Assembly (NCBI GenBank): GCA_040879385.1
Contig: JBBDKM010000096.1
Coordinates: 62,751-126,750 of the forward strand
Length of the DNA stretch: 64,000 nt
Direction of reading: 5' to 3'
DNA from: Thermoanaerobaculia bacterium
GTDB lineage: Bacteria; Acidobacteriota; Thermoanaerobaculia; UBA5066; Gp7-AA6
Below, one piece after another: positions 1-64,000 of the stretch (position 1 is the stretch's first letter; each line of letters begins with the position of its first letter). The notes beneath the pieces are model-generated. The model was not told the origin of the DNA. It searched no databases and saw nothing but the letters and a program-made list of their open reading frames with translations. The translations under genes and the position numbers were made by a program.

Positions 1-13
1 CAGGTTGAGGGGG

Positions 14-493
14 TCAGCGTTTCCCGGCGGCGATCGTGATCTTGAACCCGTCGGGGTCGGTCAGAGAGATGTCGCGCACGCCCCAGGGCTCGTCGGTCGG
101 TCCCTGGTCCAGCCTGCCGCCGTTCGCCTCGATCCGCTTCGCGAGGTCGTCGACGTTCTTCGTCGTCATGCAGAAGATGCGGAAGCCCTCTCCCTTTTTC
201 CGGTCGCGTCCCTTCTTCCAGTCGTCCTGCGCGATCATGAAGGACACCTCGCCGGCCCGGAGAGAGACGCCGACGACCCTTCCTGCGTCCTTCCAGGTCT
301 CCTCGACAGCAAACCCGAGGACGTCGCGGTACCACGCGAGGCTCTTCTCTAGGTCGTTCACCGTGAAGCTCGGCGACGCATCGCTCAATGCCAGCGACCG
401 CGTTGCGGTGCCGGACTTTCTGGGCGCGGCCTTCGCCTTGGCGGGAGATTTCTTCTTCGCACGAACGGTTTTCGCGGGCTTTCTTGCAGCCAT
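14..493 (-). CDS. VOC (glyoxalase/bleomycin-resistance fold) family protein with Lys/Ala-rich N-terminal tail
   Basis: 159-aa ORF. The C-terminal ~120 aa shows the VOC pattern (FTVNDLEKSLAWYRDVLGF ... GFRIFCMT ... PWGVRDISLTDPDGFKITI). GGAGG lies 7 nt upstream of the ATG. Confidence 0.8.
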   Translation of the reverse strand: MAARKPAKTVRAKKKSPAKAKAAPRKSGTATRSLALSDASPSFTVNDLEKSLAWYRDVLGFAVEETWKDAGRVVGVSLRAGEVSFMIAQDDWKKGRDRKKGEGFRIFCMTTKNVDDLAKRIEANGGRLDQGPTDEPWGVRDISLTDPDGFKITIAAGKR

Positions 494-647
494 GTCTTTG
501 CCTCCAGGGGGAGGAGGTTATCAGGACTGACCCAACTCGCTCCGATTCTCGGTCAGGAAATGTCGGAAGCCTGTCTCCGGAGGCGTCCTGCCGAGTTGCC
601 GCAGCATGTGGACCACCTGGCCGCGGTGATGAGTCGAGTGAGTCAGG

Positions 648-1607
648 ATGTTCTGGATGAGCTCTCCCAGAACGTACGAATCTCTTCTCGAGGGGCACTC
701 CCGGGCGATCCGCGTCTTCGACGCGTTTCCCCTGTTGCGAGCCGACGGCAGCGTTCTCTACTGTCTGGCGCTCGAGTACGCGAAGCACGGCGACCTGCGG
801 TCCTATCTCCAGCGCACCGGGAAGGGGTGGGCCGAGAAGACCGCGCGGCGCGAGATCGCGGGGATTCTCGAGGTCCTCGGAAAGCTCCATCGAGGTCAGA
901 TGCTCCACCGAGACCTGACTCCGATGAACGTCTTCGTCTGCGACGGCGTGAGCTTGAAGCTCGGGGACTTCGGCATCGTGCGGCATCAGAGCGATCGGCG
1001 TGGCATCGACGCGCGCACGTTGAACCCGTGGGGAGTCCCGAGCGACATCCTCGCGGGCACGGCCCCCAAGTGGCAGGCGCGCGACGACGTCTATCAGGTC
1101 GGGCAGCTCCTGGGAATGCTCGTGAAGGGAACCGCGGCGGCCCGGATTCGCACCGGCGAGGTCCGGCGCCTGCGCTGCACCGATCACCTCAAGGAGATCG
1201 TCTATCGCTGCATCGGCGAGCGCCGGAAGCGGTACGAGAGCGCCCAGGAGCTGATCGACGCGCTGACCCATCCGCCCGCAGCGCTGAAGGTCGGACGGCT
1301 GCGGACACTCAAGGGAGCACATCTCGCCTTCACCGGCATCCTGACCAGGCGCCGCAGCGAGGCCGCCCGCGCCGCGCGCCGAGCCGGAGCGATCGTCCAC
1401 GGCGCGCCTTCTGCTCGAACGACCGTCGTCGTCCGAGGCCGGCCGAACCCGCTTCAGGCCGCCGGCAGAGACGCGGGCATCAAGCTCATCCAGATCAAGC
1501 ACCTTCGCGAGAAAGGGCACCGGATTACTCTGTTGAACGATACGCAGTTCTGGCGGCTGGCGGGCCGAAAGTTGCGCTCGGCTGGAGTCGGCTCGCCGCG
1601 CGGCTAG
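648..1607 (+). CDS. Ser/Thr-kinase-like catalytic domain lacking the N-lobe, fused to a C-terminal BRCT domain
   Basis: HRDLTPMNV catalytic loop, DFG, and a DDVYQVGQLL-type C-lobe are present. No Gly-rich loop or VAIK lysine is present. An in-frame TGA at 639-641 blocks any 5' extension. The C-terminus (LKGAHLAFTGIL...TTVVVRG...ITLLNDTQFWRL) matches the LigA-type BRCT pattern. Confidence 0.7.
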   Translation: MFWMSSPRTYESLLEGHSRAIRVFDAFPLLRADGSVLYCLALEYAKHGDLRSYLQRTGKGWAEKTARREIAGILEVLGKLHRGQMLHRDLTPMNVFVCDGVSLKLGDFGIVRHQSDRRGIDARTLNPWGVPSDILAGTAPKWQARDDVYQVGQLLGMLVKGTAAARIRTGEVRRLRCTDHLKEIVYRCIGERRKRYESAQELIDALTHPPAALKVGRLRTLKGAHLAFTGILTRRRSEAARAARRAGAIVHGAPSARTTVVVRGRPNPLQAAGRDAGIKLIQIKHLREKGHRITLLNDTQFWRLAGRKLRSAGVGSPRG

Positions 1608-1729
1608 CCTCCGTCCGACGTTCCGGGCCCGTTGCCTCCTGGCATTTTTTGGCATACGATTGATTTGCGCCTCGCGCCGCCGGCAATCCCGCCTCCGTAC
1701 GACGAAGCGACATCAGGAGTCTCAGGATC

Positions 1730-2182
1730 ATGGACAACCCCGCAGTGGAGAGAAGGTTGGAAGTTCGATTCGATGAGCGGGAGGACTGGGGTCGAGGCCT
1801 CTGGGTCTCCCACTTGTATAACGTCACTGAGGCCGCCGATTTCGTCGCGGGTCGCGGGAAGGCGAAGACGTTCGATTCGGCGCTCCTCGTCGTTGCCGTT
1901 CAGACTCCCCGATGGGGCGAGCCTCGTGCCACGTATGACGGCGCTCAGCAGCTTCCCGAGGTGGCCGCGATCATGGCCTCCCATAAGGACTGGTCCCTCG
2001 TGGCCGAGCTGGCCGACGGAAAGTGGACGGCGTCCTTCCTGGCGGGCGGGACGGTGGTCGGAAGCTTCACCGACGAGCGCGCGTACGAAGCCATCATCAG
2101 GGCTTTCGACGGCGCGATCGTCGCGGCCGGGGGCGCTTGGTGGGGCGACGGTCGCAGACCCGGCGCACCGACCTCGGCTTAG
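1730..2182 (+). CDS. hypothetical protein (no recognisable motif)
   Basis: 150-aa ORF co-directional with its neighbours, with AGGAG about 10 nt upstream of the ATG. I recognise no family signature. Confidence 0.45.
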   Translation: MDNPAVERRLEVRFDEREDWGRGLWVSHLYNVTEAADFVAGRGKAKTFDSALLVVAVQTPRWGEPRATYDGAQQLPEVAAIMASHKDWSLVAELADGKWTASFLAGGTVVGSFTDERAYEAIIRAFDGAIVAAGGAWWGDGRRPGAPTSA

Positions 2183-2251
2183 ACGGGCGCCGCAGCGCCC
2201 GCGAGCGCTGACCCGACGCGTACAAACCACTTCTGCGACAATCGTTCAGAG

Positions 2252-3100
2252 TTGGATCCGCTTCCACGGCTGACCGACGATGGCCTGCTCACCCCGGAGG
2301 TCGGGGACTGGGCCGAGGAGAAGTACCAACACGTCCGGTACTACGCTGACCTCTTCGCGCGATCGATGAGCAAGAAGTGGAAGAACCGAGCCTACGTTGA
2401 CCTCTTCGCGGGCGCTGGCCGATCCCGGATCCGAGGGATGACGAGCATTCTTCCCGCATCGCCAACCATCGCGCTCGGGCTTCCGTTCACGCGCTACGTG
2501 TTCTGCGAAGGGGACCCTAAGAAGCTCTACGCGCTGACTCAACGCAGGAGACGCGATTTTGACAAATCGCGCGCGTGGTTCGTTTCTGGCGACGTGAATG
2601 AGGCGACCGACGAAATTCTCGCGCAGCTCCCGGTCCCCTCGGACGGGGGCCTCTTGACGTTTTGTCTCGTTGACCCGTACGCTATGTCCAACCTCCGCTT
2701 CGAGACGATCCGTCGGCTCTCGGAGCGTTGGATCGACTTCCTCGTTCTCGTCCCCTCCGGCCAAGACTTCCAACGCTGGCGCGAGGAGAAGTACATGGAT
2801 CCCGCGGATCGCGTCGTCGAGGAGTTCCTCGGGGACCCGAATTGGCGAAAGGCGTGGCACGTCTTTCCGAAGCAGGACCGCAAGAATGGCGCCTCAGAGT
2901 TCATCGCCGATCGTTTCGGCCAGCAAATGGCTTCGCTGGGATTTATCTACAAGGGTCTTGATGTGGCGAGGGTCGTGCGCTCGACCGACAAGAACCTTCT
3001 CCTCTATCACCTGCTCCTGTTCAGCAGAAAAGAGCTGGGCGCGTCGTTCTGGAAAACAACCTTGGACAACGTCAACCCTCAGAGGGAATTGGGCTTCTGA
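2252..3100 (+). CDS. three-Cys-motif partner protein TcmP family (methyltransferase-fold-like)
   Basis: 282 aa with a TTG start. The family-typical N-terminus (GDWAEEKYQHVRYY), YVDLFAGAGRS (SAM motif-I-like) and FCLVDPY (motif-IV-like) are present. It lies immediately upstream of, and overlaps by 1 nt (TGATG), a Gp37/Gp68 gene, which is the defining pairing of this family. Confidence 0.75.
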   Translation: MDPLPRLTDDGLLTPEVGDWAEEKYQHVRYYADLFARSMSKKWKNRAYVDLFAGAGRSRIRGMTSILPASPTIALGLPFTRYVFCEGDPKKLYALTQRRRRDFDKSRAWFVSGDVNEATDEILAQLPVPSDGGLLTFCLVDPYAMSNLRFETIRRLSERWIDFLVLVPSGQDFQRWREEKYMDPADRVVEEFLGDPNWRKAWHVFPKQDRKNGASEFIADRFGQQMASLGFIYKGLDVARVVRSTDKNLLLYHLLLFSRKELGASFWKTTLDNVNPQRELGF

Positions 3101-3840
3101 TGTCCGACAAGTCCAGCATCGAATGGACGGACGCCACGTGGAACCCGGTGACGGGTTGCACGAAGGTTTCCCCGGGCTGTAAGCACTGCTACGCGGAGAC
3201 GTTCGCCGAGCGGTTTCGCGGGGTTCCCGGCCATCCCTACGAGCAGGGATTCGACCTGAAGCTCTGGCCGGGGCGGCTCGCCGTTCCGGCTCGCTGGAAG
3301 TCGCCGCGGATGATCTTCGTCAATTCGATGAGCGACCTGTTCCACGAGAAGGTGCCGGATGCCTTCATCGAGCAGGTGTTTCATGCGATGGCCTCGGTGC
3401 CAAGGCACACGTTCCAAGTACTCACGAAGAGAGCGGACCGACTTTCCGCGTGGCACGAGTCGCATCAGGAGTTCTGGAACCTTCCAAATGTCTGGCTCGG
3501 AACCTCGGTCGAAGATCGGCGCTATGGACTGCCGCGGATTCCGTTCGTGCGCTCACTTCGCTCGGCGGTGCGGTTCCTCTCGGTAGAGCCGCTCTTGGAG
3601 GACCTCGGCCCCTTAAGCCTCGACCGGATCGATTGGGTCATCGTCGGGGGTGAGAGCGGACACGGAGCTCGGCCCATGAGGCCGGAGTGGGCTCTCTCCG
3701 TCCGTGATCAGTGTGAAGCCGCCGGCGTGCCCTTCTTCTTCAAGCAGTGGGGCGGGGTCCGGAAGAAGGCGGCGGGCCGTACTCTTGCCGGTCGGACCTG
3801 GGATGAGATGCCGTCTCGTATCGCATCGGCGTTCGCGTAG
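3100..3840 (+). CDS. phage Gp37/Gp68 family (DUF5131) three-Cys-motif protein
   Basis: The N-terminus SSIEWTDATWNPVTGCTKVSPGCKHCYAE is the hallmark of the family (C-x6-C-x2-C). The C-terminal FFFKQWGG motif is also present. Confidence 0.85.
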   Translation: MSDKSSIEWTDATWNPVTGCTKVSPGCKHCYAETFAERFRGVPGHPYEQGFDLKLWPGRLAVPARWKSPRMIFVNSMSDLFHEKVPDAFIEQVFHAMASVPRHTFQVLTKRADRLSAWHESHQEFWNLPNVWLGTSVEDRRYGLPRIPFVRSLRSAVRFLSVEPLLEDLGPLSLDRIDWVIVGGESGHGARPMRPEWALSVRDQCEAAGVPFFFKQWGGVRKKAAGRTLAGRTWDEMPSRIASAFA

Positions 3841-3933
3841 GAGGGCGATCCGGAACCATCAGAGTCAGGATGGGAGAAAGCGGGTCCCACGGCGCGGCCG
3901 GTAGAACTCTCTTGCGCTCGCGCTTTCTCTTGC

Positions 3934-4821
3934 CTATTTCGTCGAGGGTGGATCTTCGGGTGCGACAGCAACGACCGGTTTCCTGCCGCCCCACTCGTCT
4001 TGCTTGTCCTTCAGGTACGCAATGGTCTCGTTTATTGCGTCCACGGTGTGGACCCAACCCAAGCCCGAGTTCTCGATGAAGGTGATCCGCGGCTGCAGCG
4101 GGTTCAAGCTGTAAGCATTCTCGGCGTACGGTACGTAGCCGTACACGATTCCGATGAGAACCGAAGAGAGCTGATGCTTTGTGCCCGGAATCGCAAGACC
4201 TTCAGGACGCAGGATCACAGGCCCCCCGCTGTTGCCCGGAAAGACGTTCGCGTCTACCAAGAAGGTTTTGGAGTTGCTCGAGTAGGTATCCCTCAGCCGG
4301 GCGACGACTCCCCCCCTTACGATTACGGTGTTGCGGGTGTCTCCGACCAATCCCAGTGGGAAACCGAGCACGTAGATGCCGTCTCCATCGGACACCCCGA
4401 GAACATCCTTCATTTCCAAAAGTGTCGCCGCTTGCCCGTCGTTCTGGAAGAACGCCGGATGTAGCCCATTCTTCTCAAGCATGGCTGTCGAAAGGGTCGT
4501 CGCGGCGACGTCGACCTCGGGATCGGGATGGGCAACGAACACCGGCCACCCTGTGGGTGCGCGGGTCGCGATTGGAAACTCGACCCAGCTCTCGCGGTCT
4601 AGGCTATTGAACCGTATCAACGCCGTGTCGCCGATTCGTTCAGCGACGTGCCGATTGGTGATTAGGAACAGCTGGTACTTGCCCGGCTGCCCTTCCGGAA
4701 CTGGATCGCCTGTCCTGAGCCCGTAGTAGAAGCCGGTTCCGAAAAAGGCCTTCTTGCCTTCGGCGTTGATCTCGCCGACTGCGACTACCGCGTCCAGGAA
4801 AAGCGGTGGAAGGAGCCCCAC
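3934..4821 (-). CDS. trypsin-like (S1/PF13365-type) serine peptidase, no signal peptide
   Basis: Catalytic triad context is present: TNRHV (His), EVDVAA (Asp), GNSGGPV (Ser). The N-terminus is not signal-peptide-like. Confidence 0.8.
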   Translation of the reverse strand: MGLLPPLFLDAVVAVGEINAEGKKAFFGTGFYYGLRTGDPVPEGQPGKYQLFLITNRHVAERIGDTALIRFNSLDRESWVEFPIATRAPTGWPVFVAHPDPEVDVAATTLSTAMLEKNGLHPAFFQNDGQAATLLEMKDVLGVSDGDGIYVLGFPLGLVGDTRNTVIVRGGVVARLRDTYSSNSKTFLVDANVFPGNSGGPVILRPEGLAIPGTKHQLSSVLIGIVYGYVPYAENAYSLNPLQPRITFIENSGLGWVHTVDAINETIAYLKDKQDEWGGRKPVVAVAPEDPPSTK

Positions 4822-4903
4822 GCTGGGCGAGTCTAAGACTTGTCAGCGAACGGTTGCCCTCCGACCGCCACTCCAGCACATGCACCCTCAAGGCCAAGAA
4901 ACG

Positions 4904-4929
4904 GAAGCGCCTGATCTCTCAGGCGCTTC
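4904..4929 (-). terminator. hairpin downstream of nrdJ (candidate intrinsic terminator)
   Basis: Perfect 11-bp stem GAAGCGCCTGA/TCAGGCGCTTC with a 4-nt loop. On the minus strand it is followed by CGTTTCTTGG. Confidence 0.5.
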
Positions 4930-4996
4930 AGGCAGTTAGCCGCGAACGAGTTGGAGCGGGAAAGGGAGTGTCGACCCCCTTGTACGCGATCTGTCT

Positions 4997-7786
4997 CTAA
5001 CTACACCCGCTCGTCGCGCCGCAGTTCAGGCACTTGTAGCACGCCGCTGACCGCACCATGATCGAGCCGCACTCGTGGCAGGCCGGGGCGTCGGTGGACG
5101 TCTCGAACATCAGCTTCAGCGTCTCGGAACCGCCCGCCCGCGCGGCCACGGCCTGCTCGGTCACCGGCACGGGTCCGTTCGCGCCGGTGTCGCGGGCGAT
5201 GATCCCCACGGCCTCCTTCTCCTCGGCGGTCATGAACTTGGAGGCGAGCCACTTGAAGATGTAGTCGATGAGCGACTTGGCGATCGGGATCTCGGGGTTC
5301 TTGGTGAAGCCCGAGGGCTCGAACCGCACGTGCGAGAACTTGTTGACCAGCGCCTCGATCGGCACGCCGTACTGGAGAGTCAGCGAGACGGCCGTGGCGA
5401 AGGCGTCCATGAGGCCGGAGATCGTCGAGCCTTCCTTGGACATCCGCAGGAAGATCTCGCCGGGCTTGCCGTCCTCGAAGAGACCGACCGTGACGTAGCC
5501 CTCGTGTCCGGCGACCGAGAACTTGTGAGTGATCGAGCGGCGCTCGTCGGGAAGCTTGCGGCGGAAGGGCGCCGGCACCGGGGGCGTGGCCTTGCCCACG
5601 TACTCGAGCGAGGTGCGCGCGGTTGGGGTCTTGGAGTCGGACTTCGAGGCCGCGGTGTTCAGGGGCTGCGTGCGCTTGCAGCCGTCGCGGTAGATCGCGA
5701 TCGCCTTGAGCCCCTGCTTCCAGCCCTCCATGTAGACGCCGGCGATGTCCTCGGGGCTCGCGTCGGGCGGCAGATTCACCGTCTTCGAGATCGCGCCGGA
5801 GAGGAAGGGCTGCACGGCCGACATCATTTTCACGTGGCCCATGTAGTGGATCGAACGCGTGCCGTTCAACGCCCGGAACGCGCAGTCGAAGACCGGCAGG
5901 TGCTCGGGCTTGAAACCCGGCGCGCCCTCGATCGTGCCCTTCTCGTCCACGTAGTCCACGATCGTGTTGATCGCGCCCTCGCCGTACCCGAGGCGCTTCA
6001 ACGCGAGGGGCACGGTCTGGTTGACGATCTTGATCGTGCCGCCGCCGACGAGCTTCTTGTACTTGACGAGCGCGAGGTCCGGCTCGACCCCCGTCGTGTC
6101 GCAGTCCATCATGAATCCGATCGTCCCGGTCGGCGCGAGCACCGTGACCTGGCCGTTCTTGTAGCCGGCCTGCGTGCCCGACTCGAAGGCCGCGTCCCAA
6201 ACGGCGAGCTGCGCCTTGTAGAGCTCCGCCGGGACGCCCCGGGTCGGGACCTCGTAGGCCGCGTGGCGGTGCATCCCGATGACCTCGAGAAAGGCCTCGC
6301 GGTTGGGCGGGTAGCCGGCGAAGGGGCCGAGCTCCGCGGCGACCCGCGAGGACTGAAGGTACGCCTCTCCGCACATGAGGGAGGTGATCGCGGCCGAGTG
6401 CGCGCGTCCGTCCTCGGAGTCGTAGGGAACTCCCGCCGCCATCAGCAGCGCGCCGAGGTTGGCGTAGCCGAGGCCGAGCGGCCGGAACTTGTACGAGTTC
6501 TCGGCGATCGCGGGCGTCGGGTACGAGCAGTTGTCGATGAGCATCTCCTGCGCCGTGATCATGACGTCGACGGCGTGGCGGAACGTCGCCACGTCGAAGG
6601 AGCCGTCCTCGACGTTGAAGAACTTCATCAGGTTGAGCGAGGAGAGATTGCACGCGCTGTCGTCGACGAACATGTATTCGGCGCAAGGATTCGACGCGTT
6701 GATCCGGTGCGTCGACTTGACCGGGTTCCAGCGGTTGATCGTCGTGTCGTACTGCATGCCCGGGTCGCCGCAGACCCACGCGGAGTCCGCGATCCTGCTC
6801 ATCAGGTCGCGCGCCTTGTAGGTTTTGTAGGGCTGGCCCGTCAGGACTTCCTTCGTCTGCCACTCTCCGTCCTTCTCGACGGCTTCCATGAACTCGTCGG
6901 TCACGCGGATCGAGTGGTTCGCGTTCTGATAGAAGATCGACGCGTACGCCTCGCCATTGAACGAGCCGTCGTAGCCGGCGTCGATGAGAGCCCAGGCCTT
7001 CTTCTCTTCGTTCGCCTTGGAGATGACGAACTCCTCGATGTCGGGATGGTCGATGTTCAGGATGACCATCTTCGCGGCGCGCCGGGTCTTGCCGCCGGAC
7101 TTGATCGCGCCGGCGAACGAGTCGAAGCCCTTCATGAAGGACAGCGGGCCCGAGGCCGTGCCGCCGGCCGAGAGGCTCTCGTGCGAGCCGCGGATCGAGG
7201 AGAGGTTCGACCCGGTCCCCGAGCCGAACTTGAAGAGCATGCCTTCGGTCTTGGCGAGCGAGAGGATCGAGTCCATCGAGTCGCCGCAGGAGTTGATGAA
7301 GCAGGCCGAGCCCTGGGGCTTCTTCTCGATCCCGACGTTGAACCAGACGGGGGAATTGAAGGACGCGACCTGGTTGACGAGGATCGCGGCGAGCTCGTCG
7401 TGGAACGCGTCGCGGTCGGCGGCGGTCCGGAAGTACCCGCCCCGCTCGCCGTACCCGGTGATCGTTCCCGCCACGCGCTCGATCAACTGGCGCACCGAGG
7501 TTTCGCGCTCGGGGGTGCCGAGCCGCCCGTGAAAATACTTCTGGACGACGATGTTCGTCGCGGTCTGCGACCAGGACCTCGGGACCTCGACGTTCTTCTG
7601 CTCGAAGATCGTCTCGCCCTTCTCCGACACGATCGCGGCCGTGCGCAGCTCCCACTCGATCGCGTCATAGGGCGAGATCGTCGGGTCCGAATAGATCCGC
7701 GGAAACTTCAGCCCCTTGAGAGTCCTGCCCGCCTCCCGGGCTTCTACCCCGGCGGCCTCTTTCATCCCCTTCTCCGTCGCACTCAT
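4997..7786 (-). CDS. nrdJ: adenosylcobalamin-dependent ribonucleoside-diphosphate reductase (class II)
   Basis: 929 aa with long-form NrdJ architecture, conserved blocks (NPCAEY, TNIVVQKYF) and a C-terminal CxxC...CxxC zinc ribbon. A strong GAAGGAGGAGG RBS precedes it. Confidence 0.95.
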   Translation of the reverse strand: MSATEKGMKEAAGVEAREAGRTLKGLKFPRIYSDPTISPYDAIEWELRTAAIVSEKGETIFEQKNVEVPRSWSQTATNIVVQKYFHGRLGTPERETSVRQLIERVAGTITGYGERGGYFRTAADRDAFHDELAAILVNQVASFNSPVWFNVGIEKKPQGSACFINSCGDSMDSILSLAKTEGMLFKFGSGTGSNLSSIRGSHESLSAGGTASGPLSFMKGFDSFAGAIKSGGKTRRAAKMVILNIDHPDIEEFVISKANEEKKAWALIDAGYDGSFNGEAYASIFYQNANHSIRVTDEFMEAVEKDGEWQTKEVLTGQPYKTYKARDLMSRIADSAWVCGDPGMQYDTTINRWNPVKSTHRINASNPCAEYMFVDDSACNLSSLNLMKFFNVEDGSFDVATFRHAVDVMITAQEMLIDNCSYPTPAIAENSYKFRPLGLGYANLGALLMAAGVPYDSEDGRAHSAAITSLMCGEAYLQSSRVAAELGPFAGYPPNREAFLEVIGMHRHAAYEVPTRGVPAELYKAQLAVWDAAFESGTQAGYKNGQVTVLAPTGTIGFMMDCDTTGVEPDLALVKYKKLVGGGTIKIVNQTVPLALKRLGYGEGAINTIVDYVDEKGTIEGAPGFKPEHLPVFDCAFRALNGTRSIHYMGHVKMMSAVQPFLSGAISKTVNLPPDASPEDIAGVYMEGWKQGLKAIAIYRDGCKRTQPLNTAASKSDSKTPTARTSLEYVGKATPPVPAPFRRKLPDERRSITHKFSVAGHEGYVTVGLFEDGKPGEIFLRMSKEGSTISGLMDAFATAVSLTLQYGVPIEALVNKFSHVRFEPSGFTKNPEIPIAKSLIDYIFKWLASKFMTAEEKEAVGIIARDTGANGPVPVTEQAVAARAGGSETLKLMFETSTDAPACHECGSIMVRSAACYKCLNCGATSGCS

Positions 7787-7891
7787 CCCCCCTCCTCCTT
7801 CTTGAAGCGAATGCTCCGCCCCGAAGCCCTGAACCCTGGCTGCCCGGATCCTGTTTCTAGCGATGCGGAGAAACCGCCAGTGTTGCCCTTG

Positions 7892-7921
7892 AGCCTAAGT
7901 CCGGCGGGAATTCGGAGTCAA
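7892..7921 (-). promoter_or_regulatory. candidate sigma70-type promoter of nrdJ
   Basis: Minus strand reads TTGACT (7921-7916), an 18-nt spacer, then TAGGCT (7897-7892). This implies a leader of about 100 nt. Confidence 0.4.
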
Positions 7922-7928
7922 GGAAAAA

Positions 7929-7945
7929 CACCACATGTAGTGGTG
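7929..7945. promoter_or_regulatory. candidate NrdR box
   Basis: Palindrome CACCAC-ATGTA-GTGGTG lies 8 nt upstream of the putative -35 of nrdJ. It resembles the NrdR operator consensus (acaCwAtATaTwGtgt). Confidence 0.5.
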
Positions 7946-8035
7946 CCGGCGCTGGAAGGCTCATGGAATGGTGGCACGGCGATTGCTGTTACCACCCGTG
8001 TGACACGAAGAGTTGCTAGCCGGCATCAAACCGAC

Positions 8036-8323
8036 ATGTTCGGAAAAACCGAAAAGCCCAGAAACGCCCGGGTTTCCCACCGTTCCGTGTTCGACGTGAA
8101 CGGGGCGCGCCTGGCTATCGGCCATTTCAACCGGCCGCTCGCCGCGGACGAATGCTCGCTCCTCACGCGGGTCTGGGAACACTCGGGGCTCCCGGAGGTA
8201 GAGGACTTCGAGGTGTCCGACCGACAGGTCTCTTTCCTGACCCGGCCCCCGAAAGTCGACGCGACGTGGCGGTCGATCGAGTCGCTGCTCGCCGCATCTC
8301 CCTCATTGGCCAAGGCTTCCTGA
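8036..8323 (+). CDS. possible small hypothetical protein hidden inside a giant antisense ORF
   Basis: The last 95 codons of track ORF 5075..8323 lie outside nrdJ. They start at an ATG and have mostly G/C third positions. I see no recognisable family and no clear RBS. Confidence 0.35.
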   Translation: MFGKTEKPRNARVSHRSVFDVNGARLAIGHFNRPLAADECSLLTRVWEHSGLPEVEDFEVSDRQVSFLTRPPKVDATWRSIESLLAASPSLAKAS

Positions 8324-8356
8324 CACAGTTGCGCCGGCGGACCCCGGCAGACCATA

Positions 8357-8758
8357 ATGTCGGCTGAGGAGAACATAATGTCCACGACCATGGAATCCAA
8401 TCCGACTCCGATCACGACGGAAACTCCCGGCCCTCTCCTGTCCCTGACGGAGGCGGCGATCGCGAAGGTCAAATATTTCGCCGGCACCATGCCCGACTCG
8501 GAGGGCAAGCCCCTCCGGATCTCCGTCCAGGGCGGCGGCTGCTCCGGCTTCCAGTACGGCTTCACCTTCGACGAGAAGAAAGAGAACGACACGGTGATCA
8601 GCGCCGGCGGCATCGAAGTCGTCGTCGATCAGCAGAGCGCGACGTACCTCAAGGAATCGAAGGTCGACTACGTCGAGGACTTTCGCGGCGCCGGGTTCTC
8701 GGTGACCAATCCCCAGTCCACCGGCGGGTGCGGTTGCGGCAAGTCGTTCAGCGCTTAG
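8357..8758 (+). CDS. erpA: iron-sulfur cluster insertion protein, HesB/IscA/ErpA family
   Basis: ISVQGGGCSGFQY and the C-terminal GGCGCGKSF motif are present. The more likely start is the ATG at 8378, which has GAGGAG 6 nt upstream. Confidence 0.9.
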   Translation: MSAEENIMSTTMESNPTPITTETPGPLLSLTEAAIAKVKYFAGTMPDSEGKPLRISVQGGGCSGFQYGFTFDEKKENDTVISAGGIEVVVDQQSATYLKESKVDYVEDFRGAGFSVTNPQSTGGCGCGKSFSA

Positions 8759-8780
8759 AACCCGCTTCGTTCGCAAAATC

Positions 8781-8816
8781 AAAGAGCCCCGCGTGAGCGG
8801 GGCTCTTTTATTTGAA
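8781..8816 (+). terminator. rho-independent terminator of erpA
   Basis: AAAGAGCCCCGC-GTGA-GCGGGGCTCTTT stem-loop followed by TATTT. Confidence 0.85.
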
Positions 8817-9129
8817 GCGCAAACCCTAGAACCGCACGACCGCGCTGAACTGGTAGCCACGCGGGGCGGGAGGATGGTGCCCGATGCGCAGGAAGAAGGC
8901 CGTCCGCCCTCCCGCTCTACGCCGCCGTTGACGCCCTCTTCACGGTCCTGCTCGGGCCGGCGTGGCGGGCCCTGCTCGCCGGCGGCGTCCTCGTCACGCT
9001 CGTGGCGACGGCGTACGTCGCGCGCGTGGCGCGCAAGGCGCTCGACTCGGAGCGGGATGACGAGCGGCCAGTTGTATGATCCCCCTCCCGCGGGACTCTC
9101 GGCGGCGCCGAGAATCGAAAGGAGAAGGG

Positions 9130-9939
9130 ATGCGATCGATCTTCAGGCAGGGGGCCCTGTCCGGCTTGGCGCTCGCGTTCGTGGCGGCCTTCGCCGCGGC
9201 CGCGGAAAGGCAATACGACGGCGAGGTCGAGCGGCTGATCGCATACACCAACCGAAGCTTCGGCGACTTCCGAAAGGCGATCCGAAGCGATTTCAAGAAC
9301 GCGAAGATACGGTTCAACGGCATCGAGACCGAGGTGTCCGGTTACGTCAAGGACACCGCCGAGGCCGGAAAGCGGCTCGCGAGCCGGGTGTCGTCGGACT
9401 ACGCGGCGGTCCCCGAGGCCACGGATTTCCTCGAGCGGTTGAAGACCGCCGACGCCTTCGCGAAAGAGAACCCCGGGATCTCCGGCGCCAAGAACGAGTG
9501 GGATCTGCTCATCCCCAATGCCGCGAAGCTGGCGGCCGCCTACGGCATCGACTGGAACACCGCCCCGGAGACCTGGCAGGCTTCGCGGGTCCCGGACGAC
9601 ACGCTTGCCGGGGAAACGGCAAGCCTCGAGACTCACGCCAGGGCATTGCACAAGGCCGTCGACGAGGCGTCGAAAACGGCGTGCCTCGACAAGGGGCGCA
9701 GGAAGGTCCTGGAGGGACAGAGCGAGACGCTGGTCTCGTCGGCCAGCGCGCTGAAGAAGACGGTTCGCGGCGCGCGCCCGGCACTCGCCGCGCTCGCGAG
9801 CGTCAAGGACGCCGTGCGCGACCTCGGCTCGCGCCTTCACTCCGACGGCATCGCGGACGCCGTCTCGGGACCCTGGGGCCGGGTCGAAGATTCGGCCGGG
9901 AAGCTGGCCGGAATGCTGGAGACGCCCGCCGTCCCTTAG
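9130..9939 (+). CDS. secreted hypothetical protein
   Basis: The internal ATG at 9130 is preceded by AAAGGAGAAGGG. The signal-peptide-like N-terminus is MRSIFRQGALSGLALAFVAAFAAAAE. No family is recognised. Confidence 0.65.
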   Translation: MRSIFRQGALSGLALAFVAAFAAAAERQYDGEVERLIAYTNRSFGDFRKAIRSDFKNAKIRFNGIETEVSGYVKDTAEAGKRLASRVSSDYAAVPEATDFLERLKTADAFAKENPGISGAKNEWDLLIPNAAKLAAAYGIDWNTAPETWQASRVPDDTLAGETASLETHARALHKAVDEASKTACLDKGRRKVLEGQSETLVSSASALKKTVRGARPALAALASVKDAVRDLGSRLHSDGIADAVSGPWGRVEDSAGKLAGMLETPAVP

Positions 9940-9963
9940 GACTCCCGGTCCCGAGAGCCGCCT

Positions 9964-11052
9964 TTACGACGGCAGCTTTTTCTTGGCCACGTCGAGCGTG
10001 TTGAGGACTTGCGGCTCTCGCTGCATGACGTTCACGCCGTAGCCCTTCTTGGTGATGAATTCCACGTCGACCTGCTGAAACGGGGTGCCCTTCGGGAGCA
10101 GCTCCTTGCGGTAATGCCAGACCTCGCGCCAGTTGTTGCCGGGGTCGGGGGCTCGGGTTCCGGGGCCGCCGAACTGAGCGGAGACCGTCGCTCGCGTCGC
10201 GGAGGACGCCTTGCCGGCGAGCGCGCGTTGCGCGTTGGCCGCGTCCTGCGAGCCCTCGGTCGAGAGCCCAGCCGAGTCGGCGACGTCCTCGCCCGTCCGG
10301 ATGGGCTTGCGCCCGGCGTAGGTCGGAGGCCCGAGGAGAACGAACACCATCCCGCGGTCCGTGACGCTGCCGCGCCGTTTCTCGTCCTGGACGAAGTTCG
10401 CGTCGGCGAACGCGACGCGCCGCTCGAAGGTCGTGCGGAACGTGTTGTCGCTCGTGCCCGGCCGGGGATTGCGCGCCTCCCAGAACTTGTCGATGAACTC
10501 GACTCGTTCCGATCCGGCGGCGAGCTCCGACCACTGGCGCTTCTCGGCGGACGTCATCAGCCACTTGATCGGGCCCTCCCCCCACCGCTCATCCGGCGGC
10601 GCACCCAGGTTGGCGGGCGCCTTGAACTCCTGGTAGGCGGTGAAGAGAGACGGCGCGGCGTCGAGGTCCGCGGGAGGCGCCGTCTTCTTTCTGGCCGCCT
10701 CGAACGCGGCGACGGCCTTCTTCGAGTACATCGCGGGATCTATCGTCGCGCCCGGATTGGCCTGCAGGAAGGCCGCGAAGTCGGCCTGGGCTTTCTCGGC
10801 CTCGCCCAGGTTCGCGTCGCACACGCCGCGGTAGAACGCGACCGGTCCCTGGAGCTGGCTGCGGACGCTCTCGTTGCCCGGTTTGACGGACTCCGTATCG
10901 AGCGCGTCGAGCGTCTTGCGCGCGTCCTGCCAGGCGCTCGCCTTGATCTGCTGTTTGGCGGTTTGAAAGAGCTCGGGAATGGTCTGGGTAGCCTGGGCGG
11001 CGAGGACCCCGGAGAGGAACAGGGCGGCGAGGAAAAGCACCGAGCGCTTCAT
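9964..11052 (-). CDS. GWxTD-domain protein, secreted
   Basis: The start at MKRSVLFLAALFLSGVLAAQA is a signal peptide. FIDKFWEARNPRPGTSDNTFRTTFERRVAFADANF ... GSVTDRGMVFVLLGPP matches the GWxTD family pattern with W replaced by S. The upstream 264 codons of the track ORF are antisense to actA. Confidence 0.8.
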   Translation of the reverse strand: MKRSVLFLAALFLSGVLAAQATQTIPELFQTAKQQIKASAWQDARKTLDALDTESVKPGNESVRSQLQGPVAFYRGVCDANLGEAEKAQADFAAFLQANPGATIDPAMYSKKAVAAFEAARKKTAPPADLDAAPSLFTAYQEFKAPANLGAPPDERWGEGPIKWLMTSAEKRQWSELAAGSERVEFIDKFWEARNPRPGTSDNTFRTTFERRVAFADANFVQDEKRRGSVTDRGMVFVLLGPPTYAGRKPIRTGEDVADSAGLSTEGSQDAANAQRALAGKASSATRATVSAQFGGPGTRAPDPGNNWREVWHYRKELLPKGTPFQQVDVEFITKKGYGVNVMQREPQVLNTLDVAKKKLPS

Positions 11053-11071
11053 GGCAGGACCTCCGCCGCCG

Positions 11072-11077
11072 ATTCTA
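11072..11077 (-). promoter_or_regulatory. -10-like TAGAAT upstream of the GWxTD gene
   Basis: TAGAAT on the minus strand, followed by 19 nt containing GGAGG, then the ATG at 11052. Confidence 0.4.
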
Positions 11078-11171
11078 CGTCCGGGTGCGCCCTCCGGCGC
11101 CAGCGATTCGGGACCGGGCCTCGGCTTCCCCTGCGGGCAGGTCGACTTCCCCTGCAGGGCGGGAGGGAGTT

Positions 11172-11183
11172 GCAATATATTGC
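11172..11183. promoter_or_regulatory. AT-rich perfect palindrome GCAATATATTGC containing a TATATT -10-like box upstream of actA
   Basis: 12-bp perfect palindrome flanked by complementary GGGAGGG/CCCTCCC. TATATT (11176-11181) lies 9 nt before the actA GTG. Confidence 0.4.
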
Positions 11184-11190
11184 CCTCCCC

Positions 11191-11850
11191 GTGGCGCAGA
11201 TCTTCCACCGCAGCACGAATACCATCTCGCGGGTTTCGGTGTTCGGGGCCGTTTTCTTTCTCGGCCTCCTCCTCTGGCTCTTCGACGCCCTGAACCGCTC
11301 CCCCTACACGACCCAGCAGGGGGTGGCCCGGGTCCAGCCGGTCCAGTTCTCCCACCAGCACCACGTCGGTGCCATGGGCATCGACTGCCGGTACTGCCAC
11401 ACGACGGTCGAGCGCGCGGCTTTCGCGAACATCCCGCCGACAAAGACCTGCATGAACTGCCACTCCCAGATCTGGAGCCAGTCCCCGGAGCTCGAGGCGG
11501 TTCGGGAGAGCTGGCGCACCGACCGGTCGATCCCGTGGGTCAAGGTCTACGACCTGCCCGACTACGTCTACTTCAACCACTCGATCCACGTCGCCAAGGG
11601 CGTGGGCTGCGAGACCTGCCACGGCCGCGTCGACCAGATGCCGCTGGTGTCGCAGCACCCGACGCTCCAGATGAGCTGGTGCCTCGACTGCCACCGGGAG
11701 CCGGAGAAGCACCTGCGTCCCCGGGACCAAATCTTCACGATGGGCTACGTGCCCGCCGGCAACCAGGAGGAGATCGGGCAGGCGCTGAAGGCGGAGTACC
11801 GCCTCCGGTCGACGTTCGAGCTGACCGATTGCACGACATGCCACAGGTAG
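11191..11850 (+). CDS. actA: alternative complex III subunit ActA (pentaheme cytochrome c)
   Basis: The GTG start gives MAQIFHRSTNTISRV plus a TM helix. There are five CxxCH motifs (CRYCH, CMNCH, CETCH, CLDCH, CTTCH). It is the first gene of the act cluster. Confidence 0.9.
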   Translation: MAQIFHRSTNTISRVSVFGAVFFLGLLLWLFDALNRSPYTTQQGVARVQPVQFSHQHHVGAMGIDCRYCHTTVERAAFANIPPTKTCMNCHSQIWSQSPELEAVRESWRTDRSIPWVKVYDLPDYVYFNHSIHVAKGVGCETCHGRVDQMPLVSQHPTLQMSWCLDCHREPEKHLRPRDQIFTMGYVPAGNQEEIGQALKAEYRLRSTFELTDCTTCHR

Positions 11851-11873
11851 ATTTCGGATTTCGGATTTGAGAT

Positions 11874-11884
<11 letters not shown>
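11850..11884. repeat. degenerate heptamer tandem repeat (GATTTCG-like x5), actA-actB intergenic
   Basis: GATTTCG GATTTCG GATTTGA GATTTGG GACTTGA. An inverted copy lies at 13560-13592. Confidence 0.85.
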
Positions 11885-14875
<2,991 letters not shown>

Positions 14876-14879
<4 letters not shown>

Positions 14880-16273
14880 GCGACACGCCGCGCGAGCCCC
14901 GCTCCGGAGAGCCCCCGGCCACGCGCTCGAGCGCGATCCTGGCGCCCGGCTACACCTTCACCACGCTCACCGACAAGCTCGCGTCGATCGTGCTCTCCCG
15001 GCGCACGCCGAAGGCGTGGTTCTTCGGCGCGGCCGTCGGATTTGCGTTGACGATGGTCCTCCTCGGCGCTCTGGGCTATCTCCTCGTCAAGGGCATCGGC
15101 ATCTGGGGCGTGAACGAGCCCGTCGGCTGGGGCTTCGAGATCGTCAACTTCGTCTGGTGGATCGGCATCGGCCACGCGGGCACGCTCATCTCGGCGATCC
15201 TTCTGCTGCTGCGCCAGCCCTGGCGCAGCTCGATCAACCGGTTCGCCGAGGCGATGACGATCTTCGCCGTCGCCTGCGCCAGCCTGTACCCCGCCTTCCA
15301 CACCGGGCGGCCGTGGCTGGACTACTGGCTCCTGCCGTATCCCAACACGATGGGGATGTGGCCGAACTTTCGAAGCCCGCTGATCTGGGACGTCTTCGCC
15401 GTCTCCACCTACGCCACCGTCTCCCTGCTCTTCTGGTACGTCGGCATGATCCCGGACCTCGCCACGCTGCGCGACCGGGCGAAGAAGCTCTGGGCCAGGC
15501 TCCTCTACGGGACGCTGGCGATGGGCTGGCGCGGCTCCGCGCGGCACTGGCACCGGTACGAGACGGCGTCGCTGCTGCTGGCCGGGCTGGCGACGCCTCT
15601 GGTCGTATCGGTGCACACGGTCGTGTCGTTCGACTTCGCGGCGGGCATCGTGCCCGGCTGGCACGCGACGATCTTCCCGCCCTACTTCGTCGCCGGCGCG
15701 ATCTACGCCGGGTTCGCCATGGTCCTGACCCTCGCGATCCCGCTGCGGAAGATGTACGGCCTCGAGGACTTCATCACGTTGAAGCACCTGGACAACATGG
15801 CCAAGATCCTGCTCGCGACCGGGCTGATCGTCGGGTACGGCTATATGGTCGAGGCCTTCATGGCCTTCTACAGCGGCAACCCGTACGAGCGCTTCATGAT
15901 GTGGAACCGGATGCACGGGCCGTACAAGAACATGTACTGGGTCCTGCTCTTCTGCAACCTGGTCGCGCCGCAGGCGCTCTGGTTCCGGCAGGTGCGCCGC
16001 AGCATCCCGGCGCTCTTCTGCATGGCGATGATCGTGAACGTCGGCATGTGGCTGGAGCGGTACGTGATCGTGGTCGTGAGCCTCTCGCGCGATTTCCTGC
16101 CGTCCTCCTGGGGCATGTACAAGGGCACGATCTTCGACTGGGCGACGTTCATCGGCTCGATCGGGCTCTTCATCGCCCTGCTGTTCCTCTTCATCCGGCT
16201 CCTGCCGATGATCTCGATCTTCGAGATGCGGGCGATCCTGCCGGAAGCCAAAGTGCGCGAGGCCGAGGAATGA
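14876..16273 (+). CDS. actC: alternative complex III subunit ActC (NrfD/PsrC-like quinol-interacting membrane subunit)
   Basis: 465-aa polytopic membrane protein with an ATGA overlap to actB. Assigned by its position in the act cluster. Confidence 0.9.
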
Positions 16274-16806
16274 GCGGCGCGGCGCTCTACGGCCTGATGG
16301 CCGAGTTCGAGGATCCGACGGCGCTCGTCGAGGCGGCGCGGGCCGCGCGCGAGGCCGGCTTCACGCGGCTCGACGCCTATTCGCCGTTTCCCATCGAGGC
16401 GATGGCCGAGGCCCTGGACATCCACGACCGCAAGCTTCCCGCGGTGGTCCTCTCCGGCGGCCTCTTCGGCGGCCTCGCGGCGTATGCGCTCTGCTACTGG
16501 TGCTCCGTCATCGATTACCCGCTGAACGTCGGCGGCAAGCCCTTCCACAGCGCGCCCGCCTTCATCGTCCCGACCTTCGAGACGACGATCCTCTTCGCGG
16601 CGTTGGCCGCGGTGTTCGGCATGCTCGCCTTGAACGGCCTGCCGATGCCCTACCACCCGGTCTTCAACGCGCCGCGCTTCGCGCTGGCCTCGCGCGATCG
16701 CTTCTTCCTCTGCATCGAGGCGAAGGACCCGAAATTCGACCACGACGAGACCTGGGCGTTTCTGACCAAGCTCGGCCCCAGGGTCGTGATGGATGTGGAG
16801 GAGTAG
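16270..16806 (+). CDS. actD: alternative complex III subunit ActD (DUF3341)
   Basis: ATGA overlap with actC. LYGLMAEFEDPTALVEAARAAREAGF is the typical DUF3341 N-terminus, followed by two TM helices. Confidence 0.88.
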   Translation: MSGAALYGLMAEFEDPTALVEAARAAREAGFTRLDAYSPFPIEAMAEALDIHDRKLPAVVLSGGLFGGLAAYALCYWCSVIDYPLNVGGKPFHSAPAFIVPTFETTILFAALAAVFGMLALNGLPMPYHPVFNAPRFALASRDRFFLCIEAKDPKFDHDETWAFLTKLGPRVVMDVEE

Positions 16807-17475
16807 GTGTTCATCCGACGGGGGCTCTGGATCGCTCTGGCCGTGATCAGCCTCGCGGGCTGTCGGAGGGACATGCAGGATCAGCCCAAGTACAAGGACC
16901 TGCGCGGGTCGGCGTTCTTCGACGACCAGCGGTCGGCGCGGCCGGTCGTGGAGGATACGGTCGCGCGCGGGTTCCTCTACGCGGATCAACGCTTCCTGAC
17001 CGGCAAGGAGAACGGGCAGCCGGTCGCGGCGCTGCCGCTTCCCCTGACGCGGGAGCTGCTGGCGCGCGGGCGGGGCCGGTACCAGATCTACTGCTCGCCC
17101 TGTCACGGGATGACGGGCAACGGCCTCGGCATCGTCGTCCAGCGCGGTTACCGGCAGCCGCCGGCCTTCCACATCGACCGTCTGCGCGAGGCGCCGGTCG
17201 GCTACTTCTACGACGTCATCACGCGCGGCTTCGGCGCGATGATGGACTACGCGGCGCAGATCCCGCCCCAGGACCGTTGGGCGATCGCGGCCTACGTCCG
17301 CGCGCTGCAGCTGTCCCAGCGCACGACCCTCGCAGACGTCCCCCCCGAGGCGCGCGCCGCGCTCGAGAGCCCCGGGGCTCCGGGCAAGCCCGCGCCCTTC
17401 CCGATCGACGCGGACGACTGGGTAGGCTCGGTGGAGCCGCCCCCGGCGCCCCCCGCAGCGCCCAGGGAGCGCTGA
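16807..17475 (+). CDS. actE: alternative complex III subunit ActE (monoheme cytochrome c lipoprotein)
   Basis: GTG start, lipobox LAGC and a single CSPCH heme motif. Confidence 0.88.
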   Translation: MFIRRGLWIALAVISLAGCRRDMQDQPKYKDLRGSAFFDDQRSARPVVEDTVARGFLYADQRFLTGKENGQPVAALPLPLTRELLARGRGRYQIYCSPCHGMTGNGLGIVVQRGYRQPPAFHIDRLREAPVGYFYDVITRGFGAMMDYAAQIPPQDRWAIAAYVRALQLSQRTTLADVPPEARAALESPGAPGKPAPFPIDADDWVGSVEPPPAPPAAPRER

Positions 17476-17477
17476 GC

Positions 17478-18671
17478 GTGGAGTGGAAGAACGATCCCGC
17501 CCTGCCGGGCGCCGTCAGCCGCTTCGCGAAGCCCGCCCTCGCGGTCGGCCTCGTCGTGCTCGGCGGCTCGGTGGCGGGCGGGCTCGCCGACGCCGACCAG
17601 TTCTTCCGCTCGTACCTCCTCGCCTTCGTCTTCTGGAACGGCCTGGCGGTCGGGTCGCTCGCGATCCTGATGCTCCAGTACCTGACCGGCGGGGCGTGGG
17701 GCATCGCGATCCGGCGCGAGCTCGAGGCGGCCACCCGGACGCTCCCGCTGACGGCGGCCGCGTTCGTGCCGATCCTCTTCGGCATGCACCGGCTGTACGA
17801 GTGGACCCACGCCGACGTCGTCGCGAAGGACGAGCTCCTCCGCAAGAAGTCCCTGTATCTCAACACGCCGTTCTTCACGCTGCGCGCCGCCGTGTCCTTC
17901 GCCGCCTGGATGCTCCTCGCGTACTTCCTCAGCCGGTGGTCGAGGGAGCAGGACACCCGCGCCGACGGCGGCCGCAAGGCGGTCGACCGCAAGCTGCAGC
18001 GGCTCTCGGGCGGAGGCCTCGTCGTGTACGCGCTGACCACGACGTTCACGTCGATCGACTGGGTCATGTCGCTCGAGCCGCACTGGTACTCGACGATGTA
18101 CGGCGTGATTTTCATGGTGAGCCAGGCCCTCGGCGGGCTGGCGCTGGCGACGCTGGCGGTCGTCCGCCTCTCCGGCTTCGAGCCGCTCGCGGGATTCCTC
18201 GGCGGCCGCCACCGGCACGATCTCGGCAAGCTGCTGTTCGCCTTCACGATGATCTGGGCGTACGTCACCTTCTCGCAGTACCTCATCGTCTGGTCGGGCA
18301 ACATTCCCGAGGAGATCGCCTGGTACCTGGCGCGCTTCCGGGGCGGCTGGGGCTACGTAGGCCTGGCGATCCTCCTTCTGCAGTTCCTCCTGCCGTTCCT
18401 GCTGCTGCTCTCGCGGCAGGCCAACCGGAACCCGCCGCTTCTCACCCTGGCGGCCGGGCTGCTCGTCCTGATGCGCTTCGTCGACGTCGCGTGGCTCGTG
18501 CTTCCGGCCTTCTCCAGAGGCGCGTTCCGGATTCACTGGCTGGACCTCTCTCTGCCCGTCGGGCTCGGCGGCCTGTGGCTGGCGTACTTCGCGCGCAACC
18601 TGGCCTCCCGGCCGCTGCTCCCGGTCAACGACCCCGGCTTCGAGGAGGCGCTGGCGCATGGACGCGAATAG
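17478..18671 (+). CDS. actF: alternative complex III subunit ActF (NrfD-like membrane subunit 2)
   Basis: The GTG start lies 2 nt after the actE stop. It is a polytopic membrane protein (IVWSGNIPEE motif) in frame with the tail of track ORF 16500..18671. Confidence 0.85.
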   Translation: MEWKNDPALPGAVSRFAKPALAVGLVVLGGSVAGGLADADQFFRSYLLAFVFWNGLAVGSLAILMLQYLTGGAWGIAIRRELEAATRTLPLTAAAFVPILFGMHRLYEWTHADVVAKDELLRKKSLYLNTPFFTLRAAVSFAAWMLLAYFLSRWSREQDTRADGGRKAVDRKLQRLSGGGLVVYALTTTFTSIDWVMSLEPHWYSTMYGVIFMVSQALGGLALATLAVVRLSGFEPLAGFLGGRHRHDLGKLLFAFTMIWAYVTFSQYLIVWSGNIPEEIAWYLARFRGGWGYVGLAILLLQFLLPFLLLLSRQANRNPPLLTLAAGLLVLMRFVDVAWLVLPAFSRGAFRIHWLDLSLPVGLGGLWLAYFARNLASRPLLPVNDPGFEEALAHGRE

Positions 18672-19140
18672 GCCGGCCGGCCAGAGCCACGGCGTCGCGG
18701 CCGAGCCCGACCGCGTCTCGGCCAAGATCGTCGTCGGGTTCGGCGTCCTGATCATCGGCCTCTGCGCCGTCGCCATGGTCCTGGTCGTGGTCCTGTTCAA
18801 GGGCCTCGAGAAGGGCGCCGACCGGAAGGACGAGAAGTCTCTGGCCGCCGCGGGCACGGAGCGGAAGTCCGACGCCCCGCCGCCGCTTCCGCGCCTCCAG
18901 GTCTACCCGGTCGAGCACTGGAAGGATTTCCAGCAGGCCGAGCGCGAACGCCTCGCGACCTATGGCTGGATGGACCACTCGAGCGGCGCCGTGCACATCC
19001 CGATCGACCGGGCGATGGACCTCATCGCCGAACGAGGTGTCGAGCCGCTGCCGGCCGCGCCGATGGCGATGCCGGGGACGGACGTGGACCGTCAGCCGGG
19101 AGCCGTGAGCCGTGGGCCGAAGCCGGGGGCCAGGCCGTGA
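18658..19140 (+). CDS. single-pass membrane protein conserved between the ACIII and oxidase genes (function unknown)
   Basis: 160 aa with one TM helix and a YGWMDHSSGAVHIPIDRAMDLI motif. It overlaps actF by 14 nt and the SCO gene by GTGA. Confidence 0.65.
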   Translation: MDANRPAGQSHGVAAEPDRVSAKIVVGFGVLIIGLCAVAMVLVVVLFKGLEKGADRKDEKSLAAAGTERKSDAPPPLPRLQVYPVEHWKDFQQAERERLATYGWMDHSSGAVHIPIDRAMDLIAERGVEPLPAAPMAMPGTDVDRQPGAVSRGPKPGARP

Positions 19141-19970
19141 AGCGTGTCGTCGCGGGACTGGCCTTCGCGCTTCTCGCGACGGTGGCCGCCCAGGCGCAGC
19201 CCATGGGCCCGCCTCCGGGCGGCATCATACGGGCCGACGAGACACCCGCGCTCCTGAAGGAGATCGGGATCGACCAGCGCTTGAACGCGCAGATCCCGCT
19301 CGACCTCGCGTTTCGCGACGAGACCGGGCGCCCTGTCCGCCTCGGGGATGCGTTCGGAAAGCGCCCCGTGATCCTCGCACTCGTCTATTACAACTGCCCG
19401 ATGCTCTGCACGCAGGTATTAAACGGCCTCGTCGGGGCCTTGAACGTGATGTCCCTCGAGGCCGGGAAGGACTTCGACGTCGTGGCCGTGAGCTTCGATC
19501 CCCGCGAGACGCCGGCGCAGGCGAGCGCCAAGAAGGACGCCTACCTGACGCGCTACAAGCACCCCGCCTCCGGGGCGGGCTGGCATTTCTTCACCGGCGA
19601 CGCCGCCGCGATCGGGGCCCTGACGAAGGCCGTCGGCTTCCGCTATCGCTACGACGAGCAGCGCGAGCAGTTCGCGCACGCCAGCGCGATCTACGTCGCC
19701 ACGCCCGACGGACGGCTCGCCCGCTACTACTACGGCATCGAGTACGCGCCGCGGGACCTGCGCCTCGGGCTCGTCGAGGCCTCGGCGGGCCGGATCGGCA
19801 CGCCGGTCGACCAGGTGCTGCTCTACTGCTTCCACTACGACCCGGCGAGCGGCAAGTACGGGGCCGTCGTGATCAACATCGTTCGGCTGGCGGGCGGGGC
19901 GACGCTGGCGGCCCTCGCGCTCGGGATCTGGGTGATGTCCCGCCGCCGCTCGCGGGGGGGCCTGCGCTGA
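19137..19970 (+). CDS. SCO1/SenC family copper chaperone
   Basis: Signal peptide, a thioredoxin-fold CPMLC motif, and a position immediately upstream of coxB. Confidence 0.88.
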
Positions 19971-20956
19971 TGCCCTTCTTTCCCGAGGAAGCCTCCACGT
20001 TCGCGCGCCACGTGGACGGCCTCTACATCTTCCTGATCGCCGTCACGGCGTTCTTTTCGCTCCTGATCGGCACGCTCGTCGTCGTCTTCGCGATCAAGTA
20101 CCACCGGCGCTCGCCCGACGAGGTCGCCACCGAGGTGCACGAGTCCGGGCTTCTGGAGATCGTCTGGACCGTGATCCCGTTCGGCCTCGTGCTCGTCATG
20201 TTCGCCTGGGGAATCAGCGTCTATTTCCGCATCACGCGCCCTCCGGCCAACGCCATCGACATCTACGTGATCGCGAAGCAGTGGATGTGGAAGCTCCAGC
20301 ATACCGACGGCCACCGGGAGATGAACGAGCTCCACGTCCCCGTGGGCGTGCCCGTGCGCCTGACGATGGCCTCCGAGGACGTCATCCACAGCTTCTACGT
20401 GCCCGCGTTCCGCTTCAAGCGCGACGTGGTGCCGGGCCGCTTCTCGACGGCCTGGTTCGAGGCCTCGAAGCCCGGCAAGTACCACCTCTTCTGCGCCGAG
20501 TTCTGCGGAACCCGGCACTCCAACATGATCGGTTGGGTCTACGCGATGAAGCCGACCGACTACCAGGCGTGGCTGGCGGGAGGCTCGCCGGGCGAGTCGC
20601 TCGCGGCGGCCGGGGCCAAGCGGTTCGTCGAGCACGCCTGCAACACGTGCCACGGCGACCAGCCGGGAGCGCGCGGCCCCTCGCTCGCCGGACTCTTCGG
20701 CAAGCAGGTCCCGCTGGCGAACGGCCAGACGGTCGTGGCCGACGAGAGCTACCTCCGCGAGTCGATCGTCAACTCCCAGGCCAGGCTCGTGGCTGGTTAC
20801 CCGCCGATCATGCCGACCTTCCAGGGGCTCATCAGCGAAGAGGGCCTCCTGCAGCTGGTGGCGTACATCAAGTCCCTCTCGTCGGCGCCTCCGGCCGGCG
20901 CCGCCACCTCCGCGGCCCCGGCCCTTTCTCCGGAAAGGAAATCCACACGGCCATGA
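19970..20956 (+). CDS. coxB: cytochrome c oxidase subunit II with fused C-terminal cytochrome c domain (caa3-type)
   Basis: CuA site HSFYVP...[12 protein letters not shown] and a C-terminal CNTCH heme motif. The ATG overlaps the SCO stop by 1 nt. Confidence 0.93.
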
Positions 20957-22581
20957 ACACCTCGACGGCTCCGGCCTCGCAACGCGTCCACTACCTGAAC
21001 GCCAGCTACGGCGTGAAGTCGTGGCTGCTGACGACCGACCACAAACGGATCGCGATCCTGTACCTCATCGGCGTCACAGTCTTCTTCGCGATAGGCGGCG
21101 TGGCCGCGGCGCTGATCCGGCTCGAGCTTCTGACGCCGGCGGGCGACGTGTTGCAGGCTGAGACCTACAACAAGATGTTCACGACGCACGGCGTCATGAT
21201 GATCTTCTTCTTCATGATTCCGGGGATCCCGGGCGTGCTCGGGAACTTCCTCATTCCGCTGATGATCGGGGCCAAGGACGTCGCCTTCCCGCGCCTGAAC
21301 CTGCTCTCCTGGTACCTCTTCATGATCGGGGGCCTGACCGCCCTCTGGGCCGTCGTGCACGGGGGCGTGGACACGGGCTGGACCTTCTACACGCCCTACT
21401 CGACGGTCTATTCGAACGGGTGGGTCGTCGTCACGGCCGTCGGGATCTTCATCTCGGGGTTCTCGTCGATCCTGACGGGGCTCAATTTCGTCGTCACGAT
21501 CCACACGATGCGGGCGCCCGGGATGACCTGGATGCGGATGCCCCTCTTCTGTTGGGGCATGTACGCGACCGCGATCATCCAGATCCTGGGCACGCCGGTC
21601 ATCGCGATCACGCTGCTGCTGGTGGCGGCGGAGCGGCTCTTCCACCTCGGCATCTTCGACCCGGCGCAGGGCGGCGACCCGGTGCTCTTCCAGCACCTCT
21701 TCTGGTTCTACTCGCACCCGGCCGTCTATCTCATGATCCTGCCCGCCATGGCAATCATCAGCGAGCTCGTGACGGCCTTCGCCCGCAAGCCCATCTTCGG
21801 GTACAAGTTCATCGCGGGGTCGTCGGTCGCGATCGCAGTCCTGTCGTTCCTGGTCTGGGGCCACCATATGTTCGTGTCGGGCCAGTCGGTCTACGCCGGG
21901 CTGGTGTTCTCGTTCCTCTCGTTCATGGTCGCGATCCCGTCGGCGATCAAGGTCTTCAACTGGACGGCGACGCTCTACAAGGGGTCGGTGTCCTACCAGA
22001 CGCCGCTGCTCTACGCGCTCGGGTTCATCGGCCTCTTCACGTTCGGCGGGCTGACGGGGCTGATGCTGGCGTCGCTGGGGCTCGACATCCACGTGCACGA
22101 CACGTACTTCATCGTGGCGCACTTCCACTACATCATGGTCGGCGGAACGATCATGGCGTACCTCGGCGGCCTCCACTACTGGTGGCCGAAGATCTCGGGA
22201 AAGCTCTACCCCGAGTACTGGTCGCGCGTCTCGGCGTGGGTGATCTTCATCGGCTTCAACCTGACGTTCTTTCCGCAGTTCATCGTCGGGTATCTCGGCA
22301 TGCCGCGCCGGTACCATGCGTACCCCGACGAGTTCCAGGTCTTAAACGTCATGTCCACGGCCGGCGCCTCGATCCTCGGGATCGGGTACGTCATCCCGCT
22401 CGTCTACTTCTTCTACTCCTGGCGCTACGGCAAGGACGCGGCGGACAACCCCTGGGGCGCGACCGGCCTCGAGTGGGAAACGCCCTCGCCGCCGCCGACC
22501 GAGAATTTCCCGGAGACCCCGGTCGTCACCGGCCGTCCGTACGACTACCGGACGGACGAGGAGGAGAAGGCCGTTGTCTGA
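20953..22581 (+). CDS. coxA: cytochrome c oxidase subunit I
   Basis: [21 protein letters not shown] and GHHMF motifs. ATGA overlap with coxB. Confidence 0.95.
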
Positions 22582-23245
22582 CGCCCACGCCGCGGCGCAC
22601 GCCACTCCCCCGGAGCTGCGCCACCACTTCGTCGACCTGGAGGCCCAGAAGGAGGCCTCGTCGCTCGGGATGTGGATGTTCCTCGTCACCGAGGTCCTCT
22701 TCTTCGGCGGAATGTTCACGGCGTACGTCGTCTACCGCGCGAGCTACCGCCGCGCGTTCGAAGGCGCCTCGAACCTGCTGGACATCCGGCTCGGCGCTTT
22801 CAACACCGCGGTCCTGATCCTGTCGTCGCTGACGATGGTGCTCGCGGTGTGGGCCGCGTCGCAGGGGAAGAAGAAGCTCATCGTCCTCTTCCTCCTCCTC
22901 ACGATGCTCCTCGGGGCGACGTTTCTCGGCGTCAAGGTCGTCGAGTACAAGCAGAAGTTCGACCACCACGAGGTGCCGGGGGCGCACTTCGTGGTGCCGA
23001 AGGGCCTGGCCCCTCAGAGCGAGCTCTTTTTCTCGCTCTACTTCTGCATGACCGGCCTCCACGCGCTCCACATGATCATCGGCATCGGGCTGCTCGCGTG
23101 GCTGGCGGCGAAGGCCCGGCGCGGGGCGTTCACTCCGCGGTATTACACCCCCGTCGACATGGTGGGCCTGTACTGGCACTTCGTCGACATCGTCTGGATC
23201 TTCCTCTTCCCGCTCCTGTACCTGCTCGGGAGAAACACGCTGTGA
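22574..23245 (+). CDS. coxC: cytochrome c oxidase subunit III
   Basis: 223 aa, [24 protein letters not shown] and YWHFVDIVW motifs. TTG start overlapping coxA by 8 nt. Confidence 0.92.
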
Positions 23246-23547
23246 GCGACACGGCGCACGGCTCGGGCCTCGGGTCCTACTTCGCCGTCTTCGCGGCGCT
23301 GATGACCCTCACGGCGCTGACGGTCTGGGCGGCGTTCCAGCACCTCGGCGCCTGGAACACGCCCGTGGCGCTGGCGATCGCCGTCGCGAAGGCGTTCCTC
23401 GTCGCCTTCGTCTTCATGCACCTGCGCTCCTCCCCCCGGCGCACGCTCCTCGTCGTCGCGGCGGGCCTGCTGTGGCTCGCGTTCCTGATCGTCATCACGG
23501 TCTCCGACTACCTCACGCGGCCCTGGCTGCCGATCTACGGGACGTAA
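23242..23547 (+). CDS. cytochrome c oxidase subunit IV (prokaryotic CoxIV family)
   Basis: GTGA overlap with coxC. It is a 101-aa protein with three TM helices and KAFLVAFVFMHL. Confidence 0.8.
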   Translation: MSDTAHGSGLGSYFAVFAALMTLTALTVWAAFQHLGAWNTPVALAIAVAKAFLVAFVFMHLRSSPRRTLLVVAAGLLWLAFLIVITVSDYLTRPWLPIYGT

Positions 23548-23552
23548 GACCC

Positions 23553-24602
23553 ATGCGCTGGCTCGCCGTTCTCGTCCTGGGGCTTCCGGTCGCGATCGTC
23601 TGCCGGATCCTGCACGCCCCGGAGTGGACCGTCTTTCTCTCTTCGGCGGTGTCGCTGCTCCCGCTGGCCGCCTGGATCGGGCTGGCGACGGAGCACGCGG
23701 CGACCCGCCTGGGGAGCTCCCTCGGGGGGCTGCTGAACGCGACGTTCGGGAACGCCGCGGAGCTGATCATCACGATCTTCGCGCTGCGCCGGGGCCTGAC
23801 GGACCTCGTCAAGGCCTCGATCACCGGATCGATCATCGGAAACACGCTCCTGATCCTGGGGCTCTCGGCCTTCCTGGGGGGTGTCAAGCACGGCACCCAG
23901 CGGTTCGACGTGAAGGCCGTGGCGCGCCACGCGGCCATGATGATCCTCGCGGTGTCGGCGATGGCCCTGCCGGCGGTTTTCGCGACCGTGGAAAAGAGCG
24001 CCTTCATCAGGGAAGAGGTCTCGGTCGGCGTCTCGATCCTGCTGCTCGCGACCTACGGCGCGTACATCTTCTACTCGTACTTTTCGCGGGAAGCCCGCAA
24101 GGAAGCGGCGGCGGCCCCCGTGGCCCACCTTCCGGCGGGGAAGCCCTGGAGCCTCGGCCGGTCTCTCGGCGTGCTCGCGGCCGCGGTCGTCGGAACAGGA
24201 GTCGCGAGCGAGCTGCTGGTCCACGCCGTCGAGCCCGTCTCGAAGAGCCTCGGGCTCTCGCAGTTCTTCGTGGGCTTGATCGTGATTCCCTTCGTGGGCA
24301 ACGCGGCCGAGCACTATGGGGCGATCACGTTCGCGCGGCGCAATCACATGGAGCTTTCCCTCTCGATCGCGGCCAACTCCTCGACGCAGATCGCCGTGTT
24401 CGTCGCCCCCTTTCTCGTCCTCGTGAGCCTTCTCTTCCATCCCATGGACCTGATTTTCCAGCCGATCGAGCTCGTGACTCTGCTTTCGAGTACCGCGATC
24501 TTCGCTTACGTCTCCCTGGACGGCGAAACGAACTGGCTCGAGGGGGTTCAGCTCCTCGCGCTGTACCTGATCGCGGCGGTGTCCTTCTTCTTCCTTCCCT
24601 AG
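23553..24602 (+). CDS. Ca2+/H+ antiporter (CaCA family, ChaA/Cax-like)
   Basis: Two alpha-repeats are present, GNAAELIITIFALRRG and GNAAEHYGAITFA. The start was chosen at MRWLAVLVLG (ATG 23553). Confidence 0.88.
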   Translation: MRWLAVLVLGLPVAIVCRILHAPEWTVFLSSAVSLLPLAAWIGLATEHAATRLGSSLGGLLNATFGNAAELIITIFALRRGLTDLVKASITGSIIGNTLLILGLSAFLGGVKHGTQRFDVKAVARHAAMMILAVSAMALPAVFATVEKSAFIREEVSVGVSILLLATYGAYIFYSYFSREARKEAAAAPVAHLPAGKPWSLGRSLGVLAAAVVGTGVASELLVHAVEPVSKSLGLSQFFVGLIVIPFVGNAAEHYGAITFARRNHMELSLSIAANSSTQIAVFVAPFLVLVSLLFHPMDLIFQPIELVTLLSSTAIFAYVSLDGETNWLEGVQLLALYLIAAVSFFFLP

Positions 24603-25525
24603 CCGGGGTCAGGTCTGGACTTTGTCCCGGCAGCCCGACCCGACCCCATGGCGACCAGCAGGACCCCGAGCAGGATGAACGCTCCTCCCGCCAGGACCCG
24701 CGGCGAGAAGGTCTCCCCGAGGATCAGGTTGCCGAGGACGACCGCGATGACCGTGTCGACTACGGGGATCGTACCGATGACCGAGACGGGAACCCGGCGG
24801 ATCAGCCAGAAGAGCCCGACGAACGGGAGCGCGGTCCCGATCACGGCCAGGTAGACGAGCGACCCGGCGGAGGAAGGGGTCCAGCGCAGGGGAGCGCCCT
24901 TCTCGAAGACGAAGGATGCCGCGAGGAGCAACGCCGAGCCCACGAGCGTTTGCCCCCAGACGTTGGTGAACGGCGAGACGCCGCCCAGATGCTTCTTGTT
25001 GACCACGTTCGCGTAGCCCGAGACGAGCGCCGAGGTCAGAACGAGCGCGCCTCCCGCCAAGAGCGGCCGCGTCTCGCGGGAGAAGGCCACCGCGAGGGCC
25101 GGCGCCTCGATCACGGCCACGCCGAAGAGGCCGAGGCAAGCCGACAGCACGGTCCGCCGGGTCAGCGGCTCCTCCGGGAGCTGGAAGTGGGCGAAGAGGC
25201 CGACGAAGATCGGGAACGTCGCGAAGAGGAGCGCGGCGAGGCCCGACTCGATCCATTGCGACGCCAGAAAAACGCAGGCGTAGGAAACGCCGATCTGGAG
25301 CAGGCCGCTGAACCCGATCCAGCGCCGCTCGGATTGGGCCGGGGGCCCGCCCGACCGCGCGAACGCAAACGGCGTCAGCAGCAGGCACGCCAGCGCCATC
25401 CGCATGCCGGCGAAGCGCAGGGGCGGCAGGTCCCGCAGGCCGATCTTGATCGCGAGCCACGTCGAGCCCCAGACCACGCAGAGGCCGATGTACATCGCCA
25501 GCGTGCGGCCCCGCAGGACGGACAT
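24599..25525 (-). CDS. EamA/DMT family transporter
   Basis: 308 aa and about 10 TM helices, with the duplicated EamA pattern (WGSTWLAIK...). Confidence 0.85.
   Translation of the reverse strand: MSVLRGRTLAMYIGLCVVWGSTWLAIKIGLRDLPPLRFAGMRMALACLLLTPFAFARSGGPPAQSERRWIGFSGLLQIGVSYACVFLASQWIESGLAALLFATFPIFVGLFAHFQLPEEPLTRRTVLSACLGLFGVAVIEAPALAVAFSRETRPLLAGGALVLTSALVSGYANVVNKKHLGGVSPFTNVWGQTLVGSALLLAASFVFEKGAPLRWTPSSAGSLVYLAVIGTALPFVGLFWLIRRVPVSVIGTIPVVDTVIAVVLGNLILGETFSPRVLAGGAFILLGVLLVAMGSGRAAGTKSRPDPG
24605..24618. repeat. solo copy of the REP-like core GGGGTCAGGTCTGG
   Basis: Identical to the first 14 nt of the arm at 32040. It lies at the convergent junction of the antiporter and EamA genes. 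Confidence 0.6.
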
Positions 25526-25545
25526 GGCGTCGCATCGTATACGGG

Positions 25546-25551
25546 TAGAAT
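25546..25551 (+). promoter_or_regulatory. -10 box TAGAAT, 6 nt before the msrC GTG (leaderless architecture)
   Basis: TAGAAT-tccggc-GTG(25558). No SD is possible. Confidence 0.5.
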
Positions 25552-25557
25552 TCCGGC

Positions 25558-26055
25558 GTGTTCGAGGCCGAGATCGACCGCAGCCGGGGCAAGCCGGCTC
25601 TTTACCGCGACCTCGCCGCGTCGCTCGCGTCCCTGCTCGAGGGAGAGACCGACGCCCTGGCCAACCTCTCCAACGCCTCGGCGCTCCTGTCCGGGGCGCT
25701 CGAGCGGATCAACTGGTGCGGCTTCTACCTCCTGCGCAGCGGCGAGCTCGTGCTCGGGCCCTTCCAGGGCAAGCCCGCCTGCGTGCGCATCGCCCTCGGC
25801 AAGGGCGTCTGCGGCACGGCGGCCGCGCGGCGGGAAACGCTCGTGGTCCCCGACGTGAACGCCTTCCCGGGCCACATCGCGTGCGATGTGGCCTCTCGCT
25901 CCGAGATTGTCGTGCCGATCGTCGCGGGCGGGGCGCTCTACGGCGTGCTCGACGTCGACTCGCCCGAGACGAACCGCTTCGACGGCGAGGACCGCGCGGG
26001 TCTGGAGGAGTTCGTGAGCGCCCTCGTTCCCCGGATCTCGTGGGAGCGCCTGTGA
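25558..26055 (+). CDS. msrC: GAF-domain free methionine-(R)-sulfoxide reductase
   Basis: 165 aa. NWCGFYL, GKPACVRIALGKGVCGTAA and HIACD motifs are typical of the fRMsr/YebR family. Confidence 0.85.
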   Translation: MFEAEIDRSRGKPALYRDLAASLASLLEGETDALANLSNASALLSGALERINWCGFYLLRSGELVLGPFQGKPACVRIALGKGVCGTAAARRETLVVPDVNAFPGHIACDVASRSEIVVPIVAGGALYGVLDVDSPETNRFDGEDRAGLEEFVSALVPRISWERL

Positions 26056-26100
26056 CGCTCTTCCCGCTTTCGCCCGGGCAGAGCGGGCCGCGGTAGCGGG

Positions 26101-27573
26101 TTGCCTCGCTCTCGAATCCTCCAGGCGGCCAGCGGAATCCGGAGTCGTTTGCTCGTCGCGGGCGCCGTGCTCGCCGCCGCGGCGATCCTCTCGGCGCAGC
26201 TCCTCGTGCCGCCCATCGTCGGCCTCGCGAACAACGGCGACTTCGAGAAGGTCATGGGCCACGCCGGACTCCGGTATCCGACGGATCGCTACGAGGAGAA
26301 GTACTTCACGCACATCGTCACGAAGTTCTCCTACTCGCCCGCCTGGGACACGACCGGCTACCTGACCTCCGAGACCGTCCTGGCGCGGCTGGCGCGCGAC
26401 GCCGCGCGTCTCTTCTCACCGAAGCGCCCGTTCGACCTGCGCGTTCTCGGGGCGCTCCACGCGGCGCTGCTCGTGGCGGCGATCGGAGGCCTGGTCGCGG
26501 CCGCGGGCGGGCTGACGGCGGCGGCCCAGGCATGCGCGGCGCTTCTGATGGTCTTCGTCTTCACGGATGTCGGATACGCGGCGCCGCTGAATTCCTTCTA
26601 CAGCCAGACGGCCTCTCTACTCTTCCTGCTGCTGACCGCGGCCGTCGTCGCCGGGGCCTTGCGCGGCGGAAGGCTGCAGGGCTGGCTCCTGCCCGTCTTC
26701 TTTCTCTGCGCGGCGGGCTTCGTCGGCTCGAAGCCGCAGGAGAGCCTCTTCGGGCCTCCACTTGCGCTGCTCGCCCTGCGGCTCTCACCCGAGCGACCGA
26801 CCCGGGCCGCGCGCTGGACGCTCGGGATCGGGGCCGCCGGCCTCTGTCTTTTCTCGCTCTGGTATTACGGGCGCACGCCCGAAAGGGCGATCCGCAGCGT
26901 GGCCCTCTACCGGACCGTCTTCAATGAGCTCCTGACGGAATCTCCCGACCCGGCGGCGGATCTTTCGGCGCTCGGCCTGGACCCCCGGCTCGAGAATCTC
27001 GCGGGCAAGAGCGCGTACGGCCCGGACTCGCCCCGCGCCGACCCCGACTTTCAGGCCGAGTTCGGCCACGGGATGAGCTACACGAAGATCCTGCGGTTCT
27101 ATCTCGCCCGACCTTCCCGGCTCTCGGCGCGGCTCCTTCGCGCGGCGCCCGGCGGCGTGCGGCTGAGGCCCGGCGCCCTCGGAAACCTGGAAAAGTCGGC
27201 GCCCGACTATGCCCCGAACCGGCTCAGCGGCCGATTCGCGGCGTGGAGCGGCGCGCGAGAGACGCTGATGCCCGTGGCCCACGTCTGGCTCGCCGCGCTG
27301 ATCGGCGGAAACCTCGCCGCTGCGGCCGCCGGCTGGCGCCGCGCCGGCCCCTCCGGCCGGCGGGCGCGCGAGGCGATCGCGCTGCTCGCCCTGATGGCCG
27401 TCGTGGAGTTCCTGGTCAGCACGCTGGCCGATTCGCTGGAGTCGGTGCACCGGCACCTCTTCACGTTCCACGCGATGTGCGATCTCCTGCTGATCGCCGA
27501 TGCGGTGTGGCTGGCACAGCGCGGGCGGGCGCCACGGATGGCGAGCGCGCGCCGCGAGGCGATGGCCCGATGA
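26101..27573 (+). CDS. uncharacterised polytopic membrane protein (paralog 1)
   Basis: 490 aa with multiple TM helices. The conserved N-terminal loop is LLVPPIVGLANNGDFEKVMG. It is a paralog of the next gene. Confidence 0.75.
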   Translation: MPRSRILQAASGIRSRLLVAGAVLAAAAILSAQLLVPPIVGLANNGDFEKVMGHAGLRYPTDRYEEKYFTHIVTKFSYSPAWDTTGYLTSETVLARLARDAARLFSPKRPFDLRVLGALHAALLVAAIGGLVAAAGGLTAAAQACAALLMVFVFTDVGYAAPLNSFYSQTASLLFLLLTAAVVAGALRGGRLQGWLLPVFFLCAAGFVGSKPQESLFGPPLALLALRLSPERPTRAARWTLGIGAAGLCLFSLWYYGRTPERAIRSVALYRTVFNELLTESPDPAADLSALGLDPRLENLAGKSAYGPDSPRADPDFQAEFGHGMSYTKILRFYLARPSRLSARLLRAAPGGVRLRPGALGNLEKSAPDYAPNRLSGRFAAWSGARETLMPVAHVWLAALIGGNLAAAAAGWRRAGPSGRRAREAIALLALMAVVEFLVSTLADSLESVHRHLFTFHAMCDLLLIADAVWLAQRGRAPRMASARREAMAR

Positions 27574-29021
27574 GTCCCCGAGGGGAGCGTCGGGCGCCCG
27601 TCGTTGCGACGGTCGCGGTGGCGGCCGCCCTTCTCGCCGCGCAGCTTCTCGTGCCTCCGATTCTGGGACTCGCGGACAACGGCGACTTCGGCCGCGTCAT
27701 GGCCAAGGTGGGGCTGGGGTACATCGGAACCACCCGGGAGGACAACTACGTCAACTGGGCGCTGACGAAGTTCGCGCTCGTGCAGAAGGCGAGACCCGCC
27801 GATCCGACGAGCGTCTATCTCACGTCCGAGACGCCGGTCGCCGCGCTCGCCGTCCTCGCCTCCCGCGTCTTCGGCGACGGCGCCGTGTTCGACATCCGGT
27901 TCCTCGGCGTCTTGCACGCCCTTCTGCTGCTGGCCGCCCTCGGCGTCCTGGTGGCCGCTTGCCGCGATCTCTCCGCTCCGACCCAGTGGCTCGTCGCGGC
28001 GCTTCTCGTTTTCATCTTCTCCGACGTCGGATATGCGGCGCCGCTCAACTCGCTCTACGCACAGACCGCCTCGTTCCTCTTTTTCCTGCTGACGGCGGCC
28101 GCCGCGGCGGCCGGCATCTCCCGCGGCGGACTGGACGGAGCACATCTCTTCGCCTATTTCGGTCTGGCGGCGATGTTCGTCGCGTCCAAGCCCCAGGAGG
28201 CGGTCCACGGGCCGCTGCTCGCGGCGTTCGGGTTGAGCCTGGCCCTCTCCGGCGCGCGGCGGTCCCGGCGCTGGCTCGCCGCCGCGCTGGCGCTCTGCCT
28301 CTTCGCCTTCTCGGTCTGGTGCTTTCGGAGCACGCCGGACTGGCTGCGCCGCGTGGCCCTGTACAACACCCTCTTTCGGGAGCTCCTGCCGAGCTCCCCG
28401 GATCCCGCGGCGGACCTGCGCCATCTCGGGCTCGACCCCGGCCTCGTGCGCCACGCGAACACCAGCCCCTATCCTCCCGGGAGCCTTCTGTACGACCCGG
28501 AGCGCAGCGCCGACCTCTTCCGCAAGTACGACTACCGGGCCCTGCTCGGCTTCTATCTCTCGCACCCGGAGCGGCTCGCGTCGCTCGTGCATCGGGGGAC
28601 CCGGTCGGCCTTTCACCTGCGTCCGCTCGTCCTGGCGAACTACGCGAAGGACAGCGGCCGGCCTCCCCGGACCATGACGACGCACTTCGACTGGTGGAGC
28701 CGGCTGCGCCTCGTCCTGACCCCCGTCCCGCCCTTCTGGCTGGCCCTGCTTCTCGGCGGCAACCTCATCGCCTGCGCCCTCGGGTACCGCCGAGCGTCCC
28801 GCCGCGGCCGGCTGGCTCGGCAGGGGATCGCGGTCCTCGTCTTGATGGCCGCGATGGAGTTCTTGGTCGCCGTGCTGGCCGACATCCTCGGGGACGTCGC
28901 TCGTCATCTCTACGTCTTCCACGCGATGTGCGACCTGCTGATCGTGGGGGACGCCGCGTGGATCGCGCAGATTCTCCGGGGGGGTCGTCCGGCGGCGGCG
29001 GCGGCGGCCGCCGCCGCGTAA
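27570..29021 (+). CDS. uncharacterised polytopic membrane protein (paralog 2)
   Basis: ATGA overlap with paralog 1. It has the same motif set (LLVPPILGLADNGDFGRVMA, DVGYAAPLNS-Y-QTAS, FHAMCDLL). Confidence 0.75.
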   Translation: MSPRGERRAPVVATVAVAAALLAAQLLVPPILGLADNGDFGRVMAKVGLGYIGTTREDNYVNWALTKFALVQKARPADPTSVYLTSETPVAALAVLASRVFGDGAVFDIRFLGVLHALLLLAALGVLVAACRDLSAPTQWLVAALLVFIFSDVGYAAPLNSLYAQTASFLFFLLTAAAAAAGISRGGLDGAHLFAYFGLAAMFVASKPQEAVHGPLLAAFGLSLALSGARRSRRWLAAALALCLFAFSVWCFRSTPDWLRRVALYNTLFRELLPSSPDPAADLRHLGLDPGLVRHANTSPYPPGSLLYDPERSADLFRKYDYRALLGFYLSHPERLASLVHRGTRSAFHLRPLVLANYAKDSGRPPRTMTTHFDWWSRLRLVLTPVPPFWLALLLGGNLIACALGYRRASRRGRLARQGIAVLVLMAAMEFLVAVLADILGDVARHLYVFHAMCDLLIVGDAAWIAQILRGGRPAAAAAAAAA

Positions 29022-29027
29022 GCCGGG

Positions 29028-30158
29028 CTACTGCAGGGGCAGCCTGCCGCCGAAGCCTTCCTCGTATCCGTGGAAGTGGCCGAGCGCGGGCTCCGGGTAC
29101 TTCCAGCAGTAGTAGCCCGCTCCAGAATCGAAATCGACCAGCCACAGGCCCTTGATCTCGAGACCGAGGGAGTGCAGCTCGCGCATCCAGTCCTGGACGA
29201 CCGATTCCCTCTCGCCCTCGAGCTCGCCCGGAAGACTCGTGTAACGCGAGATGGCCTCCGACGTCAGCTCGCGGACCCGCGGCAGCAGCGCCCGCGCCTC
29301 CTCGAGGGTGAAGACCTTTCTCTCGTGGCCCGGCGCCTCCATGCGTTCCCCCTCTTGCCCGCGCGCGGCGTGGATGAGCCGCTCGACCGCCTCGGCATCC
29401 TCGCCCTGCGCGGCCGCAGCGTATTCCTCGAGCGTCTCGATGGCCTCGTCGGTCCGGCCGGTCTTCAGCAGCAGCAGTCCCCGCTCCCGGCGGTGGCCGT
29501 CGTTGCCCGGCTCGAGCGCCTCCGCGAAATTCAGGGCGGCGAGCGCTTCCTCCCACCGGTTGCGCCGCTGCCAGGAGCGCCGAAGGTTCAGCAGCACGCG
29601 CGCCAGGATCGCGCGCGTCGGATCGGGACGCAGCGCATCCGGCGTGAGCTCCACGGGCGAGCCGAAGATCGCGCCCAGCCGCCGGGAGAGATCGCCGGCC
29701 TCGTACAACACCCCGCCGTCGAAGGGATCCATGTACATCCCCTCGGGCAGATCCGGTCCGCCCACGACGAAGTGGCCCGGCAGGCCGACACCCGTCAGGC
29801 GCAGCCCGGCCAGCCGGCCCACCTCGACGGTCACGATCGAGAGCGTGATGGGCATGCCCCGGCGGCGCTGGAGGACACGCACGACCGAGGAGTTCGACGG
29901 CTCGTCGTAGGACTCCTCGTCGCCCCGGAATCCCTCCTCCTCGAAGAGCACCGCGACGAGGGCCGCCAACGCGGCCGTCCCCCGGCCGGTCTTCTCCCGG
30001 ACGCGCTCCGCGAGCCCCGCGACCGCGCCGCGCGCGGCGTCCGGGTCGTCGCCGGGATCCACGAGCGCCGCCACGAGCAGGGCACCCTCGAAGAGGTCCG
30101 GCTCGCGCGCGCCGCACAGCGCCTGGAAACGGGCGAGCAGCCCGCCGGCGTCTTCCAC
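29028..30158 (-). CDS. SirB1-like (transglutaminase-like/TPR, UPF0162) protein fused in frame to a DUF2203 domain
   Basis: GTG start 3 nt after the upstream stop. The N-terminal ~270 aa is SirB1-like (PGHFVVG, TPR-like tail). The C-terminal 104 aa (KVFTLEEARALLPRV...LVDFDSGAGYYCWKYPE) is DUF2203-like. An internal ATG at 29342 could give a separate product. Confidence 0.7.
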   Translation of the reverse strand: MEDAGGLLARFQALCGAREPDLFEGALLVAALVDPGDDPDAARGAVAGLAERVREKTGRGTAALAALVAVLFEEEGFRGDEESYDEPSNSSVVRVLQRRRGMPITLSIVTVEVGRLAGLRLTGVGLPGHFVVGGPDLPEGMYMDPFDGGVLYEAGDLSRRLGAIFGSPVELTPDALRPDPTRAILARVLLNLRRSWQRRNRWEEALAALNFAEALEPGNDGHRRERGLLLLKTGRTDEAIETLEEYAAAAQGEDAEAVERLIHAARGQEGERMEAPGHERKVFTLEEARALLPRVRELTSEAISRYTSLPGELEGERESVVQDWMRELHSLGLEIKGLWLVDFDSGAGYYCWKYPEPALGHFHGYEEGFGGRLPLQ

Positions 30159-30160
30159 GC

Positions 30161-30796
30161 TCAGGACTCCCGGCGCGCGATCGCGACGCCGTCGCGGAGC
30201 GGGACGACGACCGTCTTGAACTCCTGGAGCGCGAAGAGCCGGGCGTTGAACTGGCGGATCCCCTCGGTCGCGGCGTCGCGGACCTTCGGGTCGACGACCT
30301 TGCCGGACCAGAGCACGTTGTCGGCCAGCAGGTAGCCCCCGCGGCGCACGCGCGGGGCGGCGGCCTGCAGCGCCTGCGGATAACCTTCCTTGTCCACGTC
30401 GATGAAGATCACGTCGAAGTACCCGGTCGTCGCGGCGAGCGCGGCGACGGCGTCGCCGACGCGGATCGTGACGCTCTCGAGAAGTCCCATCCGTTCCAGG
30501 TAGCCGCGCGCCTGCTCGGCCTTCTCCGGGCTCCCGTCCGTGTAGATGACCTGTCCGCCGCGGCCCACCGCGCGCGCGAAGAAAGCGGTCGAGTAGCCGA
30601 TGGCGCTGCCCATCTCGAACACGCGGTCCGCGCCGATCGAGCGCGTCAGGATCTCCAGCAGCGTACCCACGGCCGGCCCGACGATCGGCACGTCCTTCTC
30701 GGCCGCCAGCGCCTCCATCTCCGCCAGCACCGGGTCCCGCGGGGGGAGCAGGTCCAGGACGTATCGGTCGAGGTCGGGGGAAAGGAGCGGAGTCAC
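30161..30796 (-). CDS. class I SAM-dependent O-methyltransferase (caffeoyl-CoA OMT-like family)
   Basis: 211 aa with VFEMGSAIGYST (motif I) and FIDVDKEGY, in a typical family-3 OMT layout. Confidence 0.85.
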   Translation of the reverse strand: MTPLLSPDLDRYVLDLLPPRDPVLAEMEALAAEKDVPIVGPAVGTLLEILTRSIGADRVFEMGSAIGYSTAFFARAVGRGGQVIYTDGSPEKAEQARGYLERMGLLESVTIRVGDAVAALAATTGYFDVIFIDVDKEGYPQALQAAAPRVRRGGYLLADNVLWSGKVVDPKVRDAATEGIRQFNARLFALQEFKTVVVPLRDGVAIARRES

Positions 30797-30802
30797 GGGC
30801 GG

Positions 30803-30808
30803 ATTCTA
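30803..30808 (-). promoter_or_regulatory. -10 box TAGAAT, 6 nt before the O-methyltransferase GTG (leaderless)
   Basis: Minus strand reads TAGAAT-ccgccc-GTG(30796). It is part of a 19-nt block identical to 42355-42373. Confidence 0.5.
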
Positions 30809-30860
30809 CAGCCACTGATGTGAGTTCTGAGTCATCTCACGACTCGAGACTCATGCCTCC

Positions 30861-30866
30861 TATAAT
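30861..30866 (+). promoter_or_regulatory. -10 box TATAAT, 6 nt before the amidohydrolase GTG (leaderless)
   Basis: TATAAT-ccagcc-GTG(30873). Confidence 0.5.
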
Positions 30867-30872
30867 CCAGCC

Positions 30873-32039
30873 GTGCCGCACCTGGAACAGCTCCTCTCTG
30901 CGTTCCCTTCTTCCGAATACGAGCGTCTCGTTTCCACGCGGCGGGATCTGCACCGGCACCCGGAGCTCGCATTCGAGGAGCGGCGCACCGCCGCGCTCGT
31001 CGCCGAGCGGCTCGCCTCGCTCGGTCTGACGCCCCGGACGGGCGTCGCGGAGACGGGCGTGCTCGCGGACGCGGGCGCGGGCGGCGCGCGCCTGATGCTC
31101 CGCGCCGACATGGACGCGCTGCCCCTCGAGGAATCGAGCGGCGCGACGTACGCGTCGCAGGTGCGCGGCCGCATGCACGCCTGTGGACACGACGGCCACA
31201 TTGCGATCGCGCTGGCCGTCGCCGAGCGCCTCGTCCGAGAGAAGCCGGAACCCCCCGTGCGCTTCCTCTTTCAGCCGGCCGAGGAGGGCCGCGGAGGCGC
31301 CCAGGCCTGCGCGGATGCCGGTGTGCTCGAGGGCGTTCACGCGGCTCTCGGCCTCCACCTGTGGACTCCTTTGCCCGTCGGCACAGTCGGCGTCAACCGG
31401 GGAGCTCTCATGGCGGCCGTCGACGAGTTCACGATCGACATCGAGGGACGCGGCGGCCACGGCGCCTCTCCCCACGAGGCGGCCGACCCCGTCCTCGCCG
31501 CCGCGCGCGTGGTCGATGCCCTCCAGTCCGTCGTGTCGCGCGAGATCTCCCCGCTCGACTCCGCCGTCGTCACCGTCGCCTCCATCCACGGCGGCACGGC
31601 GTTCAATATCATTCCGAGCACCGTGCGGCTGACGGGCACGGCCCGCTCCTTCACGCAAGCAACGGGCCGCGCCCTGCCGCAAAAGATCGAGCGGATCGTC
31701 ATGGGCACGGCCGCGGCCTGCGGCGTGACCGCGCGCCTCCGGTACGAACGGATCAACGACGCGACCGTCAACAACGCGAAGATGGCCGACCTCGTCATCG
31801 ACGTGGCGAGCCGGCTGCTCGGGGACGAAAACGTCGAGACGGACACGCGGACGCTCGGGGGCGAGGACATGTCCGTCTACCTCGCCCGCGTGCCGGGGTG
31901 CTTCTTCTTCGTGGGCTGCGCGAAGGAGGGGCCGCTGCGCCCGCACCACTCGCCGGTCTTCGACCTCGACGAGCGGGCGCTGGCGGTCGGAACCGCCGTC
32001 CTGGAAGCGGCCGCGCGCGAGGCCGCGCGCCGCCTTTAG
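30873..32039 (+). CDS. M20D family amidohydrolase (N-acyl-amino-acid/hippurate hydrolase-like)
   Basis: 388 aa with RRDLHRHPELAFEE, MHACGHDGH and HGASPH motifs. Confidence 0.88.
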   Translation: MPHLEQLLSAFPSSEYERLVSTRRDLHRHPELAFEERRTAALVAERLASLGLTPRTGVAETGVLADAGAGGARLMLRADMDALPLEESSGATYASQVRGRMHACGHDGHIAIALAVAERLVREKPEPPVRFLFQPAEEGRGGAQACADAGVLEGVHAALGLHLWTPLPVGTVGVNRGALMAAVDEFTIDIEGRGGHGASPHEAADPVLAAARVVDALQSVVSREISPLDSAVVTVASIHGGTAFNIIPSTVRLTGTARSFTQATGRALPQKIERIVMGTAAACGVTARLRYERINDATVNNAKMADLVIDVASRLLGDENVETDTRTLGGEDMSVYLARVPGCFFFVGCAKEGPLRPHHSPVFDLDERALAVGTAVLEAAAREAARRL

Positions 32040-32112
32040 GGGGTCAGGTCTGGCATTTCGCATTTGCCGCGGGTTAACCCAACCCGAAAGGCGAAATGCC
32101 AGACCTGACCCC
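32040..32112. repeat. REP-like palindromic element (perfect 22-bp arms, 29-nt loop)
   Basis: GGGGTCAGGTCTGGCATTTCGC (32040-32061) pairs with GCGAAATGCCAGACCTGACCCC (32091-32112). It fills a convergent gene junction. Confidence 0.9.
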
Positions 32113-32121
32113 TATGGGCCG

Positions 32122-33231
32122 CTACTGGGCAAAGACCTGGCCGTTGTTGGGTCCGCTCCAGCGTTTGTGGTTCAGATCGTAGTAGAACCCGGCCGACGTG
32201 AAGGGGATGCGGAAAAAGTTGGCGACGATGAAGAGTCCCCGACCCCACCAGGTCGTGTCCCGCACGCCGATTTCGGTCAGGATCTGCGCGACGTTCAGGC
32301 CGAGCTCGATGCCGATGTTGCGCTGGCGCACGTCCTCGAAGGAGTAACGGTATCCCTTGCTCCCGTATGTCATCGAGAAGAGCAGGAAGCGCGCCAGACC
32401 CGGATGGAGCCGGAGGCGGCGCGCCGCGCCTTCGAGCTTCAGGTCCGCTGTGTAGATCTCGGTCGAGTAGTCCTTGCCCACGCCTTCGAACTGGCAGCAG
32501 GCGTCGGGGATCTCGGCGGAGACCTTGCCGAAGCGGAAGCCGATCAGGTCGTCCAGCCCGTAGCGCGTGATCACCACGGCCGTGCCGGCTCCGAGCGCGT
32601 CCAACAGGAGGTCTTCCCACGCGAACCCGAACACCGTCAGCCCGTCGCCCGCTTCGACGAGCGTGCCCGCCAGCACGGCGACTCCCGCGCCCATCCAAAG
32701 CGCCCGATCCCGCGAGTACCCCATCCGTCCGAACGTGACGCCGAGCTCGCGGGCGAGGCCGTTGTAGAAAACGAAGTGGGAGGCCTTGTCGGCGCCTCCG
32801 GAGTACTCGTCGCGCTCGAAGAACCCTTCGTCGGCCAGATGGAAGGACTCCGGCTCGTGATCGACTCCCAGCGCCGAGAAGGCGGACCCGCCGAGGACGC
32901 CCAGTGTGACCAGGAGCATTCCGAGCCGGTTCGGGTCTCGGACCGACGCGGAGTCCGGGGGAAACGGCAGCTCCGCTTCGCGAAAGCCCCCGGCGGGAAA
33001 GCACTCGAGGGCAGCCGGGAAGAGGAAGCCGGCCAGGCCCTCGGATCCCGCGCGATCCGTGAGACTCAGCCGGAACGACGGCGGATCGGTTTCCAAGAGC
33101 GGCGAGATCTCGGAGGGAGGAAAGAGGCGGAACGTGTCGGCGGCGAGAGCGCGCTGGCAGAGCCAGAGCCCGACGATCGCAAGCGCGATGCGTCGACCCC
33201 GGCGTCGATGGAGCGCTTTGCGTCCGGGCAC
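32122..33231 (-). CDS. YfiM/DUF2279-domain protein with C-terminal beta-barrel-like extension (paralog 1)
   Basis: The central block GGADKASHFVFYNGLARELGVTFGRMGYSRDRA...WEDLLLDALGAG matches the E. coli YfiM pattern (DKAQHF...GYSRDRS...WKDLAWDVAG). A signal peptide is present. Confidence 0.75.
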   Translation of the reverse strand: MPGRKALHRRRGRRIALAIVGLWLCQRALAADTFRLFPPSEISPLLETDPPSFRLSLTDRAGSEGLAGFLFPAALECFPAGGFREAELPFPPDSASVRDPNRLGMLLVTLGVLGGSAFSALGVDHEPESFHLADEGFFERDEYSGGADKASHFVFYNGLARELGVTFGRMGYSRDRALWMGAGVAVLAGTLVEAGDGLTVFGFAWEDLLLDALGAGTAVVITRYGLDDLIGFRFGKVSAEIPDACCQFEGVGKDYSTEIYTADLKLEGAARRLRLHPGLARFLLFSMTYGSKGYRYSFEDVRQRNIGIELGLNVAQILTEIGVRDTTWWGRGLFIVANFFRIPFTSAGFYYDLNHKRWSGPNNGQVFAQ

Positions 33232-33314
33232 CTCCTTCCATCATATGCATATGGAAGTCGGGAGAGAGCGGGGAGCTCTCAAGACGGTTCTCACGAAGCG
33301 GCGCGAATCCGGGC

Positions 33315-34430
33315 TCAGTAGAACTTGTTCCCCGTGTCCGGGCCATGCCACGTCCCGCTGTTCAGGTCGTACCGAAATCCGAATGAGGTGAACGGAATTC
33401 GGAAGAAGTTCAGCGCTTTGTACAGAAAGATCCCCCACCACGTCGTCTCCGGAACGCCGACCGCGGAGAGGATCTCCGGCAGGTTCAGCCCGAGCTCGAA
33501 TCCTACGAGGCGCTGACGATCCGGGATCGGCGGCACGTAACCGTAGCCCTTCGTGCTGTAAGTCAACGAGGTCAGAAGAAACCGCGCGGGTCCCGGGCGA
33601 AACCGGAGGCGCCGCGCCACGCCCGCGATCTTCAGGTCCGCGCTGTAGACCTCCGTCGAGTACGCGGTGCCGAGGAACGGCTCACTCTCGTCGGTCTCGG
33701 ACTCGGGAATCCCCGTCCCCACCTTGCCGATGCGCAGCCCGATCAGGTCGTTGAGGCCCCCGCGCGTCAGGATGAGCCCCGTCGCCGTGCCGAGCACGTC
33801 CGCGGTCAGGTCCTGCCAGGAGAACCCGTACGGCGTGAATCCGTCCCACACCTCGACGATCAGACCCGACAGCACCGTGACACCCAACGCCAGCGCCGTC
33901 GACTCGGTCCGGGTGTGGCCCTGGTGGTCGTAGACCCAGGCGAGCTCGCGCGCGAGCGAGGCGCAGACGATGAAGTGGGAGGACTTGTCGGAGCCGCCGC
34001 CGTAGGTGTCGCGGCCGAACCACTGCTCGTCTCCCGAGCGAAAGGCGTTGAAGCCGTGTGCCCAGCCGGCCGACGCGCCATAGATCGACGCCCCCACGAG
34101 GACGACGCCGGTCGTGAGCGCGGTCGACCTCGCGAGGACCGACGGCACCGAGGCGCCGGCCGGCGCCGCAAGGACCTCCCGCGGGGTTTCCTCCGGCGCC
34201 GCATGGTCGACCCCGATGCGAAAGCGCTCCGAATCCCCCGTGCCCGCCGGAGGCCACGCCAACCGGACGGCGAGCCGGAAACGGGACGGCGCGGCCCCCT
34301 CGGGGGGAGCGAAGACTCCGGAGGCGGGAACCGTCGCGGGAAAGAGCCGAAGCTCCTCCCCGCCGGCGAGCGGAGCCAGCAGAGCGACCGAGAGTGCGGC
34401 GAGAGGGATCCGCCGCAGGCTCGTCCTCAT
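33315..34430 (-). CDS. YfiM/DUF2279-domain protein with C-terminal beta-barrel-like extension (paralog 2)
   Basis: The start was chosen at MRTSLRRIPLAALSVALLAPLAG (ATG 34430). GGSDKSSHFIVCASLAREL...WQDLTADVLGTA is present. The C-terminus ends in an aromatic residue (NKFY). Confidence 0.75.
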   Translation of the reverse strand: MRTSLRRIPLAALSVALLAPLAGGEELRLFPATVPASGVFAPPEGAAPSRFRLAVRLAWPPAGTGDSERFRIGVDHAAPEETPREVLAAPAGASVPSVLARSTALTTGVVLVGASIYGASAGWAHGFNAFRSGDEQWFGRDTYGGGSDKSSHFIVCASLARELAWVYDHQGHTRTESTALALGVTVLSGLIVEVWDGFTPYGFSWQDLTADVLGTATGLILTRGGLNDLIGLRIGKVGTGIPESETDESEPFLGTAYSTEVYSADLKIAGVARRLRFRPGPARFLLTSLTYSTKGYGYVPPIPDRQRLVGFELGLNLPEILSAVGVPETTWWGIFLYKALNFFRIPFTSFGFRYDLNSGTWHGPDTGNKFY

Positions 34431-34437
34431 GTCCGAG

Positions 34438-34443
34438 AGTATC
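34438..34443 (-). promoter_or_regulatory. -10-like GATACT, 7 nt before ATG 34430 (leaderless)
   Basis: Minus strand reads GATACT-ctcggac-ATG. Confidence 0.4.
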
Positions 34444-34544
34444 GCTCGGTTCGCCGATTTTTTCTTTGTCAGGAAAAAGAAGCCGGCGATTACCCCCGAA
34501 GCGCCATTCCCCCGGGGAAATCGGGCCGGCGCGGCTCTGCGCGC

Positions 34545-34550
34545 CATAAT
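34545..34550 (+). promoter_or_regulatory. -10-like CATAAT, 7 nt before the symporter GTG (leaderless)
   Basis: CATAAT-ccgcccc-GTG(34558). Confidence 0.4.
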
Positions 34551-34557
34551 CCGCCCC

Positions 34558-35973
34558 GTGCCGACGCTGCCCCTGCTGGTCCTGGCCGCGTATCTGGCCG
34601 CCGTCCTCGCGATCGGACTCGTCTGGCGGCGGCGCGCCGGCCGCGACGAGGCGTCCTACTTCGTCGCCGACCGCTCGCTCGGTACCTTCTGGGGCTTCAC
34701 GGGGCTCGCCTCTCTGACGACGGGAGGCTCGACCACCATCGCGCTCGCCGCCCTCGTCTACACCCACGGCGCCGCCGGTCTGTGGCTCGACCTGTCGGGC
34801 GCCCTGGGCCTGCTGCTGCTCGGCCTCTTTCTGGCGCGCCGCGTGCGCCGCGAAGGGGCCGTCACTCTGCCCGAGATCATCGGCCGTTTCTATGGGCTCG
34901 CGGCCCGCCGGGTGGCGGCCGCGCTCGTGATCGTCTCGGAGATCGTCTGGTTCGCGCTGTTGACCGAAGCCACCCAGATCGTCCTGACGGCAGCCCTGGG
35001 TCTCGAGCCGACGCTCGCGCTCGTGCTCTCGACCGCCGTGTTCGTCGCCTACACCTCGCTCGGCGGACAGTTCGCCGTGGTCCGCACGGACCTGCTGCAG
35101 TACGGGCTGATGCTCGCCGGGATCCCCGGCATCGCGCTCTGGGCAGCGCTCTCGGGCGCCGGCGGCCTGTCCGGCCTGCCGCCGGAGGCCTGGAGCTTCC
35201 CGACCTCGCCGACGTTCTCCGCCGGCGACGTCGTGGCGATGCTGGTCCTCGTCGGGTTGCCGCACTTGGTCGGCAGCGACATCTTTCTCAAGCTCAACTC
35301 CTGCCGGGACGAGGACACGGCCCGGCGCGCCCCCCCCCCCCCCCCCCGCGCCGCGCTTCTCGCGGCGGGATCCAAGGTGCTGTTCGGCCTCTCGGTGGCG
35401 GCAATCGCGCTGGCCGCGCGCAAGGCGCTGCCCCCCATGCCCCCCGTCGAGGTGCTGCCGGCGGCCGTTCTGGCTTTTGCGCCGCCGGCGCTGTCCGCGC
35501 TCGTCATCGTCGCCCTCGTGGCGACTATGCAGACTTCCGCCGACGTCGTCCTCCTGTCGGCGGCCGCCGCGACCGCACGCGACCTGGCGCCGGCTCTCCT
35601 CCACCGCCCCTTGAAGCTTTCGGCCTCGCGCGTGCTCGTGCCCGTATACGGGGCTCTCGGCCTTCTGACCGCGCTCGGGCTCCGGCGCGACGTGCTCGAA
35701 ACCCTGAAGCTCGGGTACTCGATCTTCGCGGCCGGCCTCATCGTCCCGGTGCTCGCCGCGTTTCTTCCCGGCAGGCTCGGGATCCCGAGAGCCGCCGCGA
35801 TCGCGGCCATGGTCGCCGGCGGAGCGATCGCCGCGGCGGGGCGCTTCGCGCCGGGCCTGTGCGGCGGCCACGACCCGGTGCTCGTCGGCACGGCGGCCAA
35901 CACCGCGATTCTCGTCCTCTCCGCCGCCGCGGCGCGGCTGCGCCCGTCCGGCGGCCGAGGGACGGCCGCGTGA
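34558..35973 (+). CDS. sodium:solute symporter (SSF) family transporter
   Basis: The GTG start is in frame with track ORF 34114..35973. It has about 12-13 TM helices and the typical N-terminus (YFVADRSLG, GGSTT). It contains the poly-C tract. Confidence 0.8.
   Translation: MPTLPLLVLAAYLAAVLAIGLVWRRRAGRDEASYFVADRSLGTFWGFTGLASLTTGGSTTIALAALVYTHGAAGLWLDLSGALGLLLLGLFLARRVRREGAVTLPEIIGRFYGLAARRVAAALVIVSEIVWFALLTEATQIVLTAALGLEPTLALVLSTAVFVAYTSLGGQFAVVRTDLLQYGLMLAGIPGIALWAALSGAGGLSGLPPEAWSFPTSPTFSAGDVVAMLVLVGLPHLVGSDIFLKLNSCRDEDTARRAPPPPPRAALLAAGSKVLFGLSVAAIALAARKALPPMPPVEVLPAAVLAFAPPALSALVIVALVATMQTSADVVLLSAAAATARDLAPALLHRPLKLSASRVLVPVYGALGLLTALGLRRDVLETLKLGYSIFAAGLIVPVLAAFLPGRLGIPRAAAIAAMVAGGAIAAAGRFAPGLCGGHDPVLVGTAANTAILVLSAAAARLRPSGGRGTAA
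35330..35347 (+). repeat. 18-nt homopolymeric C tract inside the symporter CDS
   Basis: C x18, read as A-P-P-P-P-P-R. It is the longest homopolymer in the window. Confidence 0.95.
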
Positions 35974-36077
35974 GCCCCGGCGCGCCGCCGACCGACACGC
36001 ACCCGGACTTCCTCAAGCCCGCCGGTCCCAGTCTCGGTATGGCGCCGCCGCGGGGGTCCGAGGCGCCGCGCCGCGGT

Positions 36078-37274
36078 ATGTTCGCCTCGCTCGCCCACCG
36101 GCAATACCGGCGGTACTGGACCGGGCTCTTCCTCTCCAACATCGGCACCTGGATGCAGTCGGTGGCGCAGGGCTGGCTGGTGCTGCGTCTGTCCGACTCC
36201 GCCCTGCTCCTCGGCCTGGTCGGCTTCGCCGGGTCGATCCCGACCCTCGTCCTCGCGCCGCTGGCCGGTGTGGCCGCGGACCGGCTCGACCGGCGCCAGC
36301 TCCTCCTCGCCACGCAGTCGACACAGATGGCCTGCGCCTTCGCGCTCGCCGCCGCGACCTTCGGCGGGTTCGTCTCGGTGCCGCTGGTGGCGGCCGTCGC
36401 CGTCGTCAACGGCGTGGCCAACGCGCTGACGGTCCCGTCGCACCAGTCGCTGTTCCTGGACCTCGTCGGCCGGGAGGACCTCACCAACGCCATCGCGCTG
36501 AACTCGATGCAGTTCAACCTGTCGCGCATCGTCGGACCGGCGCTCGCGGGCCTCACGATCGCCGTTCTCGGCGAGGCCGCTTGCTTCGCGTTGAACGGGA
36601 TCTCCTTCGTCGCGATCCTGTTTCCGCTGGCGACGCTCCCCCCGCTCCCGGCGGCGCGCCGGCGGGCCCGCAGCGCCTGGATCGATCTGCGCAGCGGCCT
36701 GAGGTTCGCGCGCCGCCACCCGATGATCCCGCAGCTTCTCGCGCTGACCGCGGCCGTCGCCGTCTTCGGAACTCCGGCCGTCACGATGGCGCCGCTCTTC
36801 GCGCGCCGGATCCTCGGCGTCGGGCCGGAGGGCCTCGGGGGCATGCTCTCCGCGGTCGGGATCGGCGCGGTGGCGACGGCCCTGTGGATGGCCTTCGCGG
36901 GCGACTTCCGCCGCAAGGGCGCGTCCGTCCTGATCGCGTGCTCGGGTTTCGCGCTCTCGCTCTTCGGCTTCGGGTTGTCGCGCAGCTACGGCCTGTCGCT
37001 CGCGTGCCTCGCCCTGCTCGGAGGCTCGATGACCTCGATGGCCTCGCTCGTCAACACCCTGCTCCAGAAGAGCGCGCCCCACCGCATGCGCGGCCGCGTC
37101 ATCTCGCTCTACGCGCTGGCATGGCTGGGGCTCGTGCCCCTGGGCAACCTGCAGGCGGGAATCGTGGCGGAGCGCTTCGGGGCGCCGGCGGCGCTCCTCG
37201 TCGGCGCCGCGTGCATCACGATGACGCTGCTCGTCCTGCGGATCCTGCGGCCCATCCCGGCCGACGCGGAGTGA
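36078..37274 (+). CDS. MFS transporter (MFS_3/enterobactin-exporter-like)
   Basis: MFASLAHRQYRRYWTGLFLSNIGTWMQ is the typical N-terminus, with about 12 TM helices. An alternative ATG is at 36039. Confidence 0.85.
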   Translation: MFASLAHRQYRRYWTGLFLSNIGTWMQSVAQGWLVLRLSDSALLLGLVGFAGSIPTLVLAPLAGVAADRLDRRQLLLATQSTQMACAFALAAATFGGFVSVPLVAAVAVVNGVANALTVPSHQSLFLDLVGREDLTNAIALNSMQFNLSRIVGPALAGLTIAVLGEAACFALNGISFVAILFPLATLPPLPAARRRARSAWIDLRSGLRFARRHPMIPQLLALTAAVAVFGTPAVTMAPLFARRILGVGPEGLGGMLSAVGIGAVATALWMAFAGDFRRKGASVLIACSGFALSLFGFGLSRSYGLSLACLALLGGSMTSMASLVNTLLQKSAPHRMRGRVISLYALAWLGLVPLGNLQAGIVAERFGAPAALLVGAACITMTLLVLRILRPIPADAE

Positions 37275-37283
37275 GTGGGGCGC

Positions 37284-38438
37284 CTACTGCACCCGGACCG
37301 GCGCCTCGGCCAGGCACTCGTACGCGGGCTCCTCGGGCGAGCGGATGACCGCAAAATCCCAGAGGCTCCTCTCGCCTTCCCACTCGCGCAACGGCTGATA
37401 CAGAACGACGTGCGCCTGGCACCCGATCCGTTCGAAATAGGCGATGGCGAGGCCGGCCTGCTTGAAGCCCACCCGGACGTCGCGCGCGTCGGGAAAACGC
37501 CTCTTGACGAGCTCGGTCGGATCGAGGGTCCACGGCGCTTCGGCGGGCGCTCTCCTCTGCTTTCCCTGCAGCCGGGCGAGGTCGCTTTCGAACGTGGACT
37601 GGTGCACGAGGCCCCAGTAGGAGAGCTCGAGATCGGCCCGGGCGTTCCACTCCGGGTCGACACTCTCGGACAGGATGCGGAACCTGCGCTCGCCGAAGAC
37701 GAAATTCGACGTCAGCGTGAAGCTCCGGTACCGCGGGGGCAGATCCTTGTTGATGAACGTGTCGACCGCGATCGTCCGCGTGACCCCATCCGGCCCGAGG
37801 GTGACCTCCACTCCCAAGCGCGGCACGGCGATCGAGAACGTCGTGTCCAGGCGGCCGCGGTCGAGCCGATAGGTGGAGGTCTCGGACAGGCGTGGCTCGC
37901 CGGCGTGCACGATCTGCAGGGCGACCTGGGGACGGTCGTCGAATCGAAAGCGGACGCTCCGGAACGCCTCCAGCTCGTCGCATCGGGCCGGGTCGTCGCT
38001 CTGCCTGCAGCGCAGCGGCAGGTGCCCCACCAGCAGCAGACTCCACTCGGCTCCCCGTCCGCGCTTGAAGACCGCCACGATCGGGTTCACGAAGGGCAGG
38101 CGCGTCCGGGAAACGAAGCCGACCACCGGGATGTCGGGCGGCAGGCTCCGGACCGTGCCGATCCCCTCGACGAGAGCTTCGAAGACGCCGTCGTTGTCGA
38201 GATCCACCTCCTCGACACGCGTCAGCTTCGAGAAGCTGACGTGGCGGTTCTCGTATCTCCCCACGCGCCGTTCGCGCACGGCCCCCTTGTTCAGGGACGA
38301 CGGGACCCTCTCCGGCGGCACCGGCGTGGGGATCAACGTGGGCGCCCTCGTCGGCTTTCTCGGCGCGGCACCGAGGAGCGCCAGGGCCGCCAGGGCGGCG
38401 GCGCCGAGAAGAGATCGTGCTCGCATGCGCGGGGACAT
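37284..38438 (-). CDS. secreted hypothetical protein
   Basis: 384 aa with a signal peptide (ARSLLGAAALAALALLGAA) and a DLDNDG (FG-GAP-like) motif. No family is assigned. Confidence 0.7.
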   Translation of the reverse strand: MSPRMRARSLLGAAALAALALLGAAPRKPTRAPTLIPTPVPPERVPSSLNKGAVRERRVGRYENRHVSFSKLTRVEEVDLDNDGVFEALVEGIGTVRSLPPDIPVVGFVSRTRLPFVNPIVAVFKRGRGAEWSLLLVGHLPLRCRQSDDPARCDELEAFRSVRFRFDDRPQVALQIVHAGEPRLSETSTYRLDRGRLDTTFSIAVPRLGVEVTLGPDGVTRTIAVDTFINKDLPPRYRSFTLTSNFVFGERRFRILSESVDPEWNARADLELSYWGLVHQSTFESDLARLQGKQRRAPAEAPWTLDPTELVKRRFPDARDVRVGFKQAGLAIAYFERIGCQAHVVLYQPLREWEGERSLWDFAVIRSPEEPAYECLAEAPVRVQ

Positions 38439-38514
38439 CGGACTGTCCGAGGAATCTACCAGACTTTTAGGAGACCCGGCCTCGCGCGCCGTGCTGCATT
38501 AGGCTAACGACGCG

Positions 38515-39360
38515 ATGCGCGTTTTCGACTGCCACGTCCACGTCCAACCCTGGGACCAGATGAAGCCGGACGTCCGCGCGCGCATGACCGCCGGCCGAAG
38601 CGACCTGCCCGAGGTCCAGAAGGCGCTGTCCGACCCGGCGGAGCTTCTCCGCCTGATGGACCGGGAGGGGGTCGAGCGGGCCGCGCTGATCAACTACGTC
38701 GCGCCCGAGGTCATGGGCTTCGATCCCTCGGCCAACGCCTGGGTCGCGCGCTACGTGCGCGGGCACGAGGACCGGCTGGCGGCCGTCGGCTCGGTGAACC
38801 CCCGGCACACGCGCGATGCGGGTAGTGAGACCCGGCGGCTCTTCGAGGAGCTCGGGGTCCGCATGCTGAAGATCCACCCGCCGCATCAGCTCTTCGCCGC
38901 CAACGCGTATCTCTCGGGCGAGGACGGCCTGCGCGAGGTCTACACGGCGGCGCAGGAGCTCGGCCGGCCCGTCATGATCCACACCGGCACGTCGATCTTT
39001 CCGGGAGCGCGCAACCGTTTCGCCGATCCCATGGCGGTCGACGACGTCGCCGTCGATTTTCCGGATCTGAGGATCATCCTCGCGCACGCCGGCCGGCCGC
39101 TCTACATGGAGACGGCCGTCTTCCTCGTCCGGAGGCACCCGAACGTTCACCTGGACCTCTCGGGCATCCCGCCGAAGAAGCTGCTCGAGTATCTGCCGCG
39201 CCTCGAGGAGCTTGCCCCGCGCTGCCTCTGGGGCACGGACTACCCGAGCCCGGGCGTGTTCTCGATGCGGAGGAACGTGGAGGACTTCCTGGGTCTCCCG
39301 ATCTCCGAGGCGGCCAAGCAGCAGATTCTCTGGGACAACGCGGATGCGCTGATTCGGTAG
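38515..39360 (+). CDS. amidohydrolase-2 (PF04909-type TIM-barrel metal-dependent hydrolase)
   Basis: 281 aa with an N-terminal FDCHVH metal motif, a later HTG, and a ILAHAGRP block. Confidence 0.8.
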   Translation: MRVFDCHVHVQPWDQMKPDVRARMTAGRSDLPEVQKALSDPAELLRLMDREGVERAALINYVAPEVMGFDPSANAWVARYVRGHEDRLAAVGSVNPRHTRDAGSETRRLFEELGVRMLKIHPPHQLFAANAYLSGEDGLREVYTAAQELGRPVMIHTGTSIFPGARNRFADPMAVDDVAVDFPDLRIILAHAGRPLYMETAVFLVRRHPNVHLDLSGIPPKKLLEYLPRLEELAPRCLWGTDYPSPGVFSMRRNVEDFLGLPISEAAKQQILWDNADALIR

Positions 39361-39383
39361 GGTCGCGAGCTACGACGGGTCCA

Positions 39384-39389
39384 TATAAT
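39384..39389 (+). promoter_or_regulatory. -10 box TATAAT, 6 nt before the ATG of the hydroxyacyl-CoA dehydrogenase (leaderless)
   Basis: TATAAT-cccgac-ATG(39396). Confidence 0.5.
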
Positions 39390-39395
39390 CCCGAC

Positions 39396-40301
39396 ATGGC
39401 GCAGGGGAAGATTCTCGTCATCGGCGCCGGAACGATGGGCCGCGGGATCGCCGGCCTCTGCGCGCTCTCCGGCCACGAGACCTGGGTCTTCGACGCCGAC
39501 CCCGACGCCCAGCGCGCGGTGCGCGGCCACGTGGAGACGTCCTGGGGACGCGCGATCGACAAGGGAAAGCTCTCGACCGAGGCTGCGGAGAAGGCGCGCC
39601 ACCGCCTCCGCATCGCCCAGAGATTGAAGGACGCCGCCGACGCGGATTTCGCCATCGAGGCCGTGCCGGAGTCGATCGACCTGAAGCAGATGGTCTTCTC
39701 GGAGCTCGACGACCTCTGCCCTTCCCGCACGATCCTCGCCTCGAACACCTCCTCGCTGTCGATCACCCGGATCGCGCACGCGACGGGCCGCCGCGACCGC
39801 GTCATCGGCATCCACTTCTTCAATCCCGTGGCGGCGATGCCCCTCGTGGAGATCGTGCGCGGCAAGAACACCTCGCCGGAGACGGAGGGACGGACGCTCG
39901 AGCTCGTCCACGGCCTTGGCAAGGAGGCGGTGCGCGTCTTCGATTCGCCGGGTTTCGCGACCTCGCGCCTGGGCGTGGCGCTGGGGCTCGAGGCGATGCG
40001 GATGATCGAAGAGGGCGTGGCCGGCGCCGCCGACATCGACCGGGCGATGGAGCTCGGCTACGGGCACCGGATGGGGCCGCTGAAGACGACCGACCTCGTC
40101 GGCCTCGACGTGCGCCTGGCGATCGCCGAGACCCTCGCCGCGGAACTGCCGTCCGAGCGGTTCACGCCGCCCGAGATCCTCCGGACGCTCGTCGCGGAGG
40201 GCCGCACCGGCCGAAAGTCCGGCGAAGGCTTCTACCTTTGGGACGGCGAGAAGGCGGCCGGCGAGGGAGAGCGCGCCGCGGCGCTGGCGCGGAAGCGATG
40301 A
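39396..40301 (+). CDS. hbd: 3-hydroxybutyryl-CoA / 3-hydroxyacyl-CoA dehydrogenase
   Basis: VIGAGTMGRGIA Rossmann motif, SNTSSLSIT, FFNPV and PGF..SR motifs. Confidence 0.9.
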   Translation: MAQGKILVIGAGTMGRGIAGLCALSGHETWVFDADPDAQRAVRGHVETSWGRAIDKGKLSTEAAEKARHRLRIAQRLKDAADADFAIEAVPESIDLKQMVFSELDDLCPSRTILASNTSSLSITRIAHATGRRDRVIGIHFFNPVAAMPLVEIVRGKNTSPETEGRTLELVHGLGKEAVRVFDSPGFATSRLGVALGLEAMRMIEEGVAGAADIDRAMELGYGHRMGPLKTTDLVGLDVRLAIAETLAAELPSERFTPPEILRTLVAEGRTGRKSGEGFYLWDGEKAAGEGERAAALARKR

Positions 40302-40819
40302 ACGTGACCGATCGGCGGGGCCTGAACGTCGGCATCGTCCTCCTGGCGATCGGTCTCTACTTTCTCCTCGGGCGCCAGCTCCACTTCCGGGGCCCCGGCC
40401 CGATCCTCCTGCTGATCGGAACGGTTCTGCTGGCGATCTCGGCGATGCGCGGGTTCCGCGGGCCGATCGTGCCGGCGGGAGTCCTGATCGGCCTCGGAGC
40501 GGGGTTTCTCCTGCGCGATCCGCTCGCGCCCTGGATGCCTTCCTGGGCGACGCTGCTCTTCTTCCTGGGCACGGGTCTGCTCCTGGCCGCGGGCATCGAC
40601 CGGTTCGCCGCCCGCCAGAGGCGGCCGACCCCGGTGGTGCCCGGGACAATCCTCGTCGCCATCGCGCTCGTCGCGGCTCTCTCGCAGAACCTGTCGATCC
40701 CGGAGACCCTCTACGATGCCGCCTGGCGCCTGTGGCCCTGGGCGTTGCTCGTGGCCGGCGCGATCCTGGTGGTCCAGGCCGTCAGGGCGCGGACCCGACC
40801 ACCGACCCGACCACCGTAG
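40298..40819 (+). CDS. hypothetical membrane protein
   Basis: ATGA overlap with hbd. It has about 5 TM helices and ends in a tandem TRPPTRPP encoded by a 12-nt duplication. Confidence 0.65.
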   Translation: MNVTDRRGLNVGIVLLAIGLYFLLGRQLHFRGPGPILLLIGTVLLAISAMRGFRGPIVPAGVLIGLGAGFLLRDPLAPWMPSWATLLFFLGTGLLLAAGIDRFAARQRRPTPVVPGTILVAIALVAALSQNLSIPETLYDAAWRLWPWALLVAGAILVVQAVRARTRPPTRPP

Positions 40820-40824
40820 GCAAA

Positions 40825-40892
40825 CCCCCAGCAGTAGGGAACGCCGGGCGCAGCACGGCGGTAACCAGGCCCCCAGCAGTAGGGAACGCCGG
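40825..40892. repeat. two direct copies of a 23-nt repeat CCCCCAGCAGTAGGGAACGCCGG
   Basis: The copies lie at 40825-40847 and 40870-40892. The second forms the hairpin GGGAACGCCGG-tact-CCGGCGTTaCCC. They sit in a convergent gene junction. Confidence 0.85.
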
Positions 40893-40934
40893 TACTCCGG
40901 CGTTACCCAGAGCTCCTAGCAGGGTCCGACGGCG

Positions 40935-41501
40935 CTACCCGAGATTCAGAACTTTCGGCACCGGCGGCCGCGCCGCGGCGGGAGGCGGCGGGGCGGCCCG
41001 GCGCTGCGTCAGGAGCCGCGCGGTCACCAGCAGCATGATCAGGGCGGCGGCGATCTCGACGGAGAAGAGACCCGTCGAGAGACGGTGATAGCGGTCGAGA
41101 AGCGCTCGAGACGGGTCGGCCGCCGGTAGAGTGTCGATCAGGCCGGGGGCTTCCTCGCGAATCCGGTCGATCGGCGGGATCAGAAGCTGGCGGATCACGA
41201 GGGCGGCGAAGAAGCCGGGCACCGGGAGCCGCGTCAGCAAGGACCGGGTCAGCTTCGCCGCGTCGTCTCGCGTCAGCAGCCAGGAGGTCACGAAGAGGAC
41301 GCCGAAGCTCACCTCGGCCATGAGGCACAGCCGCGACAGGATCTGGCTCTGGAGCGCGCCGGCCATGTCCCGGGTGGGCAGGACTCGGAAGACCGCCGGC
41401 GCCACGACGGCGCCGAAGAAGATCGGGGGCGCCAGAGCCAGAGCCAGCGCGCCCAGGTGAAGGCTGAGAACGAGGGCCTGGAGGCGGGAGTCGAGCTTCA
41501 T
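40935..41501 (-). CDS. DUF4149-like membrane protein
   Basis: The start was chosen at MKLDSRLQALVLSLHLGALALA (ATG 41501), 10 nt after the upstream stop. It has four TM helices and a Pro/Ala-rich tail. Confidence 0.7.
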   Translation of the reverse strand: MKLDSRLQALVLSLHLGALALALAPPIFFGAVVAPAVFRVLPTRDMAGALQSQILSRLCLMAEVSFGVLFVTSWLLTRDDAAKLTRSLLTRLPVPGFFAALVIRQLLIPPIDRIREEAPGLIDTLPAADPSRALLDRYHRLSTGLFSVEIAAALIMLLVTARLLTQRRAAPPPPAAARPPVPKVLNLG

Positions 41502-41511
41502 CTCCGGGGAC

Positions 41512-42360
41512 TCAGGGCTCCGGCGCGTACTCCGCCGTGACGCGGGGAACCAGCCCGGCCGCGTGCGCCCGGTCGAGCAACGTCTGAACGGCCTGCCGCC
41601 CCACCTCGCCGTACTGCCGCGTCCAGGAGTTGACGTACATCGAAACGAACCGGTCCGCCTTCTCGCGCGAAAGGCCGCGGGCATACCGCATCGCGTGGTC
41701 CAGGGCGGCGCCCCGGTGCGCCAGGCCGTACTCGATGGAGCGCGAGAGGGCCCGCGAGACGCGGCCGATCCGCTCCGGTCCGAGGTCGCGCCGGACGACG
41801 TTGCCCCCGAGCGGCAGGGGAAGGCCCGTCTCCTCCTTCCACCACCGCCCGAGGTCCACGACTTCCGTCAGCCCCTCGTCGCGAAAGGTGAGCTGGCCTT
41901 CGTGGATGAGGAGGCCGGCTTCGAGCTCGCCCGACTGCACCGCCTCCTGGATCCGGTCGAACGGAAGCGGCCGCGTCTCGACACCCGGCGCCCACAGGCG
42001 CAGCGCGAGCGCGGCCGTCGTCCAGCGGCCGGGGGAGGCGACCGGGATCCGGCCCGCCGCGATCTCCTCGCGCGCGACCGGCTCCCGCGCCACGACGACC
42101 GGCCCGTAGCCGTCGCCGAAGGAGGCGCCGTGCGGGAGCAGCAGGTAGCGATCCGCCAGGTGCGCGTAAGCGTGGAAGGAGACGGCCGTCACGGCGAGCT
42201 CGCCCGCCATCGCGCGGCGGTTCAGGGACTCGATGTCGGAGAGCTCGTGGACGTAGGCGAGCCCTTCGGTGTCGACATGTCCCTCGGCGAGCGCGTAGAA
42301 CATGAACGCGTCGTCGGAGTCGGGGCTGTGCGCGACGGTGATGGTGTCGGAAGAAGTCAC
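41512..42360 (-). CDS. MqnA/MqnD-family (futalosine-pathway menaquinone biosynthesis, periplasmic-binding-protein-like fold) protein
   Basis: 282 aa with a GTG start. The N-terminus is VAHSPDSDDAFMFYAL, and IHEGQLT is present. Confidence 0.75.
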   Translation of the reverse strand: MTSSDTITVAHSPDSDDAFMFYALAEGHVDTEGLAYVHELSDIESLNRRAMAGELAVTAVSFHAYAHLADRYLLLPHGASFGDGYGPVVVAREPVAREEIAAGRIPVASPGRWTTAALALRLWAPGVETRPLPFDRIQEAVQSGELEAGLLIHEGQLTFRDEGLTEVVDLGRWWKEETGLPLPLGGNVVRRDLGPERIGRVSRALSRSIEYGLAHRGAALDHAMRYARGLSREKADRFVSMYVNSWTRQYGEVGRQAVQTLLDRAHAAGLVPRVTAEYAPEP

Positions 42361-42366
42361 GGGCGG

Positions 42367-42372
42367 ATTCTA
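42367..42372 (-). promoter_or_regulatory. -10 box TAGAAT, 6 nt before the MqnA/D-family GTG (leaderless)
   Basis: Minus strand reads TAGAAT-ccgccc-GTG(42360). It is part of a 19-nt block identical to 30791-30809. Confidence 0.5.
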
Positions 42373-42405
42373 CGACCGTCGCGCGAGCCGTGAGCCGTGT
42401 TCGAC

Positions 42406-42434
42406 TTGACTTGCACCCCGCGGATCGGGAGAAT
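42406..42434 (+). promoter_or_regulatory. candidate sigma70 promoter for the micro-ORF transcript
   Basis: TTGACT (42406-42411), a 17-nt spacer, then GAGAAT (42429-42434). Confidence 0.45.
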
Positions 42435-42489
42435 GAAGTCAAGAGAGCTTGCAAGGAAATCTTCTTGTATCCAACCGAGAGATACTTCT

Positions 42490-42597
42490 AAAATGAAATC
42501 GCCGGATGGGTTGCAGCCCACCCGGCGATTTACAGAACGTATGACCCATCAATCATTCGACAGCGACAGACTGAAGGCGATACGCCCTTTCACGGGG
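42490..42597 (-). ncRNA. predicted ~108-nt small RNA, antisense to the micro-ORF leader
   Basis: Bounded by a minus-strand promoter (TTGACA-N17-TAGTTT, 42632-42604) and a minus-strand intrinsic terminator (a hairpin of about 15 bp at 42531-42496, followed by AUUUCAUUUU). A 5' hairpin CGCCC/GGGCG is also present. Confidence 0.5.
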
Positions 42598-42603
42598 GCG
42601 GAA

Positions 42604-42632
42604 AAACTAGCATCTCGCCCGAGGGCTGTCAA
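42604..42632 (-). promoter_or_regulatory. near-consensus sigma70 promoter on the minus strand
   Basis: TTGACA (42632-42627), an exact 17-nt spacer, then TAGTTT (42609-42604). Confidence 0.55.
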
Positions 42633-42658
42633 TCGGCTGTCGGGAGGGAGGTGACGTA

Positions 42659-42718
42659 ATGGCTACGAAGAAGAAGGCCGCGAAGAAAGCGAAGAAAGCG
42701 ACCAAGAAGAAGAAGTAA
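42659..42718 (+). CDS. 19-aa lysine-rich micro-protein MATKKKAAKKAKKATKKKK
   Basis: GGGAGGGAGGTGA lies 5 nt upstream of the ATG. A TAA stop is followed about 33 nt later by a strong terminator. The ORF is too short for the ORF track. Confidence 0.5.
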   Translation: MATKKKAAKKAKKATKKKK

Positions 42719-42751
42719 GTCAAACACTTACAGCTTCGGACACGGTTTCTC

Positions 42752-42777
42752 GGGGGCCTGCGGGCCCCCTTTTTTTT
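42752..42777 (+). terminator. rho-independent terminator
   Basis: GGGGGCC-tgcg-GGCCCCC stem followed by T x8. Confidence 0.85.
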
Positions 42778-42828
42778 GCCTTGACTTTGCGGTCCGGAGG
42801 ACAGGCCGCGTCCCCGACGCGACCTCGG

Positions 42829-42848
42829 CTATATCTGCATTGATATAG
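42829..42848. promoter_or_regulatory. inverted repeat CTATATC-N6-GATATAG overlapping the padR -10 (candidate autoregulatory operator)
   Basis: Perfect 7-bp arms, ending 7 nt before the padR ATG. Confidence 0.45.
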
Positions 42849-42849
42849 T
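42844..42849 (+). promoter_or_regulatory. -10 box TATAGT, 6 nt before the padR ATG (leaderless)
   Basis: TATAGT-tgtccc-ATG(42856). Confidence 0.5.
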
Positions 42850-42855
42850 TGTCCC

Positions 42856-43395
42856 ATGTCGCTCCCGCACGTCCTCCTCGGCCTCCTCCACGAGATCCCC
42901 CGCAGCGGATACGACCTCGCGCGGGCGATGCGCGAGGAGCTCGACCCCGCCTGGAACGCCGGCTTCTCCCAGATCTACCCCGCCCTGGCGGGGCTGCGCC
43001 GCCGGGGCTGGGTCGCGCTCCGGGTCCTCGGGCCCCTGCGGGGACCCCGGCGCCACCTGTACCGGTTGACCGCCGCCGGGCGCCGGGAGCTGCGCCGCTG
43101 GCTCGGGGAAATCCCTCCGCCGCCCCGCCACAACGACGAGGGGCTCGCCCGCCTCGCCTTCCTCGACGCCCTGCCGATCCCGGAACGGCGCAAGGCCCTC
43201 CTCGCCGCCGACGCGGCGCTCTCGACCGAGATCGCGCGCCTGCGGGCGCTCTCGCCCGCCGGCGGATTCCGGAGCCTCGCCCGCCGGGCGGCGATCGAGG
43301 AGCGCGAGGCCCTGCGCCGCTTTCTCCGCGCGGGCGGCGCCGCGGCTCCACCCTCCGAAACGGGGCCTCGACGCGAGGCGAGAAAGAAGCGCTGA
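42856..43395 (+). CDS. PadR family transcriptional regulator
   Basis: The N-terminal winged helix (LLGLLHEIPRSGYDLARAM...QIYPALAGLRRRGWV...YRLTAAGRREL) is typical of PadR. Confidence 0.88.
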   Translation: MSLPHVLLGLLHEIPRSGYDLARAMREELDPAWNAGFSQIYPALAGLRRRGWVALRVLGPLRGPRRHLYRLTAAGRRELRRWLGEIPPPPRHNDEGLARLAFLDALPIPERRKALLAADAALSTEIARLRALSPAGGFRSLARRAAIEEREALRRFLRAGGAAAPPSETGPRREARKKR

Positions 43396-43466
43396 GGGCG
43401 GCCGGTGGTTCGAACCCGACGCCCCGACGGCCGTATGATCTCCTTGTCCGGACGAGGGGAGGTCTC

Positions 43467-44177
43467 ATGAAAGACGGATCGAAGGGCGGCTTCACGCGTC
43501 GCGATCTCGTCCGCGGGAGTCTGGTCGGCGCCGTCGGGGCCGCGGTCGGCGTCAAGGCTCCCGAGGCCGGCCCTTCCCGGATCGGCCCCGGTCCCGCGCC
43601 GCTCGAGCTGACGGTCAACGGCGCCGTTCACCGACTCTCCGTCGAGCCGCGGGTCACGCTGGCCGACGCCCTCCGCGAGACGATCGGGCTGACGGGGACG
43701 AAGGTCGTCTGCGGGAGAGGAGCCTGCGGCGCCTGCACCGTCCTCCTGGACGGCGAGACGGTCTGCTCCTGTCTCCTGCTGGCCCACGAGGCGGCCGGCA
43801 GGCCCATCACGACGATCGAAGGGCTCGCTGCGGGCGGACGGCTGACTCCTCTCCAGGAGGCGTTCATCGCGGCTGATGCGCTCCAGTGCGGTTTCTGCAC
43901 GTCCGGGATGGTTCTCTCCTGTCAGCGGCTGCTCGCGCGCAACCCGAAACCGACGCGGGGCGAGATCCGCGAAGCCGTGTCCGGCAATCTCTGCCGCTGC
44001 GGCACGTACAACCACGTCTTCGAGGCCGTCGAGCGCGCCGCCGGGATGAAGAAGGCCGACGCCGGCACTCCCGCCGATCTGTTCGCGTCCCGATTCCCGG
44101 CTCCGGACTCCCGACTCACCGACGATCCCCGCGTCGCGATGGCCACCCGCGAGGCCATGGACGCGGAGGAGGTCTGA
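43467..44177 (+). CDS. Tat-exported [2Fe-2S] subunit of a xanthine-dehydrogenase-family oxidoreductase (PaoA-like)
   Basis: Twin-arginine signal FTRRDLVRGSLVGAVGAA. Cys clusters CGRGACGACTV and CGFCTSG...CRCGTY are present. Confidence 0.9.
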   Translation: MKDGSKGGFTRRDLVRGSLVGAVGAAVGVKAPEAGPSRIGPGPAPLELTVNGAVHRLSVEPRVTLADALRETIGLTGTKVVCGRGACGACTVLLDGETVCSCLLLAHEAAGRPITTIEGLAAGGRLTPLQEAFIAADALQCGFCTSGMVLSCQRLLARNPKPTRGEIREAVSGNLCRCGTYNHVFEAVERAAGMKKADAGTPADLFASRFPAPDSRLTDDPRVAMATREAMDAEEV

Positions 44178-44178
44178 G

Positions 44179-46467
44179 ATGGCCGACAAGCTAAGACTCG
44201 GTTTCAACGGCAAGTACCAGGTCAAGGACGTCGCCATCGCGCTCGGCGATCCGGCGCCGTGGGACCCCTCGACGAAGTTCTCGGTCGTCGGCTCGCGAGT
44301 GCCGCGCCTGGACGGTCCGGCCAAGACGACCGGGGCGGCCCGATACGCGATCGACGTGCGCCTGCCGGGCCTCCTCTACGGGAGAATCCTCCGCAGCCCC
44401 CTGGCGGCCGCCACGGTGAAGTCGATCGATCTCTCGGCGGCGAAGGCGCTCCCTGGCGTGCGCGCCGCCCTGGCGCTGGCCGAGCCCGGCGAGAAGATCC
44501 GTTTCGCCGGCCAGGAAGTCGCCGCCGTCGCCGCGGACACGCCCGAGCGAGCCGAAGACGCGCTCGCGGCGATCCGCGTGGCCTACGACCCGCTGCCCTT
44601 CGTCGTGACCATCGAGGACGCCGGCCGCCCCGGGGCGCCCCTGGTCTTCGAAGGCCAGGCCACGACCCGCAGCTCCGCCGGCGACATGCCGTCCGGCCGC
44701 AAGGCGCTGCCCCGCGAAGGAAACGTCCTGGGACCTCGGCTCACCAGCAAGGGCAACGTCGGGGAAGGCTTCCGCAAGGCCGACGCCGTCGTTGAAGGGA
44801 CCTACGTCACGCAGGTCCAGACGCACAACGCGCTGGAGACGCACGGCCTCGTCGCGCGCTTCGACGGCGACGAGCTGACCGTCTGGGCGTCGACCCAGGG
44901 CATCTTCTCGGTCCGCGACGAGCTGGCCGAGGCGATGAAGATCCCGGCGTCCAAGGTGAAGGTGATCACGGAGTACATGGGAGGCGGCTTCGGCGCAAAG
45001 TTCGGCGCGAGGATCGAGGGCGTCACGGCGGCTCGGCTCGCCCGGGAAGCCGGCGCCCCCGTCAAGCTGTTCCTCGACCGCAAGGAGGAGCAGCTCGCGG
45101 CCGGCAACCGCCCGTCCTCGGTCCAGTGGATCAAGGCGGGCGCCACGAAGGACGGGAAGCTCACGGCCCTGCACCTGATCGTGCGCGGGACCGGCGGCAC
45201 CAACGGCGGCACGGGAACATCGGGGCCGATCAAGAACATCTACGCCTGCGACAACCTGCAGGTGGAGGAGTTCGACGTCTTCACCAACGCCGGCCCCTCC
45301 GCCGCCATGCGCGCGCCCGGGCATCCCCAGGGCTCCTTCGCCCTGGAGGCCACGCTGGACGAGCTCGCGCGCGAGCTCGGCATGGATCCCCTCGAGCTGC
45401 GGATGAAGAACGACCCGTCGGAGGTCCGGCGCGAGGAGTTCCGGATCGGGGCCGAGAAGATCGGCTGGCAGACCCGCGACAGCCGGCGGGCGACGAAAGA
45501 CCCGGCCGTGCGCCGCGGCGTCGGCGTCGGGGCCGCCGTCTGGTACAACACGGGGGACACAGGGCCGCGGGCCACGGTCACGATCCACCGCGACGGGTCC
45601 GCGGGGGTCGAGCATGGCCTCCAGGACCTCGGCACGGGCTCGCGCACGATGGTCGCGATCGTCGCGGCCGAAGAGCTCGGGCTCCCGCTCGAGAAAGTTT
45701 CGGTCCACATCGGCGACACGCGGATGCCGTTCGGGCCCGCCTCCGGCGGCTCGACCACGACGCCGTCGAGCGCGCCCACGATCCGGCGCGCCGCGTGGCA
45801 GGCCAAGCGCAAGCTGGCCGAGGCCGTGGCCCGGCAGTGGAAGGTCCCGGCGGAGTCGGTCGTCATCGCCGGCGGTACCGTCTCGGCTCCCGGCGACCCG
45901 GCCCGCAAGGTCTCCTGGCCGGAGGCGTGCCGGCTTCTTCCCGACGAGGGCGTCGCGGCCACGGCCGACCGCGCCGAGAACCACGAGGACGCCTGGAAGC
46001 GCTTCACCGGAGGCGCCCAGTTCGCACAGGTCGAGGTCGATACCGAGACCGGGAAGGTCCGCGTCGAGCGCGTCGTCGCCGTCCACGACTGCGGCATCGT
46101 GCTGAACGCCCTGGCCACGGAGAGCCAGATCCAGGGCGGCGTGATCCAGGGCCTCTCGTACGCCCTCTTCGAGAATCGGATCCTGGACCGGCAGACGGGC
46201 CGGATGGTCAACCCCAACACGGAGCAATACAAGATGGCCGGATCCCTCGACGTCCCCGAGATCGAGGTCATCCTCGTCCCCGTCTGGGATGGGGTCAACA
46301 ACACGCACTCGGTGGGAATCGGCGAACCGGCGGTCGTGCCGACCGCCGCCGCCATCGCCAACGCCGTGTCGCACGCCGTGGGTGCCCGGATCCGCCAGCT
46401 TCCGATCACGCCCGAGGTGGTGCTCGCCGCCGTGGACGAGGCCCGCGCGAAGGGAGGCCGGACATGA
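44179..46467 (+). CDS. molybdopterin-binding large subunit of a xanthine-dehydrogenase-family oxidoreductase (PaoC-like)
   Basis: 762 aa with the aldehyde oxidase/xanthine dehydrogenase a/b-hammerhead and MoCo-binding pattern (GGGFGAK, AMRAPG, GIGEPA). Confidence 0.92.
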   Translation: MADKLRLGFNGKYQVKDVAIALGDPAPWDPSTKFSVVGSRVPRLDGPAKTTGAARYAIDVRLPGLLYGRILRSPLAAATVKSIDLSAAKALPGVRAALALAEPGEKIRFAGQEVAAVAADTPERAEDALAAIRVAYDPLPFVVTIEDAGRPGAPLVFEGQATTRSSAGDMPSGRKALPREGNVLGPRLTSKGNVGEGFRKADAVVEGTYVTQVQTHNALETHGLVARFDGDELTVWASTQGIFSVRDELAEAMKIPASKVKVITEYMGGGFGAKFGARIEGVTAARLAREAGAPVKLFLDRKEEQLAAGNRPSSVQWIKAGATKDGKLTALHLIVRGTGGTNGGTGTSGPIKNIYACDNLQVEEFDVFTNAGPSAAMRAPGHPQGSFALEATLDELARELGMDPLELRMKNDPSEVRREEFRIGAEKIGWQTRDSRRATKDPAVRRGVGVGAAVWYNTGDTGPRATVTIHRDGSAGVEHGLQDLGTGSRTMVAIVAAEELGLPLEKVSVHIGDTRMPFGPASGGSTTTPSSAPTIRRAAWQAKRKLAEAVARQWKVPAESVVIAGGTVSAPGDPARKVSWPEACRLLPDEGVAATADRAENHEDAWKRFTGGAQFAQVEVDTETGKVRVERVVAVHDCGIVLNALATESQIQGGVIQGLSYALFENRILDRQTGRMVNPNTEQYKMAGSLDVPEIEVILVPVWDGVNNTHSVGIGEPAVVPTAAAIANAVSHAVGARIRQLPITPEVVLAAVDEARAKGGRT

Positions 46468-47435
46468 GACCGTTCGCCCTGGTCCACGCGCGCACACTCG
46501 AGGAGGCGGCCCGCGAATCGGCGCGGCCGGACGCCGCGTTGAAGGCGGGAGGCGTCGACCTCCTCGACCGCATGAAGGAGGGTCTCGACAGCCCGAAGAC
46601 GGTCGTGTCGATCGCGGGCATCGCGGGCCACGACCGGATCGAAACCGGGCCCCCGGGGCGGATCGGGGCCCTCGCGACGCTGGCGAAGATCGCGGAGCAT
46701 CCCGGCCTGCGGAAGATCTATCCGGCGCTGGCGCAGGCGGCCGCCGGCGCGGCCACGCCCCAGATCCGCAACATGGCGACCCTCGGCGGCAACCTCGCCC
46801 AGCGCCCCCGCTGCTGGTACTACCGGCTCGAGGAGTTCGACTGCCGCAAGAAAGGCGGCCAGGACTGCTTCGCGCTGGAGGGCGAGAACCGCTTCCACGC
46901 CATCTTCGACACGGACCTGCTCTGCTGCTCTGTGCACCCCTCGGCCACGGGGACGGCGCTGCTCGCCTACGGCGCGCAGCTCGAGACGGTCTCCCCGAAA
47001 GGGAAGCGCCGGCTTCCGATCGAGGATTTCTTCTACCGTCCCACCGACGACGCGACGCGGGAAAACATCCTGGCGGGGGGCGAGATCATCGCCTCCGTGA
47101 CGCTCCCCGTTCCCGCGGCCGGCGCGCGTTCCGTCTACCGGAAGCTCAAGGAGAAGGAGTCGTTCGACTGGCCGATCGTCGAGACCTGCGTCACCCTCAC
47201 GCTCTCCGGCGGAGTCATCGGCAACCCCCGCGTCGTGCTCGGATCGGTCGCCCCGACACCGCATCGGTGCGTGGAGGCCGAGAAAGTGCTCGCCGGCGCC
47301 CGTCCCTCGGAGGAGCTCGTCCGCCGGGCGGCCGAAGCGGCGGTCCAGGGGGCTAAGCCGCTCGGCCAGAACGCCTTCAAGGTCCGGCTCGCGCGCGTGG
47401 AGCTCGAGCGGGCGCTGCGGGAGGCCTTCGCCTGA
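46464..47435 (+). CDS. FAD-binding subunit of a xanthine-dehydrogenase-family oxidoreductase (PaoB-like)
   Basis: ATGA overlap with the large subunit. AGGVDLLDRMKEG and ATLGGNLAQRPRCWYYR (a PaoB-like 4Fe-4S Cys context) are present. Confidence 0.88.
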   Translation: MRPFALVHARTLEEAARESARPDAALKAGGVDLLDRMKEGLDSPKTVVSIAGIAGHDRIETGPPGRIGALATLAKIAEHPGLRKIYPALAQAAAGAATPQIRNMATLGGNLAQRPRCWYYRLEEFDCRKKGGQDCFALEGENRFHAIFDTDLLCCSVHPSATGTALLAYGAQLETVSPKGKRRLPIEDFFYRPTDDATRENILAGGEIIASVTLPVPAAGARSVYRKLKEKESFDWPIVETCVTLTLSGGVIGNPRVVLGSVAPTPHRCVEAEKVLAGARPSEELVRRAAEAAVQGAKPLGQNAFKVRLARVELERALREAFA

Positions 47436-47455
47436 GCGACGATCCCCTGGCCCCC

Positions 47456-47716
47456 ATGCGGCGCTTCGCCCGGCCGTCCTCCGACGCGACGCGCGAGGCC
47501 GACCCGTTCCTCTGCCGCCACCTACGCACGAAAACCTGGCTCTCGCCGGACACTTTCGGAGAGGGCGACCCGACCCGCTCGCCCTCGACGGCGCAGTACT
47601 GGTGCCTGAAGACGATGCGGCCGAGCGGGCCGGACGGCGACCTCGCGATTCCGGAGGAGTGCACGGACGAGCGGATCTGTTTCGAGGCGACGGTGGCGCG
47701 GGGGAACGACTCGTAG
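47456..47716 (+). CDS. small Cys-containing hypothetical protein
   Basis: 86 aa with four Cys and an AQYWCLKTMRPSGPDGD motif. It is co-directional with, and 20 nt downstream of, the Pao-like operon. Confidence 0.5.
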   Translation: MRRFARPSSDATREADPFLCRHLRTKTWLSPDTFGEGDPTRSPSTAQYWCLKTMRPSGPDGDLAIPEECTDERICFEATVARGNDS

Positions 47717-47719
47717 TTG

Positions 47720-47845
47720 GGGGTCAGGTCTTCATTCTTCGGAATTTCAGCCGCACTGCGACAATGAGGATCCCTATCTCTGAAATTCCGAAGAATGAAG
47801 ACCTGACCCCACGGTTGAAATTCCGAAGAATGAAGACCTGACCCC
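47720..47845. repeat. REP-like cluster: one forward and two inverted copies of a 29-nt unit
   Basis: GGGGTCAGGTCTTCATTCTTCGGAATTTC at 47720-47748, with its exact reverse complement at 47782-47810 and 47817-47845. It shares the 12-nt core GGGGTCAGGTCT with 32040 and 24605. Confidence 0.9.
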
Positions 47846-47846
47846 G

Positions 47847-48431
<585 letters not shown>

Positions 48432-48470
48432 CGGGCCGTCACGGAAAGATCGAAAGCCGGCGCCAGAGCG

Positions 48471-48971
48471 CTACTCCGAGAACAGACGATCGATGTCCTC
48501 GTCCGTGATCTCGGCGAAAGGCGAATCGAAATCGGCCTGGAGCACCAGCTTCTCCTTCTCGGCCTTCTGGGCGATCTCCTCGAAGATCTTCTCCAGTTCC
48601 GCCATCGCCCGCCGCACCCGGAGCCTCACGAGCCCGAGCGAAGTGCGCTCGTCGAAGATCACCACGAGGATGACCCGCTGGGCGACGATCGAGATGTGGA
48701 TGTTGTCCTTCTCGCCTTCGTGGAAGAGGATGGAGAACTCCCGCTCTCCGATCAGGCGCGCGAGGCCGTCGGTGGCGGCCACGTTGCCGGCCGTCAGCGA
48801 GGCGAGCGAAGTCGTGTCGAGCGTCTCCAGGTCACCGACGGCGGCGATCTGCTGGCCGTTCTTGTCGACGAGGAAAACGACGTTCGCGTTCGCGTCAGAC
48901 GCGAGCCGGTTGAGGGATTCCTTGATCCTTCGGAATTCCTCGTCGTAGAGGACGAGGTCAGGCAGCGCCAT
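48471..48971 (-). CDS. mglB: roadblock/LC7-domain protein MglB (MglA GAP)
   Basis: 166 aa with an LC7 pattern (VVFLVDKNGQQIAAVG...), immediately upstream of mglA. Confidence 0.85.
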   Translation of the reverse strand: MALPDLVLYDEEFRRIKESLNRLASDANANVVFLVDKNGQQIAAVGDLETLDTTSLASLTAGNVAATDGLARLIGEREFSILFHEGEKDNIHISIVAQRVILVVIFDERTSLGLVRLRVRRAMAELEKIFEEIAQKAEKEKLVLQADFDSPFAEITDEDIDRLFSE

Positions 48972-49016
48972 CGATAACTGATTCTCCTGTGAGGACTTAT
49001 TCTAACAGTATTCGCG

Positions 49017-49613
49017 TCACAGATCCCGCCGGTTCTCCAGAGACCGCGCCATGGTGACCTCGTCCGCGTACTCGATGTCCCCCCCCACGGGCAGACCGAA
49101 GGCGATCCGGGTGACGCGCACTCCGGAGGGCTTGAGCCTGCGGGCGAGGTAGAGCGCGGTTGCTTCCCCCTCCACGTTCGGGTTGGTCGCGATGACGACC
49201 TCGCGGACCTCCGGAGTAACGCGAGACACCAGGCCCGCCACGTCGATCTGGTCCGGACCGATGCCGCGCAAAGGCGACAGCGCGCCCCAGAGCACGTGGT
49301 ACCGGCCCCGGAACTCGCGCGTCCTCTCGATCGCCGCGAGGTTGCCCGGCTCCTCCACGACGCACAACAGACCGGGATCGCGCTCGGGGTCGGAGCAAAT
49401 GTCGCAGGGATCCTCTTCGGTCAGCGTGTTGCAGATCGAGCACCGGCTCACGGCAGCCCGCGAATCCACGATCGCGCGCGCCAGCCGCTCTGCGTCGTCG
49501 TCGGGCGAGCGGAGCAGGTAGTACGCCAGCCGCGCGGCGCTCTTGGCTCCGATGCCCGGGAGCCGCTGGAACTCCGCGGCGAGGCGTTCGAGCGATTTGG
49601 GGGTTCCCGGCAT
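49017..49613 (-). CDS. recR: recombination protein RecR
   Basis: LPGIGAKSAARLAYYLL helix-hairpin-helix, a C4 zinc finger (CSICNTLTEEDPCDIC) and a Toprim domain. Confidence 0.95.
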   Translation of the reverse strand: MPGTPKSLERLAAEFQRLPGIGAKSAARLAYYLLRSPDDDAERLARAIVDSRAAVSRCSICNTLTEEDPCDICSDPERDPGLLCVVEEPGNLAAIERTREFRGRYHVLWGALSPLRGIGPDQIDVAGLVSRVTPEVREVVIATNPNVEGEATALYLARRLKPSGVRVTRIAFGLPVGGDIEYADEVTMARSLENRRDL

Positions 49614-49620
49614 CCGGGCG

Positions 49621-49917
49621 CTAGCGCATTCCCGGCAGCATTCCGCCGAGGAGCGAGGACGTCTTCTTCTGCACGGCTTCGTCGACCCGGCGGGAGGCCT
49701 CGCGCGAGGCGGCGAGGATCAAGTCCTGCAGCGTCTCGACGTCCTCGGGGTCGACGGCGGCCTTCTCGATGTGGACAGCGAGAATCTCCTTCTTGCCCGA
49801 CATCTCGATCTTCACCATCCCGCCCCCGGCGGTGGCCTCGATCTTCATCGCCGCAAGCTCCAGCTCCATCTTCGACTGCATCGCCTGGGCCTGCTGCATC
49901 ATCTTCTGGATGTTCAT
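49621..49917 (-). CDS. ybaB: nucleoid-associated protein YbaB/EbfC
   Basis: 98 aa, MQQAQAMQSKM...ATAGGGMVKIEMSGKKE, lying between dnaX and recR. Confidence 0.93.
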   Translation of the reverse strand: MNIQKMMQQAQAMQSKMELELAAMKIEATAGGGMVKIEMSGKKEILAVHIEKAAVDPEDVETLQDLILAASREASRRVDEAVQKKTSSLLGGMLPGMR

Positions 49918-49977
49918 GCGTTCCTTGCCGTGGGGCGGCCCTTGCGCCGCGCGCGGGGGGGGGACGTGGCCCCTCCC

Positions 49978-51627
49978 CTACTCTTCCTCTTTGATCTCTG
50001 TCAGCTCTCCGTGAAACAGCTCCATCGCCGAGCGGACCATCGGGTCGGTCTCGGCGCGCGAGCTCGCCCGCTCCCGAGCAATCGTGGAACGCGGCACGTC
50101 GCGCGCGGCCTTGCCCAGATCGCCGTCGGCGGGCGGCCCGGTCTTCAGCACGATGCGCATCGGCCGGCCGAAGGCCTCCCGCGCGACCTCCCCGAGAAGC
50201 TTCTTCGCCGCTTGGTCCTCGAGGGCTTCCTTGGCCGCCGCGCGGTCGATCCCGAACCGCAGCACCAGGTCGTCCCGGTCGACGAAGATCGACTCGGCCA
50301 GGCTGGCCTGCGCCGCCGTCACGCGCCGCCCCGCGTCGAGCAGGTCATGAAAGCGCTCGATCGAATCGCCTCCGGCCGCCGCGGCCTTGCCCGGGGAGGG
50401 CTCCTCGGGCTCGGGTTCGACGGCCACGAGCGACACGATGCGCGGCCCCGCGTCGCTCGGCCGCGGGGGCGGCACGGCAGCCGGCGCGGGCCTCGCGGCG
50501 GCGGCGTTGGCCCCCGCGATCGCTCCCTCGATCTCCCGCAGCCGGGGCAGCTCCGCGAGCTTCAGGATGAGCATCTGGACGACCAGGCCCGGATCGTCCA
50601 CGCGCCGCACCTGCTCTTCCGCCTGGAGGGTCAGGGACACGGCGCGCAGGAGGTTCTCGTAGGGCATCGCCCGCGACATCGCCGAGAGCCGCTCGCGTTC
50701 GCCCTCCGGGCCCTCGGCCGCGGCTCCGGCGGCGGTCAGCAGCAGCCGGCGCAGGAAGGCGACGAACTCCTTGAGGACGTGCCGCGGATCGGCGCCACCT
50801 TCCGTCAGGCGCGTCAGGTGGGAGATCGCGGCGGCGCGATCGCCCTGCGCCACGGCCGAATAGAGCCCCTCGAGCAGCTCCCGATCGACCAGGGCGAGGA
50901 TCTCGGCGCAGTGCGCCTCGTCGACCGTGCCGCCGGCGAGCGTCGAGGCCTGGTCGAGGAGCGAGAGCGCGTCGCGCAGGCTCCCCTCGGCCGCGCCGGC
51001 TAAAACGCGCAACGCCCCCGGCGTGGCCTTGATCTTCTCGGCCTTCGCGACCTTTTCGAGCTGGCCGGCGATCTCCTTGACCGTCAGCGCGCGGAACGCG
51101 AACCGCTGGCAGCGCGAGACGATCGTCGGCGGGATCTTGTGGAGCTCGGTCGAGGCGAGGATGAAGCGGGTGTGCGCCGGGGGCTCCTCGAGCGTCTTCA
51201 ACAGCGCGTTAAAGGCCTCGTTGGTCAGCATGTGGACTTCGTCGATGATGGCGATCCGAAACCGGTCGCGCTGCGGCGCGTAGCGGACGGTCTCGATCAA
51301 CTCACGCGCGTTCTCGATCTTTCGGTTAGAGGCGCCGTCCATCTCGTGGACGTCGAGGGACTCCCCCCGCTCCAGGATCTCGCGGCAGGAGGGGCATTCC
51401 CCGCACGGCCGCACGGTCGGACCCTTGTCGCAGTTCAGGGCCCTCGCGAGCATCCGCGCCGTCGAGGTCTTGCCCACGCCGCGCGGACCGGTCAGCAGGT
51501 AGGCCGAGGCGACGCGGCCCTCCGCGATGGCGTTGGACAGGGTCCGCGCGACGGCCTCCTGGCCGACTAAGTCCTCGAAGATCCGAGGGCGCCACTTGCG
51601 GGGGAGGGAAAGATGCATCGACGGCAT
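49978..51627 (-). CDS. dnaX: DNA polymerase III subunit gamma/tau
   Basis: RKWRPRIFEDLVGQE, GPRGVGKTS Walker A and a CGECPSC zinc module. The real start may be the second ATG (51618), 7 nt after a TAGAAT box. Confidence 0.93.
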   Translation of the reverse strand: MPSMHLSLPRKWRPRIFEDLVGQEAVARTLSNAIAEGRVASAYLLTGPRGVGKTSTARMLARALNCDKGPTVRPCGECPSCREILERGESLDVHEMDGASNRKIENARELIETVRYAPQRDRFRIAIIDEVHMLTNEAFNALLKTLEEPPAHTRFILASTELHKIPPTIVSRCQRFAFRALTVKEIAGQLEKVAKAEKIKATPGALRVLAGAAEGSLRDALSLLDQASTLAGGTVDEAHCAEILALVDRELLEGLYSAVAQGDRAAAISHLTRLTEGGADPRHVLKEFVAFLRRLLLTAAGAAAEGPEGERERLSAMSRAMPYENLLRAVSLTLQAEEQVRRVDDPGLVVQMLILKLAELPRLREIEGAIAGANAAAARPAPAAVPPPRPSDAGPRIVSLVAVEPEPEEPSPGKAAAAGGDSIERFHDLLDAGRRVTAAQASLAESIFVDRDDLVLRFGIDRAAAKEALEDQAAKKLLGEVAREAFGRPMRIVLKTGPPADGDLGKAARDVPRSTIARERASSRAETDPMVRSAMELFHGELTEIKEEE

Positions 51628-51631
51628 TCTA
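51626..51631 (-). promoter_or_regulatory. -10 box TAGAAT at the dnaX 5' end
   Basis: Minus strand reads TAGAAT-gccgtcg-ATG(51618). The box overlaps the first ATG (51627). Confidence 0.4.
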
Positions 51632-51667
51632 AGGCCGCGTCAAAACGGCTGCGGAAAAGCGAGGAAT

Positions 51668-51798
51668 CCGGCGGCCGAAGATGAGCTCAGGTTGACCTGC
51701 GGCGCACGGTGGCGCCTCCTGATCGCTGCTTCCTTCCGGACCTGACGAGGTTCGGAGGCTTCCGTCGCACAGGGCCCGAACTCATCCTCGGCCGCCGG
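51668..51798 (-). ncRNA. ffs: signal recognition particle RNA (small bacterial type)
   Basis: The minus strand contains the invariant domain IV motif GUCAGGUCCGGAAGGAAGCAGC. The termini CCGGCGGCCGAGGAUGAG and CUCAUCUUCGGCCGCCGG pair into the closing helix. The position upstream of dnaX-ybaB-recR is classical synteny. Confidence 0.88.
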
Positions 51799-52024
51799 AA
51801 GAGCATTCTATCGCAGACGAGGCGGGAGTCGGGAGCGGGGGCTTTCGGAGAAGGCCCCAGAGCAGTACGAGGCCGAAGAGGAAACCGGCGGCGAGATCCA
51901 CGCCCCGGAAGCCGCACGCGGGCGGCGCCGGCCAGAGATCCAGGGCCGACCCGATCGAGAAAAGCGCCGCGAATGCCGCCAGCCAGATCGCTCCCGCGAC
52001 GGCCAGCCGCGCCGGCCGGGTCAC
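51782..52024 (-). CDS. possible small two-TM membrane protein coupled to the anti-sigma gene
   Basis: The GTG start overlaps the anti-sigma stop (GTGA), and there are two hydrophobic helices. However, its 3' end overlaps the SRP RNA promoter and 5' end, so it is doubtful. Confidence 0.3.
   Translation of the reverse strand: MTRPARLAVAGAIWLAAFAALFSIGSALDLWPAPPACGFRGVDLAAGFLFGLVLLWGLLRKPPLPTPASSAIECSSGGRG
51805..51810 (-). promoter_or_regulatory. -10 box TAGAAT, 7 nt upstream of the predicted SRP RNA 5' end
   Basis: Minus strand reads TAGAAT-gctcttc-CGGCGGCC... Confidence 0.5.
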
Positions 52025-52275
52025 TCCTTCTCGTCGCACCGTTTGCGCACGAACCGCAGCACGGCCTCCGCGAGGTTCCTCGGAATGTCGCGCGGTTTGA
52101 GCATCTTCAGGCAGCGCCCCGTGGCCCGGTAGCTGGCGAGGAACTGGACGCACGGCGGGCAATGCGAAAGATGCAACTCGAGGTCCCGGCGCTCGGTCTC
52201 CGGCATCGAGCCGTCTTCGTAATCGACGAGGTACTCCAGGATGATGCGCTTGCAGGTGAGCGCGTCGTGCGTCAC
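52021..52275 (-). CDS. zf-HC2 anti-sigma factor (short, cytoplasmic)
   Basis: GTGA overlap with the sigma gene. The H-x3-C-x2-C motif HLSHCPPCVQF is present. 84 aa. Confidence 0.8.
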   Translation of the reverse strand: MTHDALTCKRIILEYLVDYEDGSMPETERRDLELHLSHCPPCVQFLASYRATGRCLKMLKPRDIPRNLAEAVLRFVRKRCDEKE

Positions 52276-52898
52276 GGGGCGGTCCTCCGTTCCCCGTCCC
52301 GGGGCACGCTCGCGATCTCGGTCAGGCGCTCGCGCACGAAGAGCCTCGCGCGGTGGAGGCGCGACTTCAGCGCGGGCATCGAGATCTCGAGCGTCTCCGC
52401 CACGTCGGCTGGTTTCATCTCCTCGACGTCCACCATCCAGATCACGTCCCGATAGGCCGGCGGCAGCTCGCCGATGAAAGCTTCCGCACGCTCCGCGAGC
52501 TCCTTCGCGATCGTCTCGTCCTCGATCCCCTCCACCCACGCGGCGAACTCCGGCGAGGCCTGGTGGCCGTCGCCCTGGAAGCGCGGCAGGTAGTCTTCGA
52601 GAGAGACGGTCCGCGCGGGCTTGCGCCGGCGAGCTCGGCTGTAGGCGGCGTTCAACGCGACGCGGTAGAACCAGGAGAAGAACTTCTTCGACTCGTCGAA
52701 GGTGCCGATCTTGCGGTACAGCGTCAGGAACGCGTCCTGGGTCGCCTCCTCCGCGTCCTCGGCGTTCCGGAGCACGCCGTAGGCGAGGGAGTAGACCCTC
52801 CTGTGGTAACGCTCGACCATCTCTCGAAAAGCCTCCTCCTCGCCGCTTTTGATTCGCCGGACGAGGTCGAGGTCGACGGTGTTCTGATCTTCGGCCAT
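52272..52898 (-). CDS. ECF-type RNA polymerase sigma-70 family factor
   Basis: Region 2 (YHRRVYSLAYGVLRNAEDAEEATQDAFLTLY) and region 4 (PPAYRDVIWMVDVEEMKPADVAETLEISMPALKSRLHRAR) are present. Confidence 0.92.
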   Translation of the reverse strand: MAEDQNTVDLDLVRRIKSGEEEAFREMVERYHRRVYSLAYGVLRNAEDAEEATQDAFLTLYRKIGTFDESKKFFSWFYRVALNAAYSRARRRKPARTVSLEDYLPRFQGDGHQASPEFAAWVEGIEDETIAKELAERAEAFIGELPPAYRDVIWMVDVEEMKPADVAETLEISMPALKSRLHRARLFVRERLTEIASVPRDGERRTAP

Positions 52899-52947
52899 AG
52901 GGATCTACGCGATCAGGAGACTGCTCGGTTCGGGCACGGCACGAGTC

Positions 52948-53038
<91 letters not shown>

Positions 53039-53126
53039 GGGGGCGGGGAATCCTACAACAGGCCCTCCTGCGAAGTGCTCCGATCCTGTAACCCTCGAAT
53101 CGGCGCTACACTGAGACCGGCGCCAG

Positions 53127-53738
53127 ATGACCGAAAGGGCTGACAAAACCGATTTCCCGTTCCTGGCGGGCCATCCCTGCCTCGACTTCCTGAACACTCG
53201 GCCGATGGTCAAGGGGCACGTCGTGGAGCTTCTCGGTGCGTTCGAGGACTTCGTGCGCTGGCTGACCCGATCCGGCCGCCTCGAGCCCCGCGCCGCCGCC
53301 GACGCACTCAAACGGTGGGGCGAGGGGCCTGACGGGACGCGCGTGGCCGAGCGGGCCCGCAGCTTCCGCGAGACACTCCGGCAAATGGTCGACGGGATCG
53401 TGCGGGGCCGCGGTGTTGCGACGGAGGGGATCGCCGCCATCAGCTCGATCCTCGCCGAAAACGAAGGCACTCTGCGTCTCGAAAAGCACGCAAACGGCTT
53501 CCGGACGCGCTTTGCCTCGCGTCCCACGCAGCCGATCGCGCTGCTCGGCACCGTCGCCGAAGCCGCCGCGGATCTTCTGAGCGCCCGCGACCTGCGCATG
53601 ATCCGCCGGTGCGGGAATCCCGACTGCCTCCTCTACTTCTACGACGCGACGCGCAACCACCGCCGCCAGTGGTGCGCCATGGGGACCTGCGGCAACCTGA
53701 TGAAGGTGCGGGCCTTTCGGAAGCGGCACCGCAAGTGA
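53127..53738 (+). CDS. CGNR zinc-finger (ABATE domain) protein
   Basis: N-terminal HPCLDFLNT and C-terminal RRCGNPDCLLYFYDATRNHRRQWCAMGTCGN motifs. Confidence 0.88.
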   Translation: MTERADKTDFPFLAGHPCLDFLNTRPMVKGHVVELLGAFEDFVRWLTRSGRLEPRAAADALKRWGEGPDGTRVAERARSFRETLRQMVDGIVRGRGVATEGIAAISSILAENEGTLRLEKHANGFRTRFASRPTQPIALLGTVAEAAADLLSARDLRMIRRCGNPDCLLYFYDATRNHRRQWCAMGTCGNLMKVRAFRKRHRK

Positions 53739-53796
53739 ACCGGGGGTCAGACCCCTGCGGGGAACCGGGGGTCAGACCCCTCCGGGGTCAGACCCC
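53738..53796. repeat. three copies of the near-palindromic 13-mer GGGGTCAGACCCC (25-nt period for the first two)
   Basis: Copies at 53743-53755, 53768-53780 and 53784-53796. They sit in a convergent junction and overlap the last codons of the DUF971 ORF. Confidence 0.9.
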
Positions 53797-54088
53797 ACTT
53801 TCTCAGGGTCTCGAAGCTGTAGATCCCGTCGTTGTGGCCGTCCGCCCAGTCGATCTGGAGCGCATAGGAGCCGACGAGTCGATGGGCGACGGCCTGGAAG
53901 GCGCGCGGCGTCAGGGGCCGCTCGGGGCCCTTGTAGAGGTTGCCGAGCAGATCCTTCTCGCCGCGGCACATCGCGCACGGGCACTCGCGGCGGAGCTTCT
54001 CGAGCGGGAAGTAGCTTTCGCTCCCGTCGCCCCAGACGACCGCGAGCTCGTTGCCGACCAGCAGGATGTCGCGAGGGACCGCGGTCAC
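53747..54088 (-). CDS. DUF971 (gamma-butyrobetaine hydroxylase-like N-terminal) domain protein
   Basis: LAVVWGDGSESYFPLEKLRRECPCAMCRGE...DGHNDGIYSFETL is the DUF971 pattern. The C-terminal GLTPEGSDPRFPAGV is encoded by the repeat copies. Confidence 0.8.
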   Translation of the reverse strand: MTAVPRDILLVGNELAVVWGDGSESYFPLEKLRRECPCAMCRGEKDLLGNLYKGPERPLTPRAFQAVAHRLVGSYALQIDWADGHNDGIYSFETLRKWGLTPEGSDPRFPAGV

Positions 54089-56685
54089 TTCAGCCCTACC
54101 GCGACGAAGAGATCCGACAGGATCCGGTTATAGGAGTATGCGTACGTCTTGCCGTCGTCGGCGATCGCGGGAGGGGCGACGTTGGAGATCCCGGCGGGGT
54201 CCGGCGGGGTGAGCTCCTTCCAGAGCTCTCGCTTGCTCGTGGCCAGCTCCAATCGAAAGATCCTGGCCGGGTACGTGCCCCGCTTGTACACGTAGAGGGA
54301 CTTCCCGTCGGGGGTCCATCCCATCGTCGTCTCGTCGGCCTCCACCCCGGGGATCGGCGTGGGTTCTCCTCCGGACAGCGGATACAGGTAGCGCCTCTGG
54401 TCCGGCCCGACGACCGCCGCGAACCGGCCGTCGGGAGAGACGCAGCGCGACGGGGCGCGGTATCCCGGCGGGCTCAAGGCCCGCGGCTTGGCGTCGGCGC
54501 TGTCGAGCACCCAAAGACGCACGCCCCGGCCGGCTTCGCTGGCCGTCAGGAGAATCCGCTTGCCGTCCGGAAACCAGGCCGCGTTTTCCACTCTCAGTCC
54601 TGCGGTGGCAATCGGCCGGGCCTCGCCCGCACCCGTGGGAAGGAGTTGAAGCCCCGGCGTCGGAACGGAAAGGATGGACAGGGCCCAGCGGCCGTCGGGC
54701 GAGATCGACATCGGATTGCCGTCGCCCAGTCGCACGGGAGGCTCCCCGTCCAGTCGGCGGGAATAGGCCGAGTACCTCGCTCCCCCTCCCTCCCCCGTCT
54801 CGCTGAAGATGAAGACGGAGCCATCGGGCGCGATGTCTCTTACCGAGGACCAGTCGAGCCACGACAGATCCCGCTCCTTCACGTCGCCCGGCACGAAGGC
54901 CAGGATCCCGGACCGCAGGGCGTCGTGGGCGACGAGAGCTCGCCCGTCGCGCGACACGTCGTGAAGCGTGAGATTGCCCGTCACGCGAGTCAGGATCCGG
55001 CGCGAACCGGACAGCGAAACGGCGTAGACCCCGCGATTGCCCCCGGTTTCGGCCGCCGAGAACCAGACTTCCTTACCGCCGGGCGACCAGGCCAGCCCGC
55101 CCTCCGTCGAGAAGGGGCCCGCGAGCTGGCGATGTTTTCCCGCGCGGTCCACGACGTCGACGGTTCCTCCGTCATCCCCCAGCGTCGGATGATTCTGGAA
55201 GGCGACCCGATCTCCGTCGGGCGAGACGCGCGGATTCGTGATCCACCCTTCCGTTTCGAAGAGGACCTTGCCGATGGGGTATTCGACGCGGCACCGCGGC
55301 CCCGCGAACCTGACCACGGCCAGCGATTGCCCGTCCGGGCTCCAATCCGCCCACTGAACGTCTTCCAGGACCTCGCGCGGCGTGCCTCCGCCCGTGACCC
55401 CGATGCGGGCCAGCGTGCCGCTGCGCTGGAAGGGGCCTGCGAAACGCCTGTTCAAAGACACCGCCATCTCTCCCGAGGGGGAGATGGCGAGGATGTCGGC
55501 CGCCTTCAGGCCGAAGGGGCGCGCCTCGGGGCTGTCGAGACGGGACACGAAAATTTCGACGGGTCGTCCCTCCCACGTCGCGGCGTAGACGATCGTCTGA
55601 CCGTCCGGAGCGAAGCGGGCCGAGTAGATCTCGCCACGCTGGAACGTGAGCTGCTGGAACGACGGTGGCGGAGTGACTCCCGCTTTCTTGCCGGCCGTGA
55701 AAGCGGCGACGCCGACGGCCGCGGCCAGCGCCAGCGCGCCCACGACCCAGGGCCATACGCGCTTCGCCGACCGGGCGGCGCCGACTGGCTGTTGGCCGGT
55801 TGCCTCGGCGGAGACGGAAGCCTCGGAGAGGTGGTCCCGGATCGAGGCGAGGTCCCGCGCCATATCCTTCGTGGTCCCGTAACGATCCTCCGCGTTCTTC
55901 GTCAGACATCGCTCCACGATCCAGCGCACGGGCGCCGGCACGCGCGCGTTCAACTGCACCACCGGCACCGGCTCCTCGCGGATGATCGCCGTCAGGGTCT
56001 CCGCCGTCGTCCCACGCTCGAATGCACGCTTGCCCGTCGCCATCTCGTACAACATCGAACCGAACGAAAACTGGTCCGACCGAAAATCCGTCGGCCGCCC
56101 CGCCGCCTGCTCCGGCGACATGTATCCGACCGTCCCCATCACCATCCCGGGACGCGTCGGATCCCCCGCCGCCGTCTGGAGACTCGATACCTCGTCCGAC
56201 TCCGGCGTCACGAGCTTGGCCAACCCGAAGTCCAGGATCTTCGCGAACCCGTGCTTGGAGACCATTACGTTGGCGGGCTTCAAGTCCCGGTGCACGATCC
56301 CCGCCGCGTGCGCCGCCGCCAGCCCATCCGCGACCTGCGTCGCGAGCTCCAGCAGCTTGCGCGTCGGCACCGGACCCGACGCCACCAGATCCTTCAACGT
56401 CCCGCCCTCGATCAGCTCCATCGCGATGTACACCGTCGAGTCCGACGTCCCGATGTCGTAAATCGTCAAGATATTCGGATGCGACAAAGCCGACGCCGCC
56501 CGCGCCTCACGCTCAAACCGCTCCCGACGCTCCGGATCCGACGCAAGCTCCGCAGGCAACACCTTGATCGCCACCTCGCGCTTCAACCGCTCGTCCCGAG
56601 CCCGATACACCTCACCCATCCCTCCCGCGCCGATCGGCGCGAGGATCTCGTAGGGGCCGAGGCGCGCGCCGGCCGCGAGGGTCAC
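54085..56685 (-). CDS. Ser/Thr protein kinase, TM helix, TolB-like beta-propeller (paralog 1)
   Basis: The GTG start overlaps the upstream stop (GTGA). GAGGMGEVYRARD, HRDLKPANV and DFGLAK are present. The TM helix is WPWVVGALALAAAVGVAAF. PD40/TolB-type repeats (SPDG...) follow. Confidence 0.9.
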   Translation of the reverse strand: MTLAAGARLGPYEILAPIGAGGMGEVYRARDERLKREVAIKVLPAELASDPERRERFEREARAASALSHPNILTIYDIGTSDSTVYIAMELIEGGTLKDLVASGPVPTRKLLELATQVADGLAAAHAAGIVHRDLKPANVMVSKHGFAKILDFGLAKLVTPESDEVSSLQTAAGDPTRPGMVMGTVGYMSPEQAAGRPTDFRSDQFSFGSMLYEMATGKRAFERGTTAETLTAIIREEPVPVVQLNARVPAPVRWIVERCLTKNAEDRYGTTKDMARDLASIRDHLSEASVSAEATGQQPVGAARSAKRVWPWVVGALALAAAVGVAAFTAGKKAGVTPPPSFQQLTFQRGEIYSARFAPDGQTIVYAATWEGRPVEIFVSRLDSPEARPFGLKAADILAISPSGEMAVSLNRRFAGPFQRSGTLARIGVTGGGTPREVLEDVQWADWSPDGQSLAVVRFAGPRCRVEYPIGKVLFETEGWITNPRVSPDGDRVAFQNHPTLGDDGGTVDVVDRAGKHRQLAGPFSTEGGLAWSPGGKEVWFSAAETGGNRGVYAVSLSGSRRILTRVTGNLTLHDVSRDGRALVAHDALRSGILAFVPGDVKERDLSWLDWSSVRDIAPDGSVFIFSETGEGGGARYSAYSRRLDGEPPVRLGDGNPMSISPDGRWALSILSVPTPGLQLLPTGAGEARPIATAGLRVENAAWFPDGKRILLTASEAGRGVRLWVLDSADAKPRALSPPGYRAPSRCVSPDGRFAAVVGPDQRRYLYPLSGGEPTPIPGVEADETTMGWTPDGKSLYVYKRGTYPARIFRLELATSKRELWKELTPPDPAGISNVAPPAIADDGKTYAYSYNRILSDLFVAVGLK

Positions 56686-59213
56686 TTCACTCCCTCCACC
56701 AGGAAAAGGTCCGACAGAATGCGGTGGTAGCTGTACGCGTAGCTCGATGCGTCGGCCGTCAGGACGACCGAGACGATCTCGACCACGCCCGCGGAATCCG
56801 CGGGCATCAGGTCCCGAACGCGAGCCTTCTCCGCGGAGGCGAGGTCGAGCCGGAAGATGTGCGACGGGAGCTCCCCGCGTCGGAAGCCGAGGAGAGCACG
56901 GCCGTCCGAGGAGAAGCGGATCGGACGGTCGTCGGGGCCCAGACCCGGAACCGGCTCGGCCTGCCCGCCTTCGAGGGAAAAGAGGTAGTGGAGCTGATCC
57001 CCGGCTTGAGCCACGACCCGCTTGCCGTCCGGCGAGACGGGGAACGACCCGATGGCGATCCCTTCGGGTGTGATCGGCGCCGGCTTCTCGCCGTCGAGGC
57101 TTTGAACGTAGAGACGCACCACGCGCTCGGGCTCGTTGGCGGCGAGCAACACGCGCTTGCCGTCCGGCATCCAGCTCGCCCGGTGGATGTTGAGCCCGTG
57201 CGAGGGGAGCGCTCTGGGCTGTCCCGCCTTCGCGGGCAGCAACGCGAGCTGCTTGCCTCTCTTGGGGGTCGTATCGGCGGACGGATCGGAGGCCGCGTGG
57301 GGATCCGACGAGGGATCGAGGCTCAGCGAGAGCGCCCAGCGCCCGTCCGGCGAGATTCCGCACGCGGTTCCGTCACCGAGCCGGACCGCGGGCGAGCCGT
57401 CGGTCTTGCGCAGGTAAACGCCCTGGTGCGATCCGGCGCCCTCCCCCGACTCGTCGAAGAGCAGGAGCCGGCCGTCCGCCGACAGGTCCCGAACGAGCGA
57501 CCAGTCGAGATGTGACAGGTCCCGCTCCTTCTCCTGGCCGGACGGAAGGCCGACGATTCCAACCTTGCCGTTGTCGCTCGTCATGAGGATGCGGGAGCCC
57601 GTCCCCGCGTCCTGGATCGTCAGCTCGCCGGGCGTGCGCGCGAGCAGCCGCTCCTGCCCCGCGAGCGAGACCGCCCAGATCGCGCGCGCCACGCCGACGC
57701 GCGTCGCCGTGAACAGGATCTCGCCGTCCGTCGACCAGGCGAGACCATACGCCGTGATCCAATCCGTCGAGAGCGTCGTGAGCTTGCGCTGGCGATCCAC
57801 GGTCGCGACCGAGCCGAAGTCGTCTCCCAGAACCGGATGGTCCAGGAAGGCGACCAAATCCCCGCGGGGAGATACCCGCGGGTGGCTGATCCAACCGGCC
57901 GTCTCGTAGAGCACGGTTCCGATCGGGTACTCCAGGCGCGTCTTTCCGGCCTCCCTCACGACCACCGCGAGGCTCGAGCCGTCCGGCGCCCAGTCCGCCC
58001 ACTGCACGTCGTCGAGGAGCTCCCGCGGCGCCCCGCCGCCCAGAGGCGCCTGCGCGAGCGTGCCGCTCCAGATGAAGCGGCCCGCCCAGCGGCGTTCGAG
58101 CGAGACCGCCATCTGACCGGAGCGGGAGATCGAGAGCAGCTCCGCGTCGGGCAGCATGAGGGGGCTCGACTCGGGACTCTCGGGGCGCGTCGAGAAGAGG
58201 CGGAACGGCTCCCCGTCCCAGGAGGCCCCGTACACGACCGTCCGGCCGTCGGGAGGGAACCGCGCGGAGAGGATCGTCCCGCGGCGAAAGCTCAGGCGCT
58301 GGAACGTGGGCAGGGCCGCCTCGGGAGGCGCCTCGACCGCGAGGGTTTCGCCCGAGCCCATCTCCGAGAGATGCTCGCGCACCATCGCGAGGTCGCGCGC
58401 GAGGTCTCGCGTCGAGGCGTAGCGCCCGTCGGGCTCCTTGGTGAGGCACCGTTCCACGATCCACCGGAACGGAGCCGGGACTCGGGGGTTGACCTGCGCG
58501 ATCGGCCGGGGCTCCTCGCGGATGATCGCCGTCAGCGTCTCCGCGGACGTGTCGCGGCGAAACGCACGGCGGCCCGTCGCGAGCTCGTAGAGGATCGAGC
58601 CCAGCGAGAACTGGTCCGACCGAAAGTCGACGGCGCGGCCGCTCGCCTGCTCGGGCGACATGTAGCCGACGGTTCCCATGACCATTCCCGGGCGCGTTCC
58701 AGTGGCGGCGTCCGTCGAGTCCTGCATGGGAGCCTCGACCAGCTTCGCGAGGCCGAAGTCCAGGATCTTCACGTAGCCGTCGCGCGACACCATGACGTTC
58801 TCGGGCTTCAGGTCCCGATGGACGATCCCCGCCTCGTGCGCCTTCGCGAGCCCGTCGGCGATCTGCACGGCAATGTCGAGAAGACGGCGCGGAGGGAAGG
58901 CTTCGTCGCCCAGGCTCTCCCGAAGCGTGCTCCCGTCTACGAGCTCCATCGCCGTGTAGAAGGTCCCGTCGGAGGAGCCGACGTCGTAGATCGAAACGAT
59001 GTGGGGATGGTTCAAGGCCGAGGCGGCGCGGGCCTCGAGCTCGAACCGCCGGAGTCTGTCCCGGTCGCCGGCGATTTCCCCGAGCAGAACCTTGATCGCC
59101 ACCTCGCGGCCAAGACGCGGATCGCGCGCCCGGTAGACCTCCCCCATCCCGCCCGCGCCCAGAGGCGCGAGGATCTCGTAGGGTCCGAGCTTTGTGCCGG
59201 CGGACAGCGTCAT
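56682..59213 (-). CDS. Ser/Thr protein kinase with TolB-like beta-propeller, without a TM helix (paralog 2)
   Basis: MTLSAGTKLGPYEILAPLGAGGMGEVYRARD, HRDLKPENV and DFGLAK are present. There is no hydrophobic segment between the kinase and the propeller. Confidence 0.88.
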   Translation of the reverse strand: MTLSAGTKLGPYEILAPLGAGGMGEVYRARDPRLGREVAIKVLLGEIAGDRDRLRRFELEARAASALNHPHIVSIYDVGSSDGTFYTAMELVDGSTLRESLGDEAFPPRRLLDIAVQIADGLAKAHEAGIVHRDLKPENVMVSRDGYVKILDFGLAKLVEAPMQDSTDAATGTRPGMVMGTVGYMSPEQASGRAVDFRSDQFSLGSILYELATGRRAFRRDTSAETLTAIIREEPRPIAQVNPRVPAPFRWIVERCLTKEPDGRYASTRDLARDLAMVREHLSEMGSGETLAVEAPPEAALPTFQRLSFRRGTILSARFPPDGRTVVYGASWDGEPFRLFSTRPESPESSPLMLPDAELLSISRSGQMAVSLERRWAGRFIWSGTLAQAPLGGGAPRELLDDVQWADWAPDGSSLAVVVREAGKTRLEYPIGTVLYETAGWISHPRVSPRGDLVAFLDHPVLGDDFGSVATVDRQRKLTTLSTDWITAYGLAWSTDGEILFTATRVGVARAIWAVSLAGQERLLARTPGELTIQDAGTGSRILMTSDNGKVGIVGLPSGQEKERDLSHLDWSLVRDLSADGRLLLFDESGEGAGSHQGVYLRKTDGSPAVRLGDGTACGISPDGRWALSLSLDPSSDPHAASDPSADTTPKRGKQLALLPAKAGQPRALPSHGLNIHRASWMPDGKRVLLAANEPERVVRLYVQSLDGEKPAPITPEGIAIGSFPVSPDGKRVVAQAGDQLHYLFSLEGGQAEPVPGLGPDDRPIRFSSDGRALLGFRRGELPSHIFRLDLASAEKARVRDLMPADSAGVVEIVSVVLTADASSYAYSYHRILSDLFLVEGVK

Positions 59214-59389
59214 CGTAGCGTCCGCGTGTCATTCCGAGGAGCGAAGGGACGAGGAATCCCGCACTCGACGAGCCGAGCCCGCGGTCGAGCCCGGGATTCC
59301 TCGCTCCGCTCGGAATGACGGCTGTTGCCCGCGCCCAGAGGCGCCAGGATCTCGTAGGGTCCGAGGCGCGTGCCGGCCGCGAGCGTCAC
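59210..59389 (-). pseudogene. vestigial kinase 5' end (21 codons) read through a palindromic element as a 59-codon bridging ORF
   Basis: GTG at 59389 overlaps the stop of paralog 3 (GTGA). It encodes VTLAAGTRLGPYEILAPLGAG and then element-derived sequence. Its TGA overlaps the ATG of paralog 2 (ATGA). Confidence 0.6.
59228..59319. repeat. REP/MITE-like imperfect palindrome (GTCATTCCGAG...CTCGGAATGAC)
   Basis: The left arm is 59228-59261 and the right arm 59292-59319, with an inner CTCGAC...GTCGAG pair. It is the only copy in this window. Confidence 0.8.
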
Positions 59390-61977
59390 TTCATGCCGTC
59401 GATGAGCTGGAGATACGACAGGATGCGAAAATAGCTGTAGGCGTATGCCTTCCCGTCCGCGGTGACGACGATGCGGTTGATCGTGTTCAGACCCGCCGCG
59501 TCGGCGGGCATCACCTCTCTCCAGAGCTCCTTGCTCCCGGATGCGACCTCATAGCGATAGACCTTGAGGGGCATCTCCCCTCGCTCATGCACGAAGAGAA
59601 AGCGGCCGTCGGTCGTGAAGCGCACCGGGACATCGTTCGGGCCGAGCCCGGCGAGCACGGTCGGCTCGCCCCCTGCCACCGGATACAGATACAGTCTTCG
59701 ATCCGGGCCGCTCACCGCCACGAACTTCGAGTCGGGGGAGACCGTCCCGCGGAAGAGCCGATATCCCTCGGGCGTGAGGGCTCGTGGCTTTCCGCCGGCG
59801 GCATCTCGGAGAAACAGCCGCGTTCCGCTGCCCGATTCCGTCGCGGTGAAGATGATGCGCTTGCCGTCCGGGAGCCAGTCGGCATCGAGGACCGCCAGGT
59901 TCTCCCGCGGCAGGGGCTTTGGCTCGCCCACGCCCGTGGGCAGCAGGACGATCTGCGCCTCCGTCGTCGAGCGGACGATCGAGATGGCCCAGTTCCGGTC
60001 CGGGGAGAACGCCGCGGTGGCTCCCTCTCCGAGCCGGACCGCGGGCGTGCCGTCCGTCGTGCGTAGATAGGAGGAGTATCCCGGCCCGCCTCCCTCACCC
60101 GACTCCGTCAGGAGAAGAGACCCGCCGTCGGCGGAGATGTCGGTGACATTCGAGAAATCGAGCCAGGAGAGCTCTCTCTCCTTCGCGTCGGTCGGGCCAC
60201 GGCTGAGGATCCCCAGCCGGTAGCTTTCATTCGTCATGAGGACCCGGCCATCCTTCGAGATGTCCCGGAGGGTGCTCACACCTGGGACCCGTCCAACCAG
60301 ACGGGCGTTTCCCGAAAGCGTCACGGCGTGGATCGCGCGGTTGAACCCGCTCTCCGCCGCGGTGAACCAGATCTCGCTGCCGTCGGGCTTCCACGCAAGT
60401 CCCTGAGCCGTGGCGAAGATCGAGGAGAGAGTCTTCTTTTTGCCGGCGAGGTCGACGACCGCGACGGAGCCTCCGTCGTCCCTGGCTACGGGGTGATCCA
60501 TGAACGCGATTCGGTCGCCCTTCGGCGACATGCGCGGATGGCTGATCCAGCCGGTGGTCTCGTAGAGGACTTTCCCGATCGGGTACTCGAGCCGGTTGCG
60601 GACGCCGAAGTCGCGCACGATGGCGAGGCTCTTGCCATCCGGGCCCCAGTCGGCCCATTGCACGTCGTCTAGGATCTCGCGGGGAGCGCCTCCGGCAATG
60701 CTGATCCGGGCCAGACGTCCCGTCCTGATGAACGGCAAAGTCGTGCGGCGGTTGAGCGAGATGGCCATCTCCCCCGTCCGCGAGACCGCGAGTACCTCGG
60801 CCGCGGCGAGGCCGAAGGGTCTCGACTCGGGGCTCTCCGGACGATTGACAAAGACTTCGAAAGGCTTCCCTTCCCAGGCCGCGGAATAGAGGATCGTCTG
60901 GCCGTCGGGCGCGAAGAATGCGCCTCCGACCTCGCCGCGCTGGAAACTGAGCTGGTGGAACGTGGGCGGCGGGACCAAGCCGGCCTTCTTGCCCGAAGCG
61001 AAGGCCGCGAGGCCGGCGATCGCCGCACCCACGACCACCGCCGCCGCCAAAAGCGCCCAGGAGGGACGGCGCAACTTTCTTGCCTCCGCGGGTCCGACAG
61101 CCCCGGCGGCCGCCGCACCCGAAATGCCCGAAAGAGCCTCCAGATCGAACGCCAGGTCGCGCGCGGACTCGAACCGCTCCTCCGGGTTCTTCTCCAAACA
61201 GTGCCGCACGATGCGATCCAGCCCGGGATGGATCTCCTTGTTCGTTTGCGACAGATCCGGCGGCTCCTTGGTCAGGATCGCCGTGATCGTGTCCGCCGCC
61301 GTGTCCCCGCGAAACGTGCGCTGGCCGGACAGCATCTCGTACAGGATCGTCCCGAACGCGAAGAGATCGCTGCGCTTGTCGGCGGGCCTGCCCCGCACCT
61401 GTTCCGGCGACATGTAGCCCATCGTCCCGAGCACGACCCCGGGCTCCGTGCCGCCCGAGACGGTCTTCAGGTCGGTCTGGCCGCCTTCTTCTTTCTCCAA
61501 CTTCAGCTTCGCCAGGCCGAAGTCCAGGATCTTGACCCGCCCGTCTTTCGTGAGAAACAGGTTCTCCGGCTTCAGGTCCCGGTGCACGATCCCCTTCTCG
61601 TGCGCGGCGGCGAGGCCCTTCGCGATCTGCACGGCATAGTCGATGGCCTTGCGCGCGGAGACAGCTCCCGCACCGAGGCGGCTGCGCAAAGTCTCGCCCT
61701 CGAGAAGCTCCGTCACGATGTACGGCGCACCGTCGTGCGTTCCGAAGTCGTAGACCGCGGTGATACCCGGGTGGTTCAGCACCCCCGCCGCCCGGGCCTC
61801 CTGCTCGAAGCGCTTCAAGCGATCGGGGTCCTGCGAGAACGACGCCGGGAGGACCTTGATGGCCACCTCGCGGCCGAGCCGTGGGTCCTTTGCTCGGTAG
61901 ACCTCCCCCATCCCTCCGGCGCCCAGGGGCGCGAGGATCTCGTAGGGACCCAGACGGGAACCGGCGGAAAGGGTCAA
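59386..61977 (-). CDS. Ser/Thr protein kinase, TM helix, TolB-like beta-propeller (paralog 3)
   Basis: TTG start. GAGGMGEVYRAKD, HRDLKPENL and DFGLAK are present. The TM helix is WALLAAAVVVGAAIAGLAAFA, followed by PD40-type repeats. Confidence 0.9.
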   Translation of the reverse strand: MTLSAGSRLGPYEILAPLGAGGMGEVYRAKDPRLGREVAIKVLPASFSQDPDRLKRFEQEARAAGVLNHPGITAVYDFGTHDGAPYIVTELLEGETLRSRLGAGAVSARKAIDYAVQIAKGLAAAHEKGIVHRDLKPENLFLTKDGRVKILDFGLAKLKLEKEEGGQTDLKTVSGGTEPGVVLGTMGYMSPEQVRGRPADKRSDLFAFGTILYEMLSGQRTFRGDTAADTITAILTKEPPDLSQTNKEIHPGLDRIVRHCLEKNPEERFESARDLAFDLEALSGISGAAAAGAVGPAEARKLRRPSWALLAAAVVVGAAIAGLAAFASGKKAGLVPPPTFHQLSFQRGEVGGAFFAPDGQTILYSAAWEGKPFEVFVNRPESPESRPFGLAAAEVLAVSRTGEMAISLNRRTTLPFIRTGRLARISIAGGAPREILDDVQWADWGPDGKSLAIVRDFGVRNRLEYPIGKVLYETTGWISHPRMSPKGDRIAFMDHPVARDDGGSVAVVDLAGKKKTLSSIFATAQGLAWKPDGSEIWFTAAESGFNRAIHAVTLSGNARLVGRVPGVSTLRDISKDGRVLMTNESYRLGILSRGPTDAKERELSWLDFSNVTDISADGGSLLLTESGEGGGPGYSSYLRTTDGTPAVRLGEGATAAFSPDRNWAISIVRSTTEAQIVLLPTGVGEPKPLPRENLAVLDADWLPDGKRIIFTATESGSGTRLFLRDAAGGKPRALTPEGYRLFRGTVSPDSKFVAVSGPDRRLYLYPVAGGEPTVLAGLGPNDVPVRFTTDGRFLFVHERGEMPLKVYRYEVASGSKELWREVMPADAAGLNTINRIVVTADGKAYAYSYFRILSYLQLIDGMK

Positions 61978-61986
61978 GGCAGGAGG

Positions 61987-61992
61987 ATTCTA
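61987..61992 (-). promoter_or_regulatory. -10 box TAGAAT, 9 nt before the TTG start of kinase paralog 3
   Basis: Minus strand reads TAGAAT-cctcctgcc-TTG(61977). Confidence 0.4.
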
Positions 61993-62000
61993 ACCGCGGA

Positions 62001-64000
62001 TCAACGGACGCCTTCGACGAGGTAGAGATCGGAGAGCATCCGGAAGTAGCCGTAGACGTAGGACTCGCCGTTCGGCGCCGGCGCCGGGCCGATGCTCGAC
62101 ACGCCGGCGGCATCGGCCGGCATCAGCGTGCGCCAGAGCTCCTTCCGTCCGGTGGCGAGATCGAGGCGATACACCTTCGAAGGCGTCTCTCCGCGCCGGT
62201 GAATGTACAGCGCGCGGCCGTCGGCGCTGCGCTGGTCGATGGCATCCTCTTCGTCGAGCCCCGGAACGGGAACCGGCTCGCCTCCCGCGATCGGGTAGAG
62301 GTAGCGCCTCCGATCGGGACCCGTGACCACTGTCCACTTGCCGTCGGGTGACGTGATCCCGGTTCCCTGGTAACCCTCCGGAGTCAGCGCTCGGGGCTTG
62401 CCTCCAGCCACGGCCTGCGTAAAGAGCCGCGGGCCGTGACCCGGCTCCGCTGCAGTCAGGAGAATCCCCTTGCCGTCCGGAAGCCAGCTCGCCCCGAAGA
62501 CCGTGAGCCCCTCGGTCTTGAACACCTTTGCTTCCCCCGCCCGGGTCGGGTAAGCGACGAGCCGTGGATTGGAGGCCGAGTTCTGGATCGCCAGCGCCCA
62601 TTCGCCGTCGAGCGACAGGTCCTGGGCCGCGCCTTCTCCCAGGCGCACGGCCGGAGAGCCGTCGGTCTTCCGAATGTAGACCGAGTAGCCGGCGCCTCCC
62701 CCTTCCGCGGTCTCGGAGAAGAGAATCGTCCGGCCGTCGCCGGTGATGGCGGCGCCGAGCGTCCAGTCGAGCCAGGTCAGGTCCTTCTCCTTCGTCTCCC
62801 CGGGAGCCACGCCGACCATCTCCGACCGCAGGGTGTCGCGCGCCACGAGCATGCGGCCTTCCCGCGAGACGTCCTGGAGCGTGAGAGAGCCTGGCACGCG
62901 GACGCGCAGCGACGCCTTACCCGACCGATCGGTCACGTAGAGCGCGCGATTTCCCCCCACCTCGGTGGCCGTGAACCAGATTCGCCCGTCGGCGCTCCAG
63001 GCCAGGCCCTGCGCCGAGGCAAACGTGTGCGAGAGCCGGGTCTTCTTGCCGGTCCGGTCCACGGCGGCGATCGTTCCGCCGTCGTCGCCCGGAGTCGTGT
63101 GGTCGTCGAAAGCCACGAGCTCTCCGTCTGGAGAGACGCGCAGATGGCTGACCCAACCGTTGGTTTCGTACACCGTCTTGCCGACCGGATACTCGATGCG
63201 GCTCTTGCCCGCGGTCTGGAGGGAAACGGCGAGGCTCTTGCCGTCGGGCGCCCAGTCCGCCCACTCGACCCGCTCGAGGATCTCGCGCGGCGCGGCCCCT
63301 CCCGCCACGGAGAGCTGCGCGAGAGTTCCCCGGCGCCGAAAGCCTCCTGGGACGACTCGATTCAGCGAGACGGCCATGTCGCCGGTGCGTGAAACGGAGA
63401 GGACCTCGGCGCCCACGAGACCGAACGGCCGCGACTCGGGACTTTCCGGCCTACCAACGAAGACCTCCATGGGGGCGCCGTCCCAGGCTGCGGAATAGAC
63501 GACGGTCTGGCCGTCGGGCGCGAACCGCGCCGCGTAGATCGTGCCGCGGCGAAACGTCAGCTGGCGAAAGGACGGCGGCTCGAAGCGCACCGTGCCGCGG
63601 CCGAGGAAGAACGTCGCCGCCATCCCCGCCAGCGCGAGCGCCCCGGCGATGAGAAAACCCCGGCGGGACCGCGACAGCGTCCGGCCCGCCGCGGGCGCGG
63701 CGCCCGCCAGGCTCGAGGAGCCGGAGAGCGCCTCGAGGTCGAAGCCGAGGTCGTGCGCCGAGTGGAACCGCTCCTCGGGGTTTTTTTCGAGGCAGTGGCG
63801 CACGACGCGCTCGAGCCCCGGCGGCACGTTCCTGTTGGTCGCCGAGAGATCCGGCGGCTCCTCGCGGAGGATCGCGGACATCGTCTCGGCCGCCGAATCC
63901 CTGTGGAACGCGCGTGACCCGGAGAGCATCTCGTAGAGGATCGCGCCGAAGGCAAAAATGTCCGAGCGCGCGTCCGCCGGCCGGCCCTTGACCTGTTCGG
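62001..64000 (-). CDS. Ser/Thr protein kinase, TM helix, TolB-like beta-propeller (paralog 4; 5' end beyond the window)
   Basis: The frame stays open to position 64000 and encodes the kinase C-lobe ([26 protein letters not shown]). The TM helix is [20 protein letters not shown], followed by propeller repeats. Confidence 0.88.

Follow-up and report, generated by a model that had tools for sequence, protein, structure and literature searches.

The PADLOC candidate PDC-M41 is a three-Cys-motif pair of genes from the families TIGR04474 (TcmP) and PF07505 (DUF5131, Gp37/Gp68), and it was found, like its sister candidate PDC-M30 and the candidate PDC-S45, nested within loci of BREX, DISARM and type I RM systems. 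The searchable literature yielded no experimental study of a TcmP or DUF5131 protein, so that what the pair acts on and what it makes are entirely inferred. The solved structures nearest to the two proteins are those of RlmJ, the 23S rRNA m6A2030 methyltransferase of the DUF519 family (4blu, 6qdx), and of spore photoproduct lyase (SPL; 4fhc and related structures), a radical-SAM DNA lyase. A methyltransferase and a radical-SAM enzyme act successively on one tRNA base in wybutosine synthesis, where Trm5 is followed by TYW1.

Here, we analyzed a locus carrying such a pair within a window of 64,000 nucleotides (the whole stretch of DNA investigated). An initial annotation had described five genes at 648-4821 as a cassette between a VOC gene and nrdJ. 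All five genes were confirmed at these positions, as was the layout between the two flanking genes, which comprises the following features:

14-493, (-) strand: VOC/glyoxalase-family gene (PF00903, 71.8 bits), left flank, outside the module
598-688: deletion junction, where an 85-nt remnant that normally lies ~0.4 kb upstream of the kinase gene is joined to codon 87
648-1607, (+) strand: kinase-like gene, a 5'-truncated kinase-BRCT gene (Pkinase, 58.9 bits)
1577-3856, (+) strand: horizontally mobile unit of orf150, TcmP and DUF5131, including a leader of its own upstream; a near-identical copy lies in foreign flanks
1633-1729, (+) strand: conserved orf150 leader with TTGCCT-17 nt-TACGAT and a GGAG ribosome-binding site
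1730-2182, (+) strand: orf150, small protein
2252-3100, (+) strand: TcmP (TIGR04474, 108.6 bits; PDC-M41A)
3100-3840, (+) strand: DUF5131 (Gp37/Gp68) (PF07505, 335.9 bits; PDC-M41B)
3934-4821, (-) strand: trypsin-like protease (Trypsin_2, 42.9 bits; PDC-S45)
4904-4929, (-) strand: terminator-like hairpin downstream of nrdJ, 11 pairs and a T-rich tail (consensus scan)
4997-7786, (-) strand: nrdJ, resident right flank, 87% amino-acid identity to the nearest relative, L081

The region is very probably a composite of three unrelated things: a damaged resident gene, a mobile three-gene module and a separate protease gene. For the overall explanation, which blends this anatomy with the nucleic-acid modification mechanism proposed below, we estimate a probability of about 0.6.

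A/T-rich third positions had been reported for the whole cassette. Across 50 ORFs of the window the median GC3 is 0.90 (sd 0.05), and the four lowest values belong to orf150 (0.79), TcmP (0.77), DUF5131 (0.79) and the protease gene (0.73; p = 0.0007 for the four against the 46 other ORFs, Mann-Whitney). The kinase gene does not share this composition, its GC3 of 0.84 being near normal for the window. In L081, a full-length kinase-BRCT gene of 387 aa comes 438 nt after nrdJ, and neither orf150, TcmP, DUF5131 nor the protease gene is present at this nrdJ/kinase locus. Nucleotide homology between the window and L081 ends at 1569 and restarts at 4996, with synteny extending past the far side of nrdJ; the terminator-like hairpin of nrdJ falls inside the segment without L081 homology. 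Relative to L081, 1570-4995 is a real lower-GC3 accessory segment. The 3.4-kb difference might instead reflect a deletion in L081, the four genes being ancestral, and since nrdJ and the kinase gene are neighbours in just one close relative, the direction of this difference rests on few genomes. However, GC3 deviates in all four genes, 1577-3856 has a 93-97% identical counterpart elsewhere whose flanks are unrelated, and the closest relatives of DUF5131, at 58-68% identity, are scattered over many phyla, all of which makes such a deletion very unlikely.

The comparison with relatives showed that the kinase-BRCT gene is a damaged resident gene of the lineage, which has lost ~0.66 kb including the 5' region and codons 1-86. 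Full-length orthologues (71-93% identical) are present in at least 80 Acidobacteriota species, and those of 80 species all begin near residue 1. The Pkinase match of the window protein covers profile positions 71-211 of 263, the gene being only the C-terminal two thirds of a kinase; the L081 protein covers positions 1-204. Nucleotide homology to the L081 orthologue is limited to 684-1569 (91.4%), corresponding to residues 87-385, and in-frame stop codons lie close upstream of the ATG at 648. Window positions 598-682 correspond to L081 18161-18245, after which the alignment jumps into the L081 kinase gene at ~683-688. Upstream of the full-length gene, relatives such as L183 and L205 match the VOC gene at 78-89% nucleotide identity. 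In L205, the match to window 13-678 (4880-5594) ends at 5594 and the kinase gene begins at 6001, so that ~0.66 kb is absent from the window.

The truncated protein retains the HRD and DFG motifs, the C-lobe and a BRCT-like tail and is without the Gly-rich ATP-binding loop, the VAIK catalytic lysine and helix aC. With this motif content the remnant is predicted to lack the ATP binding of a canonical kinase, and it is shown to belong to no cassette; its role as cassette cargo was rejected, as the gene is resident in the lineage, truncated and absent from the loci of the pair. The proposed kinase-like/BRCT fusion therefore stands for the kinase part, although with the N-terminal third missing, while the BRCT call is sub-threshold (PF00533, 18.2 bits against a cutoff of 21.3, E = 0.003) and otherwise backed just by weak matches to C-termini of BRCT-bearing proteins. 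Relaxed selection was not seen (dN/dS 0.22 vs. 0.16 for nrdJ), and the truncation may be a recent loss or the protein may still be functional.

The second component is a 2.28-kb module of orf150, TcmP and DUF5131 that is shown to have been acquired horizontally. In another metagenome, L164 matches window 1577-2433 at 92.5% and L170 matches 2409-3856 at 96.8% nucleotide identity; both stem from one sequencing run and share an exact 25-nt overlap. The flanks of this copy are unrelated to the window on both sides, and it carries neither kinase nor protease. Because a 93-97% identical copy sits between foreign flanks, the module ends were placed at 1577 and 3856, and this is the sole movable unit in the stretch; no integrase, flanking repeats or att site that would account for its movement were found. 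As described before, the four co-directional genes are separated by short gaps (122, 69 and -1 nt), the last being a TGATG stop/start overlap at 3098-3102 through which TcmP and DUF5131 are translationally coupled.

The orf150 leader is kept in L164 and partly in L165. Its TTGCCT-17 nt-TACGAT element is a weak sigma-70-like match (8/12 positions), where the consensus scan called no promoter, and we infer a putative promoter in this leader. Searches of Pfam, NCBIfam, PADLOC and PHROG with orf150 gave zero matches, in line with its description as an orphan; the protein is nevertheless not alone, having two close homologues (89 and 64% identical) among 5.8 billion proteins (own protein excluded) and a few distant small ones. 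With dN/dS values of 0.30 and 0.22 against the two close homologues, it is under purifying selection. Linkage of orf150 to TcmP was seen only in the near-identical copy L164; the gene stands alone in L165 and is lacking in L166-L169, and among the four nearest TcmP relatives DUF5131 is always retained and orf150 never. Thus, orf150 is an accessory passenger of this module copy, and within the mobile unit broad conservation is limited to TcmP and DUF5131.

The protease gene sits past the right module end at 3856 and is shown to be a stand-alone cytosolic trypsin-like gene, an independent unit between the module and nrdJ. Its earlier description as convergent and signal-less agrees with our data: the gene lies on the (-) strand, the triad motifs are kept (His in NRHV at 56, Asp in EVDVA at 102, Ser in GNSGGP at 196), and the catalytic domain begins at ~residue 10, leaving no room for a signal peptide. 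The protein matches PDC-S45 (E = 2e-25, PADLOC) and phrog_7688 (E = 3e-26) over nearly its full length, and by this profile match it is assigned to a known PADLOC phage-defence candidate. Distant homologues (24-35% identity) are encoded on 22 plasmids of unrelated bacteria; close relatives are very few, with one genome match at 34% identity.

The initial annotation had likened the five genes together to anti-phage or DNA-modification islands. As one integrated system, kinase-BRCT would sense or signal, the pair would modify and the protease would be the effector. Reciprocal neighbourhood tests contradict this: a kinase-BRCT, orf150 or protease homologue is present in 0 of 80 DUF5131 loci, and TcmP, DUF5131, orf150 or the protease in 0 of 80 kinase-BRCT loci. 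The closest TcmP relatives are likewise without kinase-BRCT, orf150 and protease, the kinase gene is resident, truncated and of normal composition, and the L164/L170 copy of the module does without kinase and protease. Adjacency of the genes, the common direction of four of them, generic matches of the kinase domain to defence kinases (e.g., mad6 and PD-T4-6) and the presence of two PADLOC candidate units speak for a single system, which we nonetheless consider extremely improbable. The likeness to such islands holds for two independent units, the PDC-M41 and PDC-S45 candidates.

The core of the mobile module is a conserved, translationally coupled pair, TcmP-DUF5131, which is the already-known PADLOC phage-defence candidate PDC-M41. 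A TcmP-like gene adjoins DUF5131 in 59 (HMM) or 69 (BLAST clustering) of 80 loci from many phyla. Eleven of the 80 are without it; three of these lie at contig ends (L010, L043, L049), and at least three (L007, L059, L073) are apparently located beside transposase or recombinase genes, judged by reading ORF N-termini. No other recurrent neighbour, including a restriction or effector partner, was detected beside DUF5131 in the 80 loci, and a defence mechanism is therefore not evident from the genes. DUF5131 is present in 180 phage records; the temperate Gordonia phage Fairfaxidum carries the pair as gp42 and gp43 between integrase and repressor, and in L168 and L169 the pair is bordered by toxin-antitoxin genes.

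TcmP scores far above the TIGR04474 cutoff of 53 and represents the short form, PDC-M41A (E = 6.7e-17, PADLOC). Its AF2 model (pLDDT 94.9) identifies it as a predicted class I Rossmann-fold SAM-methyltransferase-like protein, as had been proposed. The best PDB matches are RlmJ (6qdx, 4blu; TM 0.51-0.54, probability 1.0), followed by generic SAM methyltransferases, several of them acting on small molecules. The conserved motif I (D50-L-F-A-G-x-G56) directly follows predicted strand b1, and the conserved D141-P142 of the D-P-Y motif directly follows predicted strand b4; D-P-Y departs from the canonical (D/N)PP(Y/F/W) of N6-adenine methyltransferases. DUF5131, for which the three-Cys Gp37/Gp68 assignment was corroborated, additionally matches phrog_2045 (E = 8e-103). 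Invariant residues are C20, C27 and C30 (Cx6Cx2C), G183-G-E-S-G187 and C205, by which it is identified as a putative three-Cys enzyme of the radical-SAM superfamily. In its AF2 model (pLDDT 84.9), the six best PDB matches are all SPL, although weak (TM 0.42-0.50, E about 1e-3).

The top structural match of TcmP is thus an rRNA enzyme and not a DNA enzyme, and the pair could modify rRNA or tRNA, for example by an RlmJ-like and a Cfr/RlmN-like change of the ribosome leading to antibiotic or toxin resistance or to translation tuning. Radical-SAM rRNA methylases exist, namely RlmN and Cfr, and mobility fits a resistance gene. However, the active site of RlmJ itself resembles that of DNA m6A methyltransferases (PMC3814359), the nearest fold of DUF5131 is the DNA enzyme SPL, and the pair is located in phage immunity regions and came to notice through its position inside BREX, DISARM and RM loci; we regard an RNA substrate as rather unlikely. 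DUF5131 has been catalogued as a radical-SAM subgroup with SPL as a sister subgroup (PMC9477430), which, together with the six SPL matches and with soil hosts that meet desiccation and UV, would suit a DNA repair enzyme that reverses a lesion or alkylation with TcmP as helper and writes no mark. Repair would call for no obligate partner with a methyltransferase fold, housekeeping repair is not distributed in such a patchy and mobile way with links to phages and defence islands, and the SPL-type CxxxCxxC spacing is not kept, so that repair is unlikely. We consider equally improbable a viperin-like small-molecule or nucleotide product in place of a modified polymer. Prokaryotic viperins are antiviral radical-SAM enzymes acting on free nucleotides, viperin is among the weaker structural matches of DUF5131, and small-molecule enzymes are among the fold matches of TcmP; yet the best matches of both proteins flip bases out of nucleic acids, and the neighbourhood of the pair shows no associated transporter, kinase or nucleotide-metabolism gene.

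The likeliest function, which we put forward tentatively and at slightly less than even odds, is the SAM-dependent modification of a base in a nucleic acid by two enzymes, for use in phage-host conflict, as suggested by the models. TcmP, as an RlmJ-like Rossmann-fold protein, would bind SAM, recognize the target base in the nucleic acid and probably flip it out and methylate it. DUF5131, as an SPL-like radical-SAM enzyme with a [4Fe-4S] site at Cx6Cx2C and a GGE SAM-binding motif, would apply the 5'-deoxyadenosyl radical for a second step on the base handled by TcmP. This would yield a modified base, most likely one in DNA, that may serve phage-host or mobile-element conflict as a self-mark, as protection against restriction or in an anti-phage function. 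We propose that orf150 and the protease are independent accessory passengers.

Compared with the described systems, the pair is the same as PDC-M41: both HMMs score above threshold, the genes are adjacent and overlapping, and the short TcmP lies upstream of DUF5131, an order shared by the majority of the 80 loci. The window copy differs by the extra upstream orf150, which was seen in one other place only. PDC-M30 is unlike it, having a longer TcmP of ~390 aa downstream of DUF5131. RlmJ shares with TcmP the Rossmann methyltransferase fold and an acidic-Pro motif after b4; identity is only 13-15%, with no sequence-level match found, and RlmJ has DPPY where TcmP has D-P-Y. In addition, RlmJ acts alone and on rRNA. 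Three cluster cysteines and a SAM-binding core are common to SPL and DUF5131, but the likeness is weak (10-12% identity), DUF5131 is ~100 residues shorter, its cysteine spacing is Cx6Cx2C instead of CxxxCxxC, and an obligate methyltransferase-fold partner is a feature of DUF5131 and not of SPL. The sole NCBIfam match of DUF5131 is Radical SAM mobile pair protein A (TIGR04471, 87.6 bits), which also belongs to a mobile two-gene radical-SAM pair; the cutoff of 355 lies far above this score, which makes DUF5131 a relative and not a member. The protease, in turn, resembles PDC-S45 and phrog_7688. Finally, methylation followed by radical elaboration, as proposed for TcmP and DUF5131, would follow the logic of Trm5 and TYW1, an analogy and not a homology, with tRNA as the substrate there.

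Between the VOC gene and nrdJ, the stretch combines three parts: a small mobile module that carries a new instance of a known but uncharacterised two-gene family (TcmP and DUF5131), an independent protease candidate, and a resident kinase gene in decay. The following features were considered (genes according to the ORF listing):

14-493, minus strand: VOC gene
648-1607, plus strand: kinase-like gene (Pkinase, 58.9 bits)
1730-2182, plus strand: orf150, a small ORF upstream of TcmP
2252-3100, plus strand: TcmP, TTG start codon (TIGR04474, 108.6 bits, cutoff 53)
3100-3840, plus strand: DUF5131 (PF07505, 335.9 bits)
3934-4821, minus strand: protease (Trypsin_2, 42.9 bits)
4904-4929, minus strand: strong terminator-like hairpin 3' of nrdJ
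4997-7786, minus strand: nrdJ

The initial annotation had proposed that the five genes located at 648-4821 form a single system. These profile scores bear out its family assignments, and the TGATG junction that it described is found at the overlap of the TcmP stop codon with the start of DUF5131. The deviant composition that it reported was recovered for orf150, TcmP, DUF5131 and the protease gene, with GC3 values of 0.79, 0.77, 0.79 and 0.73 (p = 0.0007 in comparison to 46 other ORFs; the median for 50 ORFs of the window is 0.90), but not for the kinase gene, which is near normal with 0.84. The only other ORF of the window with an island-like low GC3 (0.78) is located at 9964-11844 on the minus strand, where the source annotation has a shorter GWxTD-domain protein; it is possibly foreign or atypical as well.

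The five genes do not occur together in any of the locus sets examined. Homologues of the kinase, orf150 and the protease were found in none of the 80 best DUF5131 loci, and TcmP, DUF5131, orf150 and the protease in none of 80 kinase loci; the complete set is likewise absent from the nearest relatives of TcmP and of orf150. Thus, most of the earlier observation holds up, but the five genes do not constitute a system, and at that level there is nothing new. Adjacency and odd composition had hinted at a system, and reciprocal neighbourhood tests split the stretch into three unrelated pieces, which calls for caution with such hints.

The kinase-like gene is a resident gene that has lost its 5' part. 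In the nearest relative in the genome collection, a locus of an Acidobacteriota MAG (L081), NrdJ is 87% identical to that of the window and synteny goes on beyond the far side of nrdJ; on the near side, a convergent gene for a kinase-BRCT protein of 387 amino acids with a complete N-lobe lies 438 nt from nrdJ. In this protein the Pkinase alignment begins at profile position 1, and the GQGGFG and VAIK motifs lie within residues 1-86. In the window protein, the kinase/BRCT fusion described earlier, the catalytic domain is incomplete: the Pkinase alignment is limited to profile positions 71-211 of 263, and the protein lacks subdomains I-III with their glycine-rich loop and VAIK lysine but keeps the HRD and DFG motifs. 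The BRCT profile (PF00533) aligns to the window protein over positions 6-75 of 78 with 18.2 bits, below the threshold of 21.3 (E = 0.003), and the protein gives weak hits to the C-terminal regions of LigA and PRK06195, which contain BRCT domains.

Nucleotide homology between the window and L081 is confined to 684-1569 (91.4%, kinase residues 87-385) and resumes at 4996. Stop codons are present in frame immediately 5' of the ATG at 648. In L205 and other loci the left flank of the window (13-678, VOC gene included) precedes an intact kinase gene, showing that the window lacks approximately 0.66 kb comprising the 5' region and codons 1-86. The junction lies at ~683-688, where an 85-nt remnant is joined directly to kinase codon 87. 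In relatives, this sequence precedes the kinase gene by ~0.4 kb, and in L081 it is found at the 3' end of a DinB-like ORF. A precise deletion junction is thereby marked at 598-688. The truncated kinase gene (319 amino acids) has a dN/dS of 0.22 against L081 (nrdJ: 0.16), which fits either a recent loss or a kinase remnant that keeps a non-catalytic role. The terminator-like hairpin at 4904-4929 is located within the segment without homology to L081; thus, the 3' end of nrdJ was remodelled together with the insertion.

The full-length kinase-BRCT gene is present with 71-93% identity in 80 or more species from several classes of Acidobacteriota (408 matching stretches), and in the orthologues of 80 species the start is always near residue 1. 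Its flanks (L174-L253) show almost no synteny, with 243 clusters among 335 downstream ORFs. The full-length protein has the appearance of an independent signalling protein that is conserved but unstudied.

The protease stands apart as a one-gene candidate from a sparse and patchy family. The PADLOC check suggested for the cassette matched it to candidate PDC-S45 (E = 2e-25; residues 19-273 aligned to profile positions 30-286 of 293), and its His-Asp-Ser triad is intact (NRHV, EVDVA and GNSGGP motifs). The protein has a PHROG profile match; a tblastn search for it in phage genomes gave no match.

Two contigs from the same sequencing run, L164 and L170, which share an exact 25-nt overlap, match 1577-3856 of the window at 92.5-96.8% nucleotide identity, and both flanks of this second copy are unrelated to the window and to every locus fetched. 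The left end of the unit coincides with the end of the L081 homology (1569); its right end lies 16 nt beyond the DUF5131 stop codon, leaving the protease gene outside. Neither flanking direct or inverted repeats nor att-like sites nor an integrase or recombinase gene were detected around 1577-3856 or 1570-4995. Convergent to the module copy on L170 is a gene (1646-2989, minus strand) for a protein of at least 447 amino acids, in which the strings HHLFP and RNEIAH recall His-Me and HEPN nucleases; an HNH/HEPN-type defence nuclease was suspected on these grounds and dropped when Pfam and PADLOC returned no match.

Besides the protein of the window, orf150 has two close homologues among 5.8 billion proteins, one on L164 and a second (64%) that stands alone, without TcmP. 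With a dN/dS of 0.22-0.30 and a conserved leader carrying a GGAG site, orf150 is a real gene. A sigma-70 promoter scan of 400-5200 called no site, and the promoter proposed for orf150 is a prediction from conservation only. Metagenome scans with the TcmP protein and the 22-nt leader motif returned no match. Matches of orf150 to designed repeat proteins in a PDB sequence search were spurious (0 matched stretches), and a weak similarity of its C-terminal half to DUF5122 beta-propeller repeats was judged uninformative.

Among the five genes, only TcmP and DUF5131 are conserved together. DUF5131 relatives with 58-68% identity are found in Acidobacteriota, Myxococcota, Planctomycetota, Verrucomicrobiota, Chloroflexota, Nitrospirota and others, and a TcmP-like gene directly adjoins DUF5131 in 59 of the 80 best loci when assigned by iterative HMM and in 69 when assigned by BLAST clustering. 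No other neighbour recurs in these 80 loci. Three of the 11 loci without a TcmP-like neighbour are at contig ends. In at least three others (L007, L059 and L073), DUF5131 apparently adjoins an IS110 or IS21 transposase or a serine recombinase gene, as judged by eye from ORF N-termini, which points to pairs broken up in mobile surroundings.

The nearest TcmP relatives (81%, 63%, 53% and 53%) all have DUF5131 and all lack orf150; instead, they have a small HTH_17-like ORF upstream or are flanked by toxin-antitoxin genes. In L166 (1205-1552) and L167 (1425-1778), a conserved ORF of 115-117 amino acids is located upstream of the pair in the place of orf150, with a weak excisionase-type HTH_17 match below threshold (18-19.5 bits). 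In an unrelated MAG (L022, 8973-14307) the pair is convergent to an nrdJ gene with 49% identity across a gap of ~590 nt, mirroring the window. This locus raised the possibility that nrdJ and the pair are functionally linked, which was rejected since DUF5131 occurs in none of 80 nrdJ loci; the arrangement is probably due to chance or to a shared insertion hotspot.

DUF5131 matches PF07505 over the whole profile length (threshold 28.9 bits), and the family is found very widely: each of the 8000 scored candidates matched, and members occur in many bacterial phyla and in 180 phage records. In alignments of 33 and 59 sequences, C20, C27 and C30 (Cx6Cx2C) and G183-G184-E185 are invariant, as are the longer G183-G-E-S-G187 motif and C205. 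The protein is predicted to be a three-Cys radical-SAM enzyme with a SAM-binding GGE motif, which would bind a [4Fe-4S] cluster and cleave SAM reductively. DUF5131 appears among the radical-SAM subgroups next to that of spore photoproduct lyase, SPL (PMC9477430). TcmP aligns to TIGR04474 with residues 19-273 (profile positions 1-261 of 263). Its AF2 model (pLDDT 94.9) has a class I Rossmann methyltransferase fold with RlmJ and DUF519 as best PDB matches (TM 0.51-0.54). Altogether, 144 PDB matches were obtained at E <= 1e-3, and 49 of the best 50 listed are SAM-dependent methyltransferases or close relatives. A conserved glycine-rich SAM motif I (D50-L-F-A-G-x-G56) follows strand b1, and after strand b4 an invariant D141 and a near-invariant P142 are followed by Y. 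Single-protein and profile searches returned no usable sequence-level PDB relatives of TcmP or DUF5131, and a BFVD fold search with TcmP retrieved generic viral methyltransferases only.

PADLOC assigned the adjoining genes to PDC-M41A (E = 6.7e-17) and PDC-M41B (E = 4.7e-106), so that the pair corresponds to candidate PDC-M41, for which protection against phage is a prediction only. PDC-M41 and PDC-S45 belong to a set of 145 phage defence candidates drawn from genes that lie inside BREX, DISARM and type I RM loci (bioRxiv 10.1101/2024.01.29.577857), and in Sinorhizobium meliloti a TcmP gene is listed beside the Hna defence gene in the same putative transcriptional unit (PMC12445080). In Gordonia phage Fairfaxidum (L172, 3492-5433), gp42 is a DUF5131 protein and the convergent gp43, annotated as methyltransferase, is TcmP-like by HMM (E = 4e-39); both are encoded between the integrase and the immunity repressor. 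This interval is the usual place for lysogen-expressed genes in actinobacteriophages. A role of the pair in phage-host or mobile-element conflict is most likely. No paper on a substrate, product or phenotype of TcmP or DUF5131 was found in the searchable literature.

The structure-based pairing of an RlmJ-like with an SPL-like radical-SAM protein provides a concrete hypothesis that can be tested: a nucleic-acid base is modified in two steps. Such a modification, if real, would be new chemistry among the epigenetic marks of phage-host conflict. The composite make-up of the stretch and the conservation of the pair have been shown, and the mechanism is inferred. TcmP and DUF5131 probably work one after the other on a single base: TcmP would bind SAM together with its target base and probably methylate that base, and DUF5131 would then perform a radical step. 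DNA is the favoured target, given the SPL-like fold, the occurrence in phage and defence settings and the active site of RlmJ, which has been described as resembling that of DNA methyltransferases; RNA is the less favoured substrate for such a pair. With DNA as the target, the pair would write a new radical-SAM-dependent, methyl-derived hypermodification on which the outcome of phage infection or restriction would depend, with orf150 as an add-on of this sub-lineage for specificity or regulation, a reading to which we give a chance of about one in four. The core pair is worth attention because DUF5131 is almost always coupled with a partner of methyltransferase fold and is flagged as a defence candidate; our interest is moderate and concerns TcmP-DUF5131 biochemistry in general more than the present locus.

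The pair resembles known systems in part. The DUF5131 family is common to PDC-M30 and PDC-M41, and in PDC-M30 a long form of TcmP, located downstream of DUF5131, matches PDC-M30A. In the DUF5131 model (pLDDT 84.9) spore photoproduct lyase provides the top six PDB matches, all of them weak (TM 0.42-0.50); membership in that family was rejected on account of these scores, the missing sequence-level match and the cysteine spacing, which is CxxxCxxC in the lyase and Cx6Cx2C in DUF5131, although the lyase is nonetheless the nearest fold. TcmP agrees with RlmJ in its fold and in the position of the motif after strand b4, but where RlmJ has 164-DPPY-167, TcmP has D-P-Y and is thus one proline short of motif IV, (D/N)PP(Y/F/W), of the N6-adenine methyltransferases.

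Follow-up and report, generated by a model that had tools for sequence, protein, structure and literature searches.

A predicted antisense small RNA opposite the leader of a lysine-rich micro-ORF in Thermoanaerobaculia, and a possible switch in that leader

The mqnA-padR gap and the micro-ORF transcript

The window analysed here, a stretch of 64,000 nucleotides from an uncultured soil bacterium of the class Thermoanaerobaculia (Acidobacteriota), contains a gap between an MqnA/D-family gene (mqnA) and padR in which a 19-codon micro-ORF lies on the plus strand and a predicted small RNA on the minus strand. The first-pass annotation of this DNA had described the gap as an AT-rich island, and indeed its GC fraction is 0.52-0.58 over 42300-42900 versus 0.67-0.79 in the flanks; every motif which that annotation listed was located in the sequence where it had been placed. 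The gap is kept at a median nucleotide identity of 88% in 75 species-level Thermoanaerobaculia/Acidobacteriota genomes, while amino-acid identity goes as low as 46% in PadR and 61% in MqnA, which points to selection on the gap. From an independent anchor we retrieved 18 further loci, giving ~93 species in total. The relatives compared are all metagenome-assembled genomes, and most of the motif and structure counts reported below refer to 70 aligned sequences. Wherever the flanks are present, the element occupies a single fixed syntenic position (mqnA, element, padR), and the only duplicates within a genome are contig-end fragments (L134/L284 and L286/L290).

The micro-ORF (42659-42718, plus strand) runs from an ATG at 42659 to a TAA at 42716-42718 and encodes MATKKKAAKKAKKATKKKK. 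Its Shine-Dalgarno (SD) region, GGGAGGGAGGTGA (42642-42654), ends 4 nt before the ATG and is invariant in the alignments. This strong SD and the 19-codon frame had been noticed at first reading, and the comparison of relatives adds a coding signature. The frame is maintained at all 75 + 18 loci, with products of 19-26 aa whose length differences are whole codons only. The entropy at the three codon positions is 1.66, 1.10 and 11.05, respectively, and all four GCN codons are used for Ala2. Since the variation falls at third positions, the length changes by whole codons and the Ala2 codon is free, the micro-ORF is, by these comparative signs, truly coding. The window peptide consists of 11 Lys, 5 Ala, 2 Thr and 1 Met, with a GRAVY of -1.76 and no hydrophobic run, in agreement with its earlier description as highly basic rather than hydrophobic. 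Ten peptide variants (the 19-aa window peptide not among them) were all absent from an exact look-up in ~15 billion predicted proteins, and NCBIfam returned no model for five peptides, two clade variants and three from other phyla, even at E-values up to 10.

The stop codon lies inside a small hairpin, GUAAG-N7-CUUAC (42715-42731, plus strand), whose 5-bp stem is found in 44/70 sequences and whose closing pair, 42719/42727, is G-C in 46 and A-U in 12, both sides having changed. The mRNA would end at an intrinsic terminator (42752-42777, plus strand) made of seven GC pairs, GGGGGCC-UGCG-GGCCCCC, followed by U8. This hairpin, also proposed at first pass, was called by our scan and, like the ORF, is near-invariant, the stem being kept in the relatives with a UGCG or UUCG loop. 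Terminator-like sites alone were not above chance (1 found versus 1.3 expected).

Upstream, a consensus scan identified two promoter-like sites, with 0.0 expected from shuffles. It called the plus-strand promoter of the first-pass annotation, TTGACT-N17-GAGAAT (P1, 42406-42434), from which transcription would start near 42441 and produce a leader of ~218 nt. As TTGAC[AT]-N17/18-nAnAAT, P1 recurs in 67/70 relatives and has no counterpart in the lineage that diverges most (L096/L123/L152). A second candidate, P2 (TTGTAT-N18-TAAAAT, 42465-42494, plus strand; start site near 42501, at the foot of a hairpin), is uncertain. In the form TTGnnn-N16-18-TAnAAT it is found in 61/70 relatives, including the lineage that is devoid of P1. 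Its TAAAAT box is gone in four relatives (L084/L106/L128/L147) where the U tail of the minus-strand terminator described below persists, so that conservation of the box may reflect this tail rather than a promoter. An imperfect palindrome, CAAGGAAATCTTCTTG (42452-42467), is seen in most relatives and is perfect, CAAGAAATATTTCTTG, in the L096 lineage; it could be either a putative DNA operator over the P2 -35 box or a putative 5′ hairpin of the P1 transcript. A promoter-like site from the scan, TTTACA-N16-AATCAT (42529-42556, plus strand), is not conserved in the relatives and was rejected. It is conservation that raises the predicted motifs above chance.

Both neighbouring genes carry boxes of their own. 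Upstream of mqnA there is a conserved TAGAAT 6-7 nt before the GTG, without a ribosome-binding site, and the start codon of padR is preceded, at 6 nt, by a conserved extended -10 box, TGATATAGT, which lies inside a conserved palindromic operator. The position of these -10 boxes indicates leaderless mRNAs that are independent of the element. This bears on a reading in which the Lys-rich ORF is a leader peptide, and ribosome stalling at its Lys codons sets the terminator at 42752-42777 and thereby read-through into padR. The order of eleven Lys codons out of 19, a terminator and a gene in the same direction would suit such an attenuator, as would a spacing between the ATG and padR that hardly changes (195-203 nt at the majority of loci, 178-241 overall, apart from a partial match at 293), against a distance to mqnA that varies between 232 and 586 nt; an attenuator with a Lys-codon leader is known in Thermus. 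However, with its own -10 box and operator padR shows no sign of co-transcription or of dependence on read-through, the stop codon lies 33 nt ahead of the terminator stem, and over 42659-42751 no antiterminator pairing with the 5′ arm of the terminator is evident by eye. Moreover, the similar Lys/Ala micro-ORFs of other phyla have terminators with neither PadR nor MqnA nearby. We regard control of padR by this peptide as very unlikely.

A predicted small RNA gene on the minus strand

Opposite the leader lies a predicted cis-antisense small RNA of ~105-110 nt (42486-42597, minus strand), whose 5′ end we infer from a promoter and whose 3′ end from a terminator. The promoter (42604-42632) has a -35 box TTGACA at 42632-42627, a 17-nt spacer ending in TGC, with the TG at 42612-42611, and a -10 box TAGTTT at 42609-42604. 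The motif TTGACA-N17-TGnTAnnnT recurs in 70/70 relatives, where spacer length (17 nt) and TG never vary, and the -10 box reads TAATTT (41), TAGTTT (21), TACTTT (5) or TATGTT (3). In the L096 lineage the hexamers are retained despite a different spacer sequence. The first-pass annotation had called this promoter near-consensus, which holds for the -35 box but not for the -10 box, a 3/6 match to TATAAT with an upstream TG (extended -10). The -35 box, TGTCAA when read on the plus strand, also lies inside the structured plus-strand leader, so that its conservation has two possible causes.

The terminator (42486-42531, minus strand) consists of a stem at 42496-42531 followed by the tail UUUCAUUUUA. 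On the minus strand, 69/70 relatives have at least six U among the 12 nt that follow the stem, against 0/70 on the plus strand; the U-rich tail proposed earlier is thus present, but its U run is interrupted. Neither the minus-strand promoter nor this hairpin was called by the simple scan, which applies a strict T-run rule to terminators. In the middle of the stem, 42521 pairs with 42506 as G·U or A-U when read on the minus strand (canonical in 60/70); on the plus strand the two are mostly A·C (canonical in 29/70). The rest of the RNA folds into a long imperfect 5′ stem-loop (42534-42588, minus strand), in which the pairs 42586/42536, 42585/42537, 42581/42541 and 42571/42548 alternate between G·U, G-C and A-U and are canonical in 63-69/70 sequences on the minus strand versus 14-54/70 on the plus strand. 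The consensus fold of the small-RNA region reaches -32.6 kcal/mol on the minus strand versus -17.0 on the plus strand, with 96.7% canonical pair cells versus 82.7% when these pairs are read on the plus strand. In 69/70 sequences the minus strand has the more stable fold, the mean difference being 8.2 kcal/mol. An 8-codon ATG frame within the small RNA was dismissed, since inspection by eye shows no ribosome-binding site for it and many relatives have a changed ATG.

At the level of sequence, a minus-strand RNA gene with a promoter and a terminator of its own and a strand-specific conserved structure is strongly supported. The order along the minus strand (promoter, structured RNA, terminator, mqnA) could also suggest that this RNA is the 5′ leader, riboswitch or attenuator, of the menaquinone gene mqnA downstream. 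We rejected this reading as extremely unlikely, given the own -10 box of mqnA close to its start codon, from which a leaderless mRNA is expected, and a gap between terminator and mqnA that varies widely in length and sequence and holds the plus-strand promoter.

The first-pass annotation had allowed that a known RNA on one strand might explain the region. Searched with Rfam/Infernal on both strands at a permissive E-value, it gave no family at or above the gathering threshold; the best matches, ctRNA_pGA1 (23.9 bits, threshold 45) and PtaRNA1 (22.3 bits, threshold 47), extend hardly further than the terminator hairpin. Profiles of the small RNA and of the leader had no nhmmer homologue in 188 other loci or in the rest of the window, from which we take both to be clade-specific. 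A scan with the small-RNA core alone as anchor recovered 67 acidobacterial loci, and the micro-ORF lies 98 nt downstream in every locus that is not truncated by a contig end, the offset being 95 or 90 nt at loci for which another start, further upstream, was called. A literature search on the peptide string and on lysine-rich small proteins with antisense RNAs found no description of the element. The pairing of small RNA and micro-ORF is conserved in ~90 related species and annotated nowhere. The coding signature of the ORF, the strand-specific helices, the promoter and the terminator support what had been proposed at first pass, two convergent and overlapping units with a small RNA opposite the leader of a micro-ORF.

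Two predicted folds of the leader and a proposed switch

Folding of both strands is better than that of shuffled sequence (z = -5.4 and -5.3), and the plus-strand leader can adopt two structures that differ in the fate of the ribosome-binding site. The first, or open, fold (42558-42642) is the RNAalifold consensus of the 70 sequences. It keeps the ribosome-binding site accessible, because the anti-SD, the part of the leader able to pair with that site, is engaged elsewhere. It nests a long-range helix H1 (42558-42569 with 42626-42630 and 42636-42642), a helix H2 (42576-42580 with 42615-42619) and a hairpin H3 (42583-42588 with 42595-42600). In this fold 99.3% of the cells are paired and four pairs have changed on both sides, a result matched by 0/500 shuffles; these two-sided changes come mainly from one divergent lineage of 2-3 sequences. 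Indeed, in the L096 lineage CGACAGC/GCUGUCG of H1 has become CGGUAGU/ACUACCG, which involves three compensatory pairs. The covariation that the first-pass annotation had suggested looking for in relatives is thus found in this leader helix, and the minus-strand helices are kept through G·U/G-C/A-U swaps. Two features are specific to the plus strand: the pair 42560/42640 is G·U in 59/70 sequences, and the 3′ half of H1 lies upstream of the minus-strand start site, so that only the plus-strand RNA can form this helix.

The second, or closed, fold is a local hairpin (42611-42653) that hides the ribosome-binding site by pairing the anti-SD CAYCUC (42611-42616) with GAGGUG (42648-42653), with further helices at 42618-42622/42640-42644 and 42624-42628/42634-42638. 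It is the minimum-energy fold of the window sequence and of all relatives, and the GGAGG core is mostly paired in 70/70 predicted ensembles (mean unpaired probability 0.21-0.26). Here 95% of the cells are paired, and 99% in the anti-SD helix, where U·G (38) alternates with C-G (32); the changes are one-sided only. The two folds are nearly isoenergetic, at -70.5 kcal/mol (open) versus -71.9 (closed), 1.4 kcal/mol apart.

Covarying helices together with two folds of equal energy are the usual signature of a switch, and one might take the plus strand alone to be functional, with a leader that works like a riboswitch or binds a protein, and the promoter and terminator of the minus strand to be look-alikes. 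The weak minus-strand -10 box and the silence of the scan on both minus-strand signals would agree with this. However, the five strand-specific pairs described above are canonical in 60-69/70 sequences on the minus strand and in only 14-54/70 on the plus strand, and only the minus strand has a U tail after the hairpin. Furthermore, the -10 box and its TG are single-stranded in both plus-strand folds and yet invariant, with a free third position; the minus-strand promoter accounts for most of the conserved single-stranded bases of the bistable leader, and Rfam matched neither an aptamer nor a riboswitch there. A leader acting without the small RNA seems to us clearly unlikely.

We rather favour, with a confidence that goes somewhat beyond an even balance, a self-contained and vertically inherited two-gene regulatory module, formed by the micro-ORF mRNA and the antisense small RNA, with the bistable leader as its switch. 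On the structural models above, the small RNA transcribed from the opposite strand probably controls the translatability of the micro-ORF messenger. P1, of the sigma-70 type, and possibly P2 would produce a monocistronic mRNA of ~280-340 nt made of the structured leader, a very strong ribosome-binding site, the 19-codon polycationic Lys/Ala gene and the strong terminator. The minus-strand promoter embedded in the leader would produce the two-hairpin small RNA of ~105-110 nt, perfectly complementary to the leader over ~42490-42597. The full complementarity claimed at first pass stands as an overlap with the leader, the completeness of which is uncertain, as it amounts to 96-108 nt depending on whether the plus strand starts at P1 or P2. 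In the open fold, the upstream leader segments would hold the anti-SD region and expose the ribosome-binding site, which the closed hairpin would hide. The 5′ halves of the open fold are exactly the strands to which the small RNA is complementary, and we infer that pairing with them would free the anti-SD, lock the closed hairpin and shut off translation. The resulting duplex of ~100 bp would probably also be a substrate of RNase III, and the facing promoters may interfere with each other.

In the equilibrium predicted for the leader alone, the ribosome-binding site is hidden already. The small RNA may thus exert its effect mainly by mRNA decay or by interference with transcription, and it might even act the other way round. 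The same prediction would agree with a minus-strand RNA that acts mainly in trans or does some other job, its gene being nested in the leader by chance and any control of the micro-ORF incidental or minor. Again, its own conserved structure, in which a single-stranded 5′ end is followed by two hairpins, one of them the terminator, resembles that of many trans-acting small RNAs. Against this stand the 98-nt offset to the micro-ORF, which is fixed in all complete loci from either anchor, and the coincidence of the covered region with exactly the 5′ half of the covarying open fold. Moreover, two RNAs that are perfectly complementary over ~100 nt could hardly fail to interact if both are made. We hold a chance nesting to be rather unlikely. 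If the proposed switch is true, the locus offers a clean natural case of an antisense RNA that acts indirectly, by removing the strand that keeps the mRNA translatable, in a class, the Thermoanaerobaculia, for which we know of almost no RNA biology on record. If the mechanism is wrong, the locus still adds a small RNA, new and well defined, and a new gene for a small protein, with ~90 aligned relatives.

Related micro-ORFs and known systems

Similar unannotated, stand-alone Lys/Ala micro-ORFs were found in Acidobacteriota, Bacteroidota, Proteobacteria, Bdellovibrionota and other phyla. No Rfam family overlaps the 19 Lys-rich micro-ORF loci of other clades that were searched, and no linkage to PadR or MqnA was found in other phyla. 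Members of the class have a ribosome-binding site of their own (or, in Bacteroidota, a conserved A-rich leader instead) and a terminator, as well as a promoter where examined. The likeliest role of the window peptide would be the binding of a polyanion (ribosomal RNA, DNA or polyphosphate) rather than an action on membranes. More tentatively, and with a probability that we put well short of even, it could belong to a phylum-spanning class of Lys/Ala micro-proteins of 13-55 aa, possibly abundant polyanion binders of ribosomes, nucleoid or polyphosphate, which at this locus would be gated by a previously undescribed bistable leader flipped by a small RNA. The micro-ORF is invisible to standard annotation and, with its counterparts in other phyla, would make up a hidden gene class, and the targets of such polycationic peptides could add a small component to ribosome, nucleoid or polyphosphate biology.

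The closest layouts are those of type I toxin-antitoxin loci, to which the first-pass annotation had likened this one together with other antisense-controlled small-protein loci. Like aapA1/IsoA1 of Helicobacter and ldr/rdl and hok/sok of E. coli, the locus combines a tiny ORF, a fold that hides its ribosome-binding site within alternative conformations, and, facing the 5′ part of the mRNA, a predicted cis-encoded antisense RNA of ~100 nt that has a promoter and a terminator to itself. In aapA1/IsoA1 a translationally inert fold, the antisense RNA and RNase III act in combination (PMC5416894), and here too a long duplex would be expected to prevent translation and attract RNase III. Read in this way, the micro-ORF would encode a toxic peptide and the antisense RNA would be the antitoxin that blocks its translation; the overlap with the 5′ UTR and the hidden ribosome-binding site, predicted in 70/70 ensembles with the anti-SD helix 99% paired, are as expected for such loci. 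The likeness ends with the product. [quoted passage not shown] Type I loci are typically patchy or multi-copy, often on mobile elements, unlike this element with its single syntenic copy in ~93 species. In addition, the Lys/Ala micro-ORFs of other phyla have strong promoters and ribosome-binding sites with no homologue of the leader or the small RNA (nhmmer), which is not what would be expected of a toxin. A classical type I toxin was rejected on the hydrophobic segment and the copy number, and the type I reading as a whole is unlikely.

In tisB/istR-1 and zorO/orzO, the target of the antisense RNA is a segment of the 5′ UTR that lies ahead of the ribosome-binding site and is needed for translatability. 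The small RNA proposed here would likewise leave the ribosome-binding site uncovered and bind an upstream segment of the leader. However, the segment in those systems is a ribosome standby site, while in our proposal it is one strand of an anti-sequestering helix, and their RNAs are divergently encoded with a partial match, whereas the small RNA of this locus is fully cis-antisense.

The peptide itself can be compared with the tiny basic ribosomal proteins bL37, bS22, bTHX, bL38 and the eukaryotic/archaeal eL41, which are also very short, highly basic and restricted to certain lineages, and most of which long went unannotated. It has no sequence similarity to them and no NCBIfam match to such a protein; they are Arg/Lys-rich with aromatic residues, whereas the peptide is Lys/Ala-rich. 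The bL38 gene lies in a ribosomal-protein operon (PMC11851116), while the micro-ORF stands alone. In composition, the AAKK/KKAA low complexity of the peptide is common to AlgP, the Burkholderia H1-like protein and Hc1; the sole NCBIfam match, a very weak one, was to hist_H1_lk_Burk (E = 1.1), and the MATKKKAAKK start also heads long H1-like and SWIB-domain proteins. These H1-like proteins have 100-350 aa and often a folded domain, whereas the product of the micro-ORF has 19 aa and, as predicted here, a dedicated post-transcriptional control.

A conserved element between mqnA and padR

The micro-ORF transcript (plus strand) and the predicted antisense small RNA (minus strand) that make up the element lie entirely within the 495-nt gap between mqnA, a menaquinone-pathway gene of the MqnA/MqnD family (PF02621; 41512-42360, minus strand), and a padR-family regulator gene (PF03551; 42856-43395, plus strand). 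In this acidobacterial window of about 72% GC, the GC fraction is 0.52-0.58 in the gap versus 0.67-0.79 on both flanks. All the motifs listed by the first-pass annotation were found where it had placed them. A consensus scan, which returned two promoter-like sites against none in shuffled sequence, called the plus-strand promoter TTGACT-N17-GAGAAT (P1, 42406-42434) and the plus-strand terminator (42752-42777), a stem of seven GC pairs followed by T8. The minus-strand promoter and terminator are present as described, but the scan called neither, the −10 box TAGTTT matching the consensus at 3 of 6 positions and the U tail being interrupted, so that the window sequence alone is only suggestive of a minus-strand unit. 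Both strands fold far better than shuffled controls (z about −5.3). A known RNA family on one strand, which would have offered a different explanation of the region, was not found: no Rfam family reached its threshold on either strand, and the best sub-threshold matches were plasmid antisense RNAs, of which little fitted except the terminator hairpin.

The closest relatives, Thermoanaerobaculia and other Acidobacteriota metagenome-assembled genomes, have MqnA proteins 76-83% identical to that of the window, and in the seven closest genomes the nucleotide sequence of the gap is 77-84% identical. A search pattern built around the ribosome-binding site and the start of the ORF located the element in 75 species-level genomes, each of them from Thermoanaerobaculia or Acidobacteriota. 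A second pattern, anchored solely on the core of the putative small RNA, returned 67 acidobacterial loci, 18 of them new, together with five chance matches within genes of other phyla. The micro-ORF lies 98 nt downstream in every locus of this second scan uncut by a contig end (95 or 90 nt at loci for which a different start, further upstream, is called), and the order mqnA (minus), element, padR (plus) holds wherever the flanks are present. Because identity to the window over 42484-42663 stays at a median of 88% (minimum 67%), while the amino-acid identity of PadR and MqnA across the same genomes falls to 46% and 61%, respectively, the non-coding part of the element is, judging by these alignments, under strong selection. 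Two metagenome-assembled genomes carry the element on two contigs each (L134/L284 and L286/L290), and in each pair a contig end truncates at least one copy; a true second copy is less likely here than strain variation or a split in the assembly.

Could the two transcripts simply be leaders of the neighbouring genes? Both mqnA and padR look leaderless and transcribed from their own promoters, because each has its own start-adjacent −10 box, conserved across the clade: TAGAAT, 6-7 nt before the mqnA GTG (within 42361-42375, minus strand), with no ribosome-binding site ahead of this GTG, and the extended −10 box TGATATAGT, 6 nt before the padR ATG (within 42829-42858, plus strand). The position of TAGAAT, and an element-mqnA distance that varies from 232 to 586 nt among relatives, led us to reject the small RNA as an mqnA leader; the padR box likewise makes the micro-ORF unlikely as a padR leader. 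The padR box is enclosed by a palindrome conserved across the clade, CTATATC-N5-GATATAG (within 42829-42858, plus strand), probably a PadR auto-operator. The sole tRNA gene of the window, tRNA-Ser (GGA) at 52950-53038 on the minus strand, has no relation to the element.

The micro-ORF and the probable minus-strand RNA

The substitution pattern identifies the 19-codon micro-ORF (42659-42718, plus strand) as a real gene. Over 32 distinct 60-nt versions, the summed entropy at codon positions 1, 2 and 3 is 1.66, 1.10 and 11.05; codons 1-7 are partly fixed by the search pattern, and codons 8-19 give the same coding picture. Ala2 is found on all four GCN codons, both AAG and AAA serve for Lys, and translation ends at TAA or TAG. 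The product, MATKKKAAKKAKKATKKKK, is basic rather than hydrophobic, as first proposed, with 11 lysines, a GRAVY of −1.76 and no hydrophobic stretch. Its length is 19-26 residues in every relative, all differences being whole codons. In one relative (L287:5100-5450) a 26-residue peptide richer in Gly and Ser, MATKKKGGSKKSSSGGSRKGGSKKKK, stands behind the same leader and small RNA, which indicates that the middle tolerates insertions while the Lys-rich ends are kept. A small hairpin, GUAAG-N7-CUUAC (42715-42731, plus strand), encloses the stop codon; the G-C pair that closes it is replaced by A-U in 12 relatives.

A structured minus-strand RNA, about 105-110 nt long and with its 5′ end near 42597 and its 3′ end near 42487, is very likely, because its promoter, terminator and helices are conserved strand-specifically. 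All 70 distinct sequences carry the promoter TTGACA-N17-TAnnnT, in which a TG directly ahead of the −10 box makes it an extended −10; the −10 variants are TAATTT, TAGTTT, TACTTT and TATGTT, with a variable third position, and the most divergent lineage (L096/L123/L152) keeps both hexamers and the TG around a different spacer sequence. In 69 of the 70 sequences the 12 nt after the hairpin at 42496-42531 contain at least six U on the minus strand, a count never reached on the plus strand (mean 2.5). A mid-stem pair of this hairpin, G·U or A-U when read on the minus strand, is mostly an A·C mismatch when read on the other. For 42486-42600 the consensus fold reaches −32.6 kcal/mol on the minus strand versus −17.0 on the plus strand, with 96.7% canonical pair cells versus 82.7% when the same pairs are read on the plus strand. 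Four pairs (42586/42536, 42585/42537, 42581/42541 and 42571/42548) alternate between G·U, G-C and A-U, and the minus strand folds more stably in 69/70 sequences, by 8.2 kcal/mol on average.

Two leader folds and a possible switch

The RNAalifold consensus of the 70 sequences gives a nested plus-strand fold, the open fold, made of a long-range helix in which 42558-42569 pairs with 42626-42630 and 42636-42642, a second helix between 42576-42580 and 42615-42619, and a hairpin (42583-42588 with 42595-42600). It has 99.3% of its cells paired and four pairs changed on both sides, a result reached by none of 500 shuffles. In the L096 lineage CGACAGC/GCUGUCG becomes CGGUAGU/ACUACCG, that is, three compensatory pairs, and the G·U at 42560/42640, found in 59 sequences, pairs on the plus strand only. 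The minus-strand RNA would not contain the 3′ half of the long-range helix, which is located upstream of its start site, so this helix could be formed by the plus-strand RNA only.

The predicted open fold engages CAYCUCGCC, an anti-SD sequence able to pair with the ribosome-binding site, and would thereby leave this site free. In a local alternative, the closed hairpin, CAYCUC (42611-42616) pairs with GAGGUG (42648-42653, plus strand) and hides this site; 95% of its cells are paired (99% in the anti-SD helix, U·G alternating with C-G), and for each of the 70 relatives it is the dominant structure of the predicted ensemble. Because the enforced-fold energies of the window leader differ so little (open −70.5, closed −71.9 kcal/mol), the leader is predicted to be bistable.

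It is uncertain where the plus-strand transcript would start. Of two candidate promoters, P1 occurs in 67/70 sequences and is missing from the L096 lineage; the other, P2 (TTGTAT-N18-TAAAAT, 42465-42494), is present in 61/70. The P2 −10 box occupies the same site as the U tail of the small RNA, and four genomes have lost the box and kept the tail. An imperfect palindrome between the two promoters, CAAGGAAATCTTCTTG (42452-42467), perfect as CAAGAAATATTTCTTG in L096/L123/L152, could bind a regulator over the P2 −35 box or form a hairpin at the 5′ end of the P1 transcript. The P1 core is flanked by an 8-nt inverted repeat, CTTGACTT ... AAGTCAAG (42404-42411 and 42436-42443), in the window's subgroup of relatives, not in all, and CTTGACTT recurs at 42782-42789, just past the plus-strand terminator.

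The complementarity of the small RNA to the leader is perfect over 42490-42597, a segment that covers the whole third hairpin and, in the other two helices of the open fold, the 5′ strand. A switch is plausible from these predicted folds. The open fold could form co-transcriptionally, before the ribosome-binding site is synthesized; pairing of the small RNA with 42490-42597 would free the anti-SD, favour the closed hairpin and prevent translation, although this direction is itself a proposal. RNase III would probably cleave such a long duplex, and interference between the two opposed promoters could occur as well.

Lys/Ala micro-ORFs in other phyla and comparison with known systems

A genome search with only the first ten codons gave at least 120 loci in many phyla. 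Most of the matches listed (loci L156-L270) are short Lys/Ala ORFs of 13-55 residues starting MATKKKAAKK, such as MATKKKAAKKKKH in Terriglobales, MATKKKAAKKAAPKKKAAPKKKAAKKKK in Chitinophagaceae and peptides of about 21 residues in Steroidobacteraceae and Bdellovibrionota; Pyrinomonadaceae, other Bacteroidota, Bacillota, Patescibacteria and one Woesearchaeote are also among them. The examples examined by eye have a sigma-70-like promoter 60-110 nt upstream. The ribosome-binding site is strong except in Bacteroidota, where a conserved A-rich leader stands in for it; among the matches listed, 43 of 79 have a perfect-stem terminator no more than 150 nt downstream. Among these same matches, neither padR nor mqnA was found near the micro-ORFs of other phyla, and nhmmer detected no homologue of the clade's leader or small RNA. 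None of ten peptide variants looked up was present in a collection of 15 billion proteins. The MATKKKAAKK start also heads SWIB-domain and long H1-like proteins. As the search pattern fixed the first ten residues, we make no claim of shared ancestry, and these micro-ORFs are a class rather than a proven family.

The proposed layout of an antisense RNA opposite a micro-ORF leader is supported by conservation, coding signature and strand-specific structure. It most closely resembles type I toxin-antitoxin loci with 5′-UTR antisense RNAs, such as aapA1/IsoA1, in which the mRNA fold masks the ribosome-binding site, and translation is prevented jointly by the antisense RNA and RNase III (PMC5416894). 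However, the membrane toxins of type I systems are hydrophobic peptides that span the membrane (PMC8309996), and the Lys-rich peptide found here is opposite in character; membership therefore fails on the defining toxin feature, and the single-copy, syntenic locus also counts against it. For these reasons we file the element, on sequence grounds, as an antisense-controlled small-protein gene that would be type I-like in operation, a new and deeply conserved combination of small RNA and small-protein gene.
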